A stretch of 63,997 nt of DNA, the filler included, from Salisapilia sapeloensis CBS 127946 (taxonomy: Eukaryota; Protista; Oomycota): assembly GCA_023334545.1 (NCBI GenBank). It is 11 parts of 11 records of this genome, joined end to end, with 100 filler letters (N's around TTAATTAATTAA, not from the genome) between each part and the next. Parts side by side here need not be neighbours in the genome. Positions count along the whole stretch, not along the records: positions 60,136 to 62,897 come from JAADVB010000851.1; 10 more parts are not named here. The stretch is one strand, 5' to 3'. Within the stretch, counting starts at the first letter, position 1. Every line of letters begins with the position of its first letter. This document shows, piece by piece, positions 1 through 63,997 of this stretch. The position numbers and the translations under genes were made by a program. The notes under the pieces were generated by a model. The model worked only from the letters and a program-made list of their open reading frames with translations. It was not told the origin of the DNA and ran no database searches.

Positions 1-1599
1 TACAGGATGCTTAAATACTGCCCACAAGCGAATACAATAGTTCTTTCATGCGGTTGCCGATTGTCCTACCTAAAACAGTAGCGCTTTTCGTTATCGATCA
101 GCCTAGAGATAAAGATTTGAAACGCACACAAAACGCATACCACCTTTTGATTAGCTAAGAAAGCTTACGTATCTCGGCTTCAGTGTAATATGATCACAAG
201 TCTGGAGCAGGTAATTTGCGGCTCAAAAGCCTTGTTTAATTTACGACAGCACCTTTTCATAGCCGCGACCTCAAGTTACCCATCAGTATGCGTAGGGGTT
301 TAGAAAGCATAGCGCAGCTATGTCATATGTGCTGACAAATCAAAGGAAGGTTCTCGTTATCAATACTTAGACGATCTTTTATTAAGATAGCTCTTGTCCT
401 CGGCATACCAAGTTCGTGATGAAGCGGAAAGTCGGAGCTCTACGTCGCAGTGCCATAGTTCTGAACAGTAATTAGACGAATGCATTCAAAGGGTAGCTCA
501 TGCGAAGTGTATGTTTTGCATTTCCATATGACGATACTCTTCATATTCACTTATCAGATCCGCTGTGCAGGTAGATAGTGAAGATCTACTTCGGATTACT
601 TCGAGCTTTATCAGCTGCAGACTATCAAGACAATGTCAAAGCTTTCAAAAATTTCTTCTTGTTTGGTCTTAAATGGTCTTTTCAGCACATGCATACTATT
701 TTGTACATTTATTTCGTTTTGATTTCGTCGCTAGAGACAAAAGGTGTACATATGGTATAGCTTGATCTGATTGTTGTTCTCCATTTAAATGTCAGTATCC
801 ATCTCAAGATTTAAAAAATGCTTAGACTGGAAGATCAGCAACGCATTAGTTCAACATGATGAAATGACCATGTGGCCTGCGGCCATCAGTTTTTCTTTCG
901 AAGTTTCATTTGTGAATGCATCCGCTTGAGGAGCATACTTCTGTTCTTTTGAAATGATACCAGTAGAAGTTTGCCTCGTGTTTCGATCATAAAGTAGGAG
1001 GTACCAAGTTTTAACAGAAACTCTTTGATAGCAGGATAAAATTCGATTTGTGTACATTAAAAGGGTTTTAGTTATGTGCTTTCCTCCTCATCATGCACTC
1101 GCAAGTTCTTTGCGTAATAAGCACGGTCTATTTGATAGCATCGTTACCTAGGTCTAGTCACTTGCAAGGTTAATGCACAGTTGTTGCAATAGCTTACAGT
1201 AAAAAGCTGATTTGCTCACGAGCAGTTAGACGCCACTAGGTGCAGAAGTTTAGTACATTTGAGACACAGCTTGATCAAACAAAAGAAGTTATTTATGTAA
1301 TGATTGGCTTAAAGCATTCTTGGTAAGTTTACTTGAGATAACTTGAACTCTAGCTTTAGCAGCTATTCTAATAGCTGATTTGAAGTGTGGCCAAAACAAC
1401 CATTGCCCAAATTCTTGCGTGAGCATTACGAAATGGCTATGCATACTACTTTGCTCATCAATTAAGAAATTGAAGACGGTAACAGGAGAAATGCTTAGCA
1501 ATCTTTCAAGTTTTTTTTCTAGGTATAAGTTTTATTGGTTGGCATTAACGCACCTTTGCTTTTGTTATGTTGCCGATGTAAGCAAAATCGTGTAAATTA

Positions 1600-1740
1600 T
1601 GTTGAGATATGCTGCTACTATGACGATCTATGTTGCCACTATGTTGCTCTGTGTCGCCGCTGTGTTGAGGTAAGCTAGTAGGCCATAACGACAACATAGG
1701 TCACCATAGCGACGACATAGGCCGCCACAGAGCACCACAA
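1600..1740. repeat. Degenerate 10-11 bp-period CTATG/CATAG minisatellite, two halves in opposite orientation
   Basis: ctatgacgat-ctatgttgcca-ctatgttgct-ctgtgtcgccg (1600-1670), then gacaacatag-gtcaccatag-cgacgacatag-gccgccacag (1682-1740). Confidence 0.6.
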
Positions 1741-1838
1741 GTTTGTAGATGTATTCAAGCAAAGTCGAAGCTATAAGGTTGAATCTTACACGGATTTAGT
1801 AGTTTACTGGTAATCTACACTCATCACGATTGACACCC

Positions 1839-2274
1839 ATGACTAAAACAACGATATTAAATGCAAGAGCAAACATCACAGACACTTCGACCACAATGAA
1901 GAGCCAACAAGATCACAGCGCCTGCAGCACGCGCGACACAAGATCACAGCGCCTACAGCACGCGCGACAACAGCAAGGCGCTTGAAAGTATGCAGTTTCT
2001 ATTACAACAGCTTCTATGGGTCCGTCTGACAGAAAACGAAGTGCTCACGGACCTCATGAGACTTGCATCAAGTAGCGTACGCGAGCTCGTCGACATGATG
2101 GATGCTCTTCGTACGAAGATTATGGAATTTGACGAAGAAGCGTTGAACGTGGCATCGAGACAAGGCTACGGAGCAACCATCGACGACAGCGAGACTACCC
2201 ATGAACTCCTGGACCCGCTTGCCAATGAAATGAAGCAATTAAATAAAGGACAAGATGAAGGAAGCGTAAGGTAA
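1839..2274 (+). pseudogene. Hypothetical ORF frameshifted by a 31-bp tandem duplication
   Basis: ATG at 1839; removing one 31-bp unit puts it in frame with ORF 1990-2274. No recognisable domain. Confidence 0.4.
1907..1968 (+). repeat. 31-bp tandem duplication (2 copies, 1 mismatch)
   Basis: acaagatcacagcgcct(g/a)cagcacgcgcgac at 1907-1937 and 1938-1968. Confidence 0.9.
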
Positions 2275-2413
2275 AGTAGTCCTGTTAGCTTCATTATGCA
2301 TTCCATTCGCTACTCTGATCGTCGACATGAATATGTATCTTTTGTACTTTCAACTGCACGAGAACGCCTTCTTTGTATAACTATGCCTTGTGATCGCTTC
2401 ATAGGCTGTGCAT

Positions 2414-3181
2414 TTACTTCTTCGTCTTCTGTGACCCGTTTTGCAGCTTGTGATACTTTTTTCTTTCTTCAAATGTTGGTCCAATATCCGGATACTTGGT
2501 TTCTGACGACGTAGGGATGAGATTGAGGATCCGTATCCGCATCATATCCATCTGCTTGCTTCTCATACTAGCATGACTGAAGCTTTCGTTCTTGTTTACC
2601 TGCATGTCACACATCCCAATGATGTAGCATCCACAGTTACTTCCGTCTCGCTGAACTGGAAACTCGATCTCATCTACGATCGGTTCTGGCATGGGAATGT
2701 TCTCCATGTCACGTTCCCACCACGTACGTAGAGTTGTTAACAATTCCACCCGATCATGGTGCCTAATTTCGTCAATGTAATATTGACTACGTAATGGGTC
2801 ATAAAAACCCACAGCAAGACTGTATTCGTCGGGCATTGTCAAAATGTGCACAGTTGCCAAGCTCCAGTGTACGTTTCCAAAGCTTATTGAAACTTACAAC
2901 GTATCCACTTCCGTGATATTTTCGATTGGAGCCACGAAAGATTTTAAGACAGGATCGAGTAGACCAATTCGATCCTTGTGTCTGCAAATTGCAGCGATCC
3001 TAGCCGTAACTACTGTGTCATTTAACCACACAGATCCACAAATCCTTCCGCTCAACTCTTCCATGCTCAATCGTACCTCCCTTTCTGCCCCACGAACGAC
3101 TTTGGTGACGGCGATTGACGTCATACCTAGTGCTGTGGCGCACCTTGCAGCCATCTTCGTTATTAATTCTTTCGATAACAA
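2414..3181 (-). pseudogene. Ulp1/SENP-like (C48) cysteine protease with one in-frame stop
   Basis: ORFs 2894-3181 and 2414-2860 share a frame, separated by TAA at 2894-2896. Motifs WLNDTVV, NVHWSLA (His), FYDPL (Asp), QRDGSNCG (Gln/Cys). Confidence 0.75.
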
Positions 3182-3332
3182 CGTTGAAGGCTACAAATGA
3201 TACCTCTTCTCGTCGACTCTGCTGGATAGCCACTTTATGTCGCGGTTTATCTCACGAATAAGATCCTTGAGCTGGTAAAACGTCTCCAATTGATCTACGT
3301 AAGCTCTATAAGTAGTAACCGATAGATTAGTA

Positions 3333-4136
3333 TCAAATGCACTCATGTAAATGACTCATGTACGACGACATAAATGCTAATAAAGCAACATAATTTTTCT
3401 CTAAAGACATAGTATTGCACTTGGCAACATAGTCCGCAACATAGTCGGCAAAACGACATGCAATAGGTATTATAGAATGGAATACGTACTCCGACATTTG
3501 CATACTCCGTGGTCCTAGCTCAACTATAACTTGCTTGTCCTTCCAATCCTTGTCTTGCGTTTCCATACCACTGCTGTCCAAACGGACGCCTTCTCTTAGA
3601 CCCTTTTGCTGAAGGCGACGCTTAGCCTTTGACGCTTCAACAATTGCAGTTGAAAGCGGACGAGCCACGACGAAATTTGTCTTCCGCACGCGACCAAGAA
3701 CCCCGATGTAAGCTTTGACATCTTTGCGGCTCTTGTGCTGGTACTTTATTGGCATCATACCAAATACGGCTTGTATCTTTCTTCGTGCTGTTGACCTAAC
3801 ACACAGTATGAACGTGTCGAGCGACATTGCCGTGCCTACATGACTGCTCGAAAGTACACGACCGGCTGAAGGTTTCTTTTCCTTTCCAATAGAAACGATC
3901 GAAGGAAAGCCTGCCTCATAGGCAGTTCTGGAAACGTTGGAGCGTGCATTCTGTACGCGTGGCTCTGTCATATCAAACTCATTTAGCACTGAAGTGACTA
4001 ACGTTGACGAGCTTTCATCTGCTACCGAGCCCCGAGCATCACATCTTATACGCTTTCGTATGCTTTTGCTCTTTGTGCTGGAGTGCACTTGCTCCCTCGC
4101 CGGCAATATAACACTTTCTATCATATTAACTCTCAA
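3333..4136 (-). CDS. Hypothetical accessory ORF within the MULE-like element
   Basis: 267-aa open frame between SWIM and Ulp1 segments, same strand; no domain recognised. Confidence 0.4.
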   Translation of the reverse strand: MRVNMIESVILPAREQVHSSTKSKSIRKRIRCDARGSVADESSSTLVTSVLNEFDMTEPRVQNARSNVSRTAYEAGFPSIVSIGKEKKPSAGRVLSSSHVGTAMSLDTFILCVRSTARRKIQAVFGMMPIKYQHKSRKDVKAYIGVLGRVRKTNFVVARPLSTAIVEASKAKRRLQQKGLREGVRLDSSGMETQDKDWKDKQVIVELGPRSMQMSEYVFHSIIPIACRFADYVADYVAKCNTMSLEKNYVALLAFMSSYMSHLHECI

Positions 4137-4896
4137 CTAAACGTAGAAGATAAGAATAAACTAGATAGGCATACCTTGCTTGTAGCAATCGGAAAGTGCA
4201 TTCATCGTTTTGCTCGTCCCATTAACTTCTGTAGCATCTTTTTTAATGTCTATCCAGCAAATTTGAGCATAAACGAAGATCTGGTAATCTAATGCTAACT
4301 TATGTCGGCAACGTTTTATTCTTACCATCCCTTTGGGCTAACATCGCAGTCGTCTCTTCGTCAGCAACGCTCTCTGAATCGTAGGATTTGCCGGAAGTGT
4401 CGTTACCAGCTACTTATGACGATTCTATGTCGATTTACAACACTCTGCTTAATATGTAGATCCAAATGTATATATGAAATCGTGTCAGCTTTTACCTTCC
4501 TCAAATTTCTTCACAAGCAGACGTCGAACTAGTTGAGCAACTTGATCTTCGTACAAGGAGCTTTCGCTTCGGCTAGACACTTGGGCTGATGACGAAGTCC
4601 GTCGATTCCACTCTATTGCACGTTTCCATAAGTTAGTAAGTGTCTGGAACGCTAAACGATATGTATGAGCGAGCAATCGCCAAGCTACTACTCATAACTA
4701 TGGTTAAATCTATTAAAACAAACGATAGAGTGAGCCGTACCTTGCGATTGTGGTCGAGTAGTAAGTTGACTTCCAGCATTTGGCAAACCTGGTGTTGCAT
4801 CTTCCCGACCAACCAGTGTACCTACACCAAATAGACGTGTGAGATGGCCAAAGCTTCATATCATTACAAAATTGTCAACAAAAGCTCCCCACAACG

Positions 4897-4955
4897 TCGA
4901 TATAGAGCGCCATAGCGCAACATAGCTCGCCATAATGTCGACATATCTCACCATA
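4897..4955. repeat. CATAG-type ~10 bp-period minisatellite
   Basis: gatatagagcgc-catagcgcaa-catagctcgc-cataatgtcga-catatctcac-catag. Confidence 0.55.
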
Positions 4956-5421
4956 GTTTGAGCACAGTAGCAAAAATAGATAATATACAAGTTTTACCTT
5001 TGTCCAAGAGCTTGTTCGTTTGCTGAAATACCTCTAGGGAGTGAGCCGACAAATTCAGATCCATTGCTAGCATCTGAGATGGAGGTGTTGCTGTCCCAAG
5101 AAGGAAGTACTCGTCGATATCCCCCAAGTTTCCGCCCATATGCATGTCCGTGTCGTCCTTTGCTGGAAAAGCGTTTTTTCAATCAGCGCTCTTACGTTGA
5201 TGAGGCACCTTTCCTTGGCTGCATGTCGGTGTCTTACGGCAAAGGTCACCATCGTCTTCATCCAGATAGCTTTCTTCATCAGACTCATGCCCTGTATGCG
5301 AAATAGCCTCCATGAGTACTTGACTTTCCGTTTCGTCTCTTTTATAAAGCTCATATCCAGCTTGCAGAGATTCAGCGCGAGGCGATGCGCTCTACTTCGA
5401 CGTAAATCGGGATAGAAACTG

Positions 5422-6976
5422 CTAAGTAAATATCACAACCGACGCAAATGCTGCTTTATGATCCTCGACTGACAGCTTAGATAGCAAGAGCACAAGCGGT
5501 TCAACTAAGTTGCGAAGTTGATTGTAACATATTTGTTGCTTTCCCTCATCACTAACAACATCTAAGGGCTTAGTGGTAATTTGGATCTCATCCAGATGGC
5601 AATGGCTAGATTGTGTTGATACTATATCATCGTTTCCGCTTACTGTCAATAAAGTAGAACCAGAATTTGGCAAGACTCGTGCTGCTGAGCGATAATCGTC
5701 CACCGCTTGCGCAAAGGCCGATATCATCTTTCTTGTCCTTGACATTTTCCACCGTGGGTTGAGACCATCTTCAGGATAAACACGTAGTCGCTCAGCTCCA
5801 TGTAAAATCAGCAACAAATGCTGGCATGGCAAATGCGTTGAGCAATAAAAGATACACATACACGTATACCGAGAGGTATCGACGGTCTGGACATTTGGAG
5901 ATGCTTCACAGCTTCGGATTTGGTAAGTCGTGCTATCGTCATAAGCTTCATGCCAGTTTTTGACTTGCTCCATTTTCCTTTCTGCGTAGCTCCATTGACT
6001 ATGCACAAGCCGAGCACAGTATTTGCTCAACTGATCGTTAAGATGCACCAAAAATATCGACGTCTGCCTTTCATGACGATAGGTACTATAGAAGGATATA
6101 ACCGAACTGTTGATTGTGTTTAGTACTGTGGCATTGTGCTCAAGGACGTCGGATATGTATTGTGCTAAAGATGTTTTCCGTTTAATACAGCCTTAAAATG
6201 CTTCCAATTACTTTCGATTCTGTTTGACGTCGTGTTTCCAACGGAAAAGTAGTTACCACGAAGATGCGTCGCCCATTTATTTGCACACGACATCCAATTG
6301 GTTTCGAAGTATCTGCGTAATGCGTGGTTCTCTCCAGAACACAGCTCGTACAAATCCACTAATGTGTTATCAAAATTGAACTTTGTTGAAGCGTGAACCA
6401 AACTGGAGCATAATGATTCAGCGCGCTTACGATCGACTCGTGGGATACCATACTCAATCTTTTCAACTCAAATTTAAGGAACTTGATAATGTGAAACTGA
6501 AATAGTAGAATTTTAGCGTCTGGAAACATGGACTCCAGAACATTCCATTCTTTAAAGTCCTTGTCGATAATGAAGGGCTGAACACGCTGTGCAGGAACTT
6601 TATAGGAACTAATAAATTGATTTAATAGCACCCTCATCATGTCCTTGCTATGCGAATCTGTTAACATATCGCAAACAGGCACTCCTCTTCCTGTTGGAAA
6701 CGTTGCAACCAACGTTGCCATCGAGTAACCTAGGTTGTTTGTCCCATGGGTAAAGTCGAAGATGAGAGACTCGCCGTACTTCGACATTACTTCTCGGTGT
6801 ATCTGCGATTGCATATATACCCCTCGTAAAATGTTTAAAGCCGATTTAACCAGTACCACGTCGCTGCCTTTTGCATGAAAACTGTCAAGCATTGCTACAA
6901 TTTTCTCTTCTGTTGTTCCTTTCATAATCTGCGCGAATAAAATTCGCGCCTTCTGGCCTGTATACGATACATCCAT
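5422..6976 (-). pseudogene. MULE transposase (RNase H-like core + SWIM zinc finger), frameshifted
   Basis: LIFDFTHGTNNLGY...FIIDKDFKEW...LFQFH (6359-6976); FETNW...NTTSNRIESNW (6165-6401); SWIM YTCMCIFYCSTHLPCQH (5422-6051). Fragments are in different frames. Confidence 0.8.
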
Positions 6977-7369
6977 TCTCTCAGAGATAACTGATGGTAA
7001 GCTTCGAGAAGGAGTGCGCGCTTAAACCATAGCGCGAAGCTCGACTTGGAGCTTTTCGTCCGTAACGTTGGAGTTCAGGTGATACTGTGCAGCCCACTCT
7101 GGTGTCAACTCGTGGAAATGCGTTGTGCACTAGCATTGTCATAAAAGCATTTGTATGCAGGTAAGTAAATCTTCTACAACACATTGTGATGGTAGCGTTT
7201 AAGCTAAATACATATACTAGTCTTCATCTTTTGAAAACTTTAATGCTTATCCATCATTTAAGCAATAACACTTATTTAAAAATATGCATGATGCTATAGG
7301 GATATCTAAGCACCGAAAGCAACCTAGATACGATTCATAGGTCATATACGCTTCCCACAATGCACCACT

Positions 7370-7480
7370 AGACCTACATAGGTCACCATAGAGCAACTTT
7401 TGGTTAACATAAGTTGCCATAGGACGCCATTAGTCTGACATAGGTCGCCATAGGATGTCATTCGTCCAACACAGGTTACC
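7370..7480. repeat. CATAG-type ~10 bp-period minisatellite
   Basis: cataggtcaccatag (7377-7391) is identical to 1695-1709; cataggtcgccatag at 7439-7453. Confidence 0.6.
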
Positions 7481-7735
7481 GTTGAATGAAATTAAGCCGG
7501 CATTAGCAAGCATAACTATGTGGTAGATGTATGGGTGATAGCATCAAGCTCATTGTTCATGTAGGAACAATATATACATACAAATGGTTGTACCTCACTC
7601 GTAGGGGTAATGTCAAAGTCTTCATGAACCTTGACGACTTTCATAAGGATGCGAACTGGACTTCCCACGAATCGATCACTTCTGCCCGGACGCTCGACAG
7701 TTGATCGACTATTTGCAAAACAACCGTGCGTAGAA

Positions 7736-8218
7736 TTATAGCTGACCGAGGCGTAAGTAAAGCGGGCTTCCGGTAGCCGCTTCTCTTCTAATTTGACACT
7801 TTTTGTATGCCGCTATCCCCATTGACGCCCGTCGACGGTATTTCGAGAAGGTAACAGACTCATAAGCAGCAATAAATTTTTGTGCTTCCTCCCACGTATG
7901 AAAGGCTCGGTCTTTTACTGTTGTTACCGTTGAGCGCACTTCGGAAGCCTTAGCGGTAAACTCGGATCGATGCTTGTAGGTACTTGTCCGACGCATCCGA
8001 TTCAACGGCTTAAGTTGCTGCTGTGCATCATCAGATCGTCGCTTGGTCTTGCGTTGCCTTGCGCGCTCTTCTCTTCGTTTCTTATTGCCAAAGGTATTTT
8101 CCAGCACCAAATCATCGTCAGAGGTGTGCTCAGTACTGCTGGAGCTAGACTCATAGGCAGGATATGTTTTTGAAGCGTCATACGAGGATGCCGACGACGG
8201 AGATCGTGTGCGTTGCAT
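7736..8218 (-). pseudogene. N-terminal (FAR1-like) fragment of the MULE transposase
   Basis: RAFHTWEEAQKFIAAYESVTFSKYRRRAS resembles the N-terminal domain of FAR1/ZSWIM-type transposases; lies upstream of the core on the same strand. Confidence 0.45.
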
Positions 8219-10262
8219 TGATACCTTCCTTTATTTCTTTTGTTCCTGCTGTACTCTCGCTATTTCAACCGATGACTTGGGCGAGGATATATATCTAGTC
8301 GACTTAGAAGCGGATCCCGTCTTATCTTGACTTTTCAATTCACTTTCTGTTTCAGTCTTATTCTCATCCAATGTCGATGCAATTTCGGCGCGTTCCTTGG
8401 ATGCTGCTTTGCGTTCTCCTGGAATATAATCTTCCGGTGTGCTATCAGACAACAGCTCATCATCTATGAACCCCAGTAAAACGTCAGATGGGCACGTTAA
8501 AGCAAATAAAACAGCAGTTAAAGTGCAAGTTAAAACAAGCAAAGCGTTACCAAGCTTACTCTGATGTTTGATCTTCTTAGCTGCGTCTAGACCTTTTAGC
8601 ACACTTACCACGCCTGCTATCGATAAGATTTGTGTATGCATTGGCGGCTAGTACATAGCATGAGTTGTATATAAAGCATTCATATCAATATTAACGCACC
8701 ATTATTACTTACTATATACTTCTTTCTCTTTCCTCGCGCAACTTTTCCTGAAGGCTTCGCTGACTCAAGTTGTCGCTAAAGCTCGTAAGCAAATACTGCA
8801 TTTTGAACAATGCTAGTATAAATAGTGAGCCGAGATAAATATCCAAGTTATGCAGTACCGTTGCGTTGAACCTTCAAATCTTGAGCTTTCGCCAGCCTTT
8901 TAGCCTCCTGTCTTCTTTCTAGCCGCGCTTTGTTTCGAGATCGAGCTTGTTGAATCAATTCGTAGCCTGATATGCCGAGAAGAGTAGGCGCGAACGTATC
9001 CATCGTGTTCTCTTTGTCAACATGACCAGAACTCCGTAAATACGGCGGCGTCATCATCCTCTACGTCGATGACTCGGAGCTCATTTGGAGTGCATGGAGA
9101 GCGCAGTTATAAAAAACGAATGGCTTAGAGTGAGTGCTGAAATGTGCTTCCAAGTGGGTTTCCACTTGTCTTCACTATGAAGATTTAAACGTGAATATGG
9201 AAACTTGGTATCTTTCTATGAACTTAACGCCTAAGGAAAGAATGCCTTGGTAGCTGCAAATCTGATTTATTGATTCTTGTTCTGTGTATGGACTTCGCTT
9301 TCTACATATACCTGGATCACCCATCACGACGCAGGTGCGTAGTTACCTCATCCGTGCTGTAATCGTTGGGAAAGCTAAAACCTACCTTTTAAAAACTAGA
9401 CTCTATAGCTTGCGCTTGAAACTTTCGTATATTAGGTTGAAGTTGTATTCATTTCTACCAAAACAATTTTTTTAATTATGGTGCGTTAACGCGTTAGACT
9501 TTTTATTTATGTATCTACTCTTAAGAAAGCTTTTTTGGAAGTGAGATACATTGATATCAAGTTATTTATAATGTCTAGTGTCCTTCCCGAGCATGCAACT
9601 AGCGCGTGCTCGCCTACCGGCCCAGCCATGCGCCGAAAAGGTCTTTACCTATGGTCTATATGTAGACTATATACTATGTATCCGTAAGCTCCATCCATCG
9701 TCCTCTTTCAGTCATCAATTGGTTTGAATATGGAAGCTAAGAAAGCTTCATCTTACGACAGACATACAATTAATGATGAGCGCTGTGCAAGGTAAAGCAT
9801 GTAAAGTTCTAGATATTTTCGTATATTTCCTATCGCTTCCATAATCTGGATATGTTTTTTTCTAATGATTGATCATTATCTGCTGTATGAAGCCTGTGTC
9901 TTCTTCGTAGCCATGAAACTTGCGTCAATATCATCAAATACTATGACCTAGTGTGGCATCTCAGCTACTTCATTTAAAAGTTTCACTAATGCATCACGTT
10001 TTCCAACCAGTTTCGAACAACTCACTGGCAAATATGTCTTCCTAGAGTGACTCTGATGATATGGTGCCATTATATGTTTCTAATAGTGTGTCTTCCTGGA
10101 TGCATGAGCCCAGAGGCTAAAAAGTAACTTATCAACCTAACCAAGCATCTTCAGTCGACAGCCTACACACTAACACAGGTTCTACCGAATTCTCAGCTAT
10201 ATCTAAAAATAAATTTTGATTTCGTTTTCCGCTAACACACTCGCAGCATCCTTTTTTGCCAA

Positions 10263-11014
10263 ATGGATGGCACGTCTCCACCAAGAAGCACAAGCAAATC
10301 CTACCGCCTTACAGCCAAAGTACCTGATGTACCGCTAGATTACTCGTTCATGGGTCTTTCATCACTTTCAGGTATGTATAGTACATTGTTTGAAGCAAAA
10401 AGTTCTCTCTTTAGATTTATAATTTTGGAACAGAGATGTTAAGGCAGGACCCAGTTGGAGGTAAACGAAAGACGGAAGATCTCTACCCGCTTGATATTGG
10501 GAACACGACGGATATCTATGAAGCTCCTGCAGCAACAGAGACCCCTGCTTTGTCACTAAGAGTGAACAATAACCAGATCTCACATCTGAACGATATTGAT
10601 AGCACTTTGGAAAAGTTATTTACAGATCCTTCTCGCTTGCAATGGATTGATTTATCTGGAAATGCATTGACGTCGATTACTTCGACTGCATTCGCCAAAT
10701 ACAAGGAGATCTTTACGTTGCATCTGCACGGAAATAAACTTAAAAGGTATTCTGACATTGATCATTTGGCTGCCTGCTTGCCAAATTTGCATTCACTTAC
10801 GCTTCATGGAAATCCGATTGAAGAGAGGAAACACTACAAGAACTATGTGATCTCTTCATTTCCAAAGCTTCAGCAGTTTAACTTTAGTCGAGTCACCAAA
10901 GGGGACAGATCGAAAGCCGAAACATGGGCTGCAATTTATCACAATGCCATTGAAGCTGCCAGAGAAAATAAGGAAATGCGAAGGTTGAATAAAGACCGTG
11001 AGTATCGGGACTAG
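10263..11014 (+). CDS. LRRC51: Leucine-rich repeat protein, LRRC51-like; 2 exons (10263-10371, 10434-11014)
   Basis: PLDYSF N-terminal motif, LRRs (LQWIDLSGNAL, LHLHGNKL, LHSLTLHGNPIE), LRR cap YKNYVISSFPKLQQFNF. GT-AG intron 10372-10433 keeps the frame. Confidence 0.75.
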
Positions 11015-11856
11015 AGCTATGACGAATAGACGAATTTTAAAGCTAAGCACTTTACATTTTATGAAAAATTGACAGTGAATCTCTGCATTGGACCGAAAAA
11101 CTAATGACTGGGTTTGATGACTAGCTTTATACACAAGGATCCAACCGAATACTTCATTCGCCTATCTACTAATTGTAGACAATACCGAGTATGACCGGAG
11201 AAGATTTTTTTGGTACAAGACAATAGCGACCTACTTTGCGCGGGCAAAAACCAGTATCAGATTTTGGTGATCGTGGAACTATAGCCAAACCAGATCACCG
11301 CGAGCTTTTATAAATGTAGATACACGAATGTGTTCTCGATAGTGCGATTACTCTTCGAAATATATTTGGTTATGCTGGAAGAGATAACCTCATAATCTGA
11401 GTAGTTTTTAATAACTCCTAGATTCGTAAGATGCAGAGAAGGCGTACATTCACCTCAACATCTTGCTCACGATGTCACATTCTAATATGTTTTCATGCGC
11501 ACGATTGCGGACGTGTCTGTGAACTTCTTTGCTTGTAATTAGATTTCAGAGAACTACCTGGTGGATAAATACAAGATGCAATTGATCAGCTTTCAGTAAT
11601 TCTTATGTCACTGCACAGACCTGGCGAGGAACTATTTCATTTAGTCTCTATAAACTAGGACACTAAACAAATGCAAGCCTTTTCAATTGTAGAACTTACC
11701 AAAGTATTTGTACACGAAGCGTTTCATTTCTACGTAAAAGTATATCTAATCGCTCATACAGAGTATGTGTAGAAACCTAGGAGTGACGGTGTTTGATTAC
11801 GCAACCTTGATAGAAAGTTAGATTTCAGCACGTTACGAACAGTTAAGGACACGAAT

Positions 11857-11866
11857 GCTCACTTTT
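11857..11866 (+). promoter_or_regulatory. Oomycete Inr-like core promoter element
   Basis: GCTCACTTTT about 25 nt upstream of ATG 11892 fits YCAYTYY. Confidence 0.35.
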
Positions 11867-11891
11867 ATCCTTTTCGACCAGCGAAGGGAGC

Positions 11892-13700
11892 ATGGATCCC
11901 GCTCTTTTGCGCCAAGAGTTTGACTTTGTCATCGTCGGTACTGGTCTTTCTGAATCCATACTTGCTGGTGCATTATCTAGAGCTGGCAAGAGTGTGCTAC
12001 ATTTGGACCAGAACGACTATTACGGTAGCAATTACGCCTCCCTTCCTCTAGAAGCTTTTCTTGATTGGACGCAGAATAAGAAGGCTGAACCATATATTCC
12101 AAGTGAAGATGAATTCCAGGGGCCTCTAATCTCCGATAATTCTCAAGAAGACCCGTCTGAGTCATCCAATGATGACATTTTCATCCCCATGACCTGTCCT
12201 CCATCCTGTACTCTTCTCTCCGAGGCCTTTCGTGACGACGAAACACGTCAGGAGCTCCTGTCCAAGTCATCCCACTTTAGTATCGATCTCCAGCCTCGGT
12301 TACTACTCGCTTCAGAAGACTTAGTCCAAGTCATGATCACCTCTGGCGTCGGTCGCTACTTGGAATTTGCATCTGTAGACCGTAGTTACGTGCACATGAA
12401 CCTATCAGACACTGGCGATAGTATAGTAGATAACGTATGGCAAGTACCTTGTTCGAAGAAGGACGTTTTCCAGTCAAAACTCTTGTCGCCAGTGGAAAAA
12501 CGTATGCTGATGAAATTTTTACAATTCGTAGCAGACTATGGCGAGACACAGATCCAGGGCAAAGACATTTCGACTGAGAATGAACGTGACCTATCTCTTG
12601 GTAGGTCTCTCAAACGTCCCCAGAATAAAGCTCATAAGCTTGAGATCGATTCGGAGCGACTAGAGGAACCTTTCCAACAGGTTCTAGCAGAAGAGTTTAA
12701 GCTTACGACTAAACTACAAGACATCATCGTTTTTAGTGTAGCTTTAGCATCCTTTCCCTATGCAGAAACAAATGCCCATCGGATGCAGATAACAGCAAGA
12801 GACGGACTCTACGCTGTCTACAAGTATGTTGCGTCCATTGGTCGATTCACAGGAGCTGCGTTCCTATCGCCATTGTATGGAGTGAGTGAAGTAGCCCAAA
12901 GCTTCTGTCGATTAAGTGCCGTATACGGTGGCATCTACATCTTACGTGCTCCTCTTCAGGACTTTAAGATCGATACGAAAGATCATATAGTGCGTGGCAT
13001 TCAGTGTGTAGATGGAAGTATGGTACGTACGAAGGAGTTGGTGGTGAATGGAGCGTATTTGAGTTCTTTACTACCGGAGAAACAAGTATGTAAGCAAAAG
13101 ATTCTTCGTGCTGTCTATCTTCTTGATCGACCGATTCGTCCAGATGTGAATCGATGTGTCTTGAGCATCCCACCAGACGATGCGGAGATTAAGAATCCAT
13201 ATGCGATTCAAGTCGTGCAGTTAGATGCTGGTGCATGTGTATGTCGATCTGGAGATTACGTGATCCATTTCGAAATGGTCGAGCCACAGGAGTGGGAAGA
13301 CGAGAGCAAGAAGGAACAAGTGATGATGAAAGCGATGGAACAGTTGCTGCAGAGTCAAGTGGACGATTGGAAGACTTGTGTCCAATGGTCAGCAGTCTTT
13401 AGTATCCCACAGGAATCTTCTGCGACAATTGTGGGAGGTTTGGAACCTACGGACTTGCCATCGAATGTACATGTGACAGAGTTATCGATGGAGAAGGATG
13501 GAATGGAACCTCTAGAGTTACATTTGGAACGAGCGACGTCCAATGCGAAGGAATTATTTGAGAAACTTTGTCCAGGAGAAGAGTTTTTACCAAAGAGTGC
13601 AAGTGCGGAACAAGCAGAGCGGATGGAATGGGCAGAAGAAGAAGGCGCAGTGTTGGAAGCAGCACAAAAGTTGGCCAAGGAAGCACATGTGGAAGAGTAG
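11892..13700 (+). CDS. REP: Rab escort protein (REP/CHM, GDI superfamily)
   Basis: FDFVIVGTGLSESILAGALSRAGKSVLHLDQNDYYGS; FSIDLQPRLL; SGVGRYLEF; FLSPLYGVSEVAQSFCRLSAVYGGIYIL. Insert after the N-terminal motif is typical of REP rather than GDI. Confidence 0.9.
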   Translation: MDPALLRQEFDFVIVGTGLSESILAGALSRAGKSVLHLDQNDYYGSNYASLPLEAFLDWTQNKKAEPYIPSEDEFQGPLISDNSQEDPSESSNDDIFIPMTCPPSCTLLSEAFRDDETRQELLSKSSHFSIDLQPRLLLASEDLVQVMITSGVGRYLEFASVDRSYVHMNLSDTGDSIVDNVWQVPCSKKDVFQSKLLSPVEKRMLMKFLQFVADYGETQIQGKDISTENERDLSLGRSLKRPQNKAHKLEIDSERLEEPFQQVLAEEFKLTTKLQDIIVFSVALASFPYAETNAHRMQITARDGLYAVYKYVASIGRFTGAAFLSPLYGVSEVAQSFCRLSAVYGGIYILRAPLQDFKIDTKDHIVRGIQCVDGSMVRTKELVVNGAYLSSLLPEKQVCKQKILRAVYLLDRPIRPDVNRCVLSIPPDDAEIKNPYAIQVVQLDAGACVCRSGDYVIHFEMVEPQEWEDESKKEQVMMKAMEQLLQSQVDDWKTCVQWSAVFSIPQESSATIVGGLEPTDLPSNVHVTELSMEKDGMEPLELHLERATSNAKELFEKLCPGEEFLPKSASAEQAERMEWAEEEGAVLEAAQKLAKEAHVEE

Positions 13701-13797
13701 ACGTAAGGATTGGGTAGAGCTTTTGTACTTTATAAAGCTATCTTTGGATAGGAAAACACATTTCCACAAGGAAAAGAATCGACTAGTTGGATTCGTT

Positions 13798-14554
13798 TTA
13801 CCATGGTAGTTCCTCGCCATCATATTGAATGAACTTGCCAGACTCATTCATTCCTGCCTTCTCCAGGACTTGGACAAGTCCACTTGCTGATGCTTCTGGT
13901 GTAATCGCATCCGTCAAGTCTAGTGTATTCATCCCTGTTGCAACAAAACCTGGGCTTACAACGATAGAAGCAATGTTGCGATCTTTTAAGTCAATGCTCA
14001 AGGACTTGCCGAGCATACTCACGGCGGCTTTGGATGCTCTGCACGGATAGCTAGTGGACGTTGTATTCTTCGTGATGGATCCCATACCTGAGCCCATGTG
14101 AGCAATCACTGCGAAGCCATTTTGATTGGATTTAACAGCCAGTTCGAGACTTGGGAGCAACGCTCTGGATACGAGAAAAGGACCGACGACATTGATCTCA
14201 TAGTGACGCATCATCTCTGCCTTTGTCACGTCCTCTAAGCCGTCGCTGCAAAAGACACCAGAGTTATTCACCACGAGATGAATCGGTATATCCTGTAGCT
14301 CTCTTCCAGCTACAGATATCGAGACCTCGTCACTGACATCGATTTGTACGATACGCAGGGGGTTTAGCTCTTGTAGCTATCGTAATATCAATATGCATTC
14401 TATGAAGGAGAATTGAATATAGGAGTACATTTTGAACACTTGATGGGTGACGAACAGCAGCAATGAGGTTCCATCCTCTCTGAACGAATTCTTTTGCTAA
14501 AGCAAGTCCAATGCCGCGGTTGCAGCCCGTGATAAGTACATTCTTATTCGCCAT
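13798..14554 (-). CDS. Short-chain dehydrogenase/reductase, C-factor (CsgA)-like; 2 exons (14554-14429, 14376-13798)
   Basis: VLITGCNRGIG (TGxxxGIG), VVNNSG, xRASKAAVSM, VSPGFVATGM. 52-nt GT-AG intron 14377-14428 keeps the frame. Confidence 0.85.
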
Positions 14555-15702
14555 ATTGAAGATTCTTCCTTTTGACATGCAAATGACTAATAGATGTGGA
14601 CCACACTAGCAATATTTCTTCCAACCAGACGACCTAGTTCGTTCTTGAAGTTTGGTAGATTGATATCTAGTAACTTGGACATCACTTGGCTGCTTTTGCA
14701 CTTGACTAGCATGCGCTAGCCTGTCGACCTAGTCATTCTTTTTATTCTGCAAGAATATGCATTACTGCTAGAAACAGCGATCTGTTCTCAATCTGTTTTA
14801 GCCAGTTATCGTTTTTAGTGACAACGATATACATTTGAATATTACTCTTTGGAATCCTTCCAAGGAAGGACCCAACTGCGTTACACGGAGTAATTCTATG
14901 GTTAGCCAGGCGCTTACGTCGTTGGCTGTTTCATGTCAAGAAGGTCGAGAACTTGGAGTATATCGCGGTAGCTGGCTGCCGCCATTTCATCCTGTGCATT
15001 CTAGCGTGGGCTGCATCCGGTGGCTTGAAGTTGGCTGCTAAGACGCGTCCAAATCTGAATCCGAGCGACTAGTATTGTCCATTCGTGTGATTGATTGATC
15101 CTGTCATTGCGCTGTAGCCAAAAGGTCGCCATCGGCACTATGACGCCTGCTCTCCATAAGTCCTAGCCAGTTATTGTAAATTGAGTAGATCGACGATGCT
15201 GGTATGAGGTTCCATTTGTACAATAAAATTTACTTGATTTTAGAGATGAATACCGTTAATTGTAGCTATACCTTCCTTCGGATAATCTTTCGATTCGAAT
15301 AGCGCCATCTGGCAATTTTGGATTCCAATACCGTTTTGTGCTGACATGTAACTTCACAAAGCTCACAAATAAACGTTACAAAGGCCCAAAATCATTTATT
15401 GTAGCCAAACATACTTTTTTTACTCATCCTTTTCTCCACAAATCAGTCGTGTACTTAATTCTAGTCAATATGTTCGTTTTGTGCCGGTTAGGACCATGAA
15501 CAGAAATCATAATATTAACCATTCACATGAAGACATAATGATGCCCTCCATTCGGACCAAGAGAAATGATACTACCGCTTATTGACACATTACAGCTGTG
15601 TATATTTCAATTAGATTAGCACACGAATAACCTCGTATTACTCTCCTAGTGGGTGGGCATAGGTCATTTCCCTATTAAACCAAGAGAGGAGAAAGTAACC
15701 CA

Positions 15703-16696
15703 ATGATGCAAAGTGCAAACGGACTTTACCTAAACTTATTTCAAATAATCTTGTTCTTGCTTTACCTTATTTTTGCTACTGCGCAAGGTACAAGCGGAAT
15801 AAATAGCAAGGTTTACAATTTTTCAGATGCAGACCTGCTGAGCACAGTCAATCCCATCTCGACACAGGTCGAGGAAAATAGAATTATACTCGGTGATACT
15901 ATTGAATGGGAGAATGCACGCTTCATGGTAGGCATATGTCTCTCAGAGGGTGCAGAAAATCATTGTGGCGGAACGCTTATAGGAAGTTGATTTGTGTTGA
16001 CAGCGGCACATTGCATTACAAATATCATCCTGAATAAAAATGGAGTCGTTAGAGGGCATAGATCTATACAAGGCTTGTATGTCTCTGTTGGGACAAATAC
16101 CACCGCCGGAACTGACTCCGGTGAGCAGGTTCAATTAATCGAAGTCAAGGTGCATCCTAAATTTGCTCCAAGAACTGATACGAGAGCTTTTATATATGAT
16201 GCAGGAATCATTGTTCTTCGTCATAATGTATCCGAACAGCATCGACATCTCGTTGACTATGAATCGTCGCTTGCTAGGCCAGAGGAGTGAGCACGATGGC
16301 ATTCATTAGTAGCAAACACATACGGATGGGGTCCAAACGAAAGCAGACAAGAGCGAAGGAGCATGCCGGTCTCTTATTCTTTTCCAAATCTATTACAACA
16401 TGCGGAACTGAAGCTTATGAGCAACAAAAGGTATCAAACGCTTTCTGCAAACAAAATCTATTACATATATATCTGTGCGGGTAAAATGAAGGAAGTTTTT
16501 AAAGTGTGAAGAAAGGAATATGTAAAAAAGATGCGGTCCATTGATGCTCAATGGAAAGCAACTTGGGATTGCAATAGCTTACGATGCAAAATGCGGAAGG
16601 AAACCAGGAATTCTTCTTCGTGTACCTTTGATTCACCCCTGGATATACCATACCGTGCGAGAAGCAAAAGAGAGACATAATGGCCTAAGTGATTGA
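15703..16696 (+). pseudogene. Secreted trypsin-like (S1) serine protease pseudogene
   Basis: Signal-peptide-like N-terminus, RIILG, CGGTLIGS*FVLTAAHC, VHPKF, YDAG, YGWG, GICKKD/GPL. Stops at 15988 and 16288 plus frameshifts. Confidence 0.85.
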
Positions 16697-17097
16697 GCCA
16701 TGCCATTGTCACTGTTGGTGCTCAGCGTCAAACAAAAACTAAACTTACGAATGTAATGGAAATTTAGCCGATTACATGGATTCTTAGCGTGCTTTATCAG
16801 GGGTCAAAGTTTCGAGATGTGAATTTAGTATCAAGCAGGCGATCTCGTTCACTTTTACAAGGCTTGAACATTAACTGTCAGTCCCTTTAAAGCTACAAAT
16901 CAGAATACAGGTTTACTTATATTGGTTTTTTTGTTGGATTTTTGCTGAAGTAAGAAGCAAGATGTTGTTTGAAGAGCGAGTGTGCGCATAAGAAAATAAT
17001 CAAATATTCAAATTAAAAAGATTTTTTGGCAACTTTGATTCCTTCTTATAGTGCCATGACTCGTTAATATGGCTTGTAAGAAGCTTTTTGGATGGAT

Positions 17098-17373
17098 TTA
17101 CTGTATGCATGATAAAGTAGAAGAGACGGCAGGCCCATCATAACAATCAAAACTTGTAATTATAAAGATTACGCATATGGCACCGTCAGAGAATTTATAA
17201 AAAGATTTTGCTTTGTTTTGAAAGGAACATTCATTGACGCAAATATACTTACGACATTTTATATTGCATATATTGCTGTAGTTGTTTGAGGAATATGGAC
17301 TGTATGTCTTGGCTTTGTCTGCATTCACCTCCGTCTCTGAAGTCGTTTTTGTTTGCAAATACAACCTATGCAC
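17098..17373 (-). pseudogene. Degenerate elicitin-like paralog (fragment)
   Basis: ICNIKCRK...VNEC...NKAKSFYKFSDGAIC aligns with YCSEKCLK...MPNC...NAAKEIYQIPLEETC of the upstream gene; no intact signal-peptide exon found. Confidence 0.45.
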
Positions 17374-17797
17374 TTTTCATTATAGAGGAGTATACAGCAA
17401 ATAGCATTCCAACTGACCTAATGATTTGCAAAACTTAAAGAAGGCTTTCCTTTACGATACAAATAGCCATAATGCACTTGAAAAGGCTCGTATAAAACAA
17501 AATTTGGGCACAATGCAACTTCGAAAAGCAAGCATGGCCAAAGCCACATCTCGGAAATAAGATTGGGATTGATTGACGCTCGGATAAATTAATACAGCTA
17601 AAGGATTAGATTCATTTAGGTAAAATGGCAATTTTGAAAGCTATGTGTTTTTGAAGCCCTTTTTGGTCCGAAATCGGTCATTTCGGCGACTACGCGAGCA
17701 CACTCCTAAATTATATGAAAATATCACTTTTATATTGTTAAGGAGATAAGAAATTCAAATGAGCACAGAGAAAACATTTTAATTTTGAATTGCTGGA

Positions 17798-18464
17798 CTA
17801 CTGGAAAGCAATGAAAATTCCGGTCAAAAGTAGTTGATAATCAACTTTGAGGATATTTCCGCTATCACTTCCCGAATTTTCGCCTTCGTTGGGTTCGGTT
17901 ACAACCTGCGACTCATCGCCGCTTTGACTTGAAACCTCCGAGAATAAAGTAGAGCTATCAGCATTTGAGAAAGGTACCCCACTATCCGAAGACGATTCTT
18001 CTGTCCCTTTTAGTGAGTTTTCACCTTCATCCTTAAACAACGGAGACTTGTCCCCAGACTTTGATTCTTTAAAGAGAAAAATTGTGAGTGAATGATCTTA
18101 CGATAATACAAGCGAACGTACCTATGAGGTCAAATATGCTTGACGGTTCATCGAGATCCTTGAACGTTTTACACGTTTCCTCAAGGGGAATCTGATAGAT
18201 TTCCTTGGCCGCATTTTTAGAGTTCGATTGAATTGACTTGCAGTTTGGCATCTTTTTGACTACCTCCCTGTTCCTCTTTAGGCACTTTTCACTGCAATAT
18301 CCTTCATTATCCTGCCAATGAAAGCAATTTGCCATGCCATTTTCAAAAGCGAAGTCATTGTAGATATAATTCATCTTTAAGTAGTCATCTTCCGTGCACT
18401 GCCTCCCAAAAGCTTGACTTAGATGAAGGGATAAAATGAACGCAAAGAGAGTGCAGGCAAACAT
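17798..18464 (-). CDS. Elicitin-like (ELL) secreted protein with Ser/Glu-rich stalk and hydrophobic C-terminus; 2 exons (18464-18122, 18066-17798)
   Basis: Signal peptide, six Cys with a CxxxC pair and PNC, 55-nt GT-AG intron 18067-18121 joining in frame, tail LLLTGIFIAFQ. Confidence 0.65.
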
Positions 18465-21400
18465 CAGCGATCGATGATAGCTTTGCTTTCAAGGCAAGTT
18501 GTAGAATGAAAATTATTGCTCAATGCGAGATACCAAAAACGACGAAGGTTGAAGCAAACTGGGTACAAAGCACAAATAATCTCCAAATGATTACCACCTT
18601 TGCGTTGAGGCGCAATATTAGCAAAAGCGTATATCTCTATAACTGGATACAACTCATATATCCATTATAGAGTAAGTCAGGTGTACTGATGCTGTCATAA
18701 ACCGGCTACTTCAAGTTCGAATTTAAAGCTTTTGTTTCTATTTCACTATAGCTAGTGTATCAGAAGGGTTCCTATGGCTACAATGATTGACACAAGAACT
18801 TTAGAAATCAAGTCTGCCGCATGAAACGCAAAGGAAGACTGCTAGTCATAATATAGAGCGTAGACGGGCACGAGTTGATTACCGTAGTAGTTTTTGGACA
18901 ACTTCAGATAATATTGTGCACCGTTATAGCTACAGTGCACGCCTTGTGAATAGGTCTTCCACTTATTTGCTCTTAAAATTAAACAATTGTACTCTTTACT
19001 TGCATGCGAATAGCTATCAGACGTTAAAGACCACTCTGCTTCGAATTTGATAAGACTTGAGACAACAAGCGATCTTTAATCCTTTTGCTCTCCACTTCAT
19101 ACTAATCACGAGGTCAGCAGGCTGGCACACAGTCAATTGCGTGAATGAATAGCTATGTGATGTCGTAATTAGTTTTAAATCAATGTACCTTAATTAATAT
19201 TCAACATTTCGACTTGGTGGAGTCGAAAGTATCGTGCAATAACGTAGTGGTAGTAGCACTTATCTGTGCGAGAATAGGATGAAATCGACAGGTGACACCA
19301 CGACTCTAGTATGTGATGACCTTAACTTTACAATACTGAGTGTTCACAACTAGCTTAAAGAACAATTGCTGCTCATTTCGCCCAAGCTTTTTAGTCGCAT
19401 GATGGAACACTAGCAATCTTCATCTTTATTCTTCTACAATAAACTCTTCACCAATTTAAAAATTAAGCTTTATGGAGCGAATCAAAATACAATTTACAAT
19501 CTGCCCTACGTCGATGTTTCTATACGAAATTGTACGAAGATCTCTCTCGTGTGAAAAGACATGCAGGGATGCTCAAATCCTTATTGTGGCACCTCTATCA
19601 GTAAGCTTTGAGGGTGAGAATATTCTCGATACTATGCAAAAAAATGAATGTCACTTTGTCAGTGTTAAAATAACCGTCGATAGGAGCAGCAGTCGTGACC
19701 TGTAGATATAGTCAATACTAATTTTGATAGATCTCATATAACTTCAATTTGACGTCTATGTCTTCCGATTAACGTGCCATTTTAAATAATAGTATCGAGT
19801 TACGCGCACAGCTCTTCCATTCCGCCTACCTATGTATCATAGTGCATTTAGAAAAGTAAATCACATAGTTATTTGCATTTACATTTGCTCAGTGCTTTAA
19901 CCTTTTTCAAGTCAGAGACCTTGCTTATGGTAGAACCAGTAGTAGAGGTAATTCCAATGACTGCTCTAGATGTTTATCACCATCACTGCTTTATTTTCAA
20001 TCTGTGTGTTCAAGATGCACTAAAAATTTGCAATATGAGGTTTAAAGGCGCCATTCCTATCCTTACCTACACGAAAATATAGCTGATTTAAAGGAGAGCT
20101 GAACAATGATCTTGACAGAGGTAATGGTCTATAGTGGTGTCATCTGAGGCCCTGTCTCCAGATACCGAAACACCGTCGCAGTTGTCGAAGGATTGATAAC
20201 ATTATCGTCGGCATGTTACTATGTGTCGAAAAACTATAATATTCGACAGATAAGACAAAGCTATTGATAAGTTTCTATGCTTCTACAAAACACAAGCTTT
20301 TTGCTATTTCAATCCACCTAGTTAGTATGGTTCAAGACGGCCAGGATTCCTCGTTTGAACCTTCCCAGATCCTCCCTCGCGGGTCTTATGCCGACCGACT
20401 CGTGACTGTGCATCGCCGTTTAATTGCCTGCCCGGATGCCGAAAGCGCATTAGGGTGCGGAGCCGCGGATTAGCCGTGGTCAAGGAAAACCCTGGTGGGG
20501 CGGCAGGAAGAATAAATGGCTCTCACACGCACTATTCGGGTATAGAGTGTTTGCAGCCTCCCTAGAAACATCATCCCAAAGCATAATCATGCCGGTTAGG
20601 TCATCCCAACTCAGGGCATCAGTGCGCTGAAGGTAGTTTAGGGCCCCCTGCTTAGACATCAAAGCGCACAGTTCGTGACCTCCGAAATATGTACCTAAAT
20701 AAAAGGGCCAAATGGCTCACATGAAAAGATAGTAAGGTTAAAGTACTTTCCATGTAATATTGCGCATATGGTACCGTCACAGAAGAATCATAATAAGTTT
20801 TTACAGAATACTAATGCGAGGTTTTGCCAGTGCTCACGAGTCTATGTTCCACGTATTCTCTTTTTTGTACCCATCGAATTTAAGAGCCCACTAAGTGTTT
20901 TATTCTGAATGTGCATGGCATCTTACATGATGATCAAGTTAGGCATCATATCTCATCTTAGTGAAAAGTAATGGTCAATAACCGCAGCTATTGACTAGCA
21001 TAGGCTTTCAAGGTTAATCAGTCATTTATTTACTCCTATTTAAATGCTCTGAAGCACACTCATTCAATTATAACACCTAGCGTCACAAGATACATGTTTT
21101 GGATATTGTAAAGGAGCATGGATTGTGAATATCATGGAGAATTACGAAGCAGGAAACCCGGCTAGTTGAAATGCTTCTTCTATTTACAATTTAATCAATG
21201 TATACAGGGTATATGCTCCATAACACAAAGTTCTTTATTGTCCACCAAATACTAATATCAGCGAATATGGAAACTTGGGCAACAAAAAGCGGGCTACGGA
21301 GTGAATAGAAGTTGTCTTGTGAATCAAGAATGACTTAAGCTAAAGGAGAAAAGCGCATGAAGGACGCTCTTTTCTCGATTAAAATCAAGTAGGTCGATCA

Positions 21401-21941
21401 TGATGGCATTAGATTCTTTTTTAAATCATTGGAAATCAATGGATGCTATCTTATAATCGATATTGTGGATCATAGAAGATATTTCTTTGACCATGCATCG
21501 ATTTAGGCAGCCTCGCGTTGCACCATGCGACTGTATAAAGTTCCTATTGTGTTGGCATTATTTTCTTCTACTTCATTGGAGTGGTTTAATCGGAAGGGAG
21601 AGACTTCTGAATACACAAACACAAGTGTCTTGCTTTCCCTTATTTTATCCATCACTCGTGAACTCAATTTTATTGTCTACGCTTGCTCTTGCAGGGTAAA
21701 ATCTGCACCGAATATGACATGAATTCGATTAGGAACGAGAATCCCTAGAATTATTCGTCTCTAAAAAGGAATGATGTAAATTTCTATTCACATGCGACGG
21801 AAGTATGCTATCGCTGGTTAAAACGCTATACCCTAGGATATATCGCAGTTCTAATTTAAGATATACTACTTAGGCTATTCTCTGGCCAGAAAGTAGCATT
21901 TTACGTTATTTTTAAATTAAAATAGCAAAGACAACTGAACG

Positions 21942-22928
21942 ATGCAAACTGTGCATGAATTTCATCTTGACTTTTGGATTACCTTCTTTTCCACATTGTG
22001 TATGGGTGGGTGTACTGGCAATGCTACAAATGAACTGGACAGCAAGAAACTTTATAACGTTTCCGATGCAGATGTGCTGGATAATGTAAATCCAGACTCA
22101 GCAGAGCGTGTTCGAAATCGTATATTTCGCGGCGAGACAGCCAAATGGGAATATGCCCCTATCATGACTGGCATACGTCTCAACGCGGGAGGAAGAACCA
22201 CCTGTGGTGGATCGCTGATAGCAAGTCGACTAGTGTTGACCGCAGCATATTGTACAACAAATGTTCATAAAAATCAAAACGGTGTGGCAACGGGGTACAC
22301 ATTAATAGGAGGCCCATTGTATCCATCGGATCCAATGTCAAGTCCGGTGCAAATTCTGGTATTCAGGTTGAAGTGAGCGAAGTAAAATCAATGAGCATTT
22401 CGCTCCGGAAAGCAATGCGATTTCTGATAAATACGATGCAGGCATCTTTGTTCTTCGCCATGCTGTACCCAAACAATATCGTCATTTTCTCGAATATGAG
22501 TCTTCACTATGTAGACCAGTGGAGCGGTCACGGTGGCGTGGACCGGTGGCAGACTCATACGATTGGGGTGCGAGCTAACGTAGATGAGAGGGAAGAAACG
22601 AACTGATTCCCTGTTGTTATCCATTGCAGCTACAACATGTACAACTAGAGCTAGTGAGCAGGAAAACTTGTCAATCCTGGTATAAAGACAACATTTACTC
22701 CATGTACTTTTGTGCAGGTAAAGGCAAGCGCATGCTGCAAAGCGTCATAAAGGTATATGTAAAGGGGATTTAGTAGGCCCGTTAATATATGATGGAAATC
22801 AAATTGAAGTTGCTTCAAAAGTGGATGACATGTGTGAAAAGAAGTCCGGGGTATTCCTACGTGTATCACATATTTACCTCTCGATTTATCATATCATACA
22901 AGAAATAGAGAAGCAAAACGAGGGTTAA
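21942..22928 (+). pseudogene. Second trypsin-like serine protease pseudogene, paralog of 15703-16696
   Basis: RIFRG, CGGSLIASRLVLTAAYC, YDAGI, KGICKGDLVGPL, GVFLRVS. Several frameshifts. Confidence 0.85.
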
Positions 22929-23399
22929 GTCTCTAAGCGATATCGCTTTACTTTATGGGGTCCAGCGTGGAATGTCAATACTTTTTATATCTCACTGGAA
23001 GCGTTAAAAACTACTTAGTATTTTGAAGCGGTAGATATGATAATGGGTGTAGTTAGATAGATTTAAATGCAACCTACAGTTGTATTTTATCTTCAAACAG
23101 ACACCAATTGACTTGAACTTACTTGGCATACTTGTGGTTGCAGAGTTTTGAATTGCATTAAGCCTGGACTCATAGATTCGGTAGGAATGTTGGCTATCGG
23201 ACGCCCAAAGTACTTGACAGCCACATGAAAAAATCGCTTATCAAATTAAATCAAGAAAAAAACTCATGTGCATTAAATGTGTAGTCACTACTGCCAACGA
23301 TCGGATCTTCGTTCACATCCTAATTATAGACGACGACTCTTTCTTGTCCATATCTCGTGCTGACATTCAGCAAAGGCTGGTTCATGCTTCTTGGGCTAA

Positions 23400-25272
23400 T
23401 GCGTTACTTCACTTTGGTAATTCGTTACACTTGCTGCAATATGCGACGATGAATATTGCTCTGATGGATTGTGATGGAGGTAGATTGAAACATTTAAATG
23501 GCCATTACTTGCCGCACCATGCAAGGCCTTTCGTGAGCATCCCTCTGCTCAATTTTCATTCAGAAACTTGACGATGTTGCAATGCCCGATTGGCTGGTTT
23601 TGTCCATCGCCCCGTGAGTGCATCCCTCTCGTCTATTTCCATGCAGCAATGGGACGACGTCTAGAAACCCGTTTGCATTCGCATCGTTCATCACTCTAAT
23701 AGTATATCCTTCCGTACGATGTTCGTGTAAGAACTGGACAATGTCTAGGTTACCACCACTACCTGCGTTGTCCATGGCGTTGGCAGTGCACCCTTCACTT
23801 CGGTTTACATACAGCCACTTGACCATTGAAAGCTGACCGAGATAGCATGCGGCATCCATAAATTTTACTGTGCATCCGTCTCCCGATTTACATGCAAACA
23901 CTTTACAACGTTTATATGCCCATAGACTGCTGCCGTGTTCCATTTTTTGGTACAATCAACACGTTGTGTCTCTAGAAGAAATTGGATGACATCTAGATAA
24001 ACATATTTAGCTGCTTTTCGAGTACATGACTTCACGTTCACTTCTCCTACATTCAAAAGATGTGAAAGTGTTTGAATGTCAGCATCTCGTACCACTGCTT
24101 TTTTGGCTGCATGCTCATTCGCATCCGGATACAAAGCATAAATAAGTTTCAACACCTCCACACGATAGTAAGTTTCAATATTTTTCTTTGTTATATTTAT
24201 GAGTTACACTGCAATGTGCAATTGACATTGGTCAATCGTAAGCGACAACATCTTCGGCTTACATCTCTCGAGTAGGACTGGACAGTACGCTTGAAACATG
24301 CGGATATGATCGATATCACCATCGCGAACTCTTCGAAGCAGTCCACATCTACCTTCATTATGATGGATAGGCGTATCGAACATGATCAAACGTACCGCAT
24401 GGGCACCTATCCTGAAATCTCCTCCATATAATAGCTTTGTCAGGATTTCCTTTCCGTCGCTCGCCACAATGGTCTAACATCCACTTGATCGTTTCTAGTT
24501 GTCCATCCCGAGCTGCTAGTTCAAGTAGCTTCTAAGACGCATCAGATGCCATCGCTACTGCCCGTTCTGATAGCCATTCGAGGATGTGGATGTGACCATT
24601 GAGAGCTGCGCCTTCTATAGCTTTGAAAGTGAAGCCTTCATTTCGGTTTTATTCTAGCCACTCTAACATTGGCAAGTGGCCATTTGCTGCTGCTTCATCC
24701 AAAGCATAGGTTGTACATCCTTCTGTACGATCGCAATGTAGCCATTGAGCAACTTCAAGATTACCTTGACCACATGCATTGCCCATGACATGGCATGTGG
24801 CATCACCTCTGATGTCATCTCCGAGCGAGTGGTGTCATTGGATTGTTTCTAATAAATCTCTCTTAGCTGCAGTATCCATGCATGGATATGTGCAAAATGC
24901 AGAAGGTCGATTGGCATAAATCCATTTGGCTAATTCTAAATGCCCATGCATGACAGCAACGTCGAGAGCTCAAAGCGGGAGGAACCATTCGGCACGAAAG
25001 ACATGGAGGGTTATAACTACTTTGAAATGACTATTTTTAGCAACGTTAATGACTGCATCAACCCATTCGAGACTAGGGACGGAACATTCTACGAGGGAAC
25101 ACCATCGCTGGAGAAGATGAGGTGAATCGAAATTAGCTCGTGAAATGGACATGCGTGGAGATTGATGGAGGAAAGAAGAGATGAACTCAGCGAAGTCATC
25201 TATAAGTGACAGAAAGTAGAGCTGTTTGCTTCGGATAACCACTCTCGTACAAATAAAGGGCGGAAGGGCCAT
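23400..25272 (-). pseudogene. Ankyrin-repeat pseudogene of the same family as 43343-45361
   Basis: N-terminus MALPPF...FISSFL...LLQRW matches MRPPAF...LISDFI...LLKRW. Repeats such as NLEVAQWLHCDRTEGCTTYALDEAAANGHL broken by stops and frameshifts. Confidence 0.8.
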
Positions 25273-25980
25273 TTTGGTGCTAGATTTGTCCCTCGCGGGC
25301 GATTGAAGAGCATATGAAAACTCAAGGGGACGACTGAACAGAATCTGGTCCATTATTAATTGGAAGCGGGAAACTTTTCGAAAGGTTCGATCTGCCTACA
25401 TTTTTATGGAAGAGGAATCCAGTCGTACCAGAATTCAGTTCGTGATGCTTTGAGATGGCCCATAATGGTGGTACTCGCCAGTGTATCCGCTGGACATCGA
25501 TTGGTGTCAAAGTTAGGCTGCATGCAGCTGAGACGATACAAGATATGTCGTGATCTTATATTATGGAGGCTTCGAAAGGCGATATAAAATGATCAATGCC
25601 CACAAAAGACTATATATTTTGTAAGTAGCAAAGCTGGGAAGTTTTTAAATTGGAAGATCATAGGCGAAGCGGTAACCTAGTGCAGTTGCCGGTATATTGT
25701 CCGTGGGGTCAAAATGCTCAAAACCCGTTTTATAAGTTCATGTCTTGAGTACTGATGTTTTGATCGACCGATTCAAATAATTCTTTATCCTATAATCCAA
25801 TATCAGCTACCACCGGAGGTAGCTGATATAGAAATGTCGGACGTTGATCACCTGAATGGTGGGGTAATTCTGCAGGCCGATGAAGATAATCGTGCGCACA
25901 TACTATTGATAGCTTTTGCATGGTCTGCAAACTTTCACTCTCTCTAACGTATCCGTTTATGACGCGTTTCAGAACTGTGA

Positions 25981-26080
25981 NNNNNNNNNNNNNNNNNNNN
26001 NNNNNNNNNNNNNNNNNNNNNNNNTTAATTAATTAANNNNNNNNNNNNNNNNNNNNNNNNNNNNNNNNNNNNNNNNNNNN
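25981..26080. other. Artificial assembly spacer; same spacer at 47082-47181, 51856-51955, 53458-53557, 54899-54998, 56078-56177, 57336-57435, 58664-58763, 60036-60135, 62898-62997
   Basis: Every gap is 44 N + TTAATTAATTAA + 44 N, giving stops in all six frames. Confidence 0.97.
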
Positions 26081-26234
26081 GATTAACGCTAAATACAACC
26101 AGTTCTTATTTTGCTTTCTAAAGCACAAGTGTCTTACACTACTTCCGTACTTTTTAAGTACAAGAGTTTCATACTCCGCGTTTTACGCTTCCCTTACGTT
26201 TAAAGGGCTATCGTTGTGACTTCCGTCACACTTG

Positions 26235-27326
26235 GAATGGTACGACAGGTGATCAGTCTATTGCAAGTGTGTACTTAAGAGTCGGATGGTCAGCAGGCGG
26301 TGTACAGGATAGATACATACGCTATGAATCCGCTGACGACCAGTACCTCGGCCGTGTAGTGGCTAGTTTACCATTGGATAAGGCTGGCTTTGCTATTTTG
26401 CCACCTCACTGCAATGATAGCAGCAACATCACGCTAAGTGAATGCTTAGTCAATCTCTATCCTACACTCCACAGTGTTAGCCATTTGCAAGATGCACTTA
26501 AGATATGTATTGTCTCACTTGTACAGCACAGCGGTTATTTTAGAAAAACAGTACCATCTGCGCATCCATTGCTGTCTACATACATATTCAGAAATAATGA
26601 CAAATTATATAAACTTAAGACCATACTTGTGACTCGTCATTCTGGACGGATTAAACTGACAGGTATACCGCCCCATGTCGAGCTACATCAACAGCTTTAG
26701 AAACTTCAAAGGTTGGTCAACGAGCTGCCGCCTCTACTCGTATATAAGTTAAGGTATCGAAGAAATAGAATAGCCGCTAGAAAATTTGCCAAGAAATTAC
26801 TTGAGGGGACAATTTTAAAATCACTGCAATCGTTGGGAGCCACACACGAATTCTCAACTTCAGCTTGATCAATGTAAATAGTTTCGTCAGAATGTTATTC
26901 TTTCAACGGAGGTAAATTTGATCTCTTGCCTGAAAGCTTCACGTTTTCATGCATTGACGCATTTGGAGCTAGGAAACTCTGGTGGTTTAGTGATGTAAGT
27001 GAAGGACATCCAGCCTCTTCGAAAGGCTCAAACAATCGATCTTCCTTGCCAAAGCATGAAGAAAACCTACTCGGACTGGTCAGTGCTCATGAAGTATATA
27101 GTTAAAGCAGCAGAAGCTAACGGTGCAAGCATACCTAACAACATCAATGAGTTATAGGTCACTCGTATTTTAAACGTTGGAATACGCCACTTACCTTTGG
27201 CTACGACAAACTGTAAGCGAAGACTCGCTGATCTCTCTCTCATCACTACACTTTGGTTTGTCCGGGAGTTAAAGAAAATGGAAGCTAGAAAACGGTTGCG
27301 CGCTCTTGGTTCGATTAGTACCTAAT
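26235..27326 (+). mobile_element. Decayed C-terminal part of a Crypton-like (tyrosine-recombinase/NDC10-II type) element
   Basis: SIASVYLRVGWSAGGVQDRYIRYESADDQYLGRVVASLP...FAILPPH, then GGKFDLLPESF...LWWF...YSDWSVLMK across stops and frameshifts. Family recalled from memory. Confidence 0.55.
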
Positions 27327-30300
27327 CCATCCAATTAATGATAATTATACGGTATCTCTGCCATTCTACAATTTTGCAAGATAACTGAATAGCACTGTGA
27401 AAATGGATACTGCCAAAAATCAGCTATAAAACGATCTCTCAAATACAAAAGAGCAAAGTCGGCTAGAACGAAGCAACCATTACATAAGACACAACATGAT
27501 CTATTTTTGAGGTTGCGTAGGATTGGTTGAAAATGTACGTATGTCACAATGCGTGATGGTAGACTCAAACGTAGCAAATCAAAACATCCAAGCTGTTATC
27601 GGTGAGTTCCAAGAAACAAACTATAGGGGAATTAACTGCAATGGCTCGCGGCAATGCCAGACAAATATTGCATGAGATCGATGGTTGGTGACGTCACGAT
27701 AAAGTGAAATGTAGAATTTCCATTTGTAGTCCAGATGCAATTTGGTTTGCTCATATACAAACTGCTCCCTCAGCGGTTTAGATTTTCACATACACTTTAT
27801 AATTCGTTCAGATAGCCTGTCGCTTTATTTACGTGAAAATAAAGTCCAAACGTCTATATTTAGCAGTACAAAGAGCGTTGGGTGAACTGTACTTATGCAC
27901 AAACTCCAGGGAAATTTCCATTACTTCTTGTATTCACTACAGCTAGAATGGCTTGTGCAAAAACTCATAAATCCGTTTTCTTCCGTATATTGAACCTCCA
28001 ACATGAGCGTCGATTCCACATTTCGAGTTTGTCCTATATGCCGAACCTCCTATATATTCAACTCAATTACACTCTATGGTGTTTGAGTCATAGGAATACG
28101 ACGACAAGTTATAGAAAGAAAAAGAGCGGTTACACATGTGTGAATAGATTTGGTGAACTACTACCACTATCAATACATCCATACGTATGTGACTAAGGGA
28201 GATGGGTAGATGGAAACTCGAGCAACGCACGCTCTTCACTACAAAATATCGAAACACAATTTATTCCCAACAGAAGCAACACGAGGCAGGACAACGCTGA
28301 TCAGAGCTTTTGAGATGCCGTACCAGGCTAAAGATTGTCGATTTCAAGGTGGCGGGCAACAAACCCAAAGGTGGCTGGGTTGCTAGTAGTTTCTTGATGG
28401 GTTTCGGGGCAAACTGCGTGGTGGCGGGCGCCATGGGCATAAAGATGGCTAACGGTGTTGTGGATTTGTGGTACAAGTGGCTAGCAGTACCGGCGCTTAT
28501 AGTGTGGAGATGCCCAATTTATTCGGAGCAACAAGTTGGCGAAAAGCAATAGGAAACATAAAGCTCCTTAGTAAAGAGCAGATGATGCACGATAGAAGTA
28601 GTACAGTTGATAATGTGTGTGCGTATGAATTGGATTCGGATATCCTGAACGACGATGCATATACCAATACGTTATGAAGTCGGGCGAGGAGCCGATCGTT
28701 GCGTTGGATGATGTGGATTCGAAAGAGAGCCGTATTGCTGATAACTGAAAGTCCGAGACATTGACCGACGAAAACGACTTTTAAACCCACACGGCATCGA
28801 GATTAACTGATTGAAAGTATTTTAAAACAGTGAAAGATGTAAGTGCATTAAAAGACATGCGCAAAATAGGTGGAAATGTCGTACTTTAATTTTGGTGATG
28901 CTTAATGTGATGACCTCACGAGCAATGCTTTTGTATTTGCGCATGTCTTTTAGGTTCAGCTAACTTTCATAACCATTCGAAGTGCGATGGCCTGTACGAA
29001 GTACCTAGTGATAACAACGCTTCTGTATAACGAGTAGCGGAATATCCATTTTCTCTGCTTTCTTTTGCTTTACCTCATCAATTATGGCCGTAGATCACTG
29101 TGAAACCCAATGTACACTATCGCCAGCATTTGGGCGAGTGTGAGCGCGTACGCGCTATCCGGTAAAAGCATCATAAAACAGGACGAGTAGACAGTGGATG
29201 TTCGGCACCGCCTCGCACACGTTGACTCTTTAGTACCACGGATGTCACCATGCGTGATGAGATTGCTCATTGTGCACACGTTATGCCAGCAAAAGGGGGT
29301 AATACTACCATATTGTTGTCTACAGTGCAGTGACGAAATTTTGGAACATTTGAATACTACATTTCTTGCAATCGATTATATCATGCGATCTACAGTCTAT
29401 ATTTCACCGACAAAATTCATCTTGCGCAACGACAAATTGCGTTTAAAAGCTATAAAGCGTTATTAGTATGATGGATCTGATATTTACCCGCAGGTATGTC
29501 GCTGGAGCCGTTATGATCTGTAACGAGAACACACTTCTATCTTAATCTCGTTGAAAACCAACACGGCAGTAAATTATGATTAAGTTCTACAAATGAAACA
29601 CAATGTTCTTCGCAACGTGTTGTTCTAGTACGCCGTACTTGTGCTAACATAGAGATGTTCCCAAGTGAGAAAAACGTTTTCGAGTGCCATCACCTGTCGG
29701 TAATCTGCGTGGATCACCGCCGTCATTTGAAATGTAGATGACCTCTCCCAACTGAAAGCAGACGCATCTTGGCGTCTTGCCATTACTGACCGGTTTTATA
29801 CTATCATCTCACTCGTACTAGAAGTTATCCATCAAAGAGTATATTTCACGTTCACGGACCAAATCTATCAATTGAGCTCTCGAAAAGAAATTGTTACGAA
29901 GAGGGCGATGTGCACAGTAAAAAATTCGCGGTATCGAGCCGCCAAACATGACAAAATGTAGACAAATGCAACATGTTTCCACAAATCACTAATGAAATAT
30001 GAATGAATAGCGCGCCAGTGCACCTGAACCATACTGGTGACAGCCGCATATTTGCAGTGTAAGGCTTTAATTCCTTTCTGATAATATCATAAATTCCTTT
30101 TCAGGCATTATTCTTGGGTGTCACAGGAACTCTCCTACCCGTTAGCAAACTTACACATACAGTAGGGGAAACTTTATAAAACTAGGGGTAAGAATTTATT
30201 GATTCTTAGACTATGTCCAAACACATTCTGGCCTACTCATACCTCCCATATGCTTATTCAAGGATGATAGACCATATAATCATACGTACCAATAAAAAAA

Positions 30301-33300
30301 CCAACGTAATCAAAGTAGCTATAGTATCTAAAGTAACGCTACGCATTGCCTATTACATCAGCTAAATGTTCTCGGATCACATTCACTATTCGAAAGAAGA
30401 GTGGCCAAAGCATAATCAGTCAAATTAACAGACATGATTTGATCAAATTTGGCCTGTATTAGCCGATCCCCGTACACAGCGGTGTCGTATCGTGTAATAG
30501 TTAATTTCTTCTTTTTTCCTTCCCACAAAATATGAAGTGTCCTGTTGGTTATCCCATACAAACGAAGGAGAAATATGAAGTACTGATACTGGTCATAGTA
30601 GATCAAACATTCTGATAGGCTAAATTATTCGTTCAAATAGTTTAGGACATCTAGACACTAGTCGCAAAGGACTTTTTGGTCTCAAGGGCATATTTCCTAC
30701 TGAACAACCTGCTCTATCCTTTGCCCTTGCACTCGACTTCTCTACCAATGCCTCCGATGCTTTCCGCTTTCTGATATTGTGTATTTCAGCCAAATTTGCC
30801 AATGCGGTGAAGTTTTAGCTCCAACTATAATTAGAAAAGATAACTTGATTAGTAAAAGCATATTTCGTTAAGTATGATTTCGCTTTTATTGTATGTTTTT
30901 AGCATCAAAGAAGCGACATAAATTGCCAAGGGTAGCATTAAGTTGGCGTCTTGCCAACCTTTCTTTGCATACTTGATTTTATGTATTTAAAAATGGCAAG
31001 GTTTTGAGTTGATTTCCCCGAGCAATGGGATCAATTGCAAACTGAAATCTAGAACAACACCCGCAACATCCTTTCGTCCTTTTACTTGATCCCCGTATAC
31101 CACTGCATTTGCATTTCACTTGATGTTCGATTAATCATCATTTGTTCATATCAAAATCTCACAACGACGTGCGAAAGGATAGTGCTAAGTATCAGCTACT
31201 GTACAACACTTCCGGTATTGGGCATATTGTATGTCGGAAGTCGCTTGCAGGTTTGAAGGAAAATGAAAAGTAGTATTGATGTTAGACCCTAAAACGAAAA
31301 ACCTTCTTCTGTCCCTTGGCATCCCCAATAGCCAATATGAATGAATACCGTCCTTTAGTATGTCATGCCTGCTATCTTTCTTTTGTCGACATCGTCTCAG
31401 TGATCCTTAGCAAATCACGTCGTTCGCGGCATTCTTCTGGTGCTGCTGCGGTCGCCATCGTCTATGCATGCTCCATCATTGTACCTGCCGGTTTCTTGGA
31501 TTCGTTCGCGTCCGTTGACACCCCGCATGTTGCCTGGATCCACCTAAGTGTTGGTCAAGCTAGCGAGACCTTCAATCTTTCCGATCGGTAGCTTCCACCA
31601 GTTCGTCATATCCTTTAGCTTGCTTTTACTGGTTCCTTCGCACACACACACACCACCATCAGTATCTTCTTCTAAGACTAAGACTGAATACATAAGATCA
31701 CTGGTTCTGGGGATGCACTTATCTTCTCACTGCTGGTTACTGATCTTTCTCTTTAGTAGCTGTTTTAAGCACCCCTACCTCCTCCAAAACGCTTTATCAA
31801 CTTGGGTGAGTCCTAATGCAGCTTGTTTGCGCATGAAAGCATACACGATAGGTTACCGCCACTGGTTGCTACTGGTTCCGTCTCCGACCAGTTGCCGTTG
31901 CTTTCTTCCAGCTCGTGGTCCTTGCATCGGTATGTTTATGTTCGACAGCACCGCTTGAGCACATCTACACTCTTCAGTAAGCTGCCTTCCACTTGGTACC
32001 AGGCGTGACCGACTATCCATGGTTGTTTCTGGTTATATCGTGGTATCCATCGGTTCGAACCGACTGTTACTGGTATATCGCTTGTGACCAAAGGTACTGG
32101 GTATGATAACGGTTGTCGTATTCCCTTATAGATCTTGACAGGCTTCACTTTCCTCGCTATCAGAAGTTTTTAAATTAAAGCCGTCTTCATCACCAGTATT
32201 CTCGAGTAGCAGTTGGTATTATCAACCAGCTCGGATCTATCGGTACCGAGCAGTGGCCAAATTCTGATGGCATATCATCACATTGCCAAGGCGAAAGACT
32301 TAAAAGTGAATTGCCAAGATCAACAAGCGGCATTTTAAAATTGATTGTCGTATGCAAGCGTCTACGGGTGTAAATGACTTGATCTTTGTATGTTTTGAAA
32401 TTTACCATGTCGCAACATGTAACAAGATAAGTGTTTATTGACTATATAGAAGAAAATTCCTTTCATCTCTTTCGGCAATATATTCAACAGACCTACGAGT
32501 TCATTTTATACTATAAAACATATACTAATTTTTATTTGTGCATTCGCGAATTTGGTCACTATGATGTTAGTCTTTGATATATGGTTCAAACGCGACGTAT
32601 TCGCAAAATAATTTAGATAAGATACTCTAGTATGCCAATAGGGGTTTTCAGATATTCGATTCTTTTGCTGTTTTTCTCGAGTCGTCTTTTGGCAAAAATC
32701 ACTCCAAGAAATGCGCTTTTGCAGGTGCATCTTTCGAGTGATTTTTTGCCAAGAGTAAATTATATTTTCTTGTCAAAATTGATAGACTAAAATTAAGATA
32801 GAAGTACATTTTAAGAGGTAAGCTTTTGAAAGGTCGCGCAGGTTGACAGACATTTAAAAAAACACAGTAATGTGGTATATGGAAACCTGGACTTTGCCAT
32901 GCGATTTTACAGGCCTAATACATCGTCACGGAGCTTAGAGGCACATCAGTGTCTCGACTTTAAGCAATGCACGTGTATGGACGATTTAAATAGCACGAGT
33001 AGTCAATGCAGGTGTAGAAAATGAGCTGGCTTTCTCGCAAAATTATAAATAAAGAATCGATTTCGTTGTGATTGTCTAGTATCTACTTGATAAATAAGCA
33101 TAGGAGTCCCCAACCACCGTCTCTCACAAGAACTTACTGTACTTGCTTGACTCAAATATGAATATGAATGCTGGTATGATGCTTGAGAGGGACAACTAAT
33201 CAGTACAATCGATAGGTGTGGTTTCTGAGTAGCATAAAAAGGAATTCCAAAACTAAAGACCCTTGCAATCGATACTGGCACCTCCGGAGTAATCTTATCC

Positions 33301-33306
33301 CAGAAA

Positions 33307-33868
33307 CTACAAAGTCTGAAACCCCCTAATATAAAATAATGTATATGTTCTGTTGTTAAAGCACTTGGATAAGAGTATCTTGCTTGGTATAGCTGGACAA
33401 TGGTAACTCTGCGAAATGTCCGAAATGAAACTGGTACTACTCCCACCAGCGGAATTGGAACGCCGTAGGTAGAGCCTAGAATACTTTGCCGATTTACATG
33501 GATAGAGTCGTGGTAGACAACAGAGCGCATGTGCGTCACTCGGCGCATTTAAAAGATTTGTATTAATCAACTTCAGTTCACTTGTGCGACTCTATCGATC
33601 TCTCCTTGCAGACTTCAATGGATCCGAGTGGAATCAAGTGAAACCGAGCTCCATCTGTACCACGGCTGACCGGATGCAGCCAGCACCTGCGCTCGAACTT
33701 CAAGATGGAAGGCCAGTTCGATGTCTGGGCGCTAGTCCCATAAAATGGCCGCGTCGGTAGCCAATCAGGCGACGTCAACTTAGATGGGGAGGAACTGCGG
33801 CTAGAGAAGTGAGGTCGGCCGAACGAGTCCTGTGGACGTGACGCTCTAGCGCTCTCTTTCCAAGTCAT
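33307..33868 (-). CDS. Possible spliced hypothetical gene, head-to-head with the AGC kinase
   Basis: ORF from ATG 33868 joins ORF 33307-33570 in frame through a short putative GT-AG intron (~33539-33581) with a weak donor. No domain recognised. Confidence 0.3.
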
Positions 33869-34027
33869 ACTCGACGCGTTGACCGAAGCACCAGGCGAAA
33901 GTGGTATATCCGTAGGTTCACCTACTGACACGTTTCGGCCGAGTTCGTATTCCGTGGCATCTTGTACAAATTTTTCTCAGGTGCCTCGACCAAATCAGTC
34001 GCGCATTCGCTGAAAAAACAAAACACG

Positions 34028-36511
34028 ATGGCACACATGGTCATCAACGCGGAGGGCTACTCCCGCACGGGCGAGTCCAACGGCGACAGGGAGCACGCCT
34101 CCTTCTCGCGCTCGCGCTCCGAGGGCACGCGCGGCTCCACGTCCCTCAGCTCCAGCCTTCGTGGACGCAAGAATTCGCTCTCGCGGCCGTCGTCGGCCAA
34201 GCAGCTCAAGATTTTTAATGGCAAGAAGGGCAAAAAGTTCCAAACGCCCAACTTGATCGACCTCAAGTCCATCTCGCACGAAGAGATCGAGTGGGAAGGC
34301 TATCTGTACAAGCAGCGAAAGATCGTCAAGAACTGGACTCCTCGCTACATCACGCTGCAGAACCGCGTCATCACAGTGTACAAGTCCAAGGCTCATGCCA
34401 TTGGTCGAGAGCAGCATCGTGGACAGTGGGAGCTAGAGCACTTTGAGAACTCGCTCCCATCCGCTGGCTTTGGCGGCTCCAAGCTCGATTCGGACAGACT
34501 CGGCTTCTCCTTCATTGCCACCAACGGTCATACGATCCACTTTATCGCCACAAACGCGTTGGAGAAGAGCATGTGGATGCACATGATGCAGACGAGTCTC
34601 GAGGAGCCGACGTCTAGCAACGGTCCGTTGCTCCATCAGGGCAAGTCCGGGAGTGCACCGAAACCTCGGTCGCTCATCCCAGACTACGTCAGCATGGAGT
34701 CGTCTATATCGAAACACTTTGCTGACAAATTCGTCCAGGACCTCATCAGTCTCATGCGCCGCAACGGCCAGGACGATCTGCGGACGATCCAGGAGGATAT
34801 GCCGTCCTTCTTGCGTCAACTGAGCAAAGACTGCGAGATCTGGTTCGACCTCGAGACGACGGAAGAGCAGGCTCCGTGCTGCGTCTTCAACGGCAAGTAC
34901 CACGGTCGAGAAGGCTTTGTCCACTTCATGGCGCTCTACTCGACCAAATACCAGCTGGCCGTCGATTCGGGTGAAGAAGGAGAGCATTCTGCGGATGACG
35001 ACGACCACCACAACTATGCCTTCCGACAACACCAGATGATGAACACCGTCACGAATTCTGCCACAGCCGGAAAACTCAGCTTTTACCTCGTCTTCACGCC
35101 AGCGAGACGTGTGTCCAGGGTCTACGTCTTCTTCCGTCGCCGCGGCCAGTCTCAACGCAGTCAACGCGTCATCTCGAGCCCCATGCTCGTATCCCAGCAC
35201 CCGAACGTTTTTCACAGCGTTTTCTTGACGAAGCGAGCGTTGGCGCTATCCTTTTCCGACTTTGACGTAGTGGGTGTCTTGGGTCAAGGAGGCTTCGGAA
35301 CCGTCGTGCTCGTCAAAAGGCACTTGAGTCCAGACGAGCTGTTCGCGATCAAGATCATTGACAAGCACTCGGGCGCTGAAAGTGCTTTGAAGGAGAGACG
35401 TATCCTGTCTGGTGTCCGTCACCCATTCCTGGCTTGCCTCCGTTTCGCCTTCCAGACGCAGACCAAGCTGTACCTCGGTCTGGACTATTACAAGGGAGGC
35501 AACTTGTATCTGCACATGCACTCGGCCAAGATGGACCCCAACGTTTCGACGTCATCCGGTCGGCGCTTCTCTATCGAGCGCGCTCGCTTCTACGCAGCAG
35601 AACTGGCCATCGCACTCTCCTATCTGCATGCACACGGCATCATCTACCGCGACCTGAAGCCAGACAACATTATGCTCGACCGCACGGGCCACATCCGTCT
35701 CGTGGACTTTGGCATCTCGAAGCAACTGACTCCGGAGGCTGGTTCGTTCCAGCCCACAGGCACGTTGGCCGGGTCGCCAGCGTACATCGCCCCTGAGCAA
35801 CTAATCACGCAGAAACCTCAATACGGCATGGAAGCTGACTGGTGGAGCTACGGTGTTCTCTTGTACGAAATGCTCACGGGTACCACACCCTTCTTCGACA
35901 TGAACGTGTCGCAAATGTACAAGAAGATCCAGACGGCAGACGTCAAGTACGACCGGAAGCCTCCGATCGATGAGCAGGGAGTGGATCTGCTCCAGAAGCT
36001 CCTTGTTCGAGACCCTACTGAGCGCGCCGGCATTGAACAGGTGAAGGAGCATCCGTTCTTTGAGCCTATCGACTGGGCTAAATTGGAGCTCAAGGACGTG
36101 GAGGCGCCGTGGATTCCGCCAGCAAACGAGCTCATGGAGAATGTGCATGAACACTTCCGCAACATGAACGTTGAGGAGACGGTAGGCGATCATCCTCGTG
36201 CTTCGAGTGGTCGACGCGCCAATACGGTGTCGAACACGAGCTCCCAGTCCCACTTTGACGAGTTCTCGTTCGCATTTGACACCAGTCGCGATACGTTTGA
36301 CGGAGTGAGCATGGCGGACGACGGGTGGTTGATGGAGCAGCTTCGGGAAGGTGCTGCCATGCGTGGGAGGCTGCAGGAAGGTGTGGAGGATGGCGACCTG
36401 TCGACTCTGCAGGAGCCACCGTCTGACAGTAGTGCTCTCAGTCTGAAGGCACTCGACAGTCAGAGCAGTGACGAGAATCTGAGCGACGAGAATGACAAGA
36501 AAGGGAACTGA
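34028..36511 (+). CDS. AGC-family Ser/Thr kinase with N-terminal PH domain (Akt/S6K-like)
   Basis: PH: WEGYLYKQRKIVKNWTPRYITL...EKSMWMHMM. Kinase: LGQGGFGTV, AIK, IIYRDLKPDN, DFG, GSPAYIAPE, DWWSYG. AGC tail APWIPP and hydrophobic motif FDEFSF. First ATG 34028 (open frame from 33962). Confidence 0.9.
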   Translation: MAHMVINAEGYSRTGESNGDREHASFSRSRSEGTRGSTSLSSSLRGRKNSLSRPSSAKQLKIFNGKKGKKFQTPNLIDLKSISHEEIEWEGYLYKQRKIVKNWTPRYITLQNRVITVYKSKAHAIGREQHRGQWELEHFENSLPSAGFGGSKLDSDRLGFSFIATNGHTIHFIATNALEKSMWMHMMQTSLEEPTSSNGPLLHQGKSGSAPKPRSLIPDYVSMESSISKHFADKFVQDLISLMRRNGQDDLRTIQEDMPSFLRQLSKDCEIWFDLETTEEQAPCCVFNGKYHGREGFVHFMALYSTKYQLAVDSGEEGEHSADDDDHHNYAFRQHQMMNTVTNSATAGKLSFYLVFTPARRVSRVYVFFRRRGQSQRSQRVISSPMLVSQHPNVFHSVFLTKRALALSFSDFDVVGVLGQGGFGTVVLVKRHLSPDELFAIKIIDKHSGAESALKERRILSGVRHPFLACLRFAFQTQTKLYLGLDYYKGGNLYLHMHSAKMDPNVSTSSGRRFSIERARFYAAELAIALSYLHAHGIIYRDLKPDNIMLDRTGHIRLVDFGISKQLTPEAGSFQPTGTLAGSPAYIAPEQLITQKPQYGMEADWWSYGVLLYEMLTGTTPFFDMNVSQMYKKIQTADVKYDRKPPIDEQGVDLLQKLLVRDPTERAGIEQVKEHPFFEPIDWAKLELKDVEAPWIPPANELMENVHEHFRNMNVEETVGDHPRASSGRRANTVSNTSSQSHFDEFSFAFDTSRDTFDGVSMADDGWLMEQLREGAAMRGRLQEGVEDGDLSTLQEPPSDSSALSLKALDSQSSDENLSDENDKKGN

Positions 36512-37318
36512 AACTGCTTGCTTGTTGCCTTTTCTTGATTATCCTTTTTTCAATCTAAAGGATGAATGTGTGGTCGTGCTAGTAAGAACATGTTCGACAT
36601 ACTATGCGCAGATTCGGCAATGGCAGACCAAATGAGCGTCGAGCTTAAGCTCACGACATACCCACAGAAATTTTCTGTATGAAATGAACATGACTTTTGC
36701 CATGAACCTTTTCCTCGTGTGATATCGTTACGTAGACGCCTACATAGGAAGGCAGTTGTGCCCTACCGACAAAATGATAGCCATCACGGGAGAAGAGAGA
36801 CCAAGTATTACAGTGTCACTGTAGTCACACCGCTTTCTACTTCAATCTGAGTTAGCAGGTTTAAACACTCACAGCAGACGCAGACTACAGCTTACTGGTT
36901 GCAGAATGGATGCACCAATTAAAAGTACCAACGCTTGCCTGTTTTTTACTCTGCTCTTATGCATAATGTGACTTGAAGTAGATACTTGCCAAACTAACTG
37001 TCTTGAGTAAATGGCAGAGCTGTATGCCAGCCTACAATACGAGAACATTCACAGGTCTTACCTCTTCATATACGCGTCAGTGACTGTCTATGACACTTAG
37101 AGATGAATGATTTTTACATGAGGAGCAGAAGTAATATGCAATCGGACATGGCTTCTTCGATAGAAAGACAAGAAACCGTATTGGACTTTTAGGAGCAAGC
37201 GTTTCAGACAGAGCAGAATTCATTTGGAGGATAGATATTAGGTGTTACATAGTTCTCAAATTCGACTTGTGCATCGCCAGACCCACCTGCATCTTGGCAA
37301 AAGGTAACACTGGATCCT

Positions 37319-40300
37319 TTACTCGTGGAGGCGTTTCCGGGATGGACTTGCACTCGGAGGACTGTCCAGCAACCGCCTCGCTTGGCCTGGCGGACCCTCA
37401 CTCCGCACTCGCTGACTCACCTCCTGCATGTACTCGTTCACAGTGTCCAGGTCCCTCTACCATGATCATACCAATTAATAACGCATCAAGACCATCTTAC
37501 TACCAAATCAAACGTACGCTGGGAGAAAAGTTGCCAAGCGTCACTGTCATGCGCGCTCCTGACGCCGGGCTGCGCATCTGCTGGACACGGGACTGCTGCA
37601 TCGGAGCCACGTACACATTGGACGAACCCACGCGTTTGGGAGACGTATGGGCGATGGCGACCGGTCGAGGCGCCACATCTGTAAACAAGCCATTGGACTC
37701 ATCTGGCGCGGCATGGTCTTTCGAGCCAGACAGGATCCTATCCAGCGTCTCGGATGCTGCATTTGCTACAATCTCTGCGTCCGAAGACGACGTCGAGACG
37801 CTACTGCTCCTCCTGCGACCGAAGGGTTGTGTCTCGAGCTTGAGCTCGGCGTCATTGGCCGCAGCTTCCTGCTCGTCTTTGGCCTTAAACTGCACCACGA
37901 GCAGCTTCATGTGTGCCATATAGACGCCCGTGTAGTACTCTGACAGTCTCTTTCCACTGTAGATGGCATCCACAGTCGTCGCTTCTCCACTCGTCGTCTT
38001 CTTGTACGCACGCTGGACAGACCGGAGTCCTGCGTCCGGCACATGGTTCACCTTGCAGATAGATGCGATGCAGCAGGCGACGACCAGGTCCAGGCTTTGG
38101 TTTTCAAACAACGCTCGTGGGTATTGCGTCAAGGCTTCTTTAAACGCCGTCCAACACTGGTTCAAAACGCCAGCACGCACGGCCAATTCCTCTCCCAGTC
38201 GATGCGTTCTCGTAGCTGCGAGCGTCAGGATTTTCTTCAGCAGTCGCTGGACGGTTGCTTTACTAGCATTCGACAAATTTTTGCTTTCCAACATTTCAAA
38301 CAGACCTGACTGCGGTTTCCAAATGTACACATTAAGAATCTGCTTTTCCACGTCGTTCAAGTGCTTTGATAGAGCAGGCGGAAGGGACGGAGCGTACTTG
38401 GCGACGGACACGATGGTCTTTTCAAAGTCCACTGTCGACACCTGGAGCTTCGCTGCGACACGAGGAAAAGTGTACGCCACGAGACTGTGTGCCTTGAGCA
38501 TCAGTTCCAAGCAGACGGACAAAAGGTTGGCCACAGGGCGTCTGCTCGTCCACTGCATGCCGTCGATCGAACGAGACTTGGACAGCCACGTCTCCATGAC
38601 AAAGTAGTACAACGCTTTCGCTCGCCTCTTTGCCAATTGAATCAAAGCTTCAGACCGGTTCGCACCTCCATCGATTGACATGAACGTCTCTTTACTCGAA
38701 CCTCCATGCACCTGGATCTTGTCGCTCAGTTCACCCAAGAGCGCATCCAACTCCATCTCGATATTCCGATTCGAAATGCGTTTCCAATGCTCACGTAAGT
38801 GAGAACACGACCGACGAACATCCGCTTCGTCACGCAGCGTAAAGTGCGTTTCGAGCCACGCATCAATCTCCACAGCAGCAGACAATGGAGACTTCTTCAC
38901 GCCATTCCCAGCGCTTCGTTCCGCTCGTAAGAACGCTCGAGCGGTCGTGTTAGGCGTAGCTGATGCACTCGACGTACGACGAGCTGATCGGAAAGAAATG
39001 TTCATGGACGCAGAGGCGGGAGAAGGTGAGGACATGTGCTGCCACTGAAGACTGAAGGGAGACGGATGAACAGAACCTGGTAGTCGGTGTTGCGGAGTCG
39101 TCGGAGGCTTGCTGCTACTCATGCGTCCATTCGGGGACGGTAGTGGATTCATAGGCGGCGTACGGGCGATGCCGCCTGACATCCGGTTAGGCGTATAGCT
39201 GTTGGTTCGTGGTCTTTTAACCGGCGTCTCGACTAACTGCGGAGGCTCAGGTTCCACTTCTGTATCCGAACGAAGTTCCCACTCGCCAAGAATAAGCTGC
39301 CGTTTGTTTTCAATCAAGAACAGTCTTTCGTCCACTTGCGTCTGGGCGACAAGAACACTTTGTTCATAGAATGCAGACAGACAAGAGATACTGAATCGAA
39401 TGACTTCCAGATCGTACGGAATCTCATTCTCCGCATTGAACAAGCGTTTAGTCGATGTCTCCATCGTTTCCAGCACGGACGACGCAGCTACGACAGCGCG
39501 ATTGACCGTTAGCTGGACATCGTCAGGCTGAACATGCGGCGTATTGTCACTGCACAGCCTTTGGAGCAGCAGCTCTTCCGCATTACTCCGTACATTTTGG
39601 TTCATGGACGTCAGTGTCGTGATGGCCTGTTCCTCCATATCTTGAGATGATGTATTGCTTCGAAGCAAGGTCGGTAGACAAAGTCGCAGCACTGCTAGCA
39701 CCAAATAGTACTGGTTAGCCAGACCTGCCATGTTACTCTGCATCACACGTTTGCAGACGATGAACAAAAGCCACGCCAGCTCCATCACCACGTCGGCAGT
39801 CAGTGCTGACGTAGACATAGTCGCAACCTCCTTCTGGAAGATGGAACGAAAGATCCCGAAGCACGTGATGGACACGCCGGTATCAAACTTCAGCTGTGTG
39901 AGGACTGGAAACAGCTCTGGATTCAGCACGAGCTGGTCCAAGAGCGTTGAATAGTACCGGACAAAACGAGGCAAATCCACCTGCGTCTCCACTAATGCCT
40001 CTGATAATTCCACATGCGGCTGCTTTCTTCCATTTCCATCAAGCGACATATCCTGCGCGCCCGCGACCTCTTCGTCCGTGCTAAGTTCCTCTCCTTGCGT
40101 ACTCAACCCAGTCTCTCTAGCCATCTGAGCTGCAAAGACCGCTACGAGTGCCCACACCACTTGGCTATTGCTAGAGCTATCGTCATGCAAACTATCCTCT
40201 TCGTCCGGCGCAGGTCTCGCCATGAGGTCTTCAAAGAGCCGCTGGCTGCTCGACAGCAACGCCTGGTGCTTTCCAAGTTTTTTGGCCGTCTCGACTGCTC

Positions 40301-40382
40301 CATTGGACTTGAGCACCGATGGAAGAGCAGTCAAAGGTCCTGCCCTGCGCCCTCGCACGGGCGTCAACTGGAGCGCCGACAT
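37319..40382 (-). CDS. RBR: Retinoblastoma-related pocket protein; 2 exons (40382-37518, 37456-37319)
   Basis: Pocket A: KALYYFVMETWL, LLSVCLELMLKAH, FEKTIVSV...LSKHLNDVEKQIL...W. Pocket B: QCWTAF...LFENQSLDLVVACCIASICKV. Many S/T-P sites. Intron 37457-37517 gives an RB-like tail FSPSRDLDTVN...RKRL. Confidence 0.8.
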
Positions 40383-40396
40383 CCTGGCGATTTGTT

Positions 40397-40404
40397 TTTC
40401 CCGC
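40397..40404 (+). promoter_or_regulatory. Canonical E2F site (TTTCCCGC) 15-22 nt upstream of the RB-related ATG
   Basis: Exact match to TTTSSCGC. Confidence 0.5.
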
Positions 40405-40616
40405 CGAAAACTTCCCCGCCCTTTGGTGTTTTATATCTATCTGGACATTATATATACAGATATGCATCCAGGTGGCTGGGTAGATATGAACCACATATGT
40501 GAATGCAAATGATAGAATCGATGCCAAAGGTAGTGGAGATGGCAACCTAGAACCAACTAGAGAATGAGAGTACATACTGCAAGATACACCATTGATACTG
40601 CCTTATGTTTACTATA

Positions 40617-42203
40617 CTAGACGAGAGCAGTGCCGTCTGCATCTAACTCACTCGCAGAGGCAGTCGACAGGCCTGTAAGTATCATCTTGCTGCGTGTGTC
40701 TTGGCTCATGAGCTCCCGCAGTCGACGTCGGACTGTTTCGCACGAGAGATTCACGCCCAGCTGCCGCACCACTTCCATCTGAACGTTCTTGGCGGTACAG
40801 CCTTCCGGATGGTTTTCTAAAAACTCTCGAATCACGCGATCCACGTCTTCATTCGCTTTCCGAGGACGTCCCGTGCGTGGCATCGGATCAAAGCTGCCTG
40901 TTCTCCGAGCTTTACTCACAATCGCCCGAACAGTCGTATGCGGCATCTTGAGCTGACTCCCGATGGCTCGAAAGCACTGACCAGCGTCTTTCAACTGTAC
41001 ACACTTTTCCCGTATTTCTGTCGAGTATCTCCCTCGCGAGCGTTTCTCTCCGACTTCAGCCTCTCCCTCCATCTCTCTCGTGTCAGACACATCCTCCGTG
41101 TCGGTATTCAGAGGCTGAGCAGAACCCTCCGTCTCCGTCTCTACCGTCTCTTTCGGAGGTTGATCGTCATGAGCATCCGACACATACGTCGTCTGGAGTG
41201 ACAAGAGCTTCTGTCGCGTATGGTCCTTCACTCGACGACGCACAGTCTCGCAGGACACTTTGACGCCATGCTCCTTGTCCAGTCGGTCCATGATGGCTCT
41301 GGCAGTGCACTTGGACTGTTCTTGCAGCGCCTCGAGAATCACTCGATCCACCACATCCGTCGTCTTCCGAGGTCGTCCACTGCGAGGCTTCGACACGACA
41401 GTTCCAGATGTCCTGGCATGCGTCACAATCGCCCGGACGGTCGACACGGAGATGCCTAGTTCCGTCCCAATAGTCGCGTACGTCGCTTTCTCCACCAAAT
41501 GCTTTTTCACACATAATGCACGCACCTGCGCCGAGTACTCCTTTCGCTTCTCGCTCTTGGGAAGAGGCAGCTCGATGTTTGCGTCTTCTAACAAGGCGTT
41601 CGCCGCAGCGATGACCGCAGATGTCTTTTCATCCTCCATGCTCTTGGAACTTTGCCTCGTACGCTCCAGTAAGTCTATCGTGTACGCCTGGACGGCATTG
41701 GCAGTAGACATGGTCATCTCATGCGGCAGTGCAGGCTTGATCGGAGTCTCTGCAACCGATCGAAACTGCCGCACTCGTCTTCGGATAGTCTCGAAAGACA
41801 CGTTCAGAGTGTTACCATTGAGCTCCTGTAGTCGTTGGAAGGCTCTTCTTGCCGTTGCATTCTTATTCTCCTTGAGAAACGACCGCAACTGATCATCCAC
41901 GGCTGTAGTCGTCGACCGCGGTCGCCCAGCTCGTTTCGAGCCAGGTTCACTCGACGAGATTAACCTGCGTGTGTCCTCAGTAGACAGAGTCTGTAGCTGG
42001 GTTCGAATCGAGTGTCTAGACTCTGCATCTTTAGCTCTGCTAGAGTCCTCCACCTGGGCTTCACTGGGCTGCTCCGAGGAAGAGACTGTGTCCGCCAACA
42101 TGCCCAGCTGCGTTGCGTTCTCGGCATCATTCTCATCATCTATTGATGCACTCTCTGCGTTCAATATAGACCGACTAGAGGCTTCATTCACCGGCATGGT
42201 CAA
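40617..42203 (-). CDS. Protein with repeated Tc1/paired-like bipartite HTH DNA-binding modules and no transposase catalytic domain
   Basis: Three GRPR linkers (RAGRPRS, RSGRPRK, RTGRPRK), each followed by a helix and (V/L)S(F/C)ET(I/V)RRR; two have a preceding HTH (IGTELGISVSTVRAIV, IGSQLKMPHTTVRAIV). Intact 528-aa ORF. Confidence 0.8.
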   Translation of the reverse strand: MTMPVNEASSRSILNAESASIDDENDAENATQLGMLADTVSSSEQPSEAQVEDSSRAKDAESRHSIRTQLQTLSTEDTRRLISSSEPGSKRAGRPRSTTTAVDDQLRSFLKENKNATARRAFQRLQELNGNTLNVSFETIRRRVRQFRSVAETPIKPALPHEMTMSTANAVQAYTIDLLERTRQSSKSMEDEKTSAVIAAANALLEDANIELPLPKSEKRKEYSAQVRALCVKKHLVEKATYATIGTELGISVSTVRAIVTHARTSGTVVSKPRSGRPRKTTDVVDRVILEALQEQSKCTARAIMDRLDKEHGVKVSCETVRRRVKDHTRQKLLSLQTTYVSDAHDDQPPKETVETETEGSAQPLNTDTEDVSDTREMEGEAEVGEKRSRGRYSTEIREKCVQLKDAGQCFRAIGSQLKMPHTTVRAIVSKARRTGSFDPMPRTGRPRKANEDVDRVIREFLENHPEGCTAKNVQMEVVRQLGVNLSCETVRRRLRELMSQDTRSKMILTGLSTASASELDADGTALV

Positions 42204-42387
42204 AGGAATGCTAATGGAGCTGTAGGGAACGTCTATCGTGCTGCTGAGCTCTCCGCCGTTCTCATAAATGTTTGTACATGTAGCAAGTTTTTGTCTTTAT
42301 AAAACTGTAAGCTTTTAAATGTTTAAACAAAGTATAAAAGAGGGTAATAAATCGATATCATCTGGCACAACCTGACAGAACTCGAAC

Positions 42388-43172
42388 ATGGCTACTCCGA
42401 CGGCGTTAACTTCTCCGTCGCTTCCGCCGGCACAGGACCACCAACTTCCTTCGATACACGTATTCTCCAAAGATGTGGGAGACGTGGCTACATGCATACT
42501 ACACACAATCCTTTTCACGCGCGCACCGGGACCGTTAAGACCGAGTGAAGCCACTTGTGCATCATTTCCGAGTATAAGCTACTCCCAATGCGCTGTTGGT
42601 GACGTTGGTCGCAAAGTCGAGCATTGCGTGAGAAACTTGGAACGTATCGTCAATGAGAATGGAAGTACAAATGTCTACGTTGAAGTGGTTTTCTTCGAGC
42701 GACAGGTTTTCATCTTTTATCATGCGATTCCTACGTCGTATTGACATATATCTTTTGCCTCCTACAGGTCAAAAAAGCGTTGTTTGGATTGATGTCGAAT
42801 GAAGAAAAGAAGAGATTTGAAAAATGGGTCGTCCCCATCTCTGTCGTGGATACTAGACAGTCACAAGGTACAGTTGACTGCCTAAATCCGTTGGAATGAA
42901 ACTCATGGACCTATAATCGCATACCTACAGATGAAAAAGGCGTCATGGATGAGGCAGAAACAACGCTACGAGCCACCTTACTCCAGATACTGGCGTCGGT
43001 ACAAGCGATCGATCATGTTCCGAGCACCATGTACCATTTCGAGGTATGCTCGTACTTACGACATGCAATCTAGCAGCTCTAACTGACTCTATACTAGATT
43101 GCAGCGTTTTCCGAGGTGGAAATGGCGTACGGTGGCTCCAGTGTCCGAATGCATCCGGAGGACTCGTACTAG
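42388..43172 (+). CDS. ATG101: Autophagy-related protein 101; 4 exons
   Basis: ILHTILFTRAPGPLRPSEA, EVVFFER, FEKWVV, IDHVPS. GT-AG introns start at 42706, ~42868 and ~43045; stop TAG 43170-43172. Confidence 0.8.
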
Positions 43173-43342
43173 AATCCTTTGCTGGTCATCTCCGTCTGTA
43201 CAATACACTTTTCCTATTCCAGTCTCCTATACAAGCCTCGCGTTTGATTTCTACTAGCATGAATAGACGCATGCAAAATCTAGCCATCAACATCCTAACG
43301 AAATTAAAAGGATGCTTCTTTATATTCAATTTATTTACTAGC

Positions 43343-45361
43343 CTACAGATCGTTTCCTTCAAGGCAAGCGGTACACTCCGATGGGTTGGACGAATGACGT
43401 GCTAGCCACCTTACAACCTCCTGGTAGCCACCGCGCGCTGCATAAGATTTTGCAGCGTCTGAGTAACCTTCACTCCGATTCTGGTGTAAGTACTTGATCA
43501 CGTCCAAGTGTCCATAATATGCCGCTCTATCCATCGCATATGTGGTACATCCCTCCGAACGATTTTCGTGAAGAAACTTTACAATGTGTAGATGGCCTTG
43601 TCCTGCCGCGATGTTCATTGTATCGATGGTATACTCTGCTTGGCCGTTCTTGTGTGCATATTCCATGATATCAAGGCAACCGTCAGATGCAGCAGTGGAA
43701 ATGGGGTCCAGACCCCAGTCAAGGGACGGCACGTGCGTCTCCAGCCATTGGATCAAATCCAGGTCTTGACTCAACGCAGCTTCGACTTGGCCTATGTCGC
43801 CTGCATCGCTTATACTTTTTGCATCGTTGAGCAGCTGGAGAATATCAAGGCTATCTTTGGCAATAGCATTTAAAATTGCTTCTACGGTGTATCCTTCACA
43901 CCGATTTTCAAGCAGCCATTTTACAACCTCATAGTGATCGCTGTCGGAAGCGATATCAATAGCTCGAGTTGTACATCCCTCTGCACGGTTATCATGTAGA
44001 AATTTCACCACTTCCAAGTGTCCATTGGCCGCTGCCCCGTCCATCGCGTCCGTTGTGCATCCCTCACGTCTATTTTCATGAAGAAACTTTACAATCGAAA
44101 GATGACCTTGTGTAGCAGCGTCATCCATCGCCTTCACGGTACATCCTTCAGCTCTATTATAGTGTAGCCACTCGACCATGTCCATGTGGCCTTCAAAGGC
44201 GGCAACATCCATCGTGGATGAAGTCCACATTCCTCGAGGATCGTCATTAACATAACGAAGGGTGTCCAACGATCCACTCCGAGCCGCTAAGTTCACGATC
44301 TGCGCGTCGTGAAAGTCCAATTCGTCATCCAGTTCTTCTTCCACATAGTCATCATAGTAGTCGGTCAAAAGCTGAAGCGCTTTTAAATGGCCTCGACCTG
44401 CCGCCACTAGTCGTGCTACGCGCAAATCCATCGTAGTCTCGGGTAGGTTTCTATATACCCATTTAAGAATATCAACGTTACCCGTTACCGCAGCAGCCTG
44501 ATAAGCATTATAACTCGTGCCCCGAGGATGGTATTTCCGTAACCAATCCAGTACAGCCATGTCTCCGTACTTTACTGCGTTGCTCATGGCTCGGCCGGAG
44601 CAACCTTCCCTCCGATTTTCACTGAGCCACATCAACACGTGCAGGTGGCCATTTGCTGCCGCACCATTCATAGCTTGGACCGTGCACCCTTCGCTGCGGT
44701 TCAAATGCAGCCATTGAACGGTCGATAGATGTCCATTCGTAGCGGCTTGATCCATAGCTTTTGAAGAGCACCCTTCCGTGCGGTTGAGATGCAGCCACTG
44801 GACGCAATCGAGATGTCCAGCACCAGCAGCGTAATCCATAGCAAGACTCGATGCCCCACCTCCTCTCTCTTCTTCGTGCTCTTGCAGCCATTTCATCGCA
44901 TCCAAGTGACCGTTTTTCGCGGCAGCATCCATGGCATCGTGACTAAAGAGCGCTGGGCTGTTATCGAACAACCATCTCGCTGAATCAATCTGACCGAAGC
45001 CGATGGCGGCATCGAGCACAGTCCGATGTATCTCCAACCCAGGTCGAAGTTGACGAACGTATTGAAGCAAGGCCAAGTTTCCAGTACGTGCAGCAGCTAT
45101 CAGTCCGTCAGACCAGTGACCATAACGCAAATAGCGTGTACGCCGAGCTTCCCAGCGTTTCAGGAGAAGCAAAGAGTTAAATGTAGCAGCCTCTGCAAGA
45201 TTATACTCGAGTGACCGATCGATAAAGTCACTTATCAAGGACGTGATGTCCTCATAATCTCGCTCACAAAAGAAGATGCGTTCTCTAGCGACTAGCAGCA
45301 CCGAGGTGAACGCTGGGGGTCTCATACTTCTTCCGGGCGTTTCAGCCAAAGTGAACACCAC
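43343..45361 (-). CDS. Oomycete-type ankyrin-repeat protein (likely start ATG 45325)
   Basis: Many MDxAAxxGHLxxVxWLHxNRxEGCT repeats in an intact 672-aa frame. Confidence 0.9.
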   Translation of the reverse strand: MVFTLAETPGRSMRPPAFTSVLLVARERIFFCERDYEDITSLISDFIDRSLEYNLAEAATFNSLLLLKRWEARRTRYLRYGHWSDGLIAAARTGNLALLQYVRQLRPGLEIHRTVLDAAIGFGQIDSARWLFDNSPALFSHDAMDAAAKNGHLDAMKWLQEHEEERGGGASSLAMDYAAGAGHLDCVQWLHLNRTEGCSSKAMDQAATNGHLSTVQWLHLNRSEGCTVQAMNGAAANGHLHVLMWLSENRREGCSGRAMSNAVKYGDMAVLDWLRKYHPRGTSYNAYQAAAVTGNVDILKWVYRNLPETTMDLRVARLVAAGRGHLKALQLLTDYYDDYVEEELDDELDFHDAQIVNLAARSGSLDTLRYVNDDPRGMWTSSTMDVAAFEGHMDMVEWLHYNRAEGCTVKAMDDAATQGHLSIVKFLHENRREGCTTDAMDGAAANGHLEVVKFLHDNRAEGCTTRAIDIASDSDHYEVVKWLLENRCEGYTVEAILNAIAKDSLDILQLLNDAKSISDAGDIGQVEAALSQDLDLIQWLETHVPSLDWGLDPISTAASDGCLDIMEYAHKNGQAEYTIDTMNIAAGQGHLHIVKFLHENRSEGCTTYAMDRAAYYGHLDVIKYLHQNRSEGYSDAAKSYAARGGYQEVVRWLARHSSNPSECTACLEGNDL

Positions 45362-45513
45362 GTCTGCGTTGGAAACCTACACGAAGACACATATAAACGA
45401 GCCTCTTAACCACATCCACAACCTATAAACAGCATAACGAACGAGTAGAAGGAGATTGAGCCCAATGTCAGTGTATTAACTGCCTTCTCATTCCTATAAG
45501 CTCAACAAGGAAC

Positions 45514-46439
45514 TTAACCACGGAAAGTGGCCGGGCGAGAAGCCTTGAAGATCGTGCGCGTGGACTTGGTCGGCGGGCGCGGGATACGACGCGTGAGCGG
45601 GAACTTGATCTTCGAGTCGTGGAACTGCTGGGTGGCCGGACGAATCGTGTCCTTCGCCTCCAAGATAGCCGTGCGCATGATCTGGATCGAGCGCGGGCGA
45701 GCACGGTGGCGACCAGCCATTTCAGCGTACATCTGCTCAACGGCACCGCAGAGCGTCAAGTTACGGTACTCCTTGTACATGTTGTGGGTACCGCTGCGAG
45801 AGTTGTAACGGATCCAGATACCGTAGTTCTTGATCACACGCTTGTTCTTCTCAACAATCTATAAATGAAACGTAAGTACATGTGAATTTAAACGTCGGGT
45901 ACGTAGTGAAGTACGTGAAGGTCGCGATGGGGTCCGTGTGTATTGGAGACTGGTACTGTCAGCATGACTTTCGAGACCATAAACGCCAGTAGAGAGTAAT
46001 CGTTTTCACAATATTATCTCCAGGATAAAACGTCCAATGACAAACATTAGCGCCATCCAAGCAACACAACGGATTCCCACCGCGATACCGAGAAGCGAGG
46101 CGGTTTGCAAGCTGGACCCATTCCGTACAGGAGCTGGGTCTCGTGGCAGACAAGCACCTTTTGACCGCTCCGGCAGATACATGACTTTGATTGAAAATCA
46201 TGTCTAGATCCCTTCACGTTTTAAACGGAAAAAGCTCAGACTAGGAAACGGACCTCGTTGACGTCGAGGATTTCACCCGTAGTCTTCTTCATCTTCTTCA
46301 TCTGGTGGAGGAAGTACCAGAAGCGGGACTTGGCAAGAACCTCATTCGGGGCGAAGATCTTCATACGGTAAGCAGGAGGGTTCGGCTCCTTCTCCGTGGG
46401 GGCCTTACGGCCAACGACCTGGAATTGACGCATCGGCAT
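45514..46439 (-). CDS. RPL18A: 60S ribosomal protein L18a (eL20); 2 exons (46439-46254, 45858-45514)
   Basis: [38 protein letters not shown]|[38 protein letters not shown]. 395-nt GT-AG intron 45859-46253. Confidence 0.97.
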
Positions 46440-46455
46440 ATTGACTCGAGAGCTC

Positions 46456-46469
46456 AAAAATGGGAATGG
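46456..46469 (-). promoter_or_regulatory. Oomycete Inr+FPR core promoter of RPL18A
   Basis: CCATTCCCATTTTT matches YCATTYBNNNWTTY, 17-30 nt upstream of the ATG. Confidence 0.6.
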
Positions 46470-47183
46470 AAGGTACGAGTATTGCGTTGGTTGGTGGACA
46501 CGGTCTGCCAGCTTTCATTGGACACCAAGATAATTTTAACCAATCAACAGGCTATATGTAAAAGTGGCTAAGAAAAGAATTTGTGTCAAGTAAGAATAAA
46601 TAAACCTCTGGACACTTGGATGAGATGCTCGTCGCAAATAGGGTCCGCAATCGCTTGCGAGATGAAATCTGGAGAAATTTTGATGGCTTTAGCAACTTTA
46701 CTATAGCTGAGTAACGCATGAGATTAAATCTGGTGGATACGATGAGCTATGCAATCCTGCTCCAAAAGTCGCGACTGCTTGAATGCATCGAAAATTTCGA
46801 CATTTAGAGGAAGTTGTAGCCGTAGATTGGCACCAGCTTGATGTCGACAGCCAACTTTCATTCAAAATCTCCAGCATACAACTTGGTTCCTTCACACAAG
46901 CGACGAAAGTCCTATTCTGCAGATTTCACAATAGGGTGCTCGACCTGAGTTGTTCGACTTTGGGCTGATTTTAGGCGCCTTGCTAGTCGGCTGGTGAGTC
47001 TTGAAGCTGCGAGTGCTCTGGATCCAAAGTGAAGTAGGTCGTAGAAGTAGGAAGAGGCTAGCAGATATCACTCACCCGAGANNNNNNNNNNNNNNNNNNN
47101 NNNNNNNNNNNNNNNNNNNNNNNNNTTAATTAATTAANNNNNNNNNNNNNNNNNNNNNNNNNNNNNNNNNNNNNNNNNNNNCA

Positions 47184-50100
47184 ATGGTGGACACACCGAC
47201 GATTTCGTACACGTCAAGTGCGACCATGACAGCGCATGGCTCGAGGCAGCTTCACCGAGATTTATCCGAGAAACTTTACGCTGCAAAGAGAGAACCTTTT
47301 CCGAAGGTAGAAGTTCGATTTCAAAACATATCGCTAAAGGCAGACGTAAAAGTGGCGAGTGATATGAATGATGCATCGAAGCACGCTAAGCAGCATGAAA
47401 TGCCGAGTATGATAAACGAATTAAAGAAACAAGTCTCTGGCATATTTACCAAACGGTATACCGTCCAGAAAACGATTTTAAATAACGTTTCTGGTGTCTT
47501 CAAACCCGGGACGCTGACTTTGGTTCTTGGTCAATCTGAATCAGGCAAATCGGCACTCATGAAACTCCTGGCTGGTCAATTTCCGATGGACAAATCTCTC
47601 TCTCTTGATGGCGATATCTCGTACAATGATCGCAGTCGAGACCAGTTACTTCGTCGCCTACCTCGTTTTGCCACTTACGTTGGCCAGATTGATAATCACT
47701 TCCCGATGCTCACTGTAGCTGAGACGTTGTCATTTGCGCATGAATGTTGCATTGGCAGTCCAGCCCAATCTGACTTCCAGCATTTCTTTCATGACGGAGC
47801 GGAGAAAGAGAACGCTGATGCAGTTGAAGCATTTGAGAGTGTCGTAAGACACGCGCCAGAAGTGGCAGCTCACGCGTTCGGACTACAAAATTGCTACAAT
47901 ACGGCTATCGGAGACTCACAGACACGAGGTGTATCAGGAGGTGAGCGCAAACGTGTAACGAGCGCTGAGATGGAGCTCGGTCTTCGCTATGTCAGTTTCC
48001 TGGACGAGATCAGCACTGGGCTCGATAGTGCTGCTACGTACGATATCGTGAACGCACATCGTAGTATGGCTGATCGCTTTAATAAGACGGTTGTCATGTC
48101 CCTATTACAGCCTCCACCAGAAGTATTTGAGCTTTTCGACAACGTCCTACTTTTACAGGATGGTGAAATGCTCTACAATGGTCCTCGCGAGGATGTGTTG
48201 AGCTATTTTAAGAGCATAGGCCTGACCTGTCCAGAAGATCGAGACACCGCAGATTTCTTGTGCGACTTAGCTTCGGACAAACAAGTGTTGTATGAGACCA
48301 CTCCAAATGATGGATGCGTTGCGAGTGCACCCCGAGATGCGACTGAATACGCCAAGTGTTTCCAGAATTCTTCCATGTTTACGAACTTACAGCAAGAACT
48401 GAGTACTCCAATTCAGCCTGAATTAGCCCAAGTGTCCACCCAGTATCTCGACCCACTGACCGAGTTTCAAAGAAGTTTCTTTGCTGAATTATGGGCGGTG
48501 ACCAAGAGACAGATGCTCATTCTGCTACGGAATACGTCGTTCCTAAAGATTCGTGGCTTTATGGTCATCATCATGTCACTCATATACGGCAGTCTGTTCT
48601 ACGACGTCGACATTTCGAATCCACAATTAGTTAGTGGTGTCGTCTTCTGCACGGCTGTGTTCCTCGGTCTTGCTCAAGCAGCCCTCATGCCCCTGATGTA
48701 TGACAGTAGGGAAGTCTTTTACAAGCATCGCGCTGCCAACTTCTATCGAACGTCGTCATATGTACTGGCAATAACGTTTAGCTTCGTTCCGTTGGCTTTC
48801 AGTGAATGTGCTACGTTCTCCACAATCATCTACTGGATTTGTGGTCTAGTTCCAACTGCAGCGCAATTCTTCTTCTTCGTGTTCTGCATGGTCCTCAACA
48901 ACATTGTCTTCCTCACCTTCTTCCTGTTCCTCACGTCATTGATTCCGTCCATCTACCAAGCGCAACCAGTGATGATGCTCACGCTTGAAGTCTTCATCAT
49001 TTACAGCGGCTTTATCCAGCCCTTCAGCAGTATCCACGACTGGCTTGTGTGGATCTATTGGCTCAATCCACTCGCTTGGTGCATTCGGAGCGTATTGGTA
49101 AGTCAGTATCGTCATCAAGAGTATGATGAATGCATCTATGGGTCGACAGACTATTGCGAGGAACACAACAATATGACCATGGGCGAATACTCCCTTAGCT
49201 TATACAGCGTTCCGTCTGAGAAGTTTTGGGAATGGCTCGGACTTGTTTACCTATTGTCCTACGCTGCTCTCTTCTCCACGACCGCCTACTTTCTATTAGA
49301 AAATTTTCGACATGTAAAGCCTTCGAGCATATCGGTAACTCGAGGAAAGAAACCTGAAGAAGATGAGAATGAGACTTCTATCGTCCAAGACAATGGCTAT
49401 ACATCTATCGAGACCCCTCGTGATCATGACAAGGCTAAAACGGATATGGGAATTCATGTTGATCATCCACACGAAAAGCTTTTTACTCCGGTTACCATTG
49501 CTTTCCGCAACCTACGATACAGCGTCCCGGTATCCAAGACAAAGGATCAACCACAAGGCTCGATCGAGCTACTTAAAGGAATCACTGGCTACGCTATGCC
49601 AGGGTCCATGACCGCTCTGATGGGATCATCTGGCGCTGGCAAGACGACGCTCATGGATGTCATCGCTGGTCGTAAGACTGCCGGGAAGATGCAAGGAGAC
49701 ATTTTAATAAATGGGCATCCTGCATCCAGCCTTGCCATGCGTCGGTCAACAGGCTATTGCGAACAGGACGACATCCATTCTCAAGCGACAACGTTTCGGG
49801 AAGCATTGACGTTCAGTGCTTTCTTACGCCAAGGTCAGGATGTACCAGACAGTAAGAAATATGAGACCGTCCAAGAATGTCTAGAGCTTCTTGGCTTGGA
49901 AAGCATTGCTGACAAAATAGTCCGTGGGAGTCCACCAGAACAATTAAAGCGACTGACGATTGGCGTGGAACTAGCTGCTCAACCAAGTGTTTTGTTCTTG
50001 GATGAACCGACAAGTGGATTAGATGCACGAAAGGCGAAGCTTGTGATGGAAGGTGTACGGTCTGTCGCTGACTCTGGACGAACCGTTCTGTGTACAATCC

Positions 50101-51380
50101 ATCAACCATCGTCGGAGGTCTTCTTTATGTTTGATAAGCTTTTGCTTTTAAAGCATGGCGGGGAGACCGTTTACTTTGGTGATGTCGGGCATGAAGGTAC
50201 AGCCATCGTCGATTATTTTTCAAAATATCCTTCTGCCCATGGCATGCCAGAAGACTACAATCCTTCCACTTGGATGCTGGAAGTGATTGGTGCTGGCGTG
50301 GGTCAGGGCGAACAACGCCACAAGAATTATGACGAGATCGACTTTGTCCAGTCGTTTAATGAAAGCAAAGCGAAAGAGGAACTTGATGCACAACTCGATC
50401 GACCCGGTGTATTCGCGCCGTTGGATGGATCCGAAGAGCTTTTGTACCGTCAAAAACGAGCATCAAGTAATTGGACGCAAATCAAATTGCTGCTGCAAAA
50501 ATTCTTCCGAATGTACTGGCGGACACCAGAGTACACGCTGACTCGTATGCAATTGATTCTGGCGATTGCCATTATCGAAGGTCTGATGCTACTTGGCAAT
50601 GGCTATGACGATTACCAAAGCATCAACGCTGGTGTTGGTGTCCTCTTCTGCAGTAGCATGTTTTCTGGCGTCCAGTCCTTCTCTAGCATACTTCCTCTGG
50701 TCTACGACGAACGTGGTGTCTACTACCGAGAACGGGCCGCAGAAACGTACAATGCCATTTGGTACTTTTTGGCGTTCGTTGTCGTTGAAATCCCATACGT
50801 ACTTGTGGCAACTTTCACTTGTACAGCCTTCTTCTTCCCGATGGCTGGCTTTACTGGCGTTGGAACGTGGCTGCAGTATTGGATCGCAATTTCTCTGCAG
50901 ATTCTACTTCATGCGTACTTGGGTCAATTCCTTATGTTCGCACTGCCTAGCATGGAAGTTGCCAGTATCCTTGGTATGGTCTTTAACGAAAGCTTCCAAT
51001 ACTTTACCGGGTATAATCCACCCGCGAAACAGATCCCACAGGGATACAAATGGCTCTACGAGTTTACACCGCAGAGGTTTGCATGGAGCATGCAGGTAGC
51101 ACTTGCGCTTGGAGACTGTCCGGATGACCAAATGGAAGAGATCGAAGCAACGAATCGGACAATCGACGTAAGTGATTGGAATATTGGCTGCCAATATGTT
51201 GACGAGGCACCGGATTCGATTGGTATTTACAAGCCTACGAACATGGAGTACCTTCGGGAGGTATTTGGTGTCGATCTAGATGAAATGGGACGATATTGGG
51301 GACTCTACTTGGCGGTACTCGTCGTCCTGTGGTTGCTAACGGCACTTGCGATGCGATTCTTAAACTACATGAAAAAGTAG
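47184..51380 (+). CDS. Full-size ABCG (PDR-type) transporter
   Basis: NBD1 GQSESGKS, VSGGERKRV, LDEISTGLDS; TMD; NBD2 GSSGAGKTT, EQLKRLTIGVEL, LFLDEPTSGLD; TMD. 1398 aa, NBD-TMD twice. Confidence 0.95.
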   Translation: MVDTPTISYTSSATMTAHGSRQLHRDLSEKLYAAKREPFPKVEVRFQNISLKADVKVASDMNDASKHAKQHEMPSMINELKKQVSGIFTKRYTVQKTILNNVSGVFKPGTLTLVLGQSESGKSALMKLLAGQFPMDKSLSLDGDISYNDRSRDQLLRRLPRFATYVGQIDNHFPMLTVAETLSFAHECCIGSPAQSDFQHFFHDGAEKENADAVEAFESVVRHAPEVAAHAFGLQNCYNTAIGDSQTRGVSGGERKRVTSAEMELGLRYVSFLDEISTGLDSAATYDIVNAHRSMADRFNKTVVMSLLQPPPEVFELFDNVLLLQDGEMLYNGPREDVLSYFKSIGLTCPEDRDTADFLCDLASDKQVLYETTPNDGCVASAPRDATEYAKCFQNSSMFTNLQQELSTPIQPELAQVSTQYLDPLTEFQRSFFAELWAVTKRQMLILLRNTSFLKIRGFMVIIMSLIYGSLFYDVDISNPQLVSGVVFCTAVFLGLAQAALMPLMYDSREVFYKHRAANFYRTSSYVLAITFSFVPLAFSECATFSTIIYWICGLVPTAAQFFFFVFCMVLNNIVFLTFFLFLTSLIPSIYQAQPVMMLTLEVFIIYSGFIQPFSSIHDWLVWIYWLNPLAWCIRSVLVSQYRHQEYDECIYGSTDYCEEHNNMTMGEYSLSLYSVPSEKFWEWLGLVYLLSYAALFSTTAYFLLENFRHVKPSSISVTRGKKPEEDENETSIVQDNGYTSIETPRDHDKAKTDMGIHVDHPHEKLFTPVTIAFRNLRYSVPVSKTKDQPQGSIELLKGITGYAMPGSMTALMGSSGAGKTTLMDVIAGRKTAGKMQGDILINGHPASSLAMRRSTGYCEQDDIHSQATTFREALTFSAFLRQGQDVPDSKKYETVQECLELLGLESIADKIVRGSPPEQLKRLTIGVELAAQPSVLFLDEPTSGLDARKAKLVMEGVRSVADSGRTVLCTIHQPSSEVFFMFDKLLLLKHGGETVYFGDVGHEGTAIVDYFSKYPSAHGMPEDYNPSTWMLEVIGAGVGQGEQRHKNYDEIDFVQSFNESKAKEELDAQLDRPGVFAPLDGSEELLYRQKRASSNWTQIKLLLQKFFRMYWRTPEYTLTRMQLILAIAIIEGLMLLGNGYDDYQSINAGVGVLFCSSMFSGVQSFSSILPLVYDERGVYYRERAAETYNAIWYFLAFVVVEIPYVLVATFTCTAFFFPMAGFTGVGTWLQYWIAISLQILLHAYLGQFLMFALPSMEVASILGMVFNESFQYFTGYNPPAKQIPQGYKWLYEFTPQRFAWSMQVALALGDCPDDQMEEIEATNRTIDVSDWNIGCQYVDEAPDSIGIYKPTNMEYLREVFGVDLDEMGRYWGLYLAVLVVLWLLTALAMRFLNYMKK

Positions 51381-51955
51381 TTTGTGATAATTTGACAACA
51401 TAATGCATTGAAACTTATGGAAATCAGCCCTTTGCTTCATCGCTTCCTGCGCCTCATACTTGCGTTGTTACAGTATACCCAATTCAAGTTCATAGCTGAA
51501 AACTTCCATCCCTGTTACCTCTTCCATTGCTATTATCAACGTTTTAATCCATCGTTAGACAGAATTGCGTAGTAGAATTGCATTCTAGATTTGTGCGCCT
51601 GACTCTATTACACTTTTGATCCCATTGACCAAAAAATACTTCTCTCTTAATCGTAACTTGTGGACAACAGCTATGGCCAATTCACGTATAGGCACTTAGC
51701 AGAAGTAAATGAAGCTCATTGGTAATTATAAGGTTATCATCTCTAAAATTTGTGCTGCATCCCGAGTGGCGAAAACGATTGTATGTAGATTGCATCCCCA
51801 AACGAAACAGTCACGGTAGCGCTATTAATCGTCTGTCTCTTTGGAGAAAGCCTGANNNNNNNNNNNNNNNNNNNNNNNNNNNNNNNNNNNNNNNNNNNNT
51901 TAATTAATTAANNNNNNNNNNNNNNNNNNNNNNNNNNNNNNNNNNNNNNNNNNNN

Positions 51956-52147
51956 CGAGATCGATCCGCTGCACACGACGTGCGCTCGCTTCGCTTCAAA
52001 GTCCACCACAGCCGACACCACTCCATCGAGACTCCGGAGGGCATTCTGGACGGTCGTGCCACAATTCTTCATGCACATCATCCCTTCCACCGCGAGCATT
52101 ACGCTTCGCGTCGGAGCTGCCGCAGCTCCAGTCGTTGACACCGTCAT
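51956..52147 (-). CDS. 5' fragment of a heavy-metal-associated (HMA) domain protein, probably a P1B Cu-ATPase; cut by gap
   Basis: VMLAVEGMMCMKNCGTTVQNALRSLDGVVSAVVDFEAKRAHV. Confidence 0.75.
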
Positions 52148-53214
52148 GGTGAATTGCTTTCTAGCGCAAATCGTGTTCTGGTCCAGACAGAGCACGCGCC
52201 GCCTGCAAATAGACGTTTTCGCCTAAAGCACATGATTTCAGCACGTGGCCCGGTAAAACGTGTCCATTCGGCTTAAACTGTGATTGAGTATAGACCCGAA
52301 ATGTTTGAAAAGTATCCCAACTGGTTTTTACTGACAGCACTGAGATGCGTAGATTGCGTGGTCGAATTGGGCAAGTTGATACGCTTCCTCAATAAGCTCT
52401 AGGGGAGTGATTATCGAAGAGTCTAAACTTCGCTTTTAGCTCATGCCACGTCGATAAAAGATGTTCTGGAAACCATTTTCTGATAGTGTTAAGGGAGCTT
52501 TTGGATACTTTAACACGCAACAAGCTTGGCAATCTAACATGTCAAGAGCTGTATCCGTTCGCATTATGTCATGTAGGTTAGCTACCATGCGCTTTGGCTA
52601 TATTTAGACCGATAACTGGAGCTCCTTCATTGAAGCTGTGTGCCTAGGTATCTCATCAAGCGAGCCAGGTGTCTTAGATTTTACATACCATCAAATTTGC
52701 GCTTATAACACGTAATAGTCTTCATAAATTACTGTAGAACGCAGACTGACAGCGTAGACTGACTAATGTCTATACGCCCAGTACCACTCTCTTTCGCTCA
52801 ATGACCTTTCGTTGTCGTTCTCTCAAAGAATATGGTGTACTCATCTTTTCTTCGTAATAAAGATCGAGGACCTTTGCTCTATGAACATCTGAATTCGTAT
52901 CAGCTTTGTTCAATTCAACTTTACTTGGATGCCCGGAAACGATGCTCGTGTACTAAATTGGATCAGAGCAATCGCTATGGAAAAGTACACTGTTCCGGTT
53001 ATGTTTGCTTGAGCAATTTACAGATACAAATCAGAGCCATGACAGGTACACTCTTCCGAATGCCGATCAGACACTTCAATAACATGACGCGATGTATTAA
53101 TTGAAAGCCTTGCTATTCCGAGCACTTTGACAACCTTTTCACTACTTATTCCGATGGAAACTACTACTGCTGTCAAAGAAGATAAAGTTAAAACATAGTC
53201 ATAAAGAAAAAGAT

Positions 53215-53287
53215 TGCTCCCTGCCAGGCTCGAACTGGCGACCTTCAGATTATGAGACTGACGCTCTACCAACTGAGCCAAAGGAGC
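53215..53287 (-). tRNA. tRNA-Met: tRNA-Met (CAU), elongator
   Basis: GCTCCTT/AGGGAGC acceptor stem, D arm, CAT anticodon, GTTCGAG T loop, 73 nt, followed by a T5 Pol III terminator. Confidence 0.97.
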
Positions 53288-53629
53288 TATATGATCCCTC
53301 ATCCACTAAGCCATACATCAACCAACGCAAATGGCAAACATACAAATAGTTCATATGCTCTGCACTCATAAGATGCCCGTGCGGGAACGATGACAGCATC
53401 GTTCGCGTCAAACAGTGCAGCCCGTCACATATCGCTCCTATGAACATCCTTCACCGANNNNNNNNNNNNNNNNNNNNNNNNNNNNNNNNNNNNNNNNNNN
53501 NTTAATTAATTAANNNNNNNNNNNNNNNNNNNNNNNNNNNNNNNNNNNNNNNNNNNNCCGTTTACATTTAGTTGACACGACGAGTTTATGGCATTATCAA
53601 ATTAGCTCTCTGGCACCAACTTCGGAGTC

Positions 53630-54898
53630 ATGACGACGCAGTGGACGGCAGACGGATACGAAGGCTTCTCCCTCCCAGAGTCAAAGAAGGATGACTGCAA
53701 ACGCATTGCGATGATACTCGTGCACGAAGCACTCCGGCATTACCAAAAATTCGATCGCGCTATACCTCGAGAATTGGACCGCAGACGCTGGAAGCCTATC
53801 AAGTCGTCCGGTAACGTGACCATGTACCGAGAGCGGCATCCATCTCGACGCGTTGTGAAAGACTCGTACACCAGCAGTACTGGTTGGCAAATGCCTCGTG
53901 TTATTGTCGGTAATGGAACGATTTCAAAAAACATCGACGACTTATTATTCGGTCTCGCGTACGGCGACGAGGCAGCAGTTTTGCAAGGTATGACCTACTC
54001 TGGATCGCCACTAACGAATTGTCAAATTCTATCGGCCATCGAAAAGCCGACTCTGGAGCATCCATATCGATGCACTTTTCTCCAATGGCATGCTGGTAGT
54101 CCAAGCCCAGCACTCCGAGGGGTTGTCAAAGACCGAGATTCCGTTTACATTCGAGCGACTGGGATCCTCCAAGTTAGCAAAGACGAACGCATCGGGTACA
54201 ATCTCATGCATTCAATCGACTTGCCGACGACTCCTCCGCTTGAAGGAAGAGGCACTATACGGGGACGTCTTTCAACTTGTAACCTTTTCAAGCCCACTGG
54301 TGATCAATCGGTCGAAGTGTTCATCAAGGGTTATTATGAAGTAATGGGAAACAACCTTCTCGACTCCATCGCTGTCGTCACCGTGGCCAGTGGACTCGTT
54401 GATACTTGGACTTCTGGCCAATGTGCGAAGCTGAAGAAGCTTTCTTGGCTTTTACAGAGGAAGAATGCGAACAAGAATGATGTCGCGGAATTCCTTGGCG
54501 CTAGCGGAGTTGAAAACAGGTCAAACTGTCGATCTTGCAAGAAGCGGTTTGGTCCCTTACGCAAAGCTTATCCATGCACCTTGTGCGATTCATCAGTCTG
54601 CGGGAAGTGCCTTCTTTCCTCAGAGCTGTTCGAGGTCGTTCCCGAACTAAAACTCATGGCCAAGAAGATTCGCCTCTGCCCCACTTGTGACCAATTCACC
54701 GATCAAGTCAGCTCGTACAAAGTAGCCCGACAAGAAATCCTAGCTGGGAGGTACGAAAAAGGTGGCACTGGGTCTACCGTCGTGGAGCCGTCCAGAATCG
54801 TTCAATTAGCTGAAGACTCGACGGGCTGGTCTGGTCGAGAATCCTGCACCGGCGAACTCTATGAGTTTGATTCGGATCAACTCAGCCCTTCAACGACA
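53630..54898 (+). CDS. START-like + FYVE-like zinc finger protein; 3' end cut by gap
   Basis: RRWKPIKSSGNVTMYRE, VKDRDSVY, IGYNLMHSIDLP, RGRLS, VEVFIKG; CRSCKKRF...CTLCDSSVCGKC...LCPTC. Confidence 0.8.
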
Positions 54899-55007
54899 NN
54901 NNNNNNNNNNNNNNNNNNNNNNNNNNNNNNNNNNNNNNNNNNTTAATTAATTAANNNNNNNNNNNNNNNNNNNNNNNNNNNNNNNNNNNNNNNNNNNNAA
55001 GCAGAAA

Positions 55008-55274
55008 TCAAATGTCTCGCGTCGTCGCTTTTTTGGCATGATACATTATATTTCTGCCGTCATGGTCTTTTACATTCGGGTTTGCTCCCCATTCAGCCAA
55101 CATCCTTGCCGCTTCTACGTGTCCCATCCGAGCAGCCCTATGAAGCGGAGTCGAGCCATCTTCATTCTGCTTGTTCACATCTCCACCGTTACGAATCATC
55201 TTGCGAACGCCTTCTACATCCCCTGCCTTAGCGTACTTCCATAGCTTTTCATCTGTACTTTCAATTTTAACCAT
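55008..55274 (-). CDS. Small (88 aa) ankyrin-repeat protein
   Basis: LWKYAKAGDVEGVRKMIRNGGDVN, GSTPLHRAARMGHVEAARMLAEWGANPNVKD; ATG and TGA both present. Confidence 0.75.
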   Translation of the reverse strand: MVKIESTDEKLWKYAKAGDVEGVRKMIRNGGDVNKQNEDGSTPLHRAARMGHVEAARMLAEWGANPNVKDHDGRNIMYHAKKATTRDI

Positions 55275-56178
55275 CGACAGTCTTTGATGTAGGACTCGAT
55301 GCTGCGCCGAATGGAAACTTGGGCTTAGATAGTCGAAATGATAAATGCTGTCTCTGGGTAATGACCAGAGTAGAGAGGGAGCGGATTGTTTAAGTGGATA
55401 CTTCCAGACTATCCATTCGAAAAAGCAACGGGAAAGCAGTACGATCCAACAAAAGAAATCGCTTCGGCGTCATCGAGATATTCGAAAACAGCACGAAGTA
55501 TTTATAAAGTCAAAGAGTGTTTTGATGTCATTTATTCGTGGTCATGGCGTTTAGTATATTCTGCGGCTTGATAGATGGCCAAGTTGCATCTACTTATAAG
55601 CACTTGAGCATACTTGTCATACCCCAAGTGTACCCTTCAACTGAACTCAGTTGGATTCTTCTAAAAGCGTCCCGCCTGATCTATATTGTACTCTTTTTAG
55701 CCGCAAGTATGCTTGTGATGGCGTCACTTGTCCGATAGATGTCTTGTTCTACTATCACTGTTCTTGCAGCAGGAGCTGTGCCCGGTATAGATCGTAGGTA
55801 TGCATTAACTGGCATAAATATAAATGAAAAAAGTTTGACAAGAAGATCAATGCTTGGATTTTCGTAGGGAATATAATCACTAGTACCGTGTCCATTTATT
55901 AGGCTTTCAAGTGCCAAATGAACTTGTACTCGCAATCGCGACGGAGACTATCGAAAGTGTTTTTTCAATCAGGTAGATTTTGAGTGTTACTTTCTAGGAT
56001 CCTGCATACGGCCGCTACTCTACAGCGCACACATTGAAACGAATTGACTTTGCCTTGAAAGAGGTCCGTCTCACTTCNNNNNNNNNNNNNNNNNNNNNNN
56101 NNNNNNNNNNNNNNNNNNNNNTTAATTAATTAANNNNNNNNNNNNNNNNNNNNNNNNNNNNNNNNNNNNNNNNNNNNC

Positions 56179-56682
56179 TGCAGCACTTGCGACCAATTTG
56201 TTAGTCAAGTCAATTCGTATAAAGTTGCTCGACAAGAAATTCGAGCTGGCAGATATGAAAAGGGGGGAAGTGGATCCACAATCGTTGAGCCATCCAGAAT
56301 ATCTCAGCTGGAGGAAGAAAGGAGTGCTTGGTCAGGTAGAGAGTCCTGTTCCGGCGAAATCTACGAGTTTGGCTCGGATGTATTTAGCCCTTCGTCTTCG
56401 AGGTCAATAAGTGCATTCGCCCAATTTACATCATTCAGTGACGAGACTCCAATAATTGAGTCGAAGAGAAGGTCGTCGGATGAAGGTTCTATCATGCGTG
56501 GCGCTTCTACTGATGAAGAGGAATGGGATATGATTATTGAAAATATATGGAGGAGTAACTCGATGGAACTCGATTTGAGTGCACAAGAGCGCGATCGACA
56601 GCTGGCATGGTTAAAGATGACCGAGCTTCGCCTTCGGCAGGAAGATTCGATCAGTGCAGCATCGAATAATGTGGCTAAGTGA
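56179..56682 (+). CDS. 3' fragment of a paralog of the START-FYVE gene
   Basis: Open from the contig start: CSTCDQFVSQVNSYKVARQEIRAGRYEKGGSGSTIVEPSR aligns with CPTCDQFTDQVSSYKVARQEILAGRYEKGGTGSTVVEPSR. Confidence 0.8.
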   Translation, partial: CSTCDQFVSQVNSYKVARQEIRAGRYEKGGSGSTIVEPSRISQLEEERSAWSGRESCSGEIYEFGSDVFSPSSSRSISAFAQFTSFSDETPIIESKRRSSDEGSIMRGASTDEEEWDMIIENIWRSNSMELDLSAQERDRQLAWLKMTELRLRQEDSISAASNNVAK

Positions 56683-57048
56683 TAATTATACTTAAACGTA
56701 AGTTGAATCGATTTGTATTCGTTCGCAAGAGGTTTTATTTAAAGATGTCTGTATCGTGGCCACCCGACAAAGGGAATATCAAAAATAAAATCTGTAGTTG
56801 ATACTCTGGAGATCGGTCGTTACTAGGTCACATATTTGCCCAGGATCCACAGGTCGTTTCAAGACGTTTTACTTTCTGCTGGATCGAAATCCTAAACACT
56901 CGCAATATCTTTAAAGGCTGTTTCGACTTTATCTTAGATGACCAGATCGCTGAAACTCCTATTTCCTCTATCGCATTTCTTCTTTGCTTTACACTTCAGC
57001 ACCCATTCCGAAATGGATACCAAGCGAATGCATTTCCTTTGCTCAGTA

Positions 57049-57240
57049 TTAAGTTTGCTCTAGACCAAACAAGGCACCTACAACTGCACGTTTCATTGCT
57101 TTATGCTCGTGGAAACCTGCACAGACTCCCAAACCTCTTTCTGATGTGGCGTTCATTGAAACCCGAGCATGTGGGTCATTTTCGACGCAGTACGCAGCTG
57201 TGAGAACCCATTGGGTTGGATGAGTGCACCAAAACAAGGG
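57049..57240 (-). pseudogene. Trypsin-like serine protease remnant
   Basis: CFGALIQP, frameshift, then QWVLTAAYC. Confidence 0.55.
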
Positions 57241-57436
57241 TATTGACGCGTTGCGATTGTGGCAGTGTACGACATTGCAATCAGCTCTTGACCCAATGCG
57301 GATGAATAACTAACATCAGGTATAGATGGTTGTGANNNNNNNNNNNNNNNNNNNNNNNNNNNNNNNNNNNNNNNNNNNNTTAATTAATTAANNNNNNNNN
57401 NNNNNNNNNNNNNNNNNNNNNNNNNNNNNNNNNNNA

Positions 57437-58396
57437 TCTCTCGCTCTCTTCGGGGGAGCTGCTGTCAAAGAGCTCTTAGAGACTGTGATCTTTGTGAACG
57501 ACCCGGGGCTTGTACTCGACGCTATTACTGACAAATCAGAAGATGTTGTTAATGAGATAGTGATCAAGGAAGGGGTAAAGCATGTACTTGAGAAGGCTTT
57601 TATATCTTCAGATACTTTTGTATCAAAACTGCGAGAAGCAAAAGTCAGGCTAGAGACGGAACCTGAGGACGAGTCTACAACGAAAGATGCTAGTGAGGAC
57701 TCTTCGTGTGATGGAAATACAAGACTTTCAGAGTCGAACGCCGCAGATGGGGATCTTGGTACTGAGGATGATGCAGCTAACAACAATGACCATGCTCATC
57801 AAGATGATCCTCCCATAGAGGAGAGCCAGTCAGCAGAAAACAATCAGACCGGTCTAGAAGATCCATCGCTTGAAGATAACAAGACTAATCAGGAAGATGC
57901 AAAGAGCGCTCGCAAAACCAATCGGCGTTCTATGGTGGATATCGTCAAGATGATCCAGAAGCAGCAGAAAGAGAACAGAGAGAGAGGTGCAGTAGGAAAC
58001 CAGGCCGGTAGCAGGAGCTCTGCGTCGCCAACGACGACCGCTAAACCTACATTTGTGGATGTATCCAAGGTTCCAAAGAAGCTTTTCCGAGCACATCCGT
58101 TACACTACGCCGTTCACATGTCTGGTGGCGACAAGAGCAAATTTGTTAGCTGGGCGGAGTCACTTTTATCGGATGGCATTAGCATAAACGATGTGATGAC
58201 GCTTCGGGTGCGCGAAGATCATTTGTTGGAAGACTGGGAAGACATCAATTGCCCGGTATTAATATTTGCTTCCTATCTGGGGTACACTGAGATCATCGAG
58301 TGGCTTTTTGTGCAAAGCGATCTGAAAAGCATTGAACCAACCTTTACTACTCGATGCCGTGCACAGGAGGTTGCGGAGGCACTTGCAACACTGTAA
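57437..58396 (+). CDS. 3' part of a hypothetical protein with an acidic low-complexity region and degenerate ankyrin-like repeats
   Basis: Open from the contig start; HPLHYAVH and PVLIFASYLGYTEIIEWL. Confidence 0.6.
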   Translation, partial: SLALFGGAAVKELLETVIFVNDPGLVLDAITDKSEDVVNEIVIKEGVKHVLEKAFISSDTFVSKLREAKVRLETEPEDESTTKDASEDSSCDGNTRLSESNAADGDLGTEDDAANNNDHAHQDDPPIEESQSAENNQTGLEDPSLEDNKTNQEDAKSARKTNRRSMVDIVKMIQKQQKENRERGAVGNQAGSRSSASPTTTAKPTFVDVSKVPKKLFRAHPLHYAVHMSGGDKSKFVSWAESLLSDGISINDVMTLRVREDHLLEDWEDINCPVLIFASYLGYTEIIEWLFVQSDLKSIEPTFTTRCRAQEVAEALATL

Positions 58397-58763
58397 GCAT
58401 GATACGAAATGGACAGCACAAGAAGCAAGAATAAACTGAAATACACGTATCTTTCCAACATCCATTGGTCTTGTTCAGAGTTTGGTAATATATCATTATG
58501 AAGGATACAGCTTTAAGACAAATATGCTAACTCTAGAGATCATGCAGAGGTTTGTGTCGAAAAGATCGGATATACTGGCCAAACGCTAAAGCATGGCTTC
58601 TATAGTGCAAATGTATAGCTTGCACATTACATCTGATAGCGGATGTAGTCTTGTAAGTCATAGNNNNNNNNNNNNNNNNNNNNNNNNNNNNNNNNNNNNN
58701 NNNNNNNTTAATTAATTAANNNNNNNNNNNNNNNNNNNNNNNNNNNNNNNNNNNNNNNNNNNN

Positions 58764-58821
58764 GAAGACCTCTTGAGCTCATTATTCTAGTATTAATATA
58801 TAATGAGCTCAAGAGCTCTTC
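58764..58821. repeat. 22-bp inverted repeat (1 mismatch) with a 14-nt loop containing TAGTATTAA
   Basis: gaagacctcttgagctcattat / ataatgagctcaagagctcttc; loop tctagtattaatat; starts at the first base of the contig. Confidence 0.9.
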
Positions 58822-58945
58822 AGGAATACCACCACCAACTATGGGGGGATAATAAAGAACTACTGCGTAGTCCTTCAGATACAAACTTTACGTGTATTTA
58901 CCAAACTAATAATAGCAACAAATGAAAATTCTTTCTAGCATATCT

Positions 58946-59713
58946 TTACTCCTCATTATCTTCCTGTCGAAACATGTTTCCCAAGAGATCCTCACTTTCA
59001 TTGCCATCATCTTCTCGTACTTGTGCAGCTTGTTCTTCTTGTTCCCGCATAGCATTTTCACCTTCTTCAATTTCTCGTTCTACAACAGCTTCTTGCCACG
59101 CAGCGTGATCGTTCACTAAAAAGTTCTGTGGAGCCGATAGCGTTTCCGTCGTTTGCTGACCTCGGTACCTAGACAAAAAGCGCGTAGTCGGTGTGTTTAC
59201 ATCAGTGAGTGTATCCCCGAACACGGCTTCGGCTTCTTCCTCTGTATCGCTGTCTGTAAACGTGAGATCGATAGTACTTTCCTCTTCGGCACGACGTTGC
59301 ACCAACGAACGCATTGAGATACTGTATGAACGCAGCAGTCCCCGCTCTCTTCGTAACGACGCCAACCTTTGCTCGTTCGATACCTGTCGCGCTTGCAAGC
59401 GATCAATAGTTGATTGCATTTGTAGCCGTCGATTCCTTTCTCGGGTTGCAATAGCGTTGGCATCTCGGACATTATCCAGTTGAGCCGACAGCTCTCTGGT
59501 AATCCGTGTTATGGTGGACTGAAGACGTTCAATGGTAGCGTCGCGCTCGAAAATGACTTCATCTGCCGCGGCGGCCTCCTTCGACATGTAATTGTTCAAG
59601 AGACTCTTACAGAGGTCGTTATTCGAGGTATCCGGCCGTTTCAATGGAATGGGCTTTCGTTTTACCCACCCGTCGCTCCGGCGCAAATACTTGAAAGTGA
59701 CGTCCTTTGGCAT
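58946..59713 (-). CDS. Orphan 255-aa protein: basic N-terminus, coiled coil, acidic C-terminus
   Basis: Intact ATG-to-stop ORF, heptad-like segment IERLQSTITRITRELSAQL...LASLRRE, E/D-rich tail. Confidence 0.7.
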   Translation of the reverse strand: MPKDVTFKYLRRSDGWVKRKPIPLKRPDTSNNDLCKSLLNNYMSKEAAAADEVIFERDATIERLQSTITRITRELSAQLDNVRDANAIATRERNRRLQMQSTIDRLQARQVSNEQRLASLRRERGLLRSYSISMRSLVQRRAEEESTIDLTFTDSDTEEEAEAVFGDTLTDVNTPTTRFLSRYRGQQTTETLSAPQNFLVNDHAAWQEAVVEREIEEGENAMREQEEQAAQVREDDGNESEDLLGNMFRQEDNEE

Positions 59714-59868
59714 ATTTATAAATGGAAAGAACTACAACAGCTCAACAACAAAGATTTGCTACCAGCCATTCAAACTGATCGGACCAGTCGATCGGTACAG
59801 AAACATTCTCACCCATTATCATCTATTACACAAGGTTTCCTAACGATCCTACGGGAAAGAGGATCAGA

Positions 59869-59896
59869 TTAGTTAGGTTAGGTTTAGGGTTTAGGG
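59869..59896 (+). repeat. Short degenerate telomere-like tract
   Basis: ttagttaggttaggtttagggtttaggg (two perfect TTTAGGG units). Confidence 0.75.
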
Positions 59897-59951
59897 AACT
59901 TAAACACGACACCTCACCATAGTAAAGTCCAGTCAAATCTGCACATAGGTC

Positions 59952-60013
59952 TAAAGTGGCCGAGAGGTGTTATTTTGACTTGGTTTTTGTATATAAAGTG
60001 GCCGGGAGGTGTT
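59952..60013 (+). repeat. Pair of 20-bp direct repeats (1 mismatch), 42 bp apart
   Basis: taaagtggccgagaggtgtt (59952-59971) and taaagtggccgggaggtgtt (59994-60013). Confidence 0.85.
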
Positions 60014-60135
60014 TTCGTACTTACGGGAGCAGAGANNNNNNNNNNNNNNNNNNNNNNNNNNNNNNNNNNNNNNNNNNNNTTAATTAATTAANNNNNNNNN
60101 NNNNNNNNNNNNNNNNNNNNNNNNNNNNNNNNNNN

Positions 60136-60276
60136 GAATGTGAGTGTTCGCCAAGGGATTGCGAACGAAGAGGCGTTCTTCTCGTCTCACGTTGAGTGGA
60201 AGCACATTTCGAAGGACTTGGTGGGCACTCGGGAGCTCCAGCGCAAGCTGGTCAATATCCTAGATGACAACATTCG
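60136..60276 (+). repeat. 141-bp perfect inverted repeat, left copy (right copy 62757-62897)
   Basis: Both contig ends read gaatgtgagtgttcgcc...gatgacaacattcg inward. Confidence 0.95.
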
Positions 60277-61471
60277 ACGTTGGCTTCCAAAAGTCATGAA
60301 GGAAGTTGAAAGTATGCTATGTTCTTCGAGAAAAACATTACTGGACATGGGCGAGAAGACCAATACAGCAGTTGAAAGACAACGCCTTTGGAATGATCGA
60401 GTTCGTCAGTACAATGGCATTCTTCGCGCTGCGTCAAGTGGCACGTACGAAGTGTTTCCTAGAAACTTTGTCAAGTCGAGTAATGAAGATGTCCGCCTAC
60501 GCGCAGTTCTCCGCAAAGAAGAGGCATCTTACAAAAGCTCTCTTGAAGCGACTTGCAATCCGCTTCCGTATATTAAGAAAGATCGAAAGGATGTTGCTGT
60601 GGGTGATTTTGTCGATGTACTCAGAGACAACAAAACTTGGGTCGAAGACGTTGTGACAAAAGTCGAAAACGGAAAAGTTTTATGCAAAGGCAACCATTTT
60701 ACTCAGCCTTCAGAGTGCTGGCGTTTTAACCACGTTTCTATTAAGATGTTCATTCGCGAAAACCGTGGCGATGAGCTAAGCGTTTTTGCGTCAGAACGTG
60801 TCTTTAGAAACTTGGTGAATGAGCTGGTTGAAAAATGGGAAGACTTTACGACTCAGCTCGTCAAACTGTACACGAAGCACTTACTTTGTGTCTCGGACGC
60901 TGCGATTGCGTTCTTAAACATGAACGTTGGTCTCACCCGTGTCTTTCGAACGGCTGCACAAAAAGTTGCAACGAGGCTGTCTGAAAAAGCCATGAACGAA
61001 ATGCTGCTGCTGATTGCGAACGAGAAACGACCGTACTCTATGAATGATCATGTAGAGAAAAAGGTGGATGGACTTCGGAATGAGCATCTGATGTCTCAAA
61101 TCATGGATCGCATTGGACACGGAGATGAGCATGTCAGCACCAAGATTTTAAAGATGGCCCTGTCACAAATGGAAATCAACCAGGAAGATTATGAGGCTCT
61201 TCAGACGGAGTGGACACTAGAAGCCTACGCCGAAGTTGCTGTCCGTCGCGTTTTCGACCGGGTTCCCATGCAACTGAACGACTTGATTATCAATGAATTC
61301 CTCCATCAAATCGATGACAAGTTGCATTCCATGACGGATACGCAGCTTGAGAAGGTGATGCGAGAGACAGAAACCGATCAACGCAAGCGAGAGTATCTGA
61401 ACAGAGAGATTGAAACGCTCATGCTCGCTCGAGACGACTTGGATATATGTAGTCATTTCCATCGACAGTAG
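60137..61471 (+). CDS. Mx-like dynamin-family protein A (end of G domain, stalk, GED); 5' end cut by gap
   Basis: GTRELQRKLVNIL..IR..LP (BSE/hinge), RENRGDELSVFASERVFRNLV (Mx RGRELPGF-like), GED LEAYAEVAVRRVFDRVPMQL. Confidence 0.85.
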   Translation, partial: NVSVRQGIANEEAFFSSHVEWKHISKDLVGTRELQRKLVNILDDNIRRWLPKVMKEVESMLCSSRKTLLDMGEKTNTAVERQRLWNDRVRQYNGILRAASSGTYEVFPRNFVKSSNEDVRLRAVLRKEEASYKSSLEATCNPLPYIKKDRKDVAVGDFVDVLRDNKTWVEDVVTKVENGKVLCKGNHFTQPSECWRFNHVSIKMFIRENRGDELSVFASERVFRNLVNELVEKWEDFTTQLVKLYTKHLLCVSDAAIAFLNMNVGLTRVFRTAAQKVATRLSEKAMNEMLLLIANEKRPYSMNDHVEKKVDGLRNEHLMSQIMDRIGHGDEHVSTKILKMALSQMEINQEDYEALQTEWTLEAYAEVAVRRVFDRVPMQLNDLIINEFLHQIDDKLHSMTDTQLEKVMRETETDQRKREYLNREIETLMLARDDLDICSHFHRQ

Positions 61472-61564
61472 GAACGTAGGATGCAGTTACGAAGACATAA
61501 GTGGAATAAAAAAAGAGTGAACCATTCTTTAAACATTGCAAAGCTACATGTATTTACGCTTGGA

Positions 61565-62896
61565 TTACATGACTAACTCCCACATCCCCTCAATATCTTC
61601 CTTGGCACTCTTCAACGTACTAACCTTCGCTTCCAGATCCTTCCGCCTCTTCGCTTCCGTCGGACGCTCTCGAAGCGCTTTCTCCAGGCTCTCATCACTC
61701 ATCTCAGCAACCTTACGGTCCGTTCGATCAGCAAGTGGCACCACCATTCGGTCATTCAAGTGCATCGGGATGCGATCCAATACACGTACGAGCGCAATCT
61801 TTGCATACGCTTCCAACGCCCATTCCATCTTTAAGGTCTGTCGATCCACCTGCGACAATTTAATAGCAGATACTGCACTTTGGACATCCACAGTCGAACC
61901 AAGTGCACGTTGTGAGACCATACGCAATCTGTCTGTATAGTACGCCTCTTCCAGCTTTTCCAACTCTTCCTCCAGACGTTCATTTAAAGAGTACGGACGA
62001 TGCTCACTCTGCAGTAACGTCTTCATGTCCTCTTTAGCCGTCTTGCTCACCTCTTGCAGTACTTCATGAGAAGCCTTGTGGAAGATGTGAGCCATGCCTT
62101 GGCTTACACCAAGGTACTCTATGGCAGCGTTCGAAAGCAGCTCCAGTTGTCGACGATAATTCTCCAGCAACTTCATCGCCGGTGCTTCCCATCGATCTAC
62201 GAGCATACTCACTAGCGATCGAAAGACACGTTCAGACGTAAAGATCCGGAGTTCGTCTCCTCGGTTCTCCTGGATAAAGTTTTTCAGTCCACAGCGATTG
62301 AATCGCCATCGAGACTCTCCATACCAGTCCTCTGAATGGATTTTACAGCGGATGTCTGTGTGGTTACAACTGATGACCACGTCTTCCTTCCACCCTACCT
62401 CCTCACTGATGTACAGATCGACGTGATCTCCTTTCGCAACGTTCTTCTTAAAGGTCTTTAGGAAGGGGAGCGGATGGCAGGTGGCATCCATACTAGCTTT
62501 AAACTCATTGTCTAGAGCGCTGAGGACAGCTCTCGTACGGACGTTTGTGGAATTACAACCGACAAAATCGGGCGGAAAGCTGTCATATCTACCGGACGTG
62601 GCACTCATTATAATCTGGCTGTACGCACGCAGTTTACTACTAAGATAGTACCGACGCGATTGAATAGACTCCATTTTGGTACCCATGCCCATCAACTCCG
62701 CTTCAGCCTTTGACAGATTCGTTTTAATTTCCGACAGAACAGACGGCAAACTAGCACGAATGTTGTCATCTAGGATATTGACCAGCTTGCGCTGGAGCTC
62801 CCGAGTGCCCACCAAGTCCTTCGAAATGTGCTTCCACTCAACGTGAGACGAGAAGAACGCCTCTTCGTTCGCAATCCCTTGGCGAACACTCACATT
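61565..62896 (-). CDS. Mx-like dynamin-family protein B, convergent with A; 5' end cut by gap
   Basis: QENRGDELRIFTSERVFRSLV, GED LEAYAKIALVRVLDRIPMHL. Confidence 0.85.
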   Translation of the reverse strand, partial: NVSVRQGIANEEAFFSSHVEWKHISKDLVGTRELQRKLVNILDDNIRASLPSVLSEIKTNLSKAEAELMGMGTKMESIQSRRYYLSSKLRAYSQIIMSATSGRYDSFPPDFVGCNSTNVRTRAVLSALDNEFKASMDATCHPLPFLKTFKKNVAKGDHVDLYISEEVGWKEDVVISCNHTDIRCKIHSEDWYGESRWRFNRCGLKNFIQENRGDELRIFTSERVFRSLVSMLVDRWEAPAMKLLENYRRQLELLSNAAIEYLGVSQGMAHIFHKASHEVLQEVSKTAKEDMKTLLQSEHRPYSLNERLEEELEKLEEAYYTDRLRMVSQRALGSTVDVQSAVSAIKLSQVDRQTLKMEWALEAYAKIALVRVLDRIPMHLNDRMVVPLADRTDRKVAEMSDESLEKALRERPTEAKRRKDLEAKVSTLKSAKEDIEGMWELVM

Positions 62897-62897
62897 C
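62757..62897 (-). repeat. 141-bp perfect inverted repeat, right copy
   Basis: Reverse complement of 60136-60276. Confidence 0.95.
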
Positions 62898-62999
62898 NNN
62901 NNNNNNNNNNNNNNNNNNNNNNNNNNNNNNNNNNNNNNNNNTTAATTAATTAANNNNNNNNNNNNNNNNNNNNNNNNNNNNNNNNNNNNNNNNNNNNCT

Positions 63000-63905
63000 T
63001 CCTTTCACCAGGAAGTCCGTGTGTGGAGTAAGCTCCGCCACGAAAATGTCATTCGCTTATACGGATTCTGTGATCGAACCCACGATCCGTTTTTTGTGTG
63101 CGAGTATGCTGAGCATGGGGATCTTTCGAGATTCCTTTGTAAAGTACAACCCCTGAATATGCGACTGATCTGGAAGCTATTAAAGGAAGCTGCGCAAGGC
63201 CTTCAGTTCTTGCACAGCAAGGAGATTGTTCATGGAGACCTCAAGTGTAACAACATTCTCGTATGTGGAAACAACTACGTTGCTAAACTTACGGACTTTG
63301 GGCTCAGTATGACAAAGGATAAAGTCAAAGTTTTCAATTCTCTAGGTCATACTGGGGCGGTCCAGTGGGTCGCTCCGGAGTGTCTGCAAGGACATCCTAC
63401 CTCTTTTGAGTCGGACGTGTATTCTCTTGGAATGTGTGTGGTTGAGGCTATAAGTGGCAGAACACCTTGGGGTTTTCTTGATAAAGTTGCGGTCGAGACG
63501 CATGTAATACGTGGAACTAAGCCAGACAATCGTATACATCATATTGTTCCTGAAGAGGCTTGGGATTTTGTTCAGCGCATGTGTGCGTGTAATCCAGGCG
63601 ACAGGCTAAAGCTTGACGAAGCTATCAGCAAGCTGGCTGAGCTGGAAGTGTCAGACTGCAATATACTACCTCCCACTAGGTACAATCGAGTGATTGCTGA
63701 CTCAACATCTATTTCGTTTAGCAAGGGTCCACATGACTCGACGTCAACTTCTACACAGAACAGCAGCACAACACATGCATCTCTCGGTGCTTCCATGAAC
63801 AAATTACAGATTAACGAGAAGCACGAGGATAGCACATATACGAACATAGAGCCCGCTTCGGAGGAGAATATTGACGAAACCAATGATATGGACGAAAAGT
63901 GGTAA
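63000..63905 (+). CDS. TKL-type protein kinase; 5' end cut by gap
   Basis: FHQEVRVWSKLRHENV, IVHGDLKCNNILV, LTDFGLS, GAVQWVAPECL, SDVYSLG. Confidence 0.85.
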   Translation, partial: SFHQEVRVWSKLRHENVIRLYGFCDRTHDPFFVCEYAEHGDLSRFLCKVQPLNMRLIWKLLKEAAQGLQFLHSKEIVHGDLKCNNILVCGNNYVAKLTDFGLSMTKDKVKVFNSLGHTGAVQWVAPECLQGHPTSFESDVYSLGMCVVEAISGRTPWGFLDKVAVETHVIRGTKPDNRIHHIVPEEAWDFVQRMCACNPGDRLKLDEAISKLAELEVSDCNILPPTRYNRVIADSTSISFSKGPHDSTSTSTQNSSTTHASLGASMNKLQINEKHEDSTYTNIEPASEENIDETNDMDEKW

Positions 63906-63997
63906 ATTGTAATTGAAAATGCCCATTTCGACTGCTTGACGAAAATACATTTTTATACAATGATCTGTGGAATTTAAGTCGTTGGATGTATTCGATC

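Follow-up and report, generated by a model that had tools for sequence, protein, structure and literature searches.

Why should two adjacent genes be identical over one end and, past a sharp edge, share only about a third of their residues? The question is raised by a short contig of Salisapilia sapeloensis CBS 127946, which forms part of the window (the whole 63,997-nt stretch of DNA that was analyzed). The original prediction described two convergent genes 93 bp apart, identical over their first 141 bp and only roughly one-third identical in protein beyond that point, on a contig that breaks inside the repeat at both ends. It offered two readings: (a) paralogues whose G domains are homogenized while their stalks diversify, or (b) an inversion switch. 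The description itself was borne out in each of these respects.

A convergent gene pair with identical ends

The piece carries two long ORFs arranged tail to tail, and both frames are open right up to the contig ends, where each ORF lies within one arm of a perfect inverted repeat.

60136-62897: contig part JAADVB010000851.1, a 2.76-kb piece of the S. sapeloensis CBS 127946 genome
60137-61471, plus strand: gene 1, 3' part; ORF of 444 aa plus stop, 5' end cut at the contig edge
62896-61565, minus strand: gene 2, 3' part; ORF of 443 aa plus stop, 5' end cut at the contig edge
61472-61564: spacer of 93 nt between the two stop codons, read from the sequence
61505-61510, plus strand: AATAAA in the spacer, read from the sequence
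60136-60276, plus strand: left arm of the inverted repeat, 141 nt, matching the reverse complement of 62757-62897 exactly
62757-62897, minus strand: right arm of the inverted repeat, 141 nt, with the same coding content for gene 2

Each arm codes for the final 47 G-domain residues, reaching as far as the counterpart of dynamin-1 R290. The arms first disagree at nt 142, in the third position of codon 47 (CGA versus CGT). Over aa 1–47 the two proteins are 100% identical, and over the remaining 394 aligned codons identity is 36%. At the nucleotide level, identity drops to 35–48% in the 300 nt past the block (ungapped, 60-nt windows), and the stalk coding regions are ~45% identical. Synonymous divergence outside the block is saturated (pS 0.77, with dN 0.67, over the 394 aligned codons). 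Four-fold sites of conserved residues differ at none of 19 positions inside the block, compared with 47 of 65 outside it (P ∼2.5e-11). Silent sites are identical within the block and its flank is diverged, as expected of a gene-conversion tract; the inner flank is the one visible on the contig. Both genes look functional: their ORFs run intact for ∼443 codons, and neither has lost any of the 37 columns invariant across a family alignment of 7 sequences.

An ORF scan of the 2.76-kb piece returned, besides the two dynamin ORFs, none longer than 134 aa, and all of the shorter ones overlap these two. A scan for bacterial promoters and terminators gave background levels; such signals are in any case irrelevant to a eukaryote.

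Predicted domains and fold

Gene 1 reads, in order, G-domain end, hinge 2, BSE helix 2, stalk, GED/BSE helix 3 and stop codon, and gene 2 has the same architecture. Dynamin_M (PF01031) matched gene 1 with an E-value of 1e-23 and gene 2 with 7e-28, both well over the 28.5-bit cut-off. The GED family (PF02212) scored 23.8 bits for gene 2 (cut-off 21.4) and 20.3 bits, slightly under, for gene 1; the GED of relatives aligns with both genes. An AF2 model of gene 2 built from an alignment (pLDDT 92.7, pTM 0.80) contains the BSE helices and a four-helix stalk. The input matters here, as a single-sequence run gave a pLDDT of 37. Foldseek matched the alignment-based model to dynamin 1, Drp1, MxA and MxB, each with a probability of 1.00 over ∼440 columns. 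Profile matches and predicted fold together identify both genes as the BSE/stalk/GED parts of classical-type members of the dynamin superfamily. Neither protein has a PH-domain match in Pfam or a proline-rich domain, and both end in BSE helix 3.

The predicted stalk carries an insert and a helical connection, which map as follows.

60584-60748, plus strand: beta insert of gene 1, the same as that of gene 2, aa 150-204
62282-62449, minus strand: small beta-sheet insert in gene 2 (aa 150-205), its strands within 158-199, pLDDT ∼90
61853-62005, minus strand: alpha3-alpha4 segment of gene 2, aa 298-348, at the site of Mx loop L4 and of the dynamin PH domain

In the gene 2 model, the beta insert sits between stalk helices alpha1C and alpha2, that is, at the L2 position on the distal tip of the stalk. 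Its motif, VAxGDxV...W...W, is conserved among relatives; the insert matched no Pfam family, and no mention of a stalk beta insert was found in the available sections of Langley et al. 2025 (PMC11789081). The alpha3-alpha4 connection (∼50 residues, helix plus loop) is modeled with helices at 306–330 and 338–345, between helices 266–297 and 349–397. This segment is among the least conserved between the two genes, with 25% identity and an indel.

Relatives and family placement

Assignment to the Mx-like dynamins, as originally predicted, found support. The nearest database proteins share 31–35% identity and are Mx-like proteins of oomycetes (Lagenidium, Pythium) and chytrids (Physocladia, Chytriomyces and Obelidium 'Mx'). 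Full-length relatives measure 681–726 aa, and the Salisapilia genes align with them from about aa 262 onward; gene 1, for example, aligns end to end with aa 262–704 of a 708-aa relative, P0002. Three relatives (P0002, P0004 and P0015) carry the G domain (PF00350). Against solved structures, the G domain of P0002 matched MxA/MxB with E-values of 6.5e-60 to ∼1e-54, compared with ∼1e-44 for Vps1/dynamin. For the Salisapilia stalk alone, Mx and Dnm1 score alike. The two genes appear to be Mx-like, with the G-domain match to Mx coming from relative P0002.

In a quick tree computed without the identical block, genes 1 and 2 were each other's closest relatives (SH-aLRT 99; branches 0.82 and 0.91). 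This pattern suggests local duplicates, lineage-specific but ancient as paralogues. Exact-protein look-ups of gene 1 and gene 2 returned no record, and a word-based protein search with gene 2 gave no match, its own copy included. Searches of viral contigs with a single protein, and of metagenome and viral contigs with the family alignment, gave pattern matches and no confirmed relative; no relative turned up in IMG/VR.

Other origins were considered. Viral dynamins were weaker fold matches (E ∼1e-4) than cellular ones (E ∼1e-8), and nothing points to a giant virus. For the contigs of the closest relatives, a prokaryotic or defense-island origin found no footing: NCBIfam returned nothing, PADLOC gave chance-level matches only, and the neighbor protein on these contigs has its nearest atlas clusters among eukaryotes, mostly Oomycota. 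A convergent 410-aa neighbor of P0002 was entertained as a cryptic dynamin stalk and ruled out on checking.

The edge of the block

The identity had been said to stop just before an LP hinge, taken to be the one leading into the stalk. The location was right. At the breakpoint IRDTLP aligns with IRASLP, and the LP corresponds to dynamin-1 L293-P294.

60287-60289, plus strand: P51 of gene 1, the hinge-2 proline (dynamin-1 P294 equivalent), four codons past the end of identity
62744-62746, minus strand: P51 of gene 2, the hinge-2 proline (dynamin-1 P294 equivalent)

The hinge, however, is a different one. Hinge 2 of dynamin-1 (I289-P294) joins the G domain to the BSE, and the alignment places the end of identity there (R290/P294 equivalent), at the G domain/BSE boundary and not at the BSE/stalk hinge. 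An exon boundary was considered as the reason for so sharp an edge and rejected, the two genes having no intron within the piece. A chytrid relative (L006) does split into two blocks, but it does so ∼60–80 codons downstream of the Salisapilia breakpoint, not at it.

No zone of intermediate identity lies just inside the boundary: residues 48–110 are only 30% identical between the genes. A single recent event would fit this, as would selection against tracts of greater length; either accounts for it better than simple long-running conversion with variable ends.

The length of the repeat

The 141 bp had been taken at face value as the length of the repeat; most likely it is the k of the assembler. 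When a unitig starts out from a branching k-mer and comes back to the reverse complement of it, both of its ends carry that k-mer, and 141 is the largest default k-mer of MEGAHIT. The observed length is therefore very probably assembler overlap and a lower bound only, with a true inverted repeat of at least 141 nt whose apparent limit looks to have been set by assembly and not by biology. The argument turns on a numerical coincidence with the MEGAHIT default. The true repeat may exceed k by very little, and one of the copies might be a partial duplicate that is truncated at its 5' end. In a search of JGI metagenome contigs for the adjoining G-domain contig, a 28-mer taken from the repeat found no match. 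There is also a practical warning here: when the two ends of a short contig are identical in inverted orientation over exactly one assembler k, this marks a collapsed repeat and tells nothing of how long that repeat is.

A parallel in Lagenidium

Lagenidium giganteum, of the same clade, also has adjacent Mx-like paralogues with a perfect nucleotide block in the G domain. This tandem pair is annotated as one 1418-aa protein (DAZ94107.1). The block is a 639-nt perfect run (10359-10997 and 13193-13831 of L003; aa 120-333), with flanks on either side that are 55–90% identical (about 70%). It stops 9 residues past the same hinge proline, at most 13 codons from the Salisapilia breakpoint, and lies inside a single 67-kb contig of an unrelated genome assembly. 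The two cases differ in arrangement, the Lagenidium genes being head to tail and the Salisapilia genes tail to tail, and in the divergence of the stalks, which is far lower in Lagenidium (55–70% aa identity, versus 36%). In Lagenidium, moreover, the block is visible whole, and it stops short of the 5' end of the gene. A perfect tract at the same place gives independent support for homogenization of the G domain.

Proposed reading: homogenized G domains on diverging stalks

We favor reading (a), in which G domains are homogenized while stalks diverge. Set out in full, as a near-palindromic locus of two ancient Mx-like paralogues with homogenized G-domain ends and a repeat collapsed in assembly, it is a reasonably likely account of the locus. 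The contig would be the unique middle of this locus. Presence of the block at both contig ends points to two physical copies of the tract in the genome, and two full genes are presumably present, each of ∼700 aa, with ∼260 N-terminal residues of each lying off the contig. The perfect inverted repeat would take in the 3' end of the sequence coding for the G domain, and probably a larger share of it. Its likeliest origin is intrachromosomal gene conversion between the two copies, or else a single, very recent event in which the 5' part of one copy was replaced by that of the other; the assembler would then have collapsed the repeat, cut the contig there and left a 141-nt k-mer at each end. The outcome would be a single GTPase 'engine' sequence joined to two BSE/stalk/GED modules that are quite unlike each other, with strong differences at their distal tips (the L2 beta insert and the helical hairpin at the L4 position).

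As mechanism, conversion would need the G-domain DNA of both copies to have remained similar enough to pair, given stalks at ∼45% identity, a point that counts against it. The identical front ends are probably the product of gene conversion in the part encoding the GTPase, a behavior for which mammalian Mx genes are already known. Reading (a) gained independent backing from the Lagenidium tract, and it also fits the restriction of mammalian conversion to the BSE-GTPase region (PMC4687636).

Alternative explanations

Of the alternatives, a partial inverted duplication survives best, and we judge it unlikely. One gene would be complete, and the other a stalk gene or remnant to which an inverted copy of the G-domain end, a short one, had recently been added; the second copy would be a 5'-truncated or short-form paralogue, not a full GTPase. 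Short partial Mx-like duplicates have a precedent in plants, where, according to PMC11789081, DRP4A was repeatedly derived from DRP4C. A decayed second copy lies downstream of the Mx-like relative in L004, the perfect tract in Lagenidium spans only part of the G domain, and the Salisapilia contig shows 141 nt of repeat only. Against this, both frames continue to the very ends of the contig and are joined in frame to the stalk. Both stalks, moreover, have stayed intact for ∼395 codons although their divergence is saturated, and this speaks for lasting selection on each as part of a working protein.

It is quite improbable that the stalks truly lie tail to tail while the shared 141-mer at one end is a false connection in the assembly graph, the true 5' regions being different. 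Such a connection might stem from a smaller-k round, a related strain or another paralogue in a metagenome, and it would suit a short contig with an identity exactly one assembler k long, whose assembly seems to be absent from the protein collections and from the JGI metagenome contigs. Yet a unitig can end in a k-mer only where the input contained, on either side, that k-mer plus the next base, and each junction was therefore supported by sequence. Moreover, the reading frame is kept across the junction in both genes, the junction coincides with a domain boundary, and in the unrelated Lagenidium assembly a perfect block of this kind occupies the same site.

A more far-reaching version of the palindrome, taken whole, strikes us as equally doubtful. 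Here the arms would be two complete promoter-plus-G-domain units, long, perfect and held identical by continual arm-to-arm recombination. The 2.5-kb center would consist of two ancient, selectively maintained BSE/stalk/GED targeting modules with a beta-domain tip. Recombination would both homogenize the GTPase engine and flip the center, and identical G-domain dimer interfaces would let the two products cross-activate in mixed assemblies. If this were true, then, taken with Lagenidium and mammals, concerted evolution bounded by domains at hinge 2 would become a general design rule for immune GTPases of the Mx type.

Homologous recombination between inverted repeats inverts the intervening DNA, and reading (b) invoked it to flip the 2.5-kb middle, re-pairing the stalks with G domain and promoter to give two expression states. 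This switch is very improbable: beyond the perfect inverted repeats on either side of the segment nothing speaks for it, the 2.76-kb piece contains no recombinase gene or recombinase-type site, the contig has a single orientation and no promoter, a flip would leave the products unchanged if the repeat spans the whole 5' part, and the Lagenidium pair has the same kind of block head to tail, an arrangement that cannot invert, so that a switch is not needed to explain the block.

Comparison with known systems

In the palindromes of Y chromosomes and the inverted repeats of plastids, intramolecular recombination keeps the arms identical and can flip a short unique spacer. The Salisapilia locus, under the favored reading of homogenized G domains, differs from these in that the edge of its arms cuts into two coding regions where a hinge joins protein domains, and in that its spacer contains the 3' halves of both genes.

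Mx-like dynamins have been described in fungi, stramenopiles and other protists (MxF1/MxF2, DRP4 and PADS lineages, PMC11789081), and the relatives of the Salisapilia genes are likewise from oomycetes and chytrids. The supplements of that study do not contain accessions of the relatives found here, and most of the G domain of the Salisapilia genes lies off the contig; the two genes are therefore placed among Mx-like dynamins at large and in none of the lineages named there.

A published parallel to the pair as a whole is mammalian Mx, for which MxA–MxB gene conversion is confined to the BSE-GTPase region (2015, PMC4687636). There, too, neighboring paralogues have a homogenized G-domain region while the parts that set target specificity are kept different, and the 'tolerated conversion' and 'favoured conversion' models of that study apply directly to the Salisapilia pair. 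The Salisapilia genes differ from the mammalian ones in coming from a microbial eukaryote, in lacking introns and in their convergent arrangement. Identity within their block is 100% and breaks off sharply at hinge 2, and their stalks are far more diverged (36% aa identity). Conversion in mammals was deduced from cross-species phylogenies, whereas here a perfect repeat can be seen. If reads confirm it, this locus would be a very clean case of a pattern for which mammalian phylogenies have so far been the main evidence: adjacent Mx-type paralogues that recombination provides with a common GTPase sequence, even as the stalk modules grow apart, here with the edge at a mechanical hinge. Homogenization of the G domain in a protist contig, an oomycete genome and mammals suggests that the property recurs across the family and is no peculiarity of mammals. 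Such recurrence fits the recent view of Mx-like proteins as ancient eukaryotic defense genes, and the Salisapilia proteins may likewise have an antiviral role.

Two convergent dynamin genes share an exact terminal repeat

The piece at 60136-62897 (2762 nt, G+C 47%, no N) carries two intronless genes with a very short spacer between them:

60137-61471, + strand, gene 1 ORF, 444 codons plus stop, open to the contig end
61472-61564, spacer between the two stop codons, 93 nt
62896-61565, - strand, gene 2 ORF, 443 codons plus stop, open to the contig end

The layout is that of the original prediction, a convergent pair 93 bp apart on a contig broken at both ends. No other ORF in the piece exceeds 134 aa, and every one overlaps these genes. 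Judged from sequence, the 3' ends of the two predicted transcripts must abut or overlap. The spacer has an AATAAA on the + strand, 34 nt past the gene 1 stop, and no canonical signal on the - strand.

The start of the piece is the reverse complement of its end over exactly 141 nt, the first mismatch being the third base of codon 47. Past this block, ungapped nucleotide identity drops immediately: 60-nt windows across the following 300 nt give 35-48%. Protein identity between the genes is 100% in residues 1-47 and 36% across the other 394 aligned codons, where pS is 0.77 (saturated) and dN is 0.67. Among conserved residues, four-fold degenerate sites differ at 0 of 19 positions within the block versus 47 of 65 beyond it (P about 2.5e-11); hence, protein-level constraint cannot account for the 141-nt block. 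Identity over 141 bp with an abrupt stop, followed by proteins one-third identical, had been noted earlier, and that observation is correct in all countable respects.

The block ends at hinge 2

The window motif (NIR-ASLP / NIR-RWLP) aligns with dynamin HIRDTLP, and comparison with dynamin-1 chains equates window residue P51 with P294. In dynamin 1, hinge 2 (I289-P294) connects the G domain with the BSE; hinge 1 lies between BSE and stalk (PMC8437954). P51 thus falls within hinge 2, which makes the shared block the final part of the G domain. All that follows from hinge 2 onward (BSE helix 2, stalk and GED) is divergent between the two genes. The break had been correctly placed just before LP but assigned to the wrong hinge, the one leading into the stalk.

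Family and relatives

Both genes match Pfam Dynamin_M (E 1e-23 for gene 1, 7e-28 for gene 2); GED scores are 20.3 and 23.8 bits, respectively, against a cut-off of 21.4. An exhaustive HMMER search returned 541 relatives, the best just 31-35% identical. In full-length relatives (681-726 aa), the stretch from about residue 262 to the C-terminus aligns with the window genes, so about 260 N-terminal residues are absent from each window gene. Named oomycete relatives come from Lagenidium giganteum and Pythium insidiosum, with another on a 1.2-Mb NCBI contig; named chytrid relatives come from Physocladia, Chytriomyces and Obelidium, the Obelidium protein being annotated 'interferon-induced GTP-binding protein Mx'. 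Among solved structures, P0002 (708 aa), the full-length relative closest to the window genes, scores E 6.5e-60 to about 1e-54 against MxA/MxB chains and about 1e-44 against Vps1 or dynamin. This makes the predicted 'Mx-like' a fair label for the family, judged from P0002, as the window G domains lie mostly off the contig. Langley et al. (2025, PMC11789081) report lineages of Mx-like proteins from fungi, from stramenopiles and from other protists, together with a PADS clade common to oomycetes and giant viruses.

A quick maximum-likelihood tree built from the residues past 47 (40 rows, each with at least 300 residues in that region) makes the window genes sisters (SH-aLRT 99) on long branches (0.82 and 0.91), in a clade that also takes in oomycete sequences and two Logan contigs. 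The pair is thus an old local duplication with both copies kept intact. Both genes retain 37 of the 37 columns invariant in a 7-sequence family alignment.

The contigs of the nearest relatives are compact:

L001:492-8026 (Logan SRR15309574), four-gene neighbourhood of nearest relative
L002:410-8093 (Logan SRR15309479), four-gene neighbourhood of nearest relative

Each holds, without introns, a dynamin, a convergent 408-410-aa protein that matches no known family, a 774-814-aa MJ1566_N/MJ1567 protein and a TPR protein. The two dynamins are 44% identical, and the neighbourhood is conserved between the contigs. For the MJ1566_N/MJ1567 protein, the nearest atlas clusters are eukaryotic, mostly Oomycota, which is a lead only.

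A parallel tract in Lagenidium

The best match, L. giganteum DAZ94107.1 (1418 aa), comprises two complete head-to-tail dynamins merged by annotation:

L003:10001-14985 (NSDO01000419.1), Lagenidium giganteum tandem dynamins, copies about 2834 nt apart

The copies match perfectly along 639 nt (L003 10359-10997 and 13193-13831, G-domain residues 120-333) with 55-90% identical flanks on either side, in genes otherwise roughly 70% identical. By its sequence pattern, this is a textbook conversion tract. It stops 9 residues past the same hinge proline, at most 13 codons from the window breakpoint. Since this pair is head to tail, the shared-block pattern does not require an inverted arrangement.

Local duplication is common in the Mx-like family. 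On ENA GROS21-1 scaffold_1520 (L004:9600-10900), a second dynamin stalk copy lies about 2.6 kb downstream of an intact gene; patches of this copy are 76-82% identical and an in-frame stop interrupts it, which marks it as a decaying tandem duplicate. Chytrid dynamin genes are single copies. Further downstream of the decaying copy, ORFs of about 130 aa are repeated in an array.

Predicted structure and stalk tip

AlphaFold2 modelled gene 2 confidently from a 44-sequence alignment (pLDDT 92.7, pTM 0.80):

4-17, helix closing the G domain
31-71, single long helix, through hinge 2 into BSE helix 2
78-101 and 121-138, stalk helices alpha1
158-199, small beta-sheet domain
202-262 and 266-297, stalk helices alpha2 and alpha3
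298-348, helical hairpin
349-397, stalk helix alpha4
412-442, BSE helix 3

Foldseek matched the model to dynamin 1, Drp1, MxA and MxB over about 440 columns (probability 1.00); giant-virus dynamins were poorer fold matches. From the helix-bundle topology, the beta domain (alpha1/alpha2, L2 position) and the hairpin (alpha3/alpha4) would share one distal tip. The hairpin takes the position of loop L4 in Mx and of the PH domain in dynamin. The beta insert occupies:

60584-60748, + strand, gene 1, ~50 residues, motif VAxGDxV ... W ... W
62282-62449, - strand, gene 2, ~50 residues, motif VAxGDxV ... W ... W

Confidently modelled and matching no Pfam family, this insert is a trait of the Mx-like subfamily, kept also in the L001, L002, L003 and L004 relatives. 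Its predicted tip position next to the loop L4/PH site suggests that it may be a binding module. Identity between the window genes is lowest in alpha1N, alpha3 and the L4-position hairpin (25% each) and highest in alpha2 (51%) and alpha4 (45%).

Origin of the shared block

The largest k in the default MEGAHIT k-list is 141. De Bruijn assemblers write out each unitig with the branching node's k-mer at both ends, and a unitig that leaves a branching k-mer by one exit and re-enters at its reverse complement by the other has perfect inverted repeats of exactly k bases at its termini. An inverted repeat that was collapsed around a unique centre looks like this. From the numerical match, k very probably explains the block length. 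The inner edge, where the copies begin to differ, is then informative and the outer edge is not: 141 nt is a lower bound for the repeat, which may extend much further. Without reads, the 141-bp figure should not be given weight. Neither window protein was on record in an exact-sequence look-up, the query was absent from the results of both protein searches with the window genes, and a 28-mer from the repeat had no match in JGI metagenome contigs. Nothing about the piece points to human, animal-virus or toxin DNA.

The reading we favour, and consider likely, is a tail-to-tail pair of Mx-like paralogues in which conversion or one recent replacement has turned the ends of the G domains into a perfect inverted repeat. 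Gene conversion, or a single recent swap of one 5' part for the other's, would have produced the repeat, at which the assembler would have cut the locus. No zone of intermediate identity follows the boundary (residues 48-110 are just 30% identical), so one recent event, or selection against tracts entering the BSE/stalk, fits better than continual conversion. Two full genes with homogenised G domains and diverging stalks, one of two readings first proposed, gains independent support from the Lagenidium tract.

That one window copy is a partial duplicate without most of the G domain seems rather unlikely, though plants have short Mx-like forms (PMC11789081). A false graph join at the repeat is less probable still: each gene crosses its junction in frame at a domain hinge, and a single long contig of the Lagenidium assembly has the same pattern. 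The invertible cassette, the other initial proposal, is very improbable: it has the inverted repeats and nothing else in its favour, merits no weight without reads, and a flip would be silent if the arms contain whole 5' parts.

Of the new results, the most useful are the position of the boundary at hinge 2, seen in two independent lineages, and the beta domain at the tip in this Mx-like subfamily. The favoured reading, the more ordinary of the two first proposed, has a published mammalian precedent in the Mx family: conversion between MxA and MxB, confined to the BSE-GTPase region (Mitchell et al. 2015, PMC4687636).
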